34,853 nt of DNA from Candidatus Asgardarchaeum abyssi. Its GTDB lineage: Archaea > Asgardarchaeota > Asgardarchaeia > Asgardarchaeales > Asgardarchaeaceae. Both the position numbers and the translations under genes were made by a program. Of the stretch, positions 1-34,853 are shown piece after piece. The notes beneath the pieces are model-generated. The model was not told the origin of the DNA. It did no database searches and was given only the letters and a program-made list of their open reading frames with translations. Numbering within the stretch: position 1 is the stretch's first letter; each line of letters begins with the position of its first letter. The DNA lies in NCBI GenBank assembly GCA_040225955.1, contig JBECUL010000020.1:1-34853 (forward strand), in the 5' to 3' direction.

Positions 1-338
1 GCTAGCATCACCTGCTGTTTGAGGGCTTGATTAATTGCTTCAATAGCATCGGTAATCGAAATTTTCTTCATGTACTCCGAGAGCTTATATAGCGGCGGCA
101 GCTCAATTTTCTTTTTTATTTCGATGCCGTTTATTGATACTGCATGATTTTGCAGATGGTTGAGAGCGGATGTGAAGCTACTTCGATGAATTGCTGCGGT
201 CACAAGGCATATCAAGAGGCCAAAGGCAGTATATCGTGTAGCATTAAGACTTGTCCTGAAAAGCTCAATGAATGGGTTGAACGATTCTCTAAGTATATGA
301 TTAACTACCGAATCGCGGCTCACAAATAGTTGTCTCAT
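1..338 (-). CDS. Partial ORF (MRQLFVSRDSVVNHILRESF...), possibly the N-terminus of an ISH3/IS4-like transposase
   Basis: Hand translation: ATG at 338, open for 112 codons to the window edge; not in the supplied ORF track. Helical N-terminus loosely like ISH3 transposases; the catalytic part would lie outside the window. Confidence 0.45.
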   Translation of the reverse strand, partial: MRQLFVSRDSVVNHILRESFNPFIELFRTSLNATRYTAFGLLICLVTAAIHRSSFTSALNHLQNHAVSINGIEIKKKIELPPLYKLSEYMKKISITDAIEAINQALKQQVML

Positions 339-422
339 AAGTGCGATACTGAAAAATATTCTAAAAAAGTTTACGAGAGTGCCTTATAAGAGCGAGTTGA
401 GTGGCGGTATATTCGATGAGAG

Positions 423-1620
423 CTATCTACAAGTAGTCGCTACATTACTGTCGTGATCCTTCTCTATGAGCTCAGGTAGTTCTCGCATCCGCATTCCAAA
501 GCCAATCGCAAAGTTGATTCTTTGCTGTAACTCATTTGCTAGCATGTGATTAGCGCGAATTACATCGCCTTCATACAGAATGAGTTCGTTCTTACCTAAT
601 ATAGCTTCTTCTTTCAGAAGTCTCTTATATTTATCGAGTGCATCGTTATCATCTACGAAATGATCCCACCTAATAATAAGCGTATACTGCTTTTTGTTAT
701 ACACGAAGTGAACGTGTACTATCCCGCGCATATCGGGATTGTGGAATTGACGAATTACAATAGAATCCTTGGAATATTCTCTAATCGCCGAGTATATCCT
801 TGGAGAGTCGTCCTGCAGAAAGATAAGTCTGCTGTGAAATTTCGGTTTTTATCGATTTAAGGAAATTGAGAGCATCCTTGATGCTGCGTATATTTTCACC
901 TCTAGCCAAGTATATCGACACTTTACCGTGGTTCACCTTAATTAGGATTACCGCAGTCTCACCGAAGAAGGTCGTATCGATCGATATAAGCACGTACTTT
1001 TTTAACCTTACAAGGGTCTTTATGAGACTAATAAAATTATTGTCTATTCGTCTTTTCATTGTTTTGGGATCGACACTGCTGATGAAACGCTTCAGTTCGT
1101 TTCTCGAAACACCCAAGAGTGAAGCAATTGATGAGTTTGATAAGCCGTATCGAAACATGGCTACGGCTTTTACCAGCAAAATGTATCTGAAGATGCGTTT
1201 TTCTAATGATGTGTTCTCAGTGAAGTGCTTTCCGCATTTTGAGCAGATGTACTGGTGGATGTATGCTTTGGTGTATCCATTCGGCTTTCCCGGTGCTCCG
1301 CAGACCGGGCAGTGCATTACAGGGGTATTAGCGTTTCTCAAATACTTACCCGAACTTGGCTTGCGAGGGTCTATTTTCGGGATTCCGATGATTTCGTATT
1401 TTACGAATTTCCATAGGTCTCTGGCGGTTCCGAAGAATAAGACTGTCAGCACACATATAATGTTGAGGATCGGGCTGTCGATGTGCTGCAACTTTGCATC
1501 GATTTGCTCGGCGATGGAAGACGTTATTCTGGAGTAGTATTGACTATTATCGAGTTTTTGTTCAATAATCTTTAAATATTCTTCTGCGTCAATTAATGAT
1601 GATGTGTTTGTGAAGAGCAT
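423..1620 (-). pseudogene. Frameshifted transposase (IS1/IS6/IS1595-like architecture), ~398 aa if repaired
   Basis: 781..1620 has a CPVCG..CSKCG Zn ribbon, an HTH (LSNSSIASLLGVSRNEL) and a first catalytic Asp (ISIDTTFF). The +1 frame, open from 848 to 423, continues KPKFHSRLIFLQDDSPRIYSAIREYSKDSIVIRQFHN (second-Asp-like motif). Removing one A from the A5 run at 846-850 joins the two frames. Confidence 0.7.
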
Positions 1621-1627
1621 GTGCTGG

Positions 1628-1684
1628 AAAGTAGCGGGACGATGCTATAAACCTTGCGGTGTTGCAGATGACTCCCGCTACTTT
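1628..1684. repeat. 12-bp perfect inverted repeat flanking the putative transposase TATA box
   Basis: AAAGTAGCGGGA (1628-1639) pairs with TCCCGCTACTTT (1673-1684). The 33-nt spacer contains minus-strand TTTATA at 1651-1646, about 26-31 nt upstream of ATG 1620. Confidence 0.8.
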
Positions 1685-1750
1685 TCCACCAACTCTTTTT
1701 CAAGTGCCACCATAAAATAAAATAATATTATTTATATATTTATATCTAAG

Positions 1751-2662
1751 GTGTGTATCACTATGATGAAAAAAAGAGATAGAAAAATAAAAGTCATTCC
1801 CCAATCAGGTATTTTACAAAAATCTGAACTTGTTGACAAGTTTACCAATTTTCTCGTTAGATTTTCAGAAACATTATTACTCAATGATGAGGAAATTAAA
1901 GTATTGACATTTGATTCGAATTTAAGATTTTTAGAACACATTTCGAAAATTAATGATAAATTACAAAAAGAGAGCAATTTCTATTTCCCAATTGATTTTA
2001 TTGATAAGGATGTTTTCTACATCTTCGTTATTGAGCCGTTTGTACTCCTTAATTTAGAACAGATTGTTAATTTGTCTCACTCTGAGTTAAAAGTGAAAGC
2101 AGCCTTATCAATAAGTCATTTTTATCTTCATAATTCACCTGATTATTATATACTTCCAGTAACCCCTGATTGGTTTGAGCTACAACATATGTTTCAGTTT
2201 AATAAGGTTATCATTAATTCTGGTTTTTTCCTCCTATGCGATGCTGTTAGAGAGTATGAAGCAATGAGACTTGTTGTTTCTGAGTTAATAAAACACGAAA
2301 AAACACTATCTGAATTCGCTATTTCCATACTCAATACATTCATAATGAAAGACATCGTATGGCAGTTAACATATAAAAATGAGCCTTTCACTTTTGTATT
2401 CTTTATGAATATTATTAGAGAAATGTCTAAAATTGTTCCGATAATGACAATACCAGATAAAACATCTAAGCTTTTAAATCATAAGATCGACCAATTGAGA
2501 AATAAGTTATCTTATACTTTTAGAAGAAACTTTGATTGGATACTCTTTGACTTATTTTCTAGGTTTGGAAATGATACATTCAGAAATATACGCATAGCAT
2601 CAAATATCATACTGGCCCTTATTCAAGAAACATTCACGAAAATGAGATCATTTACTCTCTAA
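1751..2662 (+). CDS. Hypothetical protein, possible catalytically dead M48/zincin-like fold
   Basis: 303-aa ORF (likely start ATG 1763/1766). LSHSELKVKAALSISHFYLH and REYEAMRL resemble M48 motifs but HExxH is absent. Confidence 0.6.
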   Translation: MCITMMKKRDRKIKVIPQSGILQKSELVDKFTNFLVRFSETLLLNDEEIKVLTFDSNLRFLEHISKINDKLQKESNFYFPIDFIDKDVFYIFVIEPFVLLNLEQIVNLSHSELKVKAALSISHFYLHNSPDYYILPVTPDWFELQHMFQFNKVIINSGFFLLCDAVREYEAMRLVVSELIKHEKTLSEFAISILNTFIMKDIVWQLTYKNEPFTFVFFMNIIREMSKIVPIMTIPDKTSKLLNHKIDQLRNKLSYTFRRNFDWILFDLFSRFGNDTFRNIRIASNIILALIQETFTKMRSFTL

Positions 2663-2941
2663 AGCTTTTCTTATACCCTCTATTATTCCTTTTACAGAGA
2701 TGCCTATCATCATTATTCCTTTATGTTCGATAAGATTATGCAAATCCTCCTCTAAAGTATTAAAGTCTATCCTCCTATTTTTAAAAACTTTCTCTATTTC
2801 ATCAATACTCTCTTCTGGATGTATGAAAAAATCACCATAGATTTTAACTTCTCTGATGATGTTATTTTTTTCATCCAAATCTATTTTAAGTCTTAATAAT
2901 TTCTCTCCAATAGGCTTATAATCAAATCTTATTATGGTCAT
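2648..2941 (-). CDS. lplB: Lipoate-protein ligase subunit B (stand-alone LplA C-terminal domain)
   Basis: 97 aa with the VKIYGDFFIHPEESIDEIE motif typical of this domain; GGTG RBS upstream. Confidence 0.8.
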   Translation of the reverse strand: MTIIRFDYKPIGEKLLRLKIDLDEKNNIIREVKIYGDFFIHPEESIDEIEKVFKNRRIDFNTLEEDLHNLIEHKGIMMIGISVKGIIEGIRKALESK

Positions 2942-3140
2942 AATTGGTCACACCTAATAATTAAAAAGAACCAACACATATTAGAAGATTTCTTATATTT
3001 GTTTTATTTATTTTTAAAAATGTTTTTCAAATTAATTTCAACAAGTTTAATTAATGAAAAATAGAACTATAAAGATATAATAGAGGGTTTTATCTATTAT
3101 CTTACTAAGATGATGTACAAATAAGGACGTTCTTCTGTGG

Positions 3141-4055
3141 TTGATAAAGATGGATGATACGGACTATATTATTGGTGGTATCGTTACTATTGTTAGTGGA
3201 ATTATCTATTTCTTCCGAGATGTTATTATAAACACTAGTAACGCTCTTTCTTTGTGGATGATAGATTTCGCTGCAAAATATGGATACATTGGTGCATTTA
3301 TAATAAGTGTTGTTGGTAATGCAACTATAATTTTACCAGTTCCTTACACCTTAGTCGTTTTCGCTATTGCTGCGACAAGACAACTAAATCCTGCTGTTTT
3401 AGGAATAGTTTCAGGATTCGGTGCCGCGCTAGGTGAAGTAGTTTCGTATATTTTAGGTAGAGGAATCAGCATGGCAGAATTGGAGAGACGTTATAGTCAA
3501 AAGTTTCAAAAAATTAAACAATTGCTTGGAGAGAATACTTTTTGGGGGATTTTCATATTTGGCCTTACTCCTCTTCCTGATGATTTAATCATGGTACCTG
3601 CCGGTATAATAGGATATGATTTTAAAAAAGCTATTATTGCATGCGCGTCAGGAAAAATAATACTTAATATAATTATAGCACTTGCTGGTTTCTATAGCAT
3701 TACTATTGTAAAAGCGCTATTTGGTGATAATATCTTACTAGACATATATGTTACAATAATTGGCTTAATAGTTATATCTTATTTGACTATACGAATTGAT
3801 TGGCTATCATTAGCTATGAAAATGAAAAGATCCCCGTTTCTTATATTTCTCGAATCTATTTTTAGTTATAACACTCTTGTAAAGATATATTTGAGTTATA
3901 GAAAACACCCCTTCTACCAATTATCAACCGTTGCTATACTATTTACATCCTTTACAGTTGTAATAATTTCTCCAACATATCATGTCATGCTTGTGCTGTA
4001 TGCACTATCTCTAATATACTTAGGTGTCATTCTAGAGCGAAAATCACATAATTAA
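3141..4055 (+). CDS. DedA/VTT (YqaA-like) membrane protein with C-terminal hydrophobic extension
   Basis: Motifs PVPY, GFGAALGEVVSYILGR and LTPLPDDLIMVPAG; multiple TM segments. Confidence 0.85.
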   Translation: MIKMDDTDYIIGGIVTIVSGIIYFFRDVIINTSNALSLWMIDFAAKYGYIGAFIISVVGNATIILPVPYTLVVFAIAATRQLNPAVLGIVSGFGAALGEVVSYILGRGISMAELERRYSQKFQKIKQLLGENTFWGIFIFGLTPLPDDLIMVPAGIIGYDFKKAIIACASGKIILNIIIALAGFYSITIVKALFGDNILLDIYVTIIGLIVISYLTIRIDWLSLAMKMKRSPFLIFLESIFSYNTLVKIYLSYRKHPFYQLSTVAILFTSFTVVIISPTYHVMLVLYALSLIYLGVILERKSHN

Positions 4056-4090
4056 AAAAATTAATAACTCTTATTTTTCTCTCAAAGAAT

Positions 4091-5062
4091 ATGAAAATTG
4101 ATTGGTATAAAATATTAGCATGTCCTGTATGCAGATCAGGGCTGGAATATGTTAGTCGTTCTCCCACTAAATCCTTCCTTCGTTGTCCAAAATGTAATCT
4201 ATATTATAGGATAAAAGAGAGTGATGTTTACTTCTTAATTCCTACAAAGCATATCGATAAAGAAAAGCGAATACTAAAACAAATAGCATCTGTTTATGAT
4301 AGATATTCTTCACTTCATGACATTAGTTATCATAATCCAATGATGAGATATATGCGAAGGGTCGAAGAAGAAATACTTAATAAGTACTCTAGAAAAGGAT
4401 TAATCCTAGACCTAGGATGTGGAACAGGAAGGTATACTTCTTTTTTCCTAGAAAGAAATTGCGAGGTTGTTGCAGCAGACATCTCCTATGAAATGTTATT
4501 AAAGACAAAAGAGCGTATTACTAAACTAAATAATGTTCTTCTTGTACAAGCTGATGCGGGCTGGTTACCCTTCAAGGAAAATATATTTGATACTATTATT
4601 GCCATTTTTGGTGTTCTAAATCATACACCCCGATACAAATTCGCAATTAAACGTTTGTATGACTCCTTAAAACCAGGTGGGATTTTGATATTTACAGTAT
4701 TAAATGCTTATCGAATAAAATGGTTCTTGCATGAAATCCTAAGGTATCATAGAATAAAATGGGTTGTAAAACAAATTCTCGTACGCGATGGTTATCTCAA
4801 ATTTCCTGTTAAAGGAAGAAAGAAAAGGGTATATACTCATAGTTTTTCATATTTCGAGCTCAGAAAGCTCTTACAGAAAGCGGGGTTCAAAAAATATAAA
4901 ATTGGAAGTTCGTTTTTTATCCTAAGGCCTATGTTTATATGGAGTCGGCGAACGTGGTTATCCAAACCTGAAAAAACACTTGCTGGTTTAGAAAATAAAC
5001 TTAGATGGATATTCCCTTTTAGTGCACTTGGGTATTATTTAATCGTAGTAGCAGAGAAATAA
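4091..5062 (+). CDS. Class I SAM-dependent methyltransferase with N-terminal Trm112-like Zn domain
   Basis: N-terminal ILACPVC..CPKC..Y.I (Trm112-like); motif I ILDLGCGTG; ADIS; QADAGWLPF; LKPGG. Confidence 0.88.
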   Translation: MKIDWYKILACPVCRSGLEYVSRSPTKSFLRCPKCNLYYRIKESDVYFLIPTKHIDKEKRILKQIASVYDRYSSLHDISYHNPMMRYMRRVEEEILNKYSRKGLILDLGCGTGRYTSFFLERNCEVVAADISYEMLLKTKERITKLNNVLLVQADAGWLPFKENIFDTIIAIFGVLNHTPRYKFAIKRLYDSLKPGGILIFTVLNAYRIKWFLHEILRYHRIKWVVKQILVRDGYLKFPVKGRKKRVYTHSFSYFELRKLLQKAGFKKYKIGSSFFILRPMFIWSRRTWLSKPEKTLAGLENKLRWIFPFSALGYYLIVVAEK

Positions 5063-5115
5063 TTTTAATAGTTAAAACTTCTATATATTTACTCAAAAAC
5101 TATTTGGGTTTTAAA

Positions 5116-5397
5116 ATGAAACATAGTTTTAGATGGGTTGAAATTTGGCTCGCATTTAAACAAATTCATGATGTTTTAATGATCCGTGTTGAAGCCAAAG
5201 TTCCGACAGATGTTAATATGCCAGACAATTATACGAGAATGGGGAGAGTTGATAAGAAAGGAAATCTATTATACCACTCAGAATGGTTTAATACAATTCA
5301 CGAAGCTGAAGCTGAGGCAATAAATTTAGCACAAACACTAATATTTAATAAACATAAAACAATGTTTTTAAGAGAGCTGAGAAAGTGTACTGAATAA
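5116..5397 (+). CDS. Hypothetical protein
   Basis: Co-oriented 93-aa ORF from ATG 5116 filling the gap between two genes; no recognised motif. Confidence 0.6.
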   Translation: MKHSFRWVEIWLAFKQIHDVLMIRVEAKVPTDVNMPDNYTRMGRVDKKGNLLYHSEWFNTIHEAEAEAINLAQTLIFNKHKTMFLRELRKCTE

Positions 5398-5450
5398 CCA
5401 CTTTCAAAAAGTTTATCTACTTTTTATTGTGGTAAAAGGTAGGTGATATT

Positions 5451-6356
5451 ATGAAGGTAGACCTTATTTGCGCAGGCTGCACGTTAAACACAATAGTCAG
5501 AATACTCAACTGGACTAATTTATCAAGAGAAAGAAAGTTTGAAATTTTAAAAATAATGACTATTGATCTTGCTAAGGTGTTTGATCCTCAACAGTGTCCA
5601 GCTTTAATGTCAAATATCTTGTTCAAAAAACTTTACTCTTTAATTGGCGAAGAAGATCCATTTTCTCAAGTTAAAGAAATAAGTAATAAAATTTCATCAG
5701 AAGTTACTAAAAAGATAGAGCGTGAAATATTTTCCGAGCAAGATATAAAAATTATGATTAAAAAGGCGTTTACGGCAGCCATCGCTGGTAATATAATAGA
5801 TTATAGTAACCCATCACATAAATTTAAACTAGAAGAACTTTACGATACATATAAAGAGGTTCTCAACAAGGGATTTGTAATAGATGACTATGATCTTGCA
5901 TTGGAACTTATTTCTAAATCCAATCTAATCATGTATTTAGCAGATAATGCTGGAGAAATATTTTTTGATAGAATTCTTGTAAAGGTTTTAAAAGAGAAAT
6001 TGGGAAAAGATATCGTTTTCGTCGTACGAGGCGGACCTATATCTAATGATGCAACATATGAAGATGCGGTCAATGCTGGAATTACAGATATGGTTACTGT
6101 AATAACAACAGGAAGACCTTATTTTGGTATAGATTTTGAAGATATAGGAGAAGAGTTTTTAGATTGGTATTCGAAAGCAGACTTATTAATATCAAAAGGT
6201 CAAGCGAACTTTGAGACATTAACATACTATAAAGATAGAATAAAGAAACCTATAATTTTCCTATTAAAAGCCAAATGCTTGAATATTGCAAATAATCTGA
6301 AAGTTCCTTTAGGATCATGTATAATAAAAGTCATGTTACCGCGTGCACCAAAATAG
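5451..6356 (+). CDS. DUF89/ARMT1-like damage-control phosphatase
   Basis: N-terminal CxxC, AIAGNIIDY, YLADNAGE, PISNDAT, ISKGQANFETL, KAKC; AGGTGA RBS. Confidence 0.92.
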   Translation: MKVDLICAGCTLNTIVRILNWTNLSRERKFEILKIMTIDLAKVFDPQQCPALMSNILFKKLYSLIGEEDPFSQVKEISNKISSEVTKKIEREIFSEQDIKIMIKKAFTAAIAGNIIDYSNPSHKFKLEELYDTYKEVLNKGFVIDDYDLALELISKSNLIMYLADNAGEIFFDRILVKVLKEKLGKDIVFVVRGGPISNDATYEDAVNAGITDMVTVITTGRPYFGIDFEDIGEEFLDWYSKADLLISKGQANFETLTYYKDRIKKPIIFLLKAKCLNIANNLKVPLGSCIIKVMLPRAPK

Positions 6357-6359
6357 TTA

Positions 6360-8603
6360 TCATTCTTCTTCTTTTATGGACTTAACTGGCTGTAGTATAT
6401 TGAAGAAATCCCTTTCCATCTTTACATCATCTTTTAATTTAACTATTATTTTTGAACCAGTAAGAGTGGATGCTATAAATGACTTATCTTTTCTCCATTT
6501 GCGAAAGATTATAACCTCTCCTTTATCAAGGTTTGTTTTGATCATCGTTGGATCTCTAACCTTTAGATACATCCCCGGCTTTATATCCTTAATTGAATGA
6601 ATAGAGCCAATAGACCTAAACCAATCCCCTACGCTATATATTTTTCTAATATACTCCTCAATTGTTTCATTAACATTTTTTATCTTAATCCGCTTTCCTT
6701 CAATTCCACGTTTAGCAATTATTAAAGCAGCAACTGCGTGATCAACTAAACTTTCAGCTACAACTTTCTCTATTTTCCCGCTTCTAATTCTAAAAATAGC
6801 TTCTCTTGTCGTCATGGATTCATCAACAAAAAATACGTCTACATCCTGATTATATTTCTCAAGATATTGCTTAACAGCTTCATAGGCATATCTTGCACCA
6901 ATTCCTGAGCCGATAAATATCTTGTTCGGCGGCTCTAAATCTTTAAGGAAAACCTCTATCTCTTTTCTAATTCTCTCAATCATTTTACTTTGTGTCTTTT
7001 TATCATCAAGATTTGCTGGCAAGTTAATATGCCAGATTAGTGGAATTTCATCCGATCTAATATATGCAAAGCCTATATGTCTAGTTCCTGGATCTATACT
7101 TAGAATTCTCTCTTCAGGCACTAATTTTATAAGCTTTACCTCTGCTTTACCATGTGTTACTCGTAGAACATCATCTATAAAATCATCCAACTTCTCCGAA
7201 GGAACTAAAAAATACGCTTTTCCTCCCACATAATAAACTACCTTTATCTCATTATTAATTATGTTATGGAGATACTTCCCGATGTTCTGACTTCTTATAA
7301 CAAGCATTCTATTTGGTAGAATATTTATTAATCCTGCATTCCTTATTGCATTTCCTACAGCTTTTGCTATATCCTCTTCATGTTCTCCTTTATGTACAAT
7401 GGATATTATTCCTGTAATTCCAACTGCCTGGCATGCAGTAGATACTCCTATAATATCAATATCTTTTGCTTCGCCATCGGCTCTGTATATCTTATACTGA
7501 AGTCCTGTATAAGGAATTAATTCCACAATAGCTGTTCCACTCTTTGCAATAATTCGTTCTGCTACTGTCACCCGTTTTTTAATAGGCTCTCTAATAAGCT
7601 CAAAGAGTATATTTTCTTCCTTTAGTCTCTCTTCTAAAACTTGGTATTGAAGACTACCAATAAGTTCCACTTTCGCTGTATCCTCAGATATTTCATATTT
7701 TAGACCGATTTTATCTCTCAACTCAGAAAGAATTTGAACAAATCTATGTGAATCCTTAGCATTAAGTATTCTGATCTGACATTCAAGGACCGGATTTATA
7801 CTTTTATAGACTAGAGGATCTTTAGATATCTCTTTATCTGTAATTATCGTCCCCGGTTCTAATGGTTCTCCCTCTAAATTATAGAATCCTATATATACTA
7901 AACTGCCTGAATACGAAAAATCAATCGGTTTTTTACGAATATCAAATATCTCTTTAATTTTAAATGTATTTATCGAATCCCGACGTCTCAACACTCCTGA
8001 TACTATTTTAGCAAGGTATAATACCTTAAATCCCGTAATCTTTTCTCTTGAAACTATTATTAGCTTACTTTTTGCACGGTATCTTCTCCTTGGACGAACA
8101 TTAGTTATTATCGTATCAAGAAGTGGGAAAATACCTTTCTTAAGCTTAGCCGATGTAACAACCACAGGAATATCTTCTGGTAAGCCTCTTTCTTTAATAT
8201 CTGAGAATATTCTATTTATATTAAAATTTGGCAGATCACTTTTTGTTGCCGCTATTATAATAGGTAACTTTCTTGAAATAGCATGTTTTAGAACATATTC
8301 CGTCCAAGCTTGAAACCCTTTTATTCCAGATATAACTATAACTACCCCATCTGCAATAGAAAGTGCGAGATTTAAGGCAAACCTGAAATCGGAGTGTCCT
8401 GGAGTATCTAAGAGGTTAAGTTGCACTCCTTTATAACAAAAAGAGATTATCTTTAGATACACAGTCATTTCCTTTTGAATTTCAAATTGATAGATATCTG
8501 GAAACTTCCCAGTAATAGCTTCAATTAAAGATGATTTTCCATGGTCTACGTGTCCTGCAAATGCTATACTGAGTATCTTTGGAAACCTTTTCATACTTAT
8601 CAC
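6360..8603 (-). CDS. Translational GTPase (EF-G/LepA/RF3-like domains) fused to a YqgF/RuvX-like RNase H-fold nuclease
   Basis: G1 GHVDHGKS, G3 DTPGHSDF, G4 TKSD, G5 SAK. Domain III-like GSLQYQVLEERL and domain V-like DDVLRVTHGKA. Then ILSIDPGTRHIGFA ... VDESMTT ... VDHAVAALII. Confidence 0.8.
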   Translation of the reverse strand: MISMKRFPKILSIAFAGHVDHGKSSLIEAITGKFPDIYQFEIQKEMTVYLKIISFCYKGVQLNLLDTPGHSDFRFALNLALSIADGVVIVISGIKGFQAWTEYVLKHAISRKLPIIIAATKSDLPNFNINRIFSDIKERGLPEDIPVVVTSAKLKKGIFPLLDTIITNVRPRRRYRAKSKLIIVSREKITGFKVLYLAKIVSGVLRRRDSINTFKIKEIFDIRKKPIDFSYSGSLVYIGFYNLEGEPLEPGTIITDKEISKDPLVYKSINPVLECQIRILNAKDSHRFVQILSELRDKIGLKYEISEDTAKVELIGSLQYQVLEERLKEENILFELIREPIKKRVTVAERIIAKSGTAIVELIPYTGLQYKIYRADGEAKDIDIIGVSTACQAVGITGIISIVHKGEHEEDIAKAVGNAIRNAGLINILPNRMLVIRSQNIGKYLHNIINNEIKVVYYVGGKAYFLVPSEKLDDFIDDVLRVTHGKAEVKLIKLVPEERILSIDPGTRHIGFAYIRSDEIPLIWHINLPANLDDKKTQSKMIERIRKEIEVFLKDLEPPNKIFIGSGIGARYAYEAVKQYLEKYNQDVDVFFVDESMTTREAIFRIRSGKIEKVVAESLVDHAVAALIIAKRGIEGKRIKIKNVNETIEEYIRKIYSVGDWFRSIGSIHSIKDIKPGMYLKVRDPTMIKTNLDKGEVIIFRKWRKDKSFIASTLTGSKIIVKLKDDVKMERDFFNILQPVKSIKEEE

Positions 8604-8704
8604 TTATGATTTCTTGTTATACACAAAAAGTTTTTTATTTAATGAATCTAGAAATTTACTAAAATTAACAATTAAATACTTTTTGATTATATAATTTTTC
8701 AGTC

Positions 8705-9049
8705 ATGGTGATTTTTATGTTCTTTTTAGATAAGATCCGTAGAATATTTTCAAGACTAAGAAATAAAAAAGGTAGAGAAAGAGGAGATGTTATTGGTAGA
8801 AAGGGGGTAGCTGTTGTAGAGGCGGAAAATAGAGCCTTAGAGTTGCAAAAGATGCGTGAAAAAATAATTAGAGAACGTGCAGAGTTAAAAGAAAGAATAT
8901 TACAAATAGAAAAAATGTACGGTTCTGGCAAACTTAACTGGGCTACGAGAGAAGAGCAAGTTAAAGAAATTTTGATTAGGCTTGTTAAATTAAGACGCAG
9001 ATTGAATAAGATTGATAGGGAATTAGAAGAATTAACTGCTGTTGTTTAA
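8705..9049 (+). CDS. Small basic coiled-coil hypothetical protein
   Basis: 114 aa, K/R/E-rich heptads, amphipathic N-terminus (FFLDKIRRIFSRL). Confidence 0.7.
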   Translation: MVIFMFFLDKIRRIFSRLRNKKGRERGDVIGRKGVAVVEAENRALELQKMREKIIRERAELKERILQIEKMYGSGKLNWATREEQVKEILIRLVKLRRRLNKIDRELEELTAVV

Positions 9050-9167
9050 AAAATAATAACTAATACTTTTGTTTCTGATTTTGCTTCCATAAACATCGTT
9101 TATCAACATATTTATTTATTGTTTAACAATAATTTTATCATAAATGATTGTATTGTGAGGGATTATT

Positions 9168-10058
9168 TTGTCAACGAAAAAACAAAAAAAAGAGTCACCT
9201 AAAGAAAGTAAAGTAGAAGAGAAAGTTGCCACTGGAGTCTCAACAATGCTAGCTCTTCATAGATTTTTCGTTCTACTAGTGAGGCTTGATGATTTTATTT
9301 TAGGAATATCTTATGCTATACTTGCTATTGTTCTGCTAAATACTGGTAATGTCATTATCGTAGATCCTATATACAGAATTTATCTTGATTGGATTCTTAT
9401 AGCGGTTCTTTTGTTCCTGGGATTTATAATAACAAGTGGGATTTTAATTCGGGGTATCAGAGTCGAATTTAGAACCACAGTGCTTTTCCTATTATTAGTA
9501 GATGGCAGTTTAGCGACAATTGGATTTAGATATGACGTATTATTTGGAGTGCCAGAATTAAAAAACATAATGTTATCCGCAGCTACAATTTTACTTGTTG
9601 CTAGCATAGCTTTAGTACTATCAGTAGCAAGGCAAGTTATTACAATAACAAAATTAGCTAAGGAGTCTCAAGAGTTTATAAAGGCGCAGCAACGTCTTTT
9701 CCAAAGTTTAGAGAAAGCTGGAATCTCAGAGAGCGCTAAGAAAATGATAGTAAAATCCTTTTATGACACACAGTCTTACATGTCATTAGTGTTTGCCTCA
9801 GTTGCAGAGCCTTTAGGAGAGGATGAGATAAATAAACAAATGCTGGTTGCTCTCCTTATAGCAATAGTCTCTGCATTCATTCAATATCTCATATCACCAT
9901 ACGCAACTATTGATTATGCCTCAGCAATAGGTTATGAGATTGCAATATTATTTATTGCGTTAATAGCTGCGTGGTTCTGGACAAATAGAAAACTAAGTCA
10001 ACTTAAAGCATTTAAGACCCAAATTGATATAGCAAAAAAGGTAGCTGAAAGTCTCTAA
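9168..10058 (+). CDS. Polytopic membrane protein (~6 TM)
   Basis: Four hydrophobic segments, a charged helical loop, then two more; GTGAGG RBS before TTG. Confidence 0.8.
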   Translation: MSTKKQKKESPKESKVEEKVATGVSTMLALHRFFVLLVRLDDFILGISYAILAIVLLNTGNVIIVDPIYRIYLDWILIAVLLFLGFIITSGILIRGIRVEFRTTVLFLLLVDGSLATIGFRYDVLFGVPELKNIMLSAATILLVASIALVLSVARQVITITKLAKESQEFIKAQQRLFQSLEKAGISESAKKMIVKSFYDTQSYMSLVFASVAEPLGEDEINKQMLVALLIAIVSAFIQYLISPYATIDYASAIGYEIAILFIALIAAWFWTNRKLSQLKAFKTQIDIAKKVAESL

Positions 10059-10100
10059 ATATGAGCCTTTTATCCTACTATTTTTATTATTTTACCATCG

Positions 10101-11957
10101 GTGGTCTTCATGGGAAAGGTTTTGGCCTATATTGGGCGTGAAATATTAGAAGATGGTAAATTAGGGGATTGGGTTACTATAGATATAAATAAGCCACGTG
10201 TTGGTGTTATCGTTGGCAAACGTGGTAGCGGAAAGACATATTCAGCTGGTGTATTAATAGAGGAGATGCTCGAAAGAAATAAGAAGATGGCTTATATTGT
10301 AATTGATATAATGGGTGTTTATTGGTCCATTAAATATCCTAATAAAAGTGCGGGAGAGCTTAATAAAGAAGGTTTTGCTGGATTAGTAGAACCTAAGGGA
10401 TATAAAGATCAAGTACGAGTTCTTGTAGTAGAAGGAGACATAAATAAGTACGAACCTGGCACTTATGATGGCACAATCAGTATAACCCCCTCTATGGTAA
10501 GTTTTGATGTTTGGTTATTCGTTTTCGGGCTTGAACCTGATGCTCCGCAAGCAATGTTACTTAAAGCAATTCTTGAGAAGCTTGAAAAATCTGGAAAAAA
10601 CTATTCTATAGATGATATGATTGCAATTTTAGATTCGGGAGACCCACACATAAAGAGTTTTCAGAAGCAAACCATTCAAGGTCTTCGTTCAAAATTATTA
10701 TACGCTAAGAGTTGGGGTATTTTTTCTGATACTGGCATGACAATCGAAGACTTAGCTCTTCCCGGAGTGCTTACAGTTATTGATGTAAGCGAAAGCTCAA
10801 AGCCAGTTGCATCTCTTCTAGTAGGCCTTATAGCTGAAAAAATATATGAAACTCGTAAAGGTATTGCAAGGATAAAAAGCTGGGAGAAAATATCTGGTAA
10901 AAAGGCAAAGAAGAAGATACCCGTAATACCAAGAACATGGTTGATAATAGAGGAAGCTCATAATTTTCTACCATCCAGAAGTGCAACTAAAGCATCCGCT
11001 CCACTTGTAACCTATGTAAAAGAGGGCCGACATCCTGGATGTGGTTTGCTTCTAATCACTCAAGAGCCAGCAGCTTTGAACGTAAAAGTACTTAAACAAA
11101 TAGATTTTCTTCTAGCTCACAATTTATCACACAAAGATGATATTGATGCGATTATGGAGATAGCGCCGTCCCCATTACCACCAGATATTGGGGATATTTT
11201 AATTAGATTAAATAAAGGAGAAGCAGTTCTTAGTATGTTTGGGCAATCCTCTATAAAACGAGTAAGTATTCGTCCAAAGCATTCTATACATGTAGCTAGA
11301 GCTGATATAACTGAGGAGGTAATTCCTGAATCAGAAAGAATGGAAGCATTTTCTATATGGCAGGAGCTTGAGAGATTAAGGAAAGAAAACGAAGATCTTA
11401 AGGAAAAAATAATGGAGTATGAAAAGTTAATTAAGGAGAGCTCAACATCAGCCACTAGATTTCAAAAGGAAGTTGAGATGCTACGTGCTGTAATTGCTAA
11501 AAAGGAGGAAATAATTAAAAAGCTTGAAAATATGGCTCGTGCGAGAGAAGTAACTATTCCTGAAAAGAAGGTACCTAAAAAAGTAGAAACTTATTTACCC
11601 CCGCCAACTAAAGTAAAAGTGTCTTCACTAAAGAAGGAATTGCTAAACTCTATCGTAAAAGCAATAAACAGTACAATAAATAATGACTTTGATGATGTAG
11701 AACGGTTGATATTGCTTCAAACATTTAAAAAGAAATTTGTGAATTTAAATGACTTAATGGCACTACTTCCAGGTGCTAAAGTTATAGATGCTATTGATAA
11801 ATTACAAGAATTACAATTTATAAAAGTTAGAGGAAATAGTATAACTTTACATTTAGATGAGGTAATTAAGAATTTGAGTATTTTCCCATTAGAGGAAAAT
11901 GATATTCTCTATGTAAAGTCGAAACTGGCTGAGCTATTATTAACAAATAGTTTCTAA
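10101..11957 (+). CDS. HerA/FtsK/VirB4-like (DUF87) P-loop ATPase with coiled coil and C-terminal wHTH-like region
   Basis: Walker A GKRGSGKT, Walker B LIIEEAHNF, Arg finger KEGRHPG, LLITQEP. Likely start ATG 10110. Confidence 0.88.
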   Translation: MVFMGKVLAYIGREILEDGKLGDWVTIDINKPRVGVIVGKRGSGKTYSAGVLIEEMLERNKKMAYIVIDIMGVYWSIKYPNKSAGELNKEGFAGLVEPKGYKDQVRVLVVEGDINKYEPGTYDGTISITPSMVSFDVWLFVFGLEPDAPQAMLLKAILEKLEKSGKNYSIDDMIAILDSGDPHIKSFQKQTIQGLRSKLLYAKSWGIFSDTGMTIEDLALPGVLTVIDVSESSKPVASLLVGLIAEKIYETRKGIARIKSWEKISGKKAKKKIPVIPRTWLIIEEAHNFLPSRSATKASAPLVTYVKEGRHPGCGLLLITQEPAALNVKVLKQIDFLLAHNLSHKDDIDAIMEIAPSPLPPDIGDILIRLNKGEAVLSMFGQSSIKRVSIRPKHSIHVARADITEEVIPESERMEAFSIWQELERLRKENEDLKEKIMEYEKLIKESSTSATRFQKEVEMLRAVIAKKEEIIKKLENMARAREVTIPEKKVPKKVETYLPPPTKVKVSSLKKELLNSIVKAINSTINNDFDDVERLILLQTFKKKFVNLNDLMALLPGAKVIDAIDKLQELQFIKVRGNSITLHLDEVIKNLSIFPLEENDILYVKSKLAELLLTNSF

Positions 11958-11958
11958 T

Positions 11959-12441
11959 TTAATCTGGTAGCTCAAATTCTGTAGGTAATTCGACTATAGT
12001 GCGTCTATCCTTTGGGACATGATTCCAAATTTTTTTGTTTGAAATTATTCCACATCCTAAAAAATCGTTCTTATATTTAATTACAACAATTTTTTTCTCT
12101 TTTACTTCTTTATTCAATTGTAAACTCTCTCCACGTAGCCATTTTTCAGCAGATTCCTTATCTATTTCAAGAATATTATTCTTTATCTGATTAGCAAAAA
12201 CTTGAGTAGCATCAAACGATAACCTAAGAATATTCTTATCGATGTTTGCGAAGTAGAATCCTATAGAGTGAATTAATAATCCTTTAAAGTTTATTTGAGC
12301 AACTTTAGGAGGGCATATCCAAAACCTTCTTTTTCCAGAACTTAAAATAACATATGGAAAATCAGTAATCCCAAAATTTTCCTTAAGTTGCTTTAAAATC
12401 ATTTTCCTTGTCTTACTCGAAACTCTTTCAAATTTAGCCAA
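11959..12441 (-). CDS. PUA-domain partner of RNA m5C methyltransferase (RsmF C-terminal/NIP7-like)
   Basis: LRLSFD, KWLRGESL, FLGCG...NHVPKDRR; overlaps the NOL1/NOP2 gene by 8 nt. Confidence 0.75.
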   Translation of the reverse strand: MAKFERVSSKTRKMILKQLKENFGITDFPYVILSSGKRRFWICPPKVAQINFKGLLIHSIGFYFANIDKNILRLSFDATQVFANQIKNNILEIDKESAEKWLRGESLQLNKEVKEKKIVVIKYKNDFLGCGIISNKKIWNHVPKDRRTIVELPTEFELPD

Positions 12442-13396
12442 CTTTTTTCACCCTCGCTATATAAAATCCTTCTGTATCATTATCTTGGGGATATATTCTA
12501 AGTGTTTTCTTCAAATCTTCTGGAAATTCATATTTGTCCCACTCTGTTAATCCAGGTCTTGTTTTTAGATTCTCTATTTTTATGTCCAGAATCTTTGCAT
12601 TTTCTCTTTTTTCTAAAAGATATGTGACAACCATTTCGTCTTCTTCTGGATTTAATGTACATGTAGAGTATACCAACTCTCCACCATCAACTAGGCAATC
12701 AAAAGCAGATAATATAAGTTGTGATTGTAGTTTAGCAATTCCTTTTATGACCTTAGGGTTCCATTGCTCTGCAATATGCGGTTTTATTCGTATGGTTCCA
12801 TCTCCACTACATGGAGCATCAAGTAATACTTTATCAAACTTTTGTGGCAACCTTCCAAATCTCCTTCCATCCATGTTTGTAACTATTACGTTTATGACGC
12901 CACAACGTTGAAGATTTCCTCTCAGGGCTACAATTCTTTCCAAGTCGGTGTCATTAGCTATTATTATGCCTTGGTTTCTCATCATTGCTGCCATTTGTGT
13001 CGTTTTAGATCCTGGTGCAGCCGCCATATCTAATACTATTTCTCCTGGTTTTGGATTAAGAGCCAGTGGCGGTATCATACTTGCTGGGCCTTGCATGTAA
13101 AAATAACCAAGTCTATGTTCAATAGCATTTCCCAATTGATACTTTGGTTTATATACCCAGAATCCTAATTCGTACCACGGAAGAGGTTCTATGATCCAGC
13201 CTTTAGCAGTTAGTCTCTCCACAAGTTCTTTCTTTGATATTTTTATAGTGTTAACTCTAATTGTTGGTGTTAAAGGCTTGCGACTGTACTCTATGAAATT
13301 TTCAACTTCTGGTCCTAAGATAGCTCTATACCTTTCTATAAATGCCTTCTTAAATTTGATTTTCTGCAAATCCTCTTCGCTCAAAATAAACACCAT
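12434..13396 (-). CDS. NOL1/NOP2/Sun family RNA (cytosine-C5)-methyltransferase
   Basis: IRVNT, LDMAAAPGSKTT, LLDAPCSG, VYSTCT, TEGFYIA. Confidence 0.95.
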   Translation of the reverse strand: MVFILSEEDLQKIKFKKAFIERYRAILGPEVENFIEYSRKPLTPTIRVNTIKISKKELVERLTAKGWIIEPLPWYELGFWVYKPKYQLGNAIEHRLGYFYMQGPASMIPPLALNPKPGEIVLDMAAAPGSKTTQMAAMMRNQGIIIANDTDLERIVALRGNLQRCGVINVIVTNMDGRRFGRLPQKFDKVLLDAPCSGDGTIRIKPHIAEQWNPKVIKGIAKLQSQLILSAFDCLVDGGELVYSTCTLNPEEDEMVVTYLLEKRENAKILDIKIENLKTRPGLTEWDKYEFPEDLKKTLRIYPQDNDTEGFYIARVKKVG

Positions 13397-13417
13397 GCGC
13401 TCATACAGTTTTCATTA

Positions 13418-14023
13418 TTATCCATACACACTCTTGTATATTTTTTTATCAACTTTTATCTCCTTACCGCATTTGGAATCTTCGCACTTTAAGACAACAT
13501 ACTTATCATCTTCTCTAATTACTTTCTTTACAGGCTTTCCACAATAACACACAAAACCCTTTAACCTAGCTGGCACACCCATAACCAGACCAAATGGTGG
13601 GACATCTTTTGTCACAACGGCTCCTGCAGCAACCATCGAGTATTCCCCTAAAGTTATACCACATATTATAACAGCACCAGCGCCTATACTAGCACCTTTT
13701 TTCACATACGTTGGCACTATCTCCCAGTTGGTGCTAAATGCTCTAGGATATAAGTCATTTGTAAATGTTGCATGAGGTCCTACAAAGACGTCGTCTTCTA
13801 TTGTCACACCACGAAATACGGAAACCCTATTTTCAAGTTTAACATTATTTCCTATTACTACATTCGTATCAACATAAACATCCTTTCCAAGTACACAATT
13901 TTTCCCTATCTTTGCTCCTTTTCTTACATGGGCGTGATGCCAAATTTTAGTGCCTTCACCTATTTCAGTATCCTCTTCAACTATTGCCGTTGGGTGAACA
14001 AAATATTTTGCCACGTTTACCAC
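13418..14023 (-). CDS. Hexapeptide-repeat sugar N-acetyltransferase (WbpD/WlbB-like)
   Basis: VHPTAIV, IGEGTKIWH, FTNDLYPR, GASIGAGA, GVPAR; Cys-containing C-tail. Confidence 0.9.
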   Translation of the reverse strand: MVNVAKYFVHPTAIVEEDTEIGEGTKIWHHAHVRKGAKIGKNCVLGKDVYVDTNVVIGNNVKLENRVSVFRGVTIEDDVFVGPHATFTNDLYPRAFSTNWEIVPTYVKKGASIGAGAVIICGITLGEYSMVAAGAVVTKDVPPFGLVMGVPARLKGFVCYCGKPVKKVIREDDKYVVLKCEDSKCGKEIKVDKKIYKSVYG

Positions 14024-14076
14024 CCTTCACCGACTGAAAAATATTTTTTAACATTAATTAACCTTTTTTTATATAG

Positions 14077-14892
14077 GTGTTTGAAATGATTGTCGAAATA
14101 ATCATAATTGGTAATGAAATACTAACTGGCCATACTTTGGATACAAATAGCCAATATATTGCTAAAAAGATCACTGAGATGGGAGGACAAGTTCGTAGAA
14201 TAATAAAAGTTCCAGACGCGATTAATGAAATTGCTGATGCAGTAAAATATGCATTATCTCATGAACCTGATTTTATAATAACAACTGGTGGATTGGGTCC
14301 TACCTATGATGATAAAACCGCGCAAGCAATCGCAGTAGCCTTAAATGTGCCTCTTGTAAGAAATCAAAAAGCTTATGTTTTAATTAGAGATCGTTATCTT
14401 GACTTATACCAGAGTGGGCTTGTTGACTCTTATGATATGACTCCTCCACGTGAAAAAATGGCTGATCTTCCTGAAGGCGTTGAAGTGATTCCAAATAGAG
14501 TTGGTACAGCTCCTGGTTTTCATATAACTAAAGATAAAACAACAATTATTTGCCTTCCTGGAGTTCCTGATGAAATGAAAGATATGTTCGAAAGAGAAGT
14601 AATGAAGCTGTTAGAGTCAAAGGCAGAAGAACTTGTTTACAAAGAATACGATGTCGCAGTTGAAATAACTGATGAAACAAAACTAGCTCCTATTGTTAGG
14701 CAAGTGATGGATGAATTTCCAAGAGTTTATGTAAAGTCACATCCTACAGGTTATTCTAAAAAGGGAAAGATCGTAGTAACGATTTCAGTTCAAGCCCCTA
14801 CTGAAGAAGAAGCAGATAGTATACTCAAAAAGGCTGTTGAGAGACTTTTGGAATTAGTTTATAATCGACTATCTCTGGAGGATCTTACATGA
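14077..14892 (+). CDS. CinA N-terminal/COG1058 family protein (MocF-like ADP-ribose pyrophosphatase)
   Basis: IGNEILTG..LDTN, TTGGLGPTYDDKT, GTAPG, LPGVP.EM, YVKSHP. Confidence 0.9.
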   Translation: MFEMIVEIIIIGNEILTGHTLDTNSQYIAKKITEMGGQVRRIIKVPDAINEIADAVKYALSHEPDFIITTGGLGPTYDDKTAQAIAVALNVPLVRNQKAYVLIRDRYLDLYQSGLVDSYDMTPPREKMADLPEGVEVIPNRVGTAPGFHITKDKTTIICLPGVPDEMKDMFEREVMKLLESKAEELVYKEYDVAVEITDETKLAPIVRQVMDEFPRVYVKSHPTGYSKKGKIVVTISVQAPTEEEADSILKKAVERLLELVYNRLSLEDLT

Positions 14893-16397
14893 TTAATACT
14901 CGGATGATGCGTATATTAGAAGATAACGCGGAAGAGTTTGGTGTATCAAAAGAAATATTAATGGAAAATGCAGGGAATGCCGTTGCAGAATTTGTTAGAG
15001 AAAAATTTGACAAAAGAAAGGTTGTCGTTATTTGTGGAACTGGTAACAATGGCGGTGATGGATTTGTTACAGCTAGACACCTTGCTCATTATGGATTCAC
15101 GGTAAGTGTTATTCTGATAGGGCGATCCTCTCAAATTCGCACTCCAGAAGCCTCCAAGAATTTTCATATAATCCAGCAAATGATAAGTTCTATACCTATA
15201 TACGAACTAAAGAATTTAGATCAACTGGAGAAAGTAAAAAGAATAATAGAAGATTCTGAAATTATAATTGATGCTATGCTAGGAACCGGCTTGCGAGGTG
15301 AGCTTGCCGAACCGTTTCGATCGGTTGTAAATATGATTAATGGGTTAAATAAAATTGTAATAGCCGTCGATGTTCCTACTGGACTGAATCCAGATACTGG
15401 GGAAATCCACGGTGCTGCTATCAAAGCTGATTATACTATAACATTTCATGATATAAAGCCTGGTTTAACCAATAAAAAGGAATATACCGGGGAAGTGATT
15501 ATTGCTGGAATTGGGATTCCTCCAGAAGCTGAACTTTTCATCGGTAAGGGGGACCTAAAAGCCGCATATCCTCCAAGACCAAGTAATGCTCATAAGGGAG
15601 ATTTCGGACGGGTACTAGTAATTGGCGGTAGTAAACTATACTCTGGTGCGCCTACACTTGCATCTTTAGCTGCCTATAAAGCAGGAGTTGATTTAGTTTT
15701 TGTGATAACATCAAAAGAGATATCTTCGGTATTGAGATCATATTCACCGTCATTAATAGTCCGCGATTATGATGGTCCGTTCCTTAATGAGAAAGCAATG
15801 AAATTGATTGATGAACATATTAAGAGTATCGATGCTGTCTTATTAGGGCCTGGACTGGGTCTATCTGATGAAATAGAGCGTGTGATAAAGGATCTATTCT
15901 TAAAATTAAAAGAAAAGTCAATTCCAACAGTTATAGATGCTGATGGTTTAAAATATCTTGCAAAAATGAAAAATGAAATATTTCCGTGGAAAAACTTGAT
16001 AATAACTCCGCATCGAGGTGAAATGAGGTTATTTTTAAATGAAGGAGAAAAAATTCCAGATAACTTTAATGATCAAATAAGATTTATAAAAGAAAAGGCA
16101 AGAGAGTTCGGTATAACAATACTTTTAAAGAGCCCAATAGATATCATATCCGATGGGAACTCTGTTCGTGCAAATAGAACTGGTAACCCATCCATGACTG
16201 TTGGTGGAACCGGGGATGTTCTTGCTGGACTTACAGTAGGTTTACTTGCACGCGGGTTAAGCACAATAGATGCTGCTGGTGTTGCTGCATACATAAATGG
16301 AATTGCAGGCGATTTGGCTGTTAAAAAATACGGTCCAAACATAGTCTCAGAAAATCTTTTAGAATTCATACCGTGTGTAATAAAAGGAGAGTTCTAA
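14889..16397 (+). CDS. nnr: Bifunctional NAD(P)HX epimerase/dehydratase
   Basis: LMENAG, GTGNNGGDG, AVDVPTG, HKGDFG, GPGLG, VIDADGL, ITPHRGE, GGTGDVLAG; ATGA overlap with the upstream gene. Confidence 0.95.
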   Translation: MINTRMMRILEDNAEEFGVSKEILMENAGNAVAEFVREKFDKRKVVVICGTGNNGGDGFVTARHLAHYGFTVSVILIGRSSQIRTPEASKNFHIIQQMISSIPIYELKNLDQLEKVKRIIEDSEIIIDAMLGTGLRGELAEPFRSVVNMINGLNKIVIAVDVPTGLNPDTGEIHGAAIKADYTITFHDIKPGLTNKKEYTGEVIIAGIGIPPEAELFIGKGDLKAAYPPRPSNAHKGDFGRVLVIGGSKLYSGAPTLASLAAYKAGVDLVFVITSKEISSVLRSYSPSLIVRDYDGPFLNEKAMKLIDEHIKSIDAVLLGPGLGLSDEIERVIKDLFLKLKEKSIPTVIDADGLKYLAKMKNEIFPWKNLIITPHRGEMRLFLNEGEKIPDNFNDQIRFIKEKAREFGITILLKSPIDIISDGNSVRANRTGNPSMTVGGTGDVLAGLTVGLLARGLSTIDAAGVAAYINGIAGDLAVKKYGPNIVSENLLEFIPCVIKGEF

Positions 16398-16488
16398 TGT
16401 AATTAATCAGATTACTTTATTTTTTGTTCAAAAAATTTAAAAGAAAGCATTTCTGTTAATCCTTGTTCAGATCAGGAGAATATTAGCC

Positions 16489-16764
16489 ATGGAGAAGACA
16501 CGTATACGAATTGAGAAACAGGAAAATCGCAATGTAAAAGGTGGAAAATGGCGAATATTTATAAATAAGTCTTATTGTAAGGGCTGTGAGCTTTGTGTTT
16601 CATTTTGTCCAAGAAAGGTTCTTATAATGTCAGAAGATTATAATGAGCGAGGCACGCACTATCCAATACCTAAATACATAGAAAAGTGCATTGGTTGCCG
16701 GATGTGTGAGCTTTTATGCCCCGATTTTGCGATATATGTTGCTCCCGTTGAAAAGGAAGTCTAA
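16489..16764 (+). CDS. 2x[4Fe-4S] ferredoxin, 2-oxoacid:ferredoxin oxidoreductase delta subunit
   Basis: [12 protein letters not shown] and [16 protein letters not shown]; CAGGAG RBS. Confidence 0.9.
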
Positions 16765-16815
16765 TAAGGTATATAGAAGTTAAGTTAATGAGTTGTATAA
16801 ATTAGGTGTAAAGGC

Positions 16816-17391
16816 ATGTATGAACGCATAGAGTTAAGATTTGGTGGAATCGGTGGTCAAGGAATAATCACGATGGGAATTCTTGTTGGACACGCCGCTG
16901 TCGTTTATGATGGAAAGTATGCTGTTCAAACCCAAAGTTATGGGCCTGAGGCTCGAGGAAGCGCATGTAGATCTGAAGTTGTTATCAGCAATAAACCAAT
17001 TGACTTTCCTAAAGTTTTAACTCCCGATATTTTTGTATGTATGTCGCAGGAGGCTTATCAGAAATACATTTCTGATTTAAAGAAAGATGGCTACCTCATT
17101 GTTGAGAGTAATCTTGTAAGTCATCTCAATAGTAGCCATCCAATAGCGAATACCTATAAAATTCCCGCATTAAAGATAGCTGAAAAAAATTTTAAGCGAC
17201 CAATAGTTGCAAATATGGTGATGTTAGGTGCTTTGGTAGCAATAACAAATGTTGTGAGCGCTGAGGGTTTAAAAAAATCTATCGCTGAGCGATTTCCTAA
17301 GTATAAAGAAATAAACTTAAGAGCTTTTGATACTGGGTATAGTTATGCTAGTAAAATTATTGGATCGGTTAATGAAGAAAAGAATAGATAG
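16816..17391 (+). CDS. 2-oxoacid:ferredoxin oxidoreductase gamma subunit (KorC-like)
   Basis: GIGGQGI, QSYGPEARG, SEVVIS, NMVMLGA, NLRAF. Confidence 0.93.
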   Translation: MYERIELRFGGIGGQGIITMGILVGHAAVVYDGKYAVQTQSYGPEARGSACRSEVVISNKPIDFPKVLTPDIFVCMSQEAYQKYISDLKKDGYLIVESNLVSHLNSSHPIANTYKIPALKIAEKNFKRPIVANMVMLGALVAITNVVSAEGLKKSIAERFPKYKEINLRAFDTGYSYASKIIGSVNEEKNR

Positions 17392-17433
17392 TAATATATA
17401 TCTAATTCTTCTCTACTTATCTGGTGAATATTT

Positions 17434-18225
17434 TTGAGAAAACAGGTATCAACTAAGCGTGCTTGGAAGTCTTTTTGGTCTGTTGTTAAAGAAGCTGATG
17501 TTGTTTTAGAAATACTGGACGCTCGTTTTCCAGATAGATTTAGATATAAGAATATTGAGGAAAAATTAAAACGAATGGGGAAAGCTATAATTCTTGTTAT
17601 AAATAAAGCAGATCTTATACCCAAAGAGGTTTTAAACGCTTGGAAAAGGATATTTTCGAAAGAATATCCTACAGTTTATCTTAGTGCGACCGAACGATTA
17701 GGAACAAGAATTTTAAGAAAAACTATACTTAGATATGCTCCCAGAATTCCCGCTAAAGTCGCGATTGTGGGATATCCTAATGTTGGTAAAAGTTCGATTA
17801 TTAATGTACTTAAAGGAAGACATAGTGCTGGAACAAGCCCAATTCCCGGATTCACGACATCTATTCAATTAATTCGTATAAGTTCAAAGATAATGATGAT
17901 AGACACTCCCGGTGTTTTTCCTAGTCTCGGAAAGGAAGAAGAACTCGCATTAAAAGGCGCATTAAGGCCTGAGAGTCTTGAAAACCCTTATTTTGCTGCA
18001 AAATACATATTTGAAACTATTTTGAATTGGAATCCGATGGCAATAAAAGAGACATATGATATTAATACTACCAACTTTGAAGAGTTTATAGAGGAGTTTG
18101 CTAGAAAACGAGGATTATTAAAAAAGAAAGGAGAATTAAACATTGATGAGGCATGTCGAATATTTATTCGTGATTGGCAGAAGGGGAAAATTATGGCATA
18201 TGAAAAACCAGATAATATTAGTTAA
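17434..18225 (+). CDS. Circularly permuted ribosome-biogenesis GTPase (RbgA/YlqF family)
   Basis: LDARFP, G4 NKAD before G1 GYPNVGKS and G3 DTPG; C-terminal RDWQKGK. Confidence 0.92.
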   Translation: MRKQVSTKRAWKSFWSVVKEADVVLEILDARFPDRFRYKNIEEKLKRMGKAIILVINKADLIPKEVLNAWKRIFSKEYPTVYLSATERLGTRILRKTILRYAPRIPAKVAIVGYPNVGKSSIINVLKGRHSAGTSPIPGFTTSIQLIRISSKIMMIDTPGVFPSLGKEEELALKGALRPESLENPYFAAKYIFETILNWNPMAIKETYDINTTNFEEFIEEFARKRGLLKKKGELNIDEACRIFIRDWQKGKIMAYEKPDNIS

Positions 18226-19600
18226 TATTCGCAAATATTCTTATGCTCCAAGGATATTTGTGTTTTATATTTTTCAATAATCTTTTTACTTTTTCCTCCT
18301 CTGAAGTTCCTTTAAAATATAGTATGTATACCTTACTTTCTCTACCCCTTTTTATTCTCTGGTACATTGTCTTTGGAGTGTTAATAACATCTAATATGAA
18401 AAGAACATTAACCATTGAAAGATCAAGATCTCTCTCCCCTACGGGTGAAATGAGAATTGCTTTTATGTCTGGTTTTTCAGAAAATTCTCTAAGTACATTC
18501 TGCTTATTTCTTGTTACTCCCGTGAGCTTAATGACTTTAATTCCTTGCTTTATTAGTATTTTCTCCAAGAAGTTTACAGTTTCCCTATATGATGACAGTA
18601 CGGCAACTTTCCCTTTTTCCTGAAGAATTAAATCTATCAGGACCCTGAATTTTTCATTTTCCTTAATTTTTACAACTTCTGGATACAACTTCTTAAGTTC
18701 TTTATCGAGTAAAAAATACCTTTTTACTTGCTTTATTGGCCTTGCAACCAAAAATTTTCGAAGGAAGGTCAGCCTCCTTATCTTGTTTGCAGTATCTTCA
18801 TCAATACCAAATTTATCAGGAGAAACTAAAGTTTCTTTTATAGATCTTTGACCAGATTTTCTCTTTATTTCATTAAGTAAAGTCTCTATCTGTTCGTCTA
18901 GTACTTTAAGAATACAATTCATCTCCTTACTTTCTATGGGTATTATTGTAATATCCGTATAAGTAATATATTTACTAACATCCCTCGTGATGTCGTCCAT
19001 TGACAAGATTTTTGAATTTGGGAATATTCTTTTAAGGATCGTCAAATCACTCACAGATTTAGCATCTTGCTCTTCAATAAGAATTGCGTTATCTCTAAAG
19101 GTCCCACTCATTCCTATGATAAATTTACTCTGAAGCTTCGGAAGTATACTATTCCACGGATATACCAAAATATGATTTTTGTACCCCACCCGTTTTATTA
19201 TCTTATCAATCTCATTAATAATCACAATATCGAAACGGTCTAAAATTGTGGGATATTTCTTAGTTAAATTAAATAATACCAACGGTGTTGATAAAATAAC
19301 TCTTTTGCTTTCAACAATTTTTCTTCTTATCTGATGAGGCAAGCTTGAAGAAATCCACCCCCAATCTTCGTTTGATATATGTTTCTTGAAGAATGTAACT
19401 GTTTCTTTCAATGATGCGGATGAATGTAAAAGAAATAATATAGTTGACTCGGTAAAAAGCTTTGTTGCCAGCTGAAGGGCTATAATTCTTTTTCCCAGAC
19501 CGCAATCTAGCTCAATTAATGCGCTTATTCCATCTTTTTTGCAATTGTATAAAAAATTAAATACCTTTTCTTGATACTCTCTTTTTTCAAAATATGACAT
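18218..19600 (-). CDS. Divergent SF2 helicase-like protein (Hef/FANCM-like, no nuclease domain)
   Basis: Q motif REYQ, motif I LDCGLGKR, Ib STP, II INEID, III MSGT, V SPVGERDLDL, VI QRIKRGR; GGTGA RBS. Confidence 0.75.
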   Translation of the reverse strand: MSYFEKREYQEKVFNFLYNCKKDGISALIELDCGLGKRIIALQLATKLFTESTILFLLHSSASLKETVTFFKKHISNEDWGWISSSLPHQIRRKIVESKRVILSTPLVLFNLTKKYPTILDRFDIVIINEIDKIIKRVGYKNHILVYPWNSILPKLQSKFIIGMSGTFRDNAILIEEQDAKSVSDLTILKRIFPNSKILSMDDITRDVSKYITYTDITIIPIESKEMNCILKVLDEQIETLLNEIKRKSGQRSIKETLVSPDKFGIDEDTANKIRRLTFLRKFLVARPIKQVKRYFLLDKELKKLYPEVVKIKENEKFRVLIDLILQEKGKVAVLSSYRETVNFLEKILIKQGIKVIKLTGVTRNKQNVLREFSEKPDIKAILISPVGERDLDLSMVNVLFILDVINTPKTMYQRIKRGRESKVYILYFKGTSEEEKVKRLLKNIKHKYPWSIRIFANIN

Positions 19601-19739
19601 TAGTTCACCAACGAACCTCGATTCTTGAAAATAATATTATTTTATTGTAATTTAAATTGCTACTATGATTAGAGAAGTAGCATAACTATTATCAAAATTA
19701 TTTAAATATCTTAATGTTTTTATTTGTCTCATGTATTAA

Positions 19740-20453
<714 letters not shown>

Positions 20454-20464
20454 GAATGTTCTAT

Positions 20465-21346
20465 TCATTTCCCTGAGATTAATCGTCTAAAGATTCTATA
20501 CTTACATAATTCACATTTTTTATTATAATAATCTATAACTTCCTGTGGCATCTTTTTATTTACGTATGCACTAGGACATAGTTTACAGGGAATTTCGTAT
20601 GGAAAGTCAAAATCTTTACTTGCTAGTTCTTTATATGTTTCCATAATTTTGACACCAGAACTAGTTCCGATTCTATCTGCTCCAGCAGCAATCATCCTGG
20701 CAACATTTTCATATGTACGTATTCCACCAGCAGCTTTCACACCCACTTTGTCTCCAACTATCTTCTTCATAGCTTTAACATGCAATGGCGTTGCACCTAA
20801 GGGGCCAAAACCTGTAGATGTCTTTACAAAAGCAGCACCTGCATCCATAGCAATTTTCGAAGCTGTTTCTATCTCTTCATATGTCAAAAAACCATTTTCC
20901 AAAATCACTTTCACAGGTTTACCATTAGCTGCTTCAACAACAGCGCTAATATCATCGCCTACACGTGTAAAATCTTTGCTTTTAAAAGCTCCTATATTCA
21001 TTACCATATCAATTTCATCAGCGCCATCTTCAATACTCTTCCTTACCTCTTCTGTTTTAGCATGAGTTGATGAGGCACCAAGCGGAAAACTTACAACTGT
21101 TACTACTTTTATATCAGTATCTCTTAATAATTTTTTCACATAGGATATCCAGAAAGGATTAACACAAATTGCATAAAACTCATATTTCTTTGCCTCAAGC
21201 ACTAATTTTTCAATTTCCTTCTTGCTCGCATCAGGTCTTAAAAGTGTATGGTCTATCATTTTAGCTAACTCTCTTTCGGATAAACGAATTTTGTGAGCTT
21301 GTATTTCAATTTCAAAAGGGTCCGCTGGTAAAGTCATCTCTCTCAC
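20465..21346 (-). CDS. deoC: Deoxyribose-phosphate aldolase with terminal extensions
   Basis: IDHTLL, GADEIDMV, VKVILE, FVKTSTGF, VKAAGGIR, RIGTS. Confidence 0.95.
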   Translation of the reverse strand: MREMTLPADPFEIEIQAHKIRLSERELAKMIDHTLLRPDASKKEIEKLVLEAKKYEFYAICVNPFWISYVKKLLRDTDIKVVTVVSFPLGASSTHAKTEEVRKSIEDGADEIDMVMNIGAFKSKDFTRVGDDISAVVEAANGKPVKVILENGFLTYEEIETASKIAMDAGAAFVKTSTGFGPLGATPLHVKAMKKIVGDKVGVKAAGGIRTYENVARMIAAGADRIGTSSGVKIMETYKELASKDFDFPYEIPCKLCPSAYVNKKMPQEVIDYYNKKCELCKYRIFRRLISGK

Positions 21347-21455
21347 CTATAAAAGTATACTAAAGCCTTCTTCTTATCAAATCAAGAATTTTTCCAAAAA
21401 TATTAATAACTTTCCAATAGTAACACAAACAAAATGTTTTATTTTGGTGTAAAAA

Positions 21456-22610
21456 ATGCGCCAAATCCCAATAGTTAAACCAATTATAACTGAAAAAGAA
21501 AAGGAATATGTACTTAAAGTCCTTGAATCTGGCTGGCTTGCTGAAGGTAAAGTTTCCAAAACCCTAGAAGAGCGATTTTCCGATTTTGTGGGTGCTAAAT
21601 ATTCAATAACTGCTGCAAATGGCACTGCTGCACTTCATCTAGCACTAGAAGCTTTAGGTATACCCCCTGGCTCTGAGGTTATTACGACCGCATTTACATT
21701 TATTGCATCTTCTAACTCTATACTATTTATTGGTGGTATACCAATATTTGCTGACATTTCCTCTAAAACATATAATATAGACCCAGATGATGTTAGAAAG
21801 AGAATAACTCCAAAAACTAAAGCGATATTGGCGGTTCATATATTTGGTTTACCAGCAGATATGAAAGAGCTAAAAGAAATAGCTGAGGAACATAACTTAT
21901 TTTTGATCGAAGATTGTGCACAAGCCCATGGAGCAAGAATAAATGGTCAGCATGTTGGAACTTTTGGCGATATTGGCATATTTTCCTTTTACGCTACGAA
22001 AAGTATGATTGCTGGCGAAGGAGGAATTATTGTAACGAATAATGAAGAGCTTGCTGAAAAAGTAACCTCATTAAAGAATCATGGGCGTGGAAAAGAGGGT
22101 GGTTATTATCACTATAGGGTGGGGTATAATCTAAGGATGACCGATTTGCAAGCAGCGCTTGCTCTTGCTCAGCTAGAAAGGCTACCAGAAATGCTTAACA
22201 TTAGGGCAAGGAATCATAAAATAGTTCGCGAAGAACTTGAAAACATAAATGTAATAGAGTTTCAATATGTTCCTCCAGGATATACGCATTCAAACTATAT
22301 TTGTGCTCCTCATCTAACAAAAAAAGGGCTAAACCCGCAAAGAATAATTGATGAGCTGAAAAAGAGAGGAATATCGGCTAGAACAATATACTCAATACCT
22401 ACATATAAACAACCAGCATACCTCAATATTAAACAAACTTGGAGATGGGCCAAGTTTGTTGACTATCCCGATTACTCAAAAATTAGTTTACCTAATACAG
22501 AATTTATAGCATCAACACATTTTGAGGTTCCTATACATGCTGGTTTATCTGAGGAGGACGCAAAATATGTGGCATCATCGTTGAAGCAAATTCTTAAAGA
22601 ATTATATTAA
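21456..22610 (+). CDS. DegT/DnrJ/EryC1/StrS sugar aminotransferase
   Basis: NGTAALHLAL, FTFIAS, IEDCAQAHGA, FSFYATK, GEGG, GYNLRM. Confidence 0.95.
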   Translation: MRQIPIVKPIITEKEKEYVLKVLESGWLAEGKVSKTLEERFSDFVGAKYSITAANGTAALHLALEALGIPPGSEVITTAFTFIASSNSILFIGGIPIFADISSKTYNIDPDDVRKRITPKTKAILAVHIFGLPADMKELKEIAEEHNLFLIEDCAQAHGARINGQHVGTFGDIGIFSFYATKSMIAGEGGIIVTNNEELAEKVTSLKNHGRGKEGGYYHYRVGYNLRMTDLQAALALAQLERLPEMLNIRARNHKIVREELENINVIEFQYVPPGYTHSNYICAPHLTKKGLNPQRIIDELKKRGISARTIYSIPTYKQPAYLNIKQTWRWAKFVDYPDYSKISLPNTEFIASTHFEVPIHAGLSEEDAKYVASSLKQILKELY

Positions 22611-22738
22611 GAACAAATTCCAACTTCTAACATGGTTAAAAAAATGAAAATAAATCAAATTATTTTTCTTATTTTTTTAATTCCGTTAATGAAACTTTTT
22701 TAAATGTAAGTTAATATTTTTTAACCGAGGGATAATAT

Positions 22739-24037
22739 ATGACTATAAGACCAGTCTTTGATTTTGCCGAATGGACCCAACTTATCTCTGAGAGTGAAAT
22801 AAGACGGCTTTTGGCGTATAATGTCCCTTATTATTATGCTGGTGGAAAACCTGGCGTTTTACCTCTAACAACACTTAGTAAAATATTAATCAATACTGGA
22901 ACCGAACAATTAATAGCTCTTACTGAAGGACATAAAGATGAAGTTATTGAAGCGTACAACTATGGACAAACAGCAGGTTGGGAACCTTTAAGGAGGACCT
23001 TTGCGAAAAGATTACGTGAAAAGGACAACATAAATTTGGATCCTGAAGAAGGCTGGAAAGATGTTATCATAACAACAGGATCGCAACAAAGTATATATCT
23101 TATTCTAGATGCGCTTATTTCTCCAGGAGATGTAATTATCACCCCCAAACCTGTATATTTAGGTTTTGTGAATCCTGCTGTCAAATTTGGTGCAAATGTA
23201 ATTGCAGTTGCTACAGACGAATATGGAATAGTTCCAGAATATATTGAAAAAACAATCCAAATCATTGAAAAAGAAAAGATATTTAAGAAACTTCCTGAAA
23301 TACTATATGTTATTCCTGACTCGGATAATCCTAAGGGGACTACCCTTCCAACAAAAAGAAGAAAAGCACTTTATGACATTGCTGTTACATATAACATGTT
23401 AATAATTGAGGATGCAGCATATCGAGAGATACAATTTACAGACAACAGGCTACCGACAATAAAAAGCTTTGATAAGGAAAACACGCATGTTGCATATTTA
23501 AGAACTACAAGTAAAGAAGCAGCCACCTTAAGAGTGGGATATAGTGTGATGCCTGAGCCTCTCAAAGAGCATGTTCTTAAAGCTAAAGGATATGTAGATC
23601 TATGCACTCCGACACTAATTCAATACATACTCAATGAATATTATAGCAAGTACATAGATAATGTCCTTCCCGAAATAGTTACTATATATCATCGAAGAGC
23701 TAAGGCTATGATAGAAGCTATTGATGAAACATTCCCTCCTGGAAAGCGTAGTGACCCAACTGGTGGTTTTTTTGTTTGGTGGGAATCTGATAACAAAGAC
23801 TTCAACGCAAAGATATTTCTTGAAAAGGAAGCCATACCTAATGGTATTGCTTATGTGCCTGGTTCGGCATTTTATCCACCAATCGGTTATCAGTTTTCAA
23901 GTAAAACCGAAAAAATAAGCAAAATAGAGGCAAAATATAATACAATGAGACTTAGCTTTAGTTACAAAACATCACAAAATATTAGCTTCGGCATTAGAAA
24001 ACTTGGAGAGCTTCTTTCTAAGAAAATAGGAAAATAA
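22739..24037 (+). CDS. PLP-dependent aminotransferase class I/II (LysN/ARO8-like)
   Basis: GGKP, YG...G, ITTGSQQ, NPKGTT, IIEDAAY, TTSKE, LRVGY, GGFFVW, MRLSFS. Confidence 0.92.
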
Positions 24038-24134
24038 TCTCTTATTTTCTTTTTCAGAAACTTTAAATATCTTTTTTATAAAATTGTTGTGGAAACATAC
24101 TTTTTATATTATGAAGCATATTGGGGGGTGTTCT

Positions 24135-24851
24135 ATGAGTTTTGATGTGAAAAGAGCTAAAACCGGAGTACCTGGAATGGACGAGCTTCTACATGGAGGA
24201 ATCCCTAGACGAAATGTGGTGTTACTCTCTGGTGGTCCTGGAACGGGAAAAACGATATTTGGACAACAATTTTTATACAAAGGCTTAGAAATGGGTGAAA
24301 ATGGAGTTTATGTTGCATTGGAAGAGCATCCCGTACAGATACGTCAAAATATGGCATTATTTGGCTGGGATGTTAGACCATTTGAAGAAGAGGATAGATT
24401 TGCAATTGTAGATGGATTTACTGGTGGTATTGGTGAAGCTGCCAAAAGAGAGCGTTATGTTGTTAGAGCTCCCGATGATGTACAATCGCTTATTGATGTT
24501 TTAAAGACCGCAATTAGGACTGTGAATGCTGAAAGGGTTGTGATAGATTCTGTAACTACACTTTATTTAACAAAACCTATTATTGCAAGAAATACGGTAC
24601 TGCAGTTGAAAAAGGTCCTTTCTGGACTAGGAACTACATCATTATTAATAAGCCAAGTTAGTGTTACAGAAAAAGGATTTGGTGGCCCTGGTGTTGAACA
24701 TGCAGCCGACGGAATTATAAGACTAGACCTAGACGAAGTAAATGGTCAGCTTGAAAGAAGCCTCATAATTTGGAAGATGAGAGGAACAGCTCATAGTATG
24801 AGACGCCATAAATTTAAAATAACTAATGAAGGTATTGTTGTAATTATTTAA
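24135..24851 (+). CDS. Single-domain KaiC-like/RecA-superfamily ATPase
   Basis: [39 protein letters not shown]. Start placed at ATG 24135 after a GGGGGTG RBS. Confidence 0.92.
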
Positions 24852-24885
24852 TTTATTCTTATATGAATAAAAGGAGGTTAGATAA

Positions 24886-25293
24886 ATGAGTGGTGAAGTG
24901 CCTCTTAAGCCTATTGGGAGAGAAGAAATACATAAGTTGGAAACCGCTCTTCTCTTAGGTACACTCTTTTCCCCTAAAGTACTAGAACTCCTAAGAAATC
25001 CAGACGAGAGATTAACATGGGTTGACTCATTAGCTGTTGCTGCTGGCGCTTTGGCTAGAGAAAAAGCTGGGATGACAATATCTCAAATAGCTGAGGATTT
25101 AGGTCGAAGTGAAGGAACTATCAGAAATCATCTTAAAGGGAAAACAAAGGCTGGAGAGCTTGTTATTGAGACATACAATAAATTTGTTAGAGAGGGCGTG
25201 AAAATAGAGATTGAAGCTTGGAGTGAAGCCCAGACTAAGCTAGATATCGTAAAACAAAAGCTCAAAGAAATACTTCAAATGCTGGAATCATAA
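24886..25293 (+). CDS. HTH regulator of the type paired with KaiC-like ATPases in archaea (COG1318-like)
   Basis: ERLTWVDSLAVAAGALAREKAGMTISQIAEDLGRSEGTIRNHLKGKTKAG; AGGAGG RBS. Confidence 0.85.
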   Translation: MSGEVPLKPIGREEIHKLETALLLGTLFSPKVLELLRNPDERLTWVDSLAVAAGALAREKAGMTISQIAEDLGRSEGTIRNHLKGKTKAGELVIETYNKFVREGVKIEIEAWSEAQTKLDIVKQKLKEILQMLES

Positions 25294-25310
25294 AATACGA
25301 CTAAAATCTG

Positions 25311-25333
25311 ATTTTTACTTTTTTAGACTTTTC
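25311..25333 (+). terminator. Oligo-T archaeal terminator candidate
   Basis: ATTTTTACTTTTTTAGACTTTTC shortly after the HTH stop codon. Confidence 0.4.
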
Positions 25334-25426
25334 TAAAATTATTTTTTCGGAAAAATTTTTATTCGTATTTGGGAAATGTTTTCTTAATCTCCTAAGTTAA
25401 CTACTATACTGGAGGACACATATAGA

Positions 25427-28258
25427 GTGGTCTACCTTCTAAAGTCGATACATCTTAAAAATTTTCAGACTCACAGAGATACGTTTATAAATTTTGATAA
25501 TAGGCCTATTCTTCTAATTACGGGAGCTAATGGAGCGGGAAAAACACTAATACTAGATGCTCTCTTATTAGCCATGGGAGGGGCTAGTAAACGAGCTAAG
25601 CAAATGGGGTTATCTTCGTTCATAGGACCTTTTGGGGGTACAGCGAAAATAAAAATTGTTCTGAATAATCCAATAATTAATAAAAGACGGCTCTTTCAGA
25701 CAAATGTTCCAAATCTCGATACCATCATAGATAAAGATCTCTTAACTATAGAAGTTGCCATTGATAAACGTGGGGCTCGTCAATATTCAATAAATGGTAG
25801 GAAAACAATAGATGGAGTACCAATAAGTGTGTATCATATACAAAAAATATTCGCAAGCGTTCATTTACACCCTTCTGATCCTTTATTTGTTACCGAACAA
25901 GGAACCATAAATTCGTTTGAATCACTTACTCCTCATAAGCGATTTGAAATTCTTTTAGAATCCTCCGAGCTGAAGGCTTATCTCGATAAATTACTTAGCA
26001 CTCAAACAGAGTTAGAAAGAGAAGAAAAAACAGTAAAACCACTACTGGCTAGATTAAAAGAGGAAGAAAGAAAACTACAAATCTTAAAGAGCGCTTACGA
26101 AGCATATAAAAAACGTCTTGAGATAGAGAAGGCTCTTAAAAGATTAGAGGTTGAGCTTTTATGGTCCGAAGTGGACGAAATTGATAAGGAGCGTGCAAAA
26201 ATACTTGAAGAGCTTAATAATAATGAACAAACTCTCTTTAACTTGCAATCAAAGATAAGAGATCTACATACTGAGGAATCGAAACTTCTTCAAAAGAAGG
26301 CAAAGTTACAGAAAAAAATAGAACAGCTTAATGAGGAGTACGATGACTTAATAAAAAATATAGAAATACTAAAAGAAGAGAAAAAAGAAGTTTTGGTGGC
26401 TCTAGCTAACTTAGATGATGAAAAAAAGACTTACGAATCAAGCGTAGATCAAATTGAATCTATAAGAGCAGAGATAATTCGAATTTCTGAGGAGATAGAT
26501 GAAATAAATAATGAGTTAAAAAATATAAAATTACAGAAAGATAATTTATCGAGAGGGCTTATATTATTAGACACAAGCATTAGTCCATATGAATACAAAC
26601 GATTAAACGAAGCTATTTCCTTTCTCGAAAAGGTGAAGGAATACCATCTGGAAGATAGAATAATTGGACCCCTAGTCTCTATGGTGCGTGTGAAAGACGA
26701 GTATTCTTCATTCTCAGATGCGATAAAGATGGCATTACGTAATTTTCTTTTTGTCTTTATTGCTATGGATAGTGAAGCATTTAAATATGCAAAAAGAATT
26801 TTTGATGAATTAGGAAGACCTAGAATCACAATAATAAGGTTTGATCTAATTTCTGAAAAGAAAAGAGCTCCTATTTTACATAATTCCATTGTTAATTGGG
26901 CTTCAAATTTAGTGGAGGGTAATCCATTTTTCATCAAGTTTCTAAAAAGTGTGGATGATACACTGATCGCTTATAATGTTGATGACCCTAATATTTTAGT
27001 CGAAATAGCTAAGCAATTTAATGCAAGAATAGTTACTCAAGATTGTAATAGCTATTTTGTTAAATACGGAGGCTTCACAAGACCTCCTAAAGTACCGACT
27101 ATAGAATTAGGTATCTCATTAGATTCTATGAACGTTAATATGTATGATATTCATAGAGCTAAAAAACAATTATCTGAAAAGGAAAAGCAGTTAGTATCAA
27201 AGAGAATTAAGTTACGAGCCAAGTTGCACACATTAAAAGAAAAGCTTGGCAGATTAGAAGCTTTTTCAAATAAAATAACCGGGCTTGATGAGCTCTCTCT
27301 GCGCAAGAGAAGCATTGAGATAGAAGAGGAACTTAAGAGTTTAAGTCAGCAAGCGGAATATCATCGACAGGAAATACTACGATTTAAGAAGGATATGGAA
27401 CTATTGGATGAAAAACATAATCTGATAAACAGACAAATAGGCGAGGTTCAGCTCAGAATAAAAAATATTACAACAAATATTAAGGAACTAAAACAAAAAC
27501 TCTCAACATTGGATAAGCAATATGAGGAAAAGTTAAGAATTGCTAAGGAAAAGGGAATTCGTCCAGAAAGTGTAAGATCCTTTGATGAAATTCGAAATGA
27601 AATGATGAAGTTAAAAGGCATGTTGGATGCCATTAAGGTAACTGTTGCAGATAAAGAGAAATACGAAAATCAAAAAAAGATGGTCAGCGATTTAAAAGCA
27701 TATCTAAGCAAAAGAAACGAACACATAAGGAACTTACGTGAAGATTTACGCTTAAGAATCGAAGAGTGGAAAAGAATATTGCTAGAAACAATATCAAAGA
27801 TACAAATCTTAATGAATTTATTATTGCGTCCAAGAATAGATGAGGTTGTATTAAAACTTACAAATTTGGAAAATCCAGAGAAAACCGAACTTATAATAAC
27901 TGCAAGAGTTGAAAAGGATGGTAAGTTTAGAAGTCTCTATGCGCTTAGTGGAGGAGAAAGAGTATTACTAGCTCAAGCATTTATACTCTCGTTACACATT
28001 TTAACTAATGCACCAATTCAAATTATTGATGAATTAACACAAAGGCTGGATGAATCATATCAGTTAGCTGCCTTTGAAATGGTCGCCAAGGCTCAGAAAC
28101 TTATGTCATCAGGCAATCCGAATAACCTTCAAGCACAGTTTATTCTAATGGCTCCAATAATAAGAAAAGAAGGACTTCCAAAATATGTAAAACATATAGT
28201 TTTCATAAAAGTAAGATCAGAGGGAGATAAATGGGTAACGGTGACAATGGAACACTAA
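25427..28258 (+). CDS. SMC-family ATPase, Smc5/Smc6-like
   Basis: LKNFQTH, Walker A GANGAGKT, Q-loop FVTEQG, coiled coils, hinge IIGPLVSMVRVKD..AIKMAL, signature LSGGER, Walker B/D-loop IIDELTQRLD, QFILMAP; GGAGG RBS at 25411. Confidence 0.9.
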   Translation: MVYLLKSIHLKNFQTHRDTFINFDNRPILLITGANGAGKTLILDALLLAMGGASKRAKQMGLSSFIGPFGGTAKIKIVLNNPIINKRRLFQTNVPNLDTIIDKDLLTIEVAIDKRGARQYSINGRKTIDGVPISVYHIQKIFASVHLHPSDPLFVTEQGTINSFESLTPHKRFEILLESSELKAYLDKLLSTQTELEREEKTVKPLLARLKEEERKLQILKSAYEAYKKRLEIEKALKRLEVELLWSEVDEIDKERAKILEELNNNEQTLFNLQSKIRDLHTEESKLLQKKAKLQKKIEQLNEEYDDLIKNIEILKEEKKEVLVALANLDDEKKTYESSVDQIESIRAEIIRISEEIDEINNELKNIKLQKDNLSRGLILLDTSISPYEYKRLNEAISFLEKVKEYHLEDRIIGPLVSMVRVKDEYSSFSDAIKMALRNFLFVFIAMDSEAFKYAKRIFDELGRPRITIIRFDLISEKKRAPILHNSIVNWASNLVEGNPFFIKFLKSVDDTLIAYNVDDPNILVEIAKQFNARIVTQDCNSYFVKYGGFTRPPKVPTIELGISLDSMNVNMYDIHRAKKQLSEKEKQLVSKRIKLRAKLHTLKEKLGRLEAFSNKITGLDELSLRKRSIEIEEELKSLSQQAEYHRQEILRFKKDMELLDEKHNLINRQIGEVQLRIKNITTNIKELKQKLSTLDKQYEEKLRIAKEKGIRPESVRSFDEIRNEMMKLKGMLDAIKVTVADKEKYENQKKMVSDLKAYLSKRNEHIRNLREDLRLRIEEWKRILLETISKIQILMNLLLRPRIDEVVLKLTNLENPEKTELIITARVEKDGKFRSLYALSGGERVLLAQAFILSLHILTNAPIQIIDELTQRLDESYQLAAFEMVAKAQKLMSSGNPNNLQAQFILMAPIIRKEGLPKYVKHIVFIKVRSEGDKWVTVTMEH

Positions 28259-29016
28259 TTGAAAAAGAAGAATTCAAGATAATTGAATCTCTGGTAACAC
28301 CAGTTCCACCAAGAGAGATAACAAGACAACTTTGGGGTATCGCCAAAAAATATGAAACTGCGATAAAAGAGAATTTAATAATCTCAATTGAAGAGGCAGA
28401 GCAAGATCGTAATATCGTTAATATGTTATTTAGGAAATATACCGATTTAAAAACAAGAATTCTTGATGCCAGAATACTTCAAAACTTTGTATCTATGCAA
28501 AGGCTCCGAGACGTCCATGTTATCATGAAGTACCTTGATAAATCAGAAATTATCAAATATATCGCGTATCAAGTAAAAAGACGAGGTACACCTATAGTAA
28601 CGTTTACTGGCTATTCATTACGTTCAACTCCACGCTTAGAAAGAAAATTAACTTCTTCTAAGGTTGAACCCAAATATGATCAAAATATTTCTATTTTTAA
28701 GGAGGAGGCAGAACGTACTCTTTTAATGTTTAATGAAGAAATAGATATGTCTTCTGTTGATAAATTGGACATAGATTCTTTAAAGAAAGAAACTCTTATG
28801 AAATTAAAACCTTATTTTGATAAACCAATAAAGATAAAAACGCTTTCACGCCTTTTATCGCATATCCAATTAAATATCTTAAGCCAAATGATTCGTGATA
28901 ATGAGCTTTTTGCATACAAGAGAGGAAAAGACTCTATTATTATATCTAAGACACCAAAATATCTATCGGAAGATAATAAATATGAAACCATTGTTATTGA
29001 AGGTGCTGAAAAATGA
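28231..29016 (+). CDS. Putative kleisin, Nse4/EID-like
   Basis: Overlaps the SMC stop. VNMLFRKYTDLKTRILDARIL fits the recalled Nse4 N-terminal pattern NxLF-x10-LDAxxL; basic linker; C-terminal winged-helix-like segment. Confidence 0.6.
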   Translation: MGNGDNGTLIEKEEFKIIESLVTPVPPREITRQLWGIAKKYETAIKENLIISIEEAEQDRNIVNMLFRKYTDLKTRILDARILQNFVSMQRLRDVHVIMKYLDKSEIIKYIAYQVKRRGTPIVTFTGYSLRSTPRLERKLTSSKVEPKYDQNISIFKEEAERTLLMFNEEIDMSSVDKLDIDSLKKETLMKLKPYFDKPIKIKTLSRLLSHIQLNILSQMIRDNELFAYKRGKDSIIISKTPKYLSEDNKYETIVIEGAEK

Positions 29017-29576
29017 GCTCTACATTTGAGAGTAAACCCGTAAAACTTGACGAAGAATTAGCGGAGTTAATAGCTGTACTTTCTTCCCGCTGGAGGGCAC
29101 TTGACGGATCTGTTCATTTTGGAGTTGAGGAGGATAGGCTAAAAAAAGCACTAGACGTAAAAAGCAGAGCTAGTTTAGAAAGAAAGTTAGAAGAAGTGCA
29201 AAAGAAGCTTCTTCCTATGGGTTTAGAAATCGTTAGATATTCATATGAGGGAAAATTCTATTATTGCATTAGAACGATATATGGCGTCCCCTCTGAACTT
29301 ACAGATGAAGAGTATGCGGTTCTTGGTGTTATAATATATCATATTGAAACAAATAAGGAACATGATTATGTTACAAAAAAGCAATTAGAAATAACTCTGG
29401 TTAATGGAAATTATCTAAATATGTATCAATTTGAACAAATTCTTCGTAATTTGGAGATGTTCGGATATATTAAGCGAAGGAGGGGAAATGTATACTATGG
29501 TTCAAGAACGTTAGTTGAATTTGATGAGGAAAGAAGGAGAGCTATTGCAGACGAGGTTAAAGCGTGGTTAGTATAA
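29013..29576 (+). CDS. Putative KITE (tandem winged-helix) subunit, Nse1/Nse3(MAGE)-like
   Basis: ATGA-coupled. LEEVQKKLLPMGLEIVR, LTDEEYAVLGVII, EQILRNLEMFGYI and YYGSRTLVEF resemble recalled Nse1/MAGE WH-A and WH-B motifs. Confidence 0.7.
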   Translation: MSSTFESKPVKLDEELAELIAVLSSRWRALDGSVHFGVEEDRLKKALDVKSRASLERKLEEVQKKLLPMGLEIVRYSYEGKFYYCIRTIYGVPSELTDEEYAVLGVIIYHIETNKEHDYVTKKQLEITLVNGNYLNMYQFEQILRNLEMFGYIKRRRGNVYYGSRTLVEFDEERRRAIADEVKAWLV

Positions 29577-30037
29577 TGAAGCTAAATATTAGAGTGTTAT
29601 ATATTGAGTGTATGGTTTGCAGCTCAAGAGTTTCTATTCGGGATGCTGAAAAATTAGAATGGCGGAAATGTAGAATCTGTGGTGGATTCATATGTCCTGA
29701 TTGTTTAGAGTTAGTTTTGCGCGAAATGAACGGAGTTTGTCCATCGTCAATTTATATGGGATTTAAACCTCACAAGATGGAATTAGATGAAATATCTGCA
29801 CAAGAAATTTTGATACTAGCTAAAGAAATATACTCCAGAGGAAGAGTGGGACCTATAATTAAAGAAGTATTCTATTCAGATCCACTAACAGTTCAGTTTG
29901 AGGCACTTACATTTAGAAAGAAAAAAGCTAAAAAAAGAGACGAGGCAGAAGTTAGAGAGGAAATTTGGCGGAGATACGGATTAGTTTTAGTTAAAAGAGC
30001 AAGGGGGAAATTCGTTACATGGGAACCAATAACATAG
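29576..30037 (+). CDS. RING-like Zn-finger protein (candidate E3)
   Basis: TAATG stop/start overlap at 29574-29578 (alternative GTG at 29564). Ligand pattern C-x2-C-x16-C-x2-C-x4-C-x2-C-x11-C-x10-H. Confidence 0.65.
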   Translation: MKLNIRVLYIECMVCSSRVSIRDAEKLEWRKCRICGGFICPDCLELVLREMNGVCPSSIYMGFKPHKMELDEISAQEILILAKEIYSRGRVGPIIKEVFYSDPLTVQFEALTFRKKKAKKRDEAEVREEIWRRYGLVLVKRARGKFVTWEPIT

Positions 30038-30534
30038 CTTTTGACAAAACAAAAGTATATCCAGTTTATATTCTCTCTAGAGTTGTTGAGGAAATAAAAG
30101 AATTTTGTACAAAGTGCATGCCAAATGAGGCGATAGGAGTTCTGCTTGGTTATAAGCTTAAATTCAATAATAAACTTTACACGAAAATTGTAGATTGGGC
30201 AACTGGATCTGCTAATATTTCTCCCTATCATGCTGAGTTTACCGAAGGAGGAATTTTGGAGTATCATCTATTTATTGAAGAGCGATATATGAACAACAAA
30301 AATAGGCCTCATGTTGTTGGAGTTTTTCATTCTCATCCTTTTGGTACCGATCCTGCATTTTCTGGTATTGACATAAGTACTTTTTCAAATCCTCTATATC
30401 TCGAGAACGGAAATATTTTCATCCTCTTAGATCCATTAATTGATGCGTTTAAAGTGTTTGTGATTGAGAAAGATGAAGGAAATTATATTTTAAGGGAAGC
30501 TGATTGGTGTGAATATTCGCCTCACATCATCTAA
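30019..30534 (+). CDS. JAMM/MPN+ metallo-isopeptidase (Rpn11/CSN5-like)
   Basis: PNEAIGVLLG (catalytic Glu), VVGVFHSHPFGTDPAFSGID, FILLDP. Confidence 0.9.
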   Translation: MGTNNIAFDKTKVYPVYILSRVVEEIKEFCTKCMPNEAIGVLLGYKLKFNNKLYTKIVDWATGSANISPYHAEFTEGGILEYHLFIEERYMNNKNRPHVVGVFHSHPFGTDPAFSGIDISTFSNPLYLENGNIFILLDPLIDAFKVFVIEKDEGNYILREADWCEYSPHII

Positions 30535-30552
30535 GGAGGAAAAAATATCACT

Positions 30553-31428
30553 ATGAGTCCTAAAAATAATTCTGGTGACGAAAAAACTTCAGTATCCTTA
30601 TATTATTTTGAGGAAGATGTCTTCGACAGAACAAGACGCTTTTTCGGCGACGACAAATTAAATATTATAAGAAGAAGTAAGGTTCTTCTTGTTGGTGCTG
30701 GCGCTGTTGGTAACGAAGTCGCTAAGAATTTGGGGCTCTTAGGAATTGGGCAACTCAATTTAGTTGATTATGATATGGTTACAAAATCTAATCTAAATAG
30801 ATGTGTTTTCTTCAGACCTCAGGATCATATGAAAAAATATAAAGTTGAGGCTTTAGCCGAGCGGTTAGGCGAAATATCTAATACTAAAGTTAAGTTTTTC
30901 ATAGGAAAAATTGAGGAGGCTCCTAACACTATTTGGGATGTCGATTTAATAGCTGTTGCTGTAGATAACAATTACGCCAGATGGTTTATTAATGCAAAAA
31001 ACCTGTCGCTGGAGAATCCACTACCTATGGTAAATGGTGCTATGGGCCGTGAATTCGTACAAGTTGATGTTCTTTTCCCTCCTTATACAGCATGTCTCAC
31101 TTGCAGTTGGAGTGAAGACTATTATAGACAAATTATACAAGGTGCAGTGTACGAGAAATGTGATAATTTTTTCATAGATACTCTTCCTAAATTTCCCGCG
31201 ATAAGTTTTGCAACATCATTAGTTGGAGCTATAATGTCTGTTGAAATCGTTAAGATTTTAGTAGGTCTCTCTAAATTTAAGAAAGATCGGAAGTGGGAAC
31301 CTAATTTTGAACCCTTAGTTGGCATGTCCATAAAGTATGATTTTGTTAAGCATAATATCTCTCTTTATAAACTAAATAAAAATCCTGATTGTGTTGAGCC
31401 GCTTTGCAGAAAAAATATTGAATATTAA
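30553..31428 (+). CDS. E1-like ubiquitin-activating enzyme (ThiF/MoeB superfamily, Uba2/Uba3-like)
   Basis: VLLVGAGAVGNEVAKNL, VDYDMVTKSNLNR, VDNNYAR..IN, PPYTACLTC, candidate catalytic Cys in YEKCDN, C-terminal KNPDCVEPLC; AAGGAGG RBS. Confidence 0.9.
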   Translation: MSPKNNSGDEKTSVSLYYFEEDVFDRTRRFFGDDKLNIIRRSKVLLVGAGAVGNEVAKNLGLLGIGQLNLVDYDMVTKSNLNRCVFFRPQDHMKKYKVEALAERLGEISNTKVKFFIGKIEEAPNTIWDVDLIAVAVDNNYARWFINAKNLSLENPLPMVNGAMGREFVQVDVLFPPYTACLTCSWSEDYYRQIIQGAVYEKCDNFFIDTLPKFPAISFATSLVGAIMSVEIVKILVGLSKFKKDRKWEPNFEPLVGMSIKYDFVKHNISLYKLNKNPDCVEPLCRKNIEY

Positions 31429-31516
31429 TAATAATTTTTAGATATTTCATAAGCACAAAATAATTATATTCTGACAATTCACTTTTATCTAAACAGTAGT
31501 TAAAAGGGTGTTTTAT

Positions 31517-32641
31517 ATGACTGAAGAAAAAAAGGTTACATTATCAGTTATTAAAGCCGATGTTGGAAGTTTAGCTGGACATCATGTTGTACACCCAGAC
31601 TTAATTGAAGTAGCTTATACACAACTTAAGGAAGCAAAAGGAAAGGGGATCATCAATGATTTTTATGTGACAAATGTCGGCGATGATCTTCAATTGATAA
31701 TGTTGCACAAGCGAGGGGAAAATGATGAGAAAATCCATGAACTAGCATGGAATACTTTCATGAAGGCCGCTGATAAGGCAAAAGATTTGCATCTCTATGG
31801 AGCAGGTCAAGATTTGCTTTCTGATGCCTTCTCTGGAAATGTAAAAGGTATGGGTCCTGGTGTGGCAGAACTCGAAATAAAGCTACGACCCTCCGAACCG
31901 GTTGTTGTCTTTATGGCAGATAAAACTGAGCCATCAGCATTTAATTTACCGCTATTTAGAATCTTTGCAGACCCATTTAACACAGCAGGTCTTGTAATAG
32001 ATCCTAAGATGCATGGAGAGGACTTAGAACACACAGGATTCAAATTTAAAGTGTTGAATGTGTACGAGGGTGTTTCAGTTGTCTTAAAGACGCCAGAAGA
32101 GATGTATGATTTACTAGCACTCATTGGAAGTACCGATACATACTCAATAGAGCGAATATGGAGATATGACGATGAGCCAGCTGCAGCGGTCTCTACAACA
32201 AAATTAGCTTTAATAGCTCATAAGTATGTAGGAAAAGACGATCCAGTTGCCATTGTTAGGGCACAGTCAGGATTTCCAGCTTTAGGCGAAATTCTTGAAC
32301 CATTTGCATTTCCATTTTCAGTAGCTGGCGGTATGAGAGGTTCTCACTTCATGCCACTAATGCCTTGTCCTCAACCTAAAGCCAGACCAAGCAGATTTGA
32401 TGGTCCTCCAAGAATAGTTGCACTTGGATTTAACTTAACAGAAGATAGACTAATAGGTCCTTCCGACTTATTCGATGACCCATCATTTGATTTAGCTCGT
32501 GACATTGCAAATCAAATAACTACCTACTTTAGATTACATGGCCCATTCATGCCACATAGATTAGGCGAGAAGGAGATGGAGTATACCACTCTTCCACTAG
32601 TCCTGAAGAAACTCAAAGATCGACTTAAGAAAGAAAAATAA
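31517..32641 (+). CDS. fbp: Fructose-1,6-bisphosphate aldolase/phosphatase (class V)
   Basis: LSVIKADVGS..GH, VGDD, LYGAGQDLLSDAFSGN, ADKTEP, YVGKDDPV, RFDGPPR, MEYTTLP. Confidence 0.97.
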   Translation: MTEEKKVTLSVIKADVGSLAGHHVVHPDLIEVAYTQLKEAKGKGIINDFYVTNVGDDLQLIMLHKRGENDEKIHELAWNTFMKAADKAKDLHLYGAGQDLLSDAFSGNVKGMGPGVAELEIKLRPSEPVVVFMADKTEPSAFNLPLFRIFADPFNTAGLVIDPKMHGEDLEHTGFKFKVLNVYEGVSVVLKTPEEMYDLLALIGSTDTYSIERIWRYDDEPAAAVSTTKLALIAHKYVGKDDPVAIVRAQSGFPALGEILEPFAFPFSVAGGMRGSHFMPLMPCPQPKARPSRFDGPPRIVALGFNLTEDRLIGPSDLFDDPSFDLARDIANQITTYFRLHGPFMPHRLGEKEMEYTTLPLVLKKLKDRLKKEK

Positions 32642-32740
32642 TAATACGCACTTCACTTCAATAAACTTTAAATTTCTTCCTTTTTTACTTTTAACTCAAA
32701 TATAAAATTTGGTGGTATGCCATGAGGTTGCGAGGAGATC

Positions 32741-32965
32741 TTGTTTGTCAAAAGAAAACTTATTAAACTTCCTCCTTCTGCTAAATTTGTCTATTGGTTA
32801 ATCTCAGAGTATGGCCCTCTTTCTAGACGGGAACTAGAAAAAATATCTCTAATGCCTCAGAGGACAATTGGTTATGCGCTTAATACTCTTTTAAGGAATG
32901 GCTTAATTTTTAAGGAAAAAAAGAAGAATAGAAATGCACACGTTTTATATTATGTAAACCAGTGA
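32741..32965 (+). CDS. Small winged-helix (MarR/ArsR-like) DNA-binding protein
   Basis: LPPSAKFVY..GPLS..EL...MPQRTIGYALNTL..GLI; GAGGAG RBS before TTG. Confidence 0.85.
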   Translation: MFVKRKLIKLPPSAKFVYWLISEYGPLSRRELEKISLMPQRTIGYALNTLLRNGLIFKEKKKNRNAHVLYYVNQ

Positions 32966-33031
32966 TGGCAATATTTTCCACATGTTTTTAATACTTATAC
33001 TGCAAAAATTGCATATGTGAGAGGGATACAA

Positions 33032-34444
33032 ATGTCAATAAAGATATATAATTATCTAACAAAAACGAAAGAAGAGTTCAAGCCGTTAAATTCTCCTCTG
33101 GTTAAGATGTATGTATGTGGACCAACAGTTTATGATCACAGCCATGTAGGGCACGCTAGAACTTATATAGCATTTGATGTAATACGACGTTATCTTGAAT
33201 ATCGTGGTTATCGAGTAAAATACGTCATGAATATTACCGATATAGACGACAAAATAATAAAGAAAGCGAATGCTCTTAATGTTTCATATGCAGAAGTGTC
33301 AACTAAATATTTATTATCTTTCTTTGAGGATCTACATTCTCTAAATATCAAACCAGCTGATGTGCATCCTCTCGCAACAGCTCATATCCCAGATATGATT
33401 GAACTTATTGAACGACTAATTAAGAAAGGGCTTGCTTATGTCGCAGATGGTGACGTCTATTATGATGTTAGAAAATTTAAGGAATATGGTAAGTTATCAA
33501 AGCAAAGTATAGAAGATATGAAAGCTGGTGCGAGAATTGAACCAACCGAGAAGAAAAGGTTTCCATTGGATTTTGCCTTATGGAAAGCTGCTAAGCCCGG
33601 AGAACCATTTTGGCCAAGTCCATGGGGATATGGCCGTCCAGGATGGCATATTGAATGTTCTGCAATGGTGATGCGTCATCTTGGCGAGCAAATAGACATT
33701 CACGGAGGTGGGTTAGACTTAATTTTTCCTCACCACGAAAATGAAATAGCTCAAAGTGAAGGTGCTACTGGAAAGCAATTTGCAAAATATTGGATGTACA
33801 CAGGGCTTTTAACAATTCGTGGAGATAAAATGAGTAAGAGTTTAGGTAACATAATTACAATAAAAGAAGCTCTTAAAAAGTGGGATCCTGGAGCATTACG
33901 ATTATTCGTCCTAACGACACACTACAGAAGTCCTATAGATTTTAGTGAGGAATCTCTAGAAAGTGCTACTGCATCACTAAAGCGTCTGTATACAGTAAGA
34001 CAAAATCTTCGCATTGCAATTGAAGAAGCTGATGAAAGAAAAGAACTTAATGATGCCGAAAAGAAATTTATGGAAATCATACGAAAATCAAAAGACGAGT
34101 TTATTAAGCACATGGATGATGATTTTAATACTCCACAAGCTCTAGCAACATTGTTCACCTTTGTAAGGCTTCTAAATTTATACCTAGATAAACTAAAAGC
34201 AAGATCTGTTATTGAAAAGGCGGATTCATTTTTAGAAGAAGTTATTGACGTTTTTGGAATTCCAAAGGAAGAAGAGGGCATTAGTGTTGATTTCAAAAAA
34301 CTGCTTGAATTGATAATTAATGTTAGATCCGAGCTAAGAAGAAATAAGATGTACGAACTCTCAGACTTAATACGAGAAAAGCTAAGAGAGCTTGGTATAG
34401 AATTGCAAGATACAAAGAAAGGGACTCGGTACTACATATTATGA
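33032..34444 (+). CDS. cysS: Cysteine--tRNA ligase
   Basis: MYVCGPTVYD, HVGH, DFALWK, GRPGWHIECSAM, DLIFPHHENE, KMSKS, DDDFNTP. Confidence 0.98.
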   Translation: MSIKIYNYLTKTKEEFKPLNSPLVKMYVCGPTVYDHSHVGHARTYIAFDVIRRYLEYRGYRVKYVMNITDIDDKIIKKANALNVSYAEVSTKYLLSFFEDLHSLNIKPADVHPLATAHIPDMIELIERLIKKGLAYVADGDVYYDVRKFKEYGKLSKQSIEDMKAGARIEPTEKKRFPLDFALWKAAKPGEPFWPSPWGYGRPGWHIECSAMVMRHLGEQIDIHGGGLDLIFPHHENEIAQSEGATGKQFAKYWMYTGLLTIRGDKMSKSLGNIITIKEALKKWDPGALRLFVLTTHYRSPIDFSEESLESATASLKRLYTVRQNLRIAIEEADERKELNDAEKKFMEIIRKSKDEFIKHMDDDFNTPQALATLFTFVRLLNLYLDKLKARSVIEKADSFLEEVIDVFGIPKEEEGISVDFKKLLELIINVRSELRRNKMYELSDLIREKLRELGIELQDTKKGTRYYIL

Positions 34445-34747
34445 GATAGTATTTTCATAAAGCCACTTAAATTAGTCATTATTTTTTAACTCTGATTCTA
34501 ATATATTCCAGATAAGTGATGGGCTTTCACATGTTGCTTTTTTCCTTAAATGTGGTAACATCCGAAAATAGGTGATTATAAATGATTTACCATGAACCTT
34601 CAACTCCTAAGTGCTAAAACAGTGTTATATCACCTATTCTCAAATGTTACCTAAATGTTCAGTACTTCCGCACTAATTAGGTGAAAAATCCGTATTGGCT
34701 GCGAAAAAATTATTTTTCCGCCGCACTCCTTTTTGTCGGTGAAAAAA

Positions 34748-34853
34748 ATGATAGAAATAGAATACACAACCATAGTTGCGTATTTGATTGGATTCGCCCT
34801 CGGATGGGCATTCCACTCGGCAAGGAGTGCAGCCACACCGCAGCCAATACGGA
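34748..34853 (+). CDS. Partial ORF with N-terminal hydrophobic segment (MIEIEYTTIVAYLIGFALGWAF...)
   Basis: GGTGA RBS at 34738, ATG 34748, open to the window edge. Confidence 0.45.
   Translation, partial: MIEIEYTTIVAYLIGFALGWAFHSARSAATPQPIR

Follow-up and report, generated by a model that had tools for sequence, protein, structure and literature searches.

A probable kleisin of an SMC5/6-like complex, the second SMC complex of an Asgard archaeon

Known kleisins with KITE partners and the Asgard locus

The SMC5/6 complex is the least understood of the eukaryotic SMC complexes and its Asgard origin is actively debated. Its kleisin, Nse4/EID3 (NSMCE4), is composed of a helical N-terminal domain, a KITE-bound linker and a C-terminal winged helix placed on the other head, a plan resembling that of the protein described here. 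The N-terminal domain of Nse4 is of the HTH type and its third helix binds the neck of SMC6 (PMC7297730). Operons related to SMC5/6, with the order SMC-kleisin-kite, have already been described in TACK and Asgard archaea (van Hooff et al., bioRxiv 10.1101/2024.01.07.573240), and the missed kleisins of P. syntrophicum and Heimdallarchaeote LC-3 were recovered in that preprint from the gene that separates SMC and kite. In its table, Heimdallarchaeia UBA460 and Thorarchaeia are listed with an SMC5/6-related SMC, an Nse1/3-related kite and Nse4_related = 0, and because of this last value the family described here was probably not recognised there. A fourth subunit is not mentioned in the accessible text, and in a term search of its supplements 'RING' came up solely where eukaryotic Nse1 and Nse2 are described.

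Kleisins with KITE partners are also present in other systems. ScpA (PF02616) is a protein of about 250 aa encoded between smc and the KITE gene, and binds neck and cap by the same mechanism that the models suggest for the Asgard protein. MukF (MukBEF) and JetA (Wadjet) are much larger kleisins whose N-domains dimerise, and differ from it in the order of their operons, kleisin-KITE-SMC.

The window analysed is a stretch of 34,853 nucleotides, contig JBECUL010000020.1 of Candidatus Asgardarchaeum abyssi (assembly GCA_040225955.1). It contains an SMC gene (P0002), the gene under study (P0001), a KITE gene (P0003) and a zinc-finger gene (P0004), with the coordinates collected in Table 1. Gene order and concept are the same as in the archaeal SMC5/6-related operons, with their Nse4-related kleisin and Nse1/3-related kite. 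P0001 resembles Nse4/EID3 in having an SMC6-like SMC and an Nse1-like KITE as partners and in an L-D-A-R stretch common to both, located in its predicted neck helix. Differences are the greater length of Nse4 (matched residues of the yeast chain are numbered up to 388, against 261 aa in P0001), the Smc5/Smc6 and Nse1/Nse3 heterodimers of eukaryotes, where P0001 presumably works with a homodimeric SMC and a homodimeric KITE, and the subunits Nse2, Nse5 and Nse6, for which no equivalents were seen with P0001. A Wadjet- or MukBEF-like defence system was ruled out by gene order, by the lack of a nuclease (no JetD at the locus) and by the near-universal presence of the module within whole Asgard families, in contrast with the patchy distribution of defence islands. 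P0001 is read here, with a probability of about 0.8, as the kleisin of an SMC5/6-like complex, the second SMC complex of this organism.

Table 1. Genes of the locus and segments of the P0001 protein, in positions of the window.
Feature	Position	Strand	Remarks
P0002, SMC protein, 943 aa	25427..28258	+	Pfam SMC_N and SMC_hinge
P0001, kleisin-like protein, 261 aa	28231..29016	+	Asgard-only family without Pfam model
P0001 N-terminal helical domain, residues 27-118	28309..28584	+	AlphaFold2 helices 27-46, 53-69, 73-101, 104-118
P0001 21-residue 'Nse4 signature' of the original prediction, residues 63-83	28417..28479	+	inside predicted neck-binding helices
P0001 linker, residues 123-151	28597..28683	+	low confidence, poorly conserved; helix 153-170 follows
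P0001 C-terminal winged helix, residues 178-240	28762..28950	+	contains the originally described helix and hairpin, 214-238
P0003, KITE subunit, 187 aa	29013..29576	+	tandem winged helices; closest fold Nse1
P0004, zinc finger and conserved C-terminal domain, 157 aa	29564..30037	+	fourth conserved gene of the module
JAMM/JAB deubiquitinase-like gene	30019-30534	+	Pfam Prok-JAB 1.6e-8
ThiF/E1-like gene	30553-31428	+	Pfam ThiF 2.3e-36

The gene module, its partners and its distribution

The P0001 reading frame is as originally given, from the ATG at 28231 to the stop at 29016 (261 aa), and both strings quoted from it occur in the protein (residues 63-83 and 214-238). The gene overlaps the SMC gene upstream by 28 nt and the next gene downstream by 4 nt. 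Of 400 Asgard genomes, 65 contain the family, and some Asgard families have it in nearly every genome (29/31, 11/12 and 17/19). Fifteen loci were sampled across several Asgard families, and all have the order SMC, P0001-type gene, KITE and zinc-finger gene, the genes mostly abutting or overlapping; four of these loci are on short contigs, where the order holds to the contig end.

P0002 has a hinge, and its Walker A, signature and Walker B motifs are intact. The profile of its family (A6) scored highest with human and yeast SMC6 (149-164 bits, the yeast matches nearly spanning the profile), followed by SMC4 (112), Pyrococcus Smc (103) and SMC5 (94 bits), in contrast with this genome's canonical SMC, which gave 404 bits with Smc, 194-232 with SMC1-4 and 54 with SMC5. 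By these sequence scores P0002 is SMC6-like and would be the partner SMC of an SMC5/6-type complex. In a quick Rad50-rooted SMC tree built of sequences other than eukaryotic ones, the P0002 type stood apart from canonical SMC and from the second SMCs of other Asgard lineages; this position is not relied on, and long-branch effects are possible.

The KITE protein P0003 is a partner of the Nse1/Nse3 (MAGE) type and folds most like Nse1. Its fold also matches ScpB significantly (Foldseek, E 1.7e-5), and MukE and JetB are among its other fold matches. P0004 presents eight zinc ligands in a RING/FYVE-like pattern; in 25 sequences C16, C36, C39, C47, C59 and H70 do not vary, C19 and C44 are kept in at least 90%, and the only RING and FYVE matches were below threshold. 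Wherever the contig of a sampled locus reaches past the KITE gene, a gene of this type comes next. In the window, and in 3 of the 15 other loci (L007, L043 and L044), the JAB and ThiF genes come immediately after the module; in a further one (L046) they precede the SMC gene by about 3 kb. The module is not always accompanied by this pair.

A canonical smc-scpA-scpB operon was identified in the same genome on another contig, with the ScpA-like P0007 between smc and the gene of a true ScpB, P0008 (PF04079, 2.4e-33). Since its gene order is the same as that of P0002-P0001-P0003, P0001 occupies the kleisin position. P0001 is like ScpA in size and in the location of its gene; it differs from it in that BLASTP found no similarity to P0007 and that neither BLAST nor hhalign relates it to P0007 or to 30 ScpA sequences of Asgard archaea (with 31 such sequences, the family gave an hhalign probability <1%, whole-length and by domain). 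The partner KITE differs likewise: P0003 has no match to the ScpB Pfam model (PF04079), and in BLASTP no similarity to P0008. The P0001 family also aligned at <1%, whole-length and by domain, with the in-between genes of SMC-X-KITE loci of other Asgard lineages, genes that do match ScpA in hhalign (61% probability).

Family, fold and predicted contacts of P0001

The original prediction had called the reading frame unannotatable, and the searches bear this out: P0001 had 0 Pfam/NCBIfam matches and all its relatives are named 'hypothetical protein'. With all of Pfam scanned, P0001 and 27 relatives gave no match at E up to 1, Nse4_C (PF08743) and Nse4-Nse3_bdg (PF15412) included, and the NCBIfam scans of P0001 and these relatives returned nothing relevant. 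Over the whole genome, Nse4_C gave nothing at E up to 10 and ScpA (PF02616) nothing at the P0001 locus; the MAGE model gave nothing at the locus and no match anywhere in the genome, and is uninformative. With E up to 10, the family HMM had no match among the PDB chains of a library that includes Nse4 and EID3. A phmmer match of P0001 to the THO subunit Mft1 in the PDB (E 0.001) is coiled-coil-like and was rejected as compositional. With these profile tests negative, P0001 is therefore not placeable in the Nse4/EID sequence family. As far as sequence comparison reaches, its family is a separate, Asgard-restricted one beyond the known kleisin profiles, most likely too diverged for standard searches to recognise.

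The proposed layout of helical N-domain, low-structure linker and C-terminal helix with hairpin agrees with the AlphaFold2 model. Helices span residues 27-118 (pLDDT about 80-94) and are followed by a disordered stretch, residues 123-151 (pLDDT <50); residues 178-240 form a helix-strand-helix-helix-hairpin winged helix (pLDDT about 91), composed of helix 178-195, strand 199-201, helices 202-208 and 211-222 and strands 227-231 and 235-239. In the family alignment, E57, D59, R60, D79, M89 and R93 of the N-domain are near-invariant, and the columns of the linker vary in length. By analogy with known kleisins, the linker together with helix 153-170 is presumably the KITE-binding stretch. The best whole-chain fold matches of P0001 are to yeast Nse4 (the top two), weak and tying with unrelated three-helix bundles; the only whole-chain matches that cover both domains are kleisins. 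In Foldseek the C-terminal domain is like winged helices of the MarR, ArsR and PadR type.

The proposal of an Nse4-type kleisin was based on a 21-residue stretch aligned without gaps to a string given as human NSE4A. The alignment exists (7/21 positions identical to that string), and a near-identical string was found in the human Nse4 paralogue EID3 (PDB 9lwi_D, residues 73-93), with which P0001 63-83 shares 8/21 positions, also ungapped. Shuffled P0001 sequences reached the same identity to the fixed 21-mer in 0.2% of cases and the same BLOSUM score in 0.06%; because the 21-mer was chosen post hoc among about 300 possible windows, roughly 0.2-0.7 chance matches are expected by our own multiplication over these windows. 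D79 is near-invariant (41/43 family sequences) and L78, A80 and R81 are kept in part, and N64, L66, F67 and L83 are specific to the P0001 lineage, with S, A, Y and Y as the family consensus at those sites. With only D79 near-invariant and with this chance expectation, the motif match alone is thus no better than chance, and the signature by itself is not significant evidence for Nse4 membership.

For the complex prediction, P0001 was modelled with segments 1-245 and 700-943 of P0002, along with three controls. The complex scored 0.66 against 0.18 for the best control, reaching a mark that 58 out of 80 solved complexes attained, as did 2 out of 110 mismatched pairs; at least 73% of contacts agree between runs and the partner pLDDT is at least 67. 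Both interfaces that the original prediction had proposed to look for, with the SMC neck and with the head cap, are present in the model. At the neck, kleisin residues 53-110 are predicted to contact SMC residues 180-213 and 752-798, with the family-invariant SMC residues H766, D773 and R777 facing E57, R60, D79 and R93 of the kleisin. At the C-lobe of the head, kleisin residues 210-232 and 249-258 are predicted to contact SMC residues 887-932, which probably form the 'cap' face since they come after Walker B. As SMC-kleisin complexes have already been solved, the score may in part reflect the model's memory of this fold class.

On these grounds the P0002 protein would dimerise through its hinge, the N-domain of P0001 (about residues 50-118, with the D79 helix) would join the coiled-coil neck adjacent to one head as a helical bundle, and the winged helix 178-240 would bind the other head on its far 'cap' side. 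A dimer of the Nse1-like P0003 would be carried by the flexible middle of P0001. The result would be a tripartite ring whose neck gate opens and closes with the ATPase cycle, holding or moving DNA, a mechanism suggested by kleisin biology and by the models.

Alternative readings and significance

As a kleisin, the original prediction stands, through the SMC-X-KITE synteny, the domain layout, the predicted contacts passing controls and the whole-chain fold matches to kleisins. Of the two observations that together would have spoken against it, one was made, as no kleisin profile was matched; the other was not, as both interfaces are predicted. 'Nse4-type rather than ScpA-type' stands in part: the SMC6-like SMC, the Nse1-like KITE, the separate ScpAB operon and the Nse4 top folds are in its favour, against the signature without significance and the negative results of all kleisin-family profile tests. 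P0001 is most likely a functional equivalent of Nse4, its membership of the Nse4/EID sequence family being unproven. An unlikely alternative is a fast-evolving ScpA-type paralogue, derived from a Smc-ScpAB operon duplicated within Asgard archaea, with no special Nse4 ancestry and a likeness due to the generic kleisin layout. The gene order shared with smc-scpA-scpB, the match of P0003 to ScpB, the weakness of the Nse4 fold matches and the absence of a profile link between P0001 and Nse4 among those tried are all compatible with such a duplication; the differences from ScpA, in P0001 and in its KITE, are those described above.

It is less probable still that an unrelated helical and winged-helix protein took over ring closure by non-orthologous displacement and arrived at this layout by convergence. 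The invisibility of P0001 to every kleisin profile tried would fit such a replacement, as would the commonness of three-helix bundles and winged helices and the limitation of the family to some Asgard families, others having a different in-between gene; however, domain order, operon position and both predicted interfaces agree exactly with kleisins, the fold matches spanning both domains are kleisins only, and kleisins are known to diverge quickly. The least probable of the readings is that P0001 is no ring subunit at all; it would be a small winged-helix protein that shares a transcript with the SMC genes and binds DNA or has a regulatory role, as the Foldseek likeness of its C-terminal domain to MarR, ArsR and PadR could suggest. 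Against this are the strict SMC-KITE synteny over distant Asgard lineages, the complex prediction with contacts at both canonical kleisin sites and the fact that the module would be left without a kleisin if P0001 were discounted.

With P0001 taken as a kleisin, what is new here is most likely the kleisin family of archaeal SMC5/6-like complexes, the general idea of such complexes being already published. The family fills a published gap, that of Heimdall- and Thor-type lineages with SMC5/6-related SMC and kite and no kleisin listed. It also indicates that kleisins can drift past the reach of profile searches while layout and (predicted) interfaces persist, and for this reason calls of kleisin absence in comparative genomics are unreliable. 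The alignment of about 40-50 sequences is a basis for a model that would annotate the present 'hypothetical proteins', and with its four genes the module is a compact and probably homodimeric form of the complex, amenable to reconstitution and structure determination.

A wider reading, proposed tentatively and as a whole, is that the Nse4 ancestor may survive in archaea as the P0001 family, within a four-subunit Asgard 'proto-SMC5/6'. This complex would comprise the SMC6-like SMC, the P0001 kleisin, the Nse1-like KITE and a separate RING-like zinc-finger subunit, an arrangement corresponding to eukaryotic Nse1 before fusion; in some lineages it might be wired to the adjacent E1-like/JAMM ubiquitin-type system, and in some Heimdall-type families it could be the sole SMC complex of the cell. 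If this were true, the ubiquitin-ligase-bearing architecture of SMC5/6 would be older than eukaryotes.

Gene module and its distribution

The kleisin-like protein P0001 is encoded on contig C20, which is the window, of a metagenome-assembled Asgard-archaeal genome (2.6-Mb, 93% complete), within a tight run of co-oriented genes comprising an SMC protein (P0002), P0001, a KITE protein (P0003), a zinc-finger protein (P0004), a JAB/JAMM protein and a ThiF/E1-like protein. A KaiC-family ATPase (2e-86 in Pfam) and a small HTH protein (6e-22 to NCBIfam 'near_KaiC_dom') precede the SMC gene, an arrangement shared only with the closest relative (L007).

Coordinates of the genes and protein segments considered
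Feature	Location	Strand	Remark
KaiC-family ATPase and small HTH protein	24084-25293	+	immediately upstream of SMC gene
P0002, SMC protein with hinge, 943 aa	25427-28258	+	3' end overlaps P0001 by 28 nt
P0001, kleisin-like, 261 aa	28231-29016	+	
P0003, KITE, 187 aa	29013-29576	+	ATGA overlap with P0001
P0004, Cys-rich, 157 aa	29564-30037	+	
JAB/JAMM gene, then ThiF/E1-like gene	30019-31428	+	directly after SMC module
Shorter P0004 paralogue, 128 aa	L045:791-1174	-	without C-terminal domain
Shorter P0004 paralogue, 128 aa	L046:3031-3414	-	without C-terminal domain
Window-type SMC, family f6	G014:C1:1349566-1352541		
Four confident helices	P0001 27-118		AlphaFold2
Disordered stretch	P0001 123-151		AlphaFold2
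Helix	P0001 153-170		AlphaFold2
Confident winged helix	P0001 178-240		AlphaFold2

The P0001 family was identified in 65 of 400 Asgard species genomes, being near-universal in a few families (29/31, 11/12, 17/19, 3/3 and 2/2 genomes) and absent from others (0/135 and 0/86). The order SMC (about 940-1020 aa) and homologues of P0001, P0003 and P0004 was found in 15/15 extended loci, judged as far as each contig reaches. JAB and ThiF genes lie directly downstream only in the window and in three of the 15 loci (L007, L043 and L044). In L046 JAB/JAMM and ThiF/E1-like genes precede the SMC gene by about 3 kb, and none were found in the sequenced flanks of the remaining loci.

On contig C15 the same genome has a canonical operon with the gene order of the window: an SMC of 1197 aa comes first, then a protein of 249 aa that matches ScpA weakly, then ScpB (Pfam 2.4e-33). 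By this order P0001 stands where the kleisin of a second SMC operon is expected. In family f12, genomes contain both the P0001 family and, elsewhere, a Pfam-recognisable ScpA.

P0004 is the constant fourth gene of the module, with homologues in L007 and L008-L051. Six of its eight Zn-ligand positions (C16, C36, C39, C47, C59 and H70) are conserved in 25/25 sequences and the other two (C19 and C44) in at least 90%. The ligand spacing is RING/FYVE-like and a conserved C-terminal domain carries a REEQWRKFG-like motif; comparison with RING E3 ligases (RNF4, TRIM21) and FYVE domains gave sub-threshold matches only. Because the P0004 gene comes after that of the Nse1-like KITE, the pair P0003 and P0004 resembles eukaryotic Nse1 divided between two genes. 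The shorter P0004 paralogue was identified in two f12 genomes, on the strand opposite to the SMC gene and about 1.5 kb upstream of it.

Sequence, fold and predicted contacts of P0001

P0001 had been called unannotatable, and indeed no Pfam or NCBIfam match was identified. No relevant Pfam domain was found in its relatives, and the family HMM matched nothing in the PDB, although E values up to 10 were allowed. A word-indexed search recovered a single relative (48% identity), whereas an exhaustive profile search recovered 28 proteins and a second one about 28 more. The closest relative is from 'Candidatus Asgardarchaeia archaeon'. All relatives are of about 210-310 aa, every named one is hypothetical and those with a named source are all from Asgard archaea (Thor-, Heimdall- and Asgardarchaeia).

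The original prediction read residues 63-83 as an Nse4-type kleisin signature by comparison with a presumed human NSE4A string. Both strings it quoted are present in P0001 (residues 63-83 and 214-238). A PDB sequence search with the presumed NSE4A string identified human EID3 (9lwi_D), an Nse4 paralogue in human SMC5/6 structures, with a near-identical stretch at residues 73-93 which shares 8/21 ungapped identities with P0001 63-83. Shuffled P0001 sequences equalled this identity to the fixed EID3 21-mer in 0.2% of cases, but the 21-mer was picked post hoc among about 300 possible windows, so that simple multiplication predicts roughly 0.2-0.7 such matches by chance. Across the 43 aligned family sequences D79 is the only near-invariant residue of the stretch; L78, A80 and R81 are partly retained, and N64, L66, F67 and L83 are restricted to the lineage of P0001. 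The signature is thus a chance-level match, with D79 alone near-invariant, and is no evidence in itself. The stretch falls within the helix pair placed on the SMC neck by the complex model described below. The corresponding third helix of fission-yeast Nse4, with a structurally important Asp, binds the SMC6 neck (PMC7297730).

The AlphaFold2 model of P0001, built with the 43-sequence alignment (mean pLDDT 74), bears out the predicted kleisin plan of a helical N-domain, a disordered stretch and a C-terminal winged helix. No significant Foldseek match was identified in the PDB. The two best, non-significant matches were yeast Smc5/6 chains 7tve_G (E 0.013) and 7qcd_F (E 0.02), which we infer to be Nse4 from their residue numbering (45-388); condensin chain 6yvu_C ranks fifth, below significance.

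Binding to the SMC neck and head is supported though not demonstrated by one complex prediction comprising SMC 1-245, SMC 700-943 and P0001, each with its family alignment. The complex scored 0.66 against 0.18 for the best of three controls, with at least 73% of contacts in agreement between runs and a partner pLDDT of at least 67. It passed the mark; so did 58 of 80 solved complexes, whereas among 110 mismatched pairs the number was 2. These counts are only rough here as our own alignments were used. Part of this pass may come from the model's memory, since SMC-kleisin complexes have been solved. The predicted contacts are the two canonical kleisin ones: P0001 53-110 runs along both coiled-coil strands beside the head (SMC 180-213 and 752-798), and P0001 210-258 lies on the head's C-terminal lobe (SMC 887-932). 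In the model, H766, D773 and R777, invariant in the SMC family, face the invariant or near-invariant E57, R60, D79 and R93 of P0001.

Relationship to Nse4 and to other Asgard SMC complexes

By hhalign, whole-length and by domain, the P0001 family matched neither 31 Asgard ScpA sequences nor the genes between SMC and KITE of other Asgard lineages (probability <1% in each case), whereas the latter genes match Asgard ScpA (61% probability, E 8e-5). The partner SMC is informative. The window-type SMC profile scores 163.5 bits with human SMC6 and 149-154 bits with yeast SMC6, the yeast matches being nearly end to end, and far lower with SMC4 (112), Pyrococcus Smc (103), SMC5 (94) and SMC2/3 (about 88). 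The canonical SMC of the genome shows the reverse pattern (Smc 404, SMC1-4 194-232, SMC5 54). This argues for an SMC5/6-like complex with P0001 as its kleisin. P0001 therefore most likely corresponds to Nse4 in both position and function, and to that extent the original prediction stands; membership of the Nse4/EID sequence family is not demonstrable. In a quick maximum-likelihood tree built from Asgard SMCs with Rad50, the window-type SMC grouped neither with canonical SMCs nor with the second SMCs of other lineages, but no conclusions are drawn from it given its long branches and lack of eukaryotic sequences.

In the modules of other lineages (L052, L054-L061; for example G116:C1:1916069-1919697) the SMC is about 830 or 1150 aa long and the KITE about 175 aa; the gene between them, of about 215 aa, has no Pfam match. 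The window-type KITE profile matches their KITE and not ScpB, with essentially one match per genome, so the two module types were not met together in one genome. At locus L053 (G307:C4, family f28) about 4.5 kb separate a window-type SMC of 1063 aa, which scores 370 bits against the family profile, from a KITE homologue on the other strand; the 268-aa gene beside this KITE aligns with neither kleisin family.

In two complete single-contig f6 genomes (G014:C1 and G015:C1) the window-type SMC is the only SMC-hinge match. No Pfam ScpA match was identified in the 14 f6 genomes searched, nor a canonical SMC in G014 by a search with P0009. This family thus seems to have no SMC complex other than the SMC5/6-like module.

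Van Hooff et al. (bioRxiv 10.1101/2024.01.07.573240) described two SMC operons in TACK and Asgard archaea and noted that a missed kleisin can be located by looking between SMC and kite. One of the operons is SMC5/6-related, its kleisin being related to Nse4 and its kite to Nse1/3. In the table of that study, Heimdallarchaeia UBA460 and Thorarchaeia have entries for the SMC5/6-related SMC and the Nse1/3-related kite and none for an Nse4-related kleisin. The P0001 family may have been missed by its HMM searches, which would fit that table. The concept of an archaeal SMC5/6-related kleisin is thus already known, and the P0001 family is a new, unannotated one.

Follow-up and report, generated by a model that had tools for sequence, protein, structure and literature searches.

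An Nse1/3-like KITE protein and a separately encoded zinc-finger protein as probable subunits of an Asgard SMC machine

In the archaeon Candidatus Asgardarchaeum abyssi, a KITE gene is followed by a zinc-finger gene in the order in which the corresponding domains occur in eukaryotic Nse1. Is this pair an Nse1 that was never joined, or do the two genes encode different subunits of one machine? The question touches on Smc5/6, the only one among the SMC complexes of eukaryotes into which ubiquitin and SUMO ligases are built. The locus lies in the window, by which we mean the whole stretch of DNA analysed (34,853 nucleotides of contig JBECUL010000020.1), and a first-pass annotation of its letters had read the pair as a split Nse1 in a pre-fusion state.

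Operon anatomy and distribution

The operon is encoded on the forward strand and opens with a gene for an SMC-family ATPase (25427..28258; 943 aa) in which the hinge is present (Pfam SMC_N, 5.9e-19; SMC_hinge, 5.6e-7). This gene is syntenic across all loci. The best PDB sequence matches of its product were archaeal Smc (1.5e-15) and Smc6 (7e-12), with Smc2 scoring alike, and this search therefore does not assign the protein to the Smc5/6 branch. The second gene (28231..29016; 261 aa), located between the SMC and KITE genes in all loci examined, is a putative kleisin by position: its product matched nothing in Pfam, NCBIfam or the PDB sequences, even when a 17-sequence profile was used. In the order SMC, putative kleisin, KITE, the identity of the SMC gene is thus certain, whereas the middle gene carries no detectable kleisin signature.

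The third gene (29013..29576) encodes the 187-aa KITE protein, with the coordinates and features that the first-pass annotation had described, and the fourth (29576..30037) encodes a 153-aa finger protein, hereafter ZNF, with orthologues in every related locus. Direct reading of the sequence confirmed the TAATG junction between them (29574..29578), in which the KITE stop codon TAA (29574-29576) and the ATG of the finger gene (29576-29578) share the last A. The finger gene is in a different frame from the KITE gene, and a GTG at 29564 offers it an alternative start. In relatives the junction is tight yet variable, with overlaps of 4 nt or 1 nt or with 1 to about 27 nt between the genes, and no single open frame spanning KITE and finger was present in relatives or in the 59 Asgard genomes that hold both genes. 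An assembly error at the junction is unlikely, because the split state recurs in dozens of independent assemblies. The suggestion that the pair is one small indel away from a fusion also loses its force, as the split is stable across many lineages and the remark would be true of any overlapping gene pair. Downstream of ZNF lie genes for a JAB/JAMM metallopeptidase (30019..30534; 171 aa; Pfam Prok-JAB, 1.6e-8), whose HSHP...S..D motif was read and is intact, and an E1-like ThiF-family adenylyltransferase (30553..31428; 291 aa; Pfam ThiF, 2.3e-36).

ZNF was found in 65 of the 301 Asgard genomes searched, and strong ZNF and KITE matches co-occurred in the same genomes. As read from the gene coordinates of the genome searches, the two genes were adjacent, on the same strand and with the KITE gene first in 57 of the 59 Asgard genomes holding both, and such pairs span at least eight families. 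The same arrangement held in 22/22 related loci, where the pair belonged to a four-gene block of SMC, kleisin candidate, KITE and ZNF that is also seen in further families. Within its families the cluster is near-universal and single-copy (f4, 26/29; f11, 19/19; f27, 10/11). Among the genomes searched, the pair was not found in several large Asgard families, such as f5 (0/76) and f8 (0/68). KITE relatives that are more distant, from families f18 and f15, lack a neighbouring ZNF gene, and the pairing is therefore specific to one KITE clade. A word-indexed homologue search with ZNF returned the window protein alone, because several orthologues were truncated by the gene caller or are too divergent to share common words; the ZNF orthologues were recovered through synteny. 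Regarding the labels of the source records, the protein cluster to which one locus belongs includes a Heimdallarchaeota-labelled record, and one locus comes from a metagenome-assembled genome (MAG) that carries the label Planctomycetota, where a bacterial DNA_pol3_delta gene stands beside it.

Fused orthologues, which the first-pass annotation had proposed to look for in related archaea, were sought in 53 family representatives, in the 59 genomes and by a search for longer proteins, and no KITE-finger fusion was found. KITE family members longer than 243 aa were likewise absent, apart from one cystatin false positive; this protein (P0060), the sole long match to the KITE profile, was rejected as a fused form on finding it to be a multi-cystatin protein. 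Longer forms of ZNF were not found either, which is weak evidence.

Folds of the two proteins and a predicted complex

The AlphaFold model of the 187-aa protein (pLDDT 87, pTM 0.79) contains two winged-helix units. Its Foldseek top list was made up of KITEs throughout, and the top matches from Foldseek and VIA-align were ScpB, Nse1, MukE, JetB and MAGE. Nse1 led in VIA-align (7dg2_A, Z 12.2, rmsd 4.0 over 162 aa; 5hvq_C, Z 11.7 over 159 aa), whereas the best full-length KITE from outside Smc5/6 was ScpB 3w6j_C at Z 9.2, and JetB reached Z 8.5. Judged from this model, the protein is a KITE that is structurally nearer to Nse1 than to ScpB or JetB, as the first-pass annotation had supposed. The annotation had named a grouping with ScpB or JetB as what would refute its reading, and such a grouping is disfavoured by these scores and by the canonical ScpB that the same genome encodes on contig 15 (PF04079, E 2.3e-33). 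The C-terminal sequence EQILRNLEMFGYIKRRRGNVYYGSRTLVEF is indeed present, but it is not the very end of the protein, since 17 further residues follow.

At the sequence level the KITE family is hardly visible to existing models. The window protein had no Pfam match above cut-off, including to PF07574 (SMC_Nse1) and PF04079 (SMC_ScpB). PF07574 matched 6 of the 37 family members with E 0.0037 or weaker, all below cut-off, and PF04079 matched one of the 37 (E 0.034). Whole-genome scans of five genomes with PF07574 gave one match (E 0.29) and nothing above noise, so the proposed check against the SMC_Nse1 profile came back negative. The KITE sequence profile, like that of ZNF, found no useful match in the PDB.

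The cysteine pattern of ZNF was read as C12-x2-C15-x16-C32-x2-C35-x4-C40-x2-C43-x11-C55-P, which is exactly the CMVC-x16-CRIC-x4-CPDC-x11-CP reported for the second product, and an invariant H66 is also present. Eight zinc ligands, forming four pairs, can be listed: C12, C15 (C/H), C32, C35, C40 (C/D), C43, C55 and H66 (H/C). Across 26 ZNF sequences and more distant ones, these columns are conserved or swapped for C, H or D alone. The last pair, C55...H66, is atypical, with x10 spacing rather than the x2 of CPxC. In the model, the binuclear zinc domain (residues 10-72; 29603..29791) had a pLDDT of about 90 and a helix (41-50) directly after C40/C43.

RING/U-box E3 domains dominated the top lists of two independent structure searches with the finger. 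Foldseek returned the RINGs of RNF4, Ring1B, TRIM32, Bre1, Cbl and TRAF6 with weak scores (E 0.056-0.5), and the matches of the wide VIA search, weak as well (Z 4.4-5.8), were nearly all RING, U-box or ZZ. FYVE/PHD-type domains were rare in these lists, with one PHD and some ZZ domains. The finger fold is predicted to be RING-like and cross-braced. The first-pass reading of the finger as a RING stands as far as the fold matches go, but these stay below Z 6 and the Pfam RING models all remained below their gathering cut-offs (zf-UDP, 2.5e-5, in one member; zf-RING_4, 0.029; zf-RING_2, 0.37). Sub-threshold matches of ZNF members to C1_1 (12), FYVE (10) and B-box (10) were about as frequent as those to RING models; the FYVE, PHD or B-box identity that the annotation had named as the alternative thus finds some echo in Pfam and little in the fold lists. 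The more specific claim, that the finger is the Nse1 RING, was not borne out: in VIA the Nse1 RING aligned with Z 4.7-4.8, tied with dozens of other RINGs, PF08746 (zf-RING-like) matched none of the 26 ZNF members, and genome scans with PF08746 missed the ZNF gene. Classical RINGs touch the E2 through the hydrophobic residue within C-x-[ILV]-C. ZNF orthologues and paralogues have V, G, A or I there, and a hydrophobic residue is not conserved. Feature leads for the finger in the ESM Atlas, all below 0.9, were Prok-RING_1/2 and B-box.

Beyond the finger, ZNF carries some 80 more conserved residues with no counterpart in Nse1. These include a middle segment (residues 83-112; 29822..29911) with the invariant columns K83, G89, G92, F99 and Y100, and a C-terminal motif (REEIWRxYGLVLVKRxRGKFVTWE, residues 123-153; 29942..30034), which is the most conserved stretch among distant orthologues.

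The KITE-finger pair proposed for modelling was predicted to form a complex. With ZNF placed on a KITE dimer and the putative kleisin, the ipSAE was 0.81 (runs of 0.82, 0.78 and 0.81), compared with 0.32 for the best control, in which the kleisin was replaced, and 0.03 and 0.01 when the partner was replaced. Of 80 solved complexes, 58 attain the ipSAE mark, as against 2 of 110 mismatched pairs; this calibration is only rough here because custom alignments were used and zinc was included in the model. The job scored the ZNF interface alone; the partner had a pLDDT of 66 or more, and at least 70% of contacts were shared between runs. The predicted contact is made by the conserved middle segment, the predicted docking site, and not by the finger. 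Residues 106-120 of the putative kleisin fall within the predicted interface with ZNF, and the predicted contacts sit on the most conserved motifs, namely RTIYGVP and EFDEERRxAI of KITE and residues 83-100 of ZNF. The C-terminal motif was modelled, with low confidence, as a helix and two strands outside the confident interface. These models predict that ZNF docks on the KITE dimer and the kleisin.

Linked ubiquitin-like pathway genes and competing explanations

The JAB and E1 genes come directly after ZNF not only in the window but also in eight further loci (L001, L004, L009, L027, L031, L044, L045 and L046) with differing surroundings, and where the contig of L033 (family f29) breaks off, ZNF is followed by part of a JAB gene. 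In families f4, f11, f24 and f25, the operon has no adjacent JAB and E1 genes. The gene string goes on with a ubiquitin-like (Ubl) gene and an E2-like gene in L027, L031 and L044-L046. In Hermodarchaeota loci, a divergent operon directly upstream of SMC groups Ubl and E2-like with a small gene, a ZNF paralogue and a transglutaminase-like gene, and in the window genome the Ubl-like and E2-like genes stand side by side on contig 13. The linkage of Ubl, E2-like, JAB and E1 to the SMC operon is kept in three different gene arrangements.

The 221-aa E2-like protein of contig 13 was examined with a 13-sequence profile, for which 22 of 24 PDB matches were E2s (best E 0.0033). All alignments fell on the active-site motif YP..P.I.F..HP.I..G..C, a strand and an HPN-type loop followed by the catalytic Cys, and H120, P121, R122 and C133 are invariant. 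The 102-aa modifier encoded beside it belongs to a set whose C-termini consist of an invariant VG and 0-3 variable residues; its profile had no sequence match to any solved Ubl in the PDB, and its ESM Atlas leads, all below 0.9, were "ubiquitin-like" clusters and TmoB. The Pfam UQ_con and ubiquitin models matched nothing in the window genome. A description of this genome as lacking E2, based on the UQ_con null, was rejected in view of the divergent E2-like and Ubl pair on contig 13. The E1 may also, or mainly, serve sulfur-carrier chemistry, because it is the only ThiF-family gene found in the genome, which holds 6-7 ThiS/MoaD-like proteins alongside.

We consider it probable that KITE and ZNF are two subunits of one Asgard Smc5/6-related machine with an E3-like finger and a private Ubl pathway. 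In such a machine, the 187-aa protein would be the Nse1/3-like KITE of a complex with the SMC protein and the putative kleisin, and ZNF would be a conserved fourth subunit supplied by a tightly coupled, separate gene. ZNF would consist of three parts: the N-terminal two-zinc domain, predicted to be cross-braced and RING-like, the middle segment, predicted to wedge between two KITE copies and the kleisin, and the conserved C-terminal motif. The finger would be left exposed, and we infer that it could serve as an E3-like adaptor linked to the modifier of the private pathway, which would comprise the E1 and JAB of the operon together with the VG-ended modifier and the divergent E2-like enzyme of contig 13. 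The SMC complex might then direct the modification of nearby proteins, or might itself become modified. This working mode would resemble that of Nse1-Nse3-Nse4 and the Nse1 RING, except that the RING would sit on a chain of its own.

The most serious competitor, to which we give a minor share of credence, accepts ZNF as a real subunit but denies it any E3-like role: its zinc domain would be a FYVE, C1, B-box or ZZ-like module that serves structure or binds DNA or protein, and the neighbouring E1 and JAB would be the organism's general SAMP/Urm1-type system. The sub-threshold Pfam hits to C1_1, FYVE and B-box, the atypical last ligand pair, the variable E2-contact position, the sole ThiF-family gene amid many ThiS-like proteins and the four families whose operon lacks JAB and E1 count in its favour. 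The three arrangements linking Ubl, E2-like, JAB and E1 to the SMC operon speak against it, as does the ZNF paralogue inside the Hermodarchaeota Ubl/E2-like operon, and the structure searches gave mostly RING/U-box and few FYVE or PHD domains.

It is unlikely, in our judgement, that the pair is the ancestral, pre-fusion form of Nse1, with the finger giving rise to the RING and KITE to the winged helices upon later loss of a stop codon. This scenario is compatible with the two-subunit machine preferred here, but it claims more. It draws on the gene order, which equals the Nse1 domain order, on the structural rank of Nse1 among the KITE matches, on the alignment of the Nse1 RING with the finger and on the x2/x4/x2 ligand spacing, which may resemble that of the Nse1 C4HC3 RING; the locus clustered with a Heimdallarchaeota-labelled record would suit it as well. 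Archaeal non-ScpB kites also group with Nse1/Nse3 in published trees (10.1101/2024.01.07.573240). The finger is, however, equally similar to dozens of unrelated RINGs, neither zf-RING-like nor SMC_Nse1 was matched, no fused intermediate turned up, Nse1 lacks the docking segment and C-terminal motif of ZNF, and families f5 and f8 yielded no pair. Of the split, pre-fusion Nse1 first proposed, an Nse1-like KITE with an adjacent, predicted RING-like partner is supported, whereas no specific link to the Nse1 RING and no fused form were found.

Less credible still is an accessory, horizontally mobile SMC-type defence cluster (Wadjet/Lamassu-like) combined with a Bil/CBASS-like Ubl module, whose likeness to Smc5/6 would come from a shared role against foreign DNA, not from direct ancestry. 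The patchy distribution in Asgard genomes and the Planctomycetota-labelled MAG locus beside a bacterial gene would be expected of such a cluster; moreover, the SMC protein matched LmuB and JetC models, and JAB and E1 resembled the CBASS Cap3 and Cap2 models. The PADLOC matches are, however, generic (SMC, JAB and E1), with KITE, kleisin, ZNF, Ubl and E2-like matching nothing, no JetD-like nuclease gene was seen in the block, and the cluster is near-universal and single-copy within families f4, f11 and f27. An ordinary Smc-ScpA-ScpB operon with an unrelated small gene adjacent by chance is scarcely credible, for although ScpB structures are among the KITE fold matches, the canonical ScpB is on another contig, the window KITE is unmatched by PF04079, the adjacency recurs in 57/59 genomes and at least eight families, and binding is predicted.

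Comparison with known systems

Published archaeal Smc5/6-related operons, described for TACK and Asgard archaea by Yoshinaga and Inagaki 2021 (PMC8665677) and van Hooff et al. (10.1101/2024.01.07.573240), consist of three genes, SMC, kleisin and kite, which come in addition to canonical SMC-ScpAB. The present cluster is of the same kind, with a further SMC gene, that of the putative kleisin and an Nse1/3-like kite gene. It differs in its conserved fourth, RING-like gene and in the linkage to Ubl, E1, E2-like and JAB genes, of which the searched text of PMC8665677 and 10.1101/2024.01.07.573240 makes no mention. According to the latter, the most recent evolutionary study, archaeal kites are devoid of the Nse1 RING, which is treated as a eukaryotic innovation. 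We found no published description of an SMC-KITE-ZNF-Ubl system.

The window KITE has its tandem winged-helix fold in common with ScpB, MukE and JetB, and its gene likewise comes after those for SMC and the kleisin, here a putative one. The protein is set apart from ScpB and JetB by the lower scores of these proteins (Z 8.5-9.2 versus 12.2 for Nse1), by the missing PF04079 match and by the genome's own ScpB. ScpB, MukE and JetB are not known to have a zinc-finger partner.

Prokaryotic operons with E1, E2, JAB and Ubl genes include Bil and CBASS Cap2/Cap3 in bacteria and, in archaea, the Caldiarchaeum-type ubiquitin operon, in which a small RING protein is also encoded. The Asgard set is similarly compact, with E1, E2-like, JAB, a Gly-ended modifier and a small RING-like protein. 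Unlike those systems, it is wired to an SMC complex, its RING-like protein is predicted to be a stoichiometric SMC subunit, and its E2-like protein and modifier match no Pfam or PADLOC family. As the UQ_con and ubiquitin models of Pfam fail to detect these two proteins, a survey that relies on Pfam would score such genomes as having neither.

A bolder extension, to which we attach little weight, is that the ligase arm of Smc5/6 predates eukaryotes, with an Asgard RING-like subunit docked on KITE and kleisin steering a Ubl modifier through its own E1, E2 and JAB, and Nse1 arising by later fusion. If this is true, the published view of the Nse1 RING as a eukaryotic innovation needs revision. A conserved RING-like gene with a Ubl cascade would make the origin of the Smc5/6 ligase testable in a prokaryotic system of about eight genes, and the cluster could serve as a simple model for the coupling of an SMC complex to protein tagging.

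Compared with Nse1 itself, the Asgard pair has several differences. Neither of the Pfam models that define Nse1 (PF07574 and PF08746) matches it, the single KITE gene presumably yields a homodimer in place of the Nse1/Nse3 pair, the finger has the ligand set C4-(C/D)-C-C-H with a distant last ligand and is carried by a 153-aa protein of its own, which adds a predicted docking segment and a C-terminal motif, and the presumed pathway has a VG-ended modifier and a divergent E2 that UQ_con misses. At the same time, Nse1 is the nearest structure to KITE, and the two systems have in common a RING-like finger associated with a KITE/kleisin module, the order of KITE and then finger, and a link to a Ubl pathway.

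The operon and its conserved fourth gene

Six genes in the same orientation lie at 25427-31428 of the window, whose G+C content is low (about 0.30-0.39) and whose protein relatives are labelled Candidatus Asgardarchaeia, Hermodarchaeota, and Promethearchaeota. They encode an SMC-family ATPase with a hinge (25427-28258; 943 aa; Pfam SMC_N and SMC_hinge), a 261-aa protein without any family match (28231-29016; a putative kleisin by position), a KITE protein of 187 aa (29013-29576; nothing above cut-off), a Cys-rich finger protein of 153 aa (29576-30037; finger matches sub-threshold), a JAB/JAMM peptidase (171 aa; Prok-JAB, 1.6e-8), and an E1-like ThiF protein (291 aa; ThiF, 2.3e-36). The KITE stop codon TAA (29574-29576) and the finger-gene ATG (29576-29578) have one base in common and the frames differ, which is the TAATG junction that the first-pass annotation described; its finger spacing, C-x2-C-x16-C-x2-C-x4-C-x2-C-x11-C-P, was also read correctly. 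Genes for a KaiC-like ATPase and a small HTH protein (24084-25293) lie immediately upstream of the SMC gene; L001, the closest relative, shares this arrangement, which more distant loci do not.

A word-indexed homologue search with the finger protein returned the window's own protein and nothing else, and the family was recovered through synteny. The SMC gene, the 261-aa gene, the KITE gene, and the finger gene were consecutive in all 22 related loci fetched, with finger orthologues 39-65% identical. Across 301 Asgard genomes, the finger profile matched in 65, clustered by family (f4, 26/29; f11, 19/19; f27, 10/11; f25, 3/3; f29, 2/2), with none in f5 (0/76) or f8 (0/68), and strong KITE matches occurred in the same genomes. 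By match coordinates, 57 of 59 genomes have the two genes adjacent and on the same strand, with KITE ahead of the finger gene. One exception is a contig break in G279; the other, the only apparent one, is a finger copy in G288 (L030, G288:C115:247-1412) beside an Arf/Sar-like small GTPase gene instead of KITE. Distant KITE relatives in f18 and f15 had no adjoining finger gene. These results make the finger gene a conserved fourth member of the SMC/261-aa gene/KITE operon and limit the pairing to one KITE clade.

In public gene calls the finger protein is shortened to 101-124 aa (L004:7083-7550, L007:7648-8103, and L044:5669-6191), and the finger domain is hidden from annotation pipelines because the first zinc knuckles are cut off. 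The L004 gene has no ATG, GTG, or TTG before the first CxxC, the full-length L007 frame begins with GTG, and the L044 call starts at the equivalent of Met51. A different, smaller string was found in f18 (L024, G037:C1:1911000-1927000), composed of genes for an SMC-like protein (835 aa), a 218-aa protein, and a KITE protein (172 aa) with no finger gene downstream. It lies just downstream of a canonical ubiquitin cluster (G037:C1:1910348-1910749 is cited with the locus) encoding a UQ_con E2, a ThiF E1, an AAA ATPase, and two RING-finger proteins, one of which is fused to an SprT/M48-like domain. In four further f18 genomes, a UQ_con E2 gene is about 8 kb from KITE on the same strand.

Identity and predicted docking of the KITE and finger proteins

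The KITE protein was not recognised in sequence searches of Pfam, NCBIfam, and PDB. Its AlphaFold model, built from a 12-sequence alignment, was confident and comprised two winged helices (pLDDT 87, pTM 0.79), for which Foldseek gave significant matches to ScpB, Nse1, MukE, and JetB. VIA-align ranked Nse1 at the top (7dg2_A, Z 12.2 over 162 residues; human NSE1 5hvq_C, Z 11.7), above chains of yeast Smc5/6 entries (Z 8.8-9.7), ScpB (Z 9.2), and JetB (Z 8.5), and the second winged helix aligned with MAGE WH-B domains at Z about 10 and rmsd 2.2-2.5. In a Pfam scan of 37 family members, SMC_Nse1 appeared in six (best E 0.0037), MAGE in two, and ScpB in one, all below the cut-off, so that the protein is not a formal member of Pfam SMC_Nse1. 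A canonical ScpB is encoded on a different contig of the same genome (PF04079, E 2.3e-33). Thus, as had been proposed, the 187-aa protein belongs with the Nse1/3-type KITEs and is not ScpB. This identity fits the published picture of TACK and Asgard archaea, in which a second, Smc5/6-related operon encodes an SMC protein, a kleisin, and an Nse1/3-like kite (PMC8665677; 10.1101/2024.01.07.573240).

Eight positions of the finger are conserved among orthologues (C12, C15, C32, C35, C40, C43, C55, and H66), the last being an invariant His ten residues past the final Cys of the noted pattern. The sole ligand swaps put His at position 2, Cys at position 8, and, in the Hermodarchaeota-type loci, Asp at position 5, a pattern that would be expected of true metal ligands. 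For residues 10-80 the model reached a pLDDT of about 90, and it has a helix right after the third ligand pair. Foldseek returned no match below E 0.05, and its list consisted mostly of RING E3 domains (RNF4, TM 0.68 by target; Ring1B, TRIM32, RNF125, Bre1, Cbl, and TRAF6); an independent all-against-representatives search gave Z 4.4-5.8, nearly all to RING, U-box, and ZZ domains. Sequence profiles of C1, FYVE, B-box, zf-UBP, and several RING models were all sub-threshold and decided no class. The domain is therefore a binuclear finger, probably of cross-brace type. It is not clearly FYVE, PHD, or B-box, and RING, the class assigned by the first-pass annotation, has the best support as a fold class, though short of proof. 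The Nse1 RING scored Z 4.8 (7dg2_A 176-231) and 4.7 (2ct0) in a tie with many others, the Nse1-type model PF08746 matched none of the finger sequences, and neither structure searches nor profiles gave evidence of a specific relationship.

A complex was predicted for the finger protein and two KITE copies together with the 261-aa protein and two zinc ions. The finger protein reached an ipSAE of 0.81 (runs 0.82, 0.78, and 0.81), compared to 0.03 and 0.01 with unrelated proteins in its place and 0.32 with the 261-aa chain replaced, at a partner pLDDT of 66 or higher and with agreement between runs for at least 70% of contacts. Of 80 solved complexes, 58 reach the ipSAE mark, as do 2 of 110 mismatched pairs; this calibration applies only roughly to the present complex. 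Confident contacts involved finger-protein residues 83-112, outside the zinc domain, which meet KITE copy 1 at residues 89-93 and 171-181, KITE copy 2 at 14-47, and the 261-aa protein at 106-120. The copy 1 contacts (RTIYGVP and EFDEERRxAI) are among the most conserved motifs of the KITE family, and residues 83-100 coincide with those of the finger family. The predicted contacts suggest a single finger protein wedged against the putative kleisin and an asymmetric KITE dimer, with the finger left free, in line with the KITE-finger interaction envisaged earlier.

Genomic linkage to a putative ubiquitin-like pathway

JAB and E1 genes come next after the finger gene, with different flanking genes, in the window and at L001, L004, L009, L027, L031, and L044-L046, and L033 (f29) has a JAB fragment there at a contig edge. 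In L027, L031, and L044-L046 the string continues with a modifier-candidate gene (about 104 aa; an invariant C-terminal VG, then 0-3 variable residues) and a gene for an E2-like protein (190-260 aa; invariant HPR...C). Pfam UQ_con missed this protein; its 13-sequence profile matched PDB entries of which 22 of 24 were E2 ubiquitin-conjugating enzymes (best E 0.0033), all aligned on the E2 active-site motif. For the modifier candidate, there was no sequence match among solved structures, and an Atlas search gave a weak lead to "ubiquitin-like" clusters. L045 (L045:7497-8464) belongs to a MAG with the label Planctomycetota and is flanked by a bacterial-type DNA_pol3_delta gene. Its modifier ORF runs past VG into sequence like the N-terminus of the L046 E2-like protein, through either a frameshift or a fusion of modifier and E2.

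Canonical UQ_con E2s were present in every other finger-bearing family searched. The Pfam-based notion that the window's own genome lacks an E2 and ubiquitin was rejected, since the modifier candidate and the E2-like protein are encoded side by side on its contig 13 (32351-33258; L047:1121-2097), where UQ_con and ubiquitin models matched neither. The 102-aa modifier candidate ends ...RAIVG-stop, and a divergent 221-aa E2-like protein (LFHPRVSPFGSLRNICY...) starts two bases past that stop; next come a 70-aa gene and a transglutaminase-like gene of 392 aa. Therefore, the E1 and JAB of the operon are not orphans. In Hermodarchaeota loci (L007:1297-3133 (-), same position in L012-L022), an operon running divergently from the SMC gene, directly upstream of it, consists of Ubl, E2-like, a small gene, a finger paralogue (120-130 aa, zinc domain only), and a transglutaminase-like gene, so that a finger copy goes with the E2-like gene. 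Three different gene arrangements thus tie the cascade to the SMC operon, and this context strengthens an E3-like reading of the finger protein. No ThiF-family gene other than the E1 (30553-31428) was detected in the genome, which is 93% complete and contains 6-7 genes of ThiS/MoaD-like type and one that is Urm1-like; the E1 may therefore also serve sulfur-carrier chemistry, and may serve several small modifiers.

The split arrangement and its relation to Nse1

Fused orthologues were sought and not found. A KITE profile search of 1.84 billion representatives gave 53 family members, none longer than 243 aa apart from one multi-cystatin protein, which was rejected as a false positive. In the 59 genomes, no match lay in an open frame long enough for a fusion (longest 264 aa), and a finger-profile search for longer proteins found none, which is weak evidence. 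Junctions differed by lineage: some gene pairs overlap by 1-4 nt, and others are separated by gaps reaching about 27 nt. The split is therefore a stable arrangement and no accident of this genome, and an assembly error is unlikely.

The first-pass annotation suggested that the pair may be a split Nse1 in its pre-fusion state. Its own grounds for refutation did not apply, as the 187-aa protein does not group with ScpB or JetB, the finger is not clearly of another class, and binding to KITE is predicted. The KITE part stood, being nearest to Nse1, and docking was predicted, but the claim requires homology between the finger and the Nse1 RING, which no analysis run here shows; we consider it unlikely. 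We lean towards an Asgard Smc5/6-type complex in which a separate RING-like subunit is docked on the KITE module and linked to a private ubiquitin-like pathway.

Full-text literature searches found no paper on the fourth gene or the Ubl linkage. A preprint explicitly states that archaeal kites lack the Nse1 RING, which it regards as a eukaryotic innovation (10.1101/2024.01.07.573240). About 80 further conserved residues of the finger protein have no counterpart in Nse1. Whereas the published archaeal Smc5/6-related operon consists of three genes (PMC8665677; 10.1101/2024.01.07.573240), the operon described here has a fourth, RING-like gene and a linkage to ubiquitin-like genes as well.
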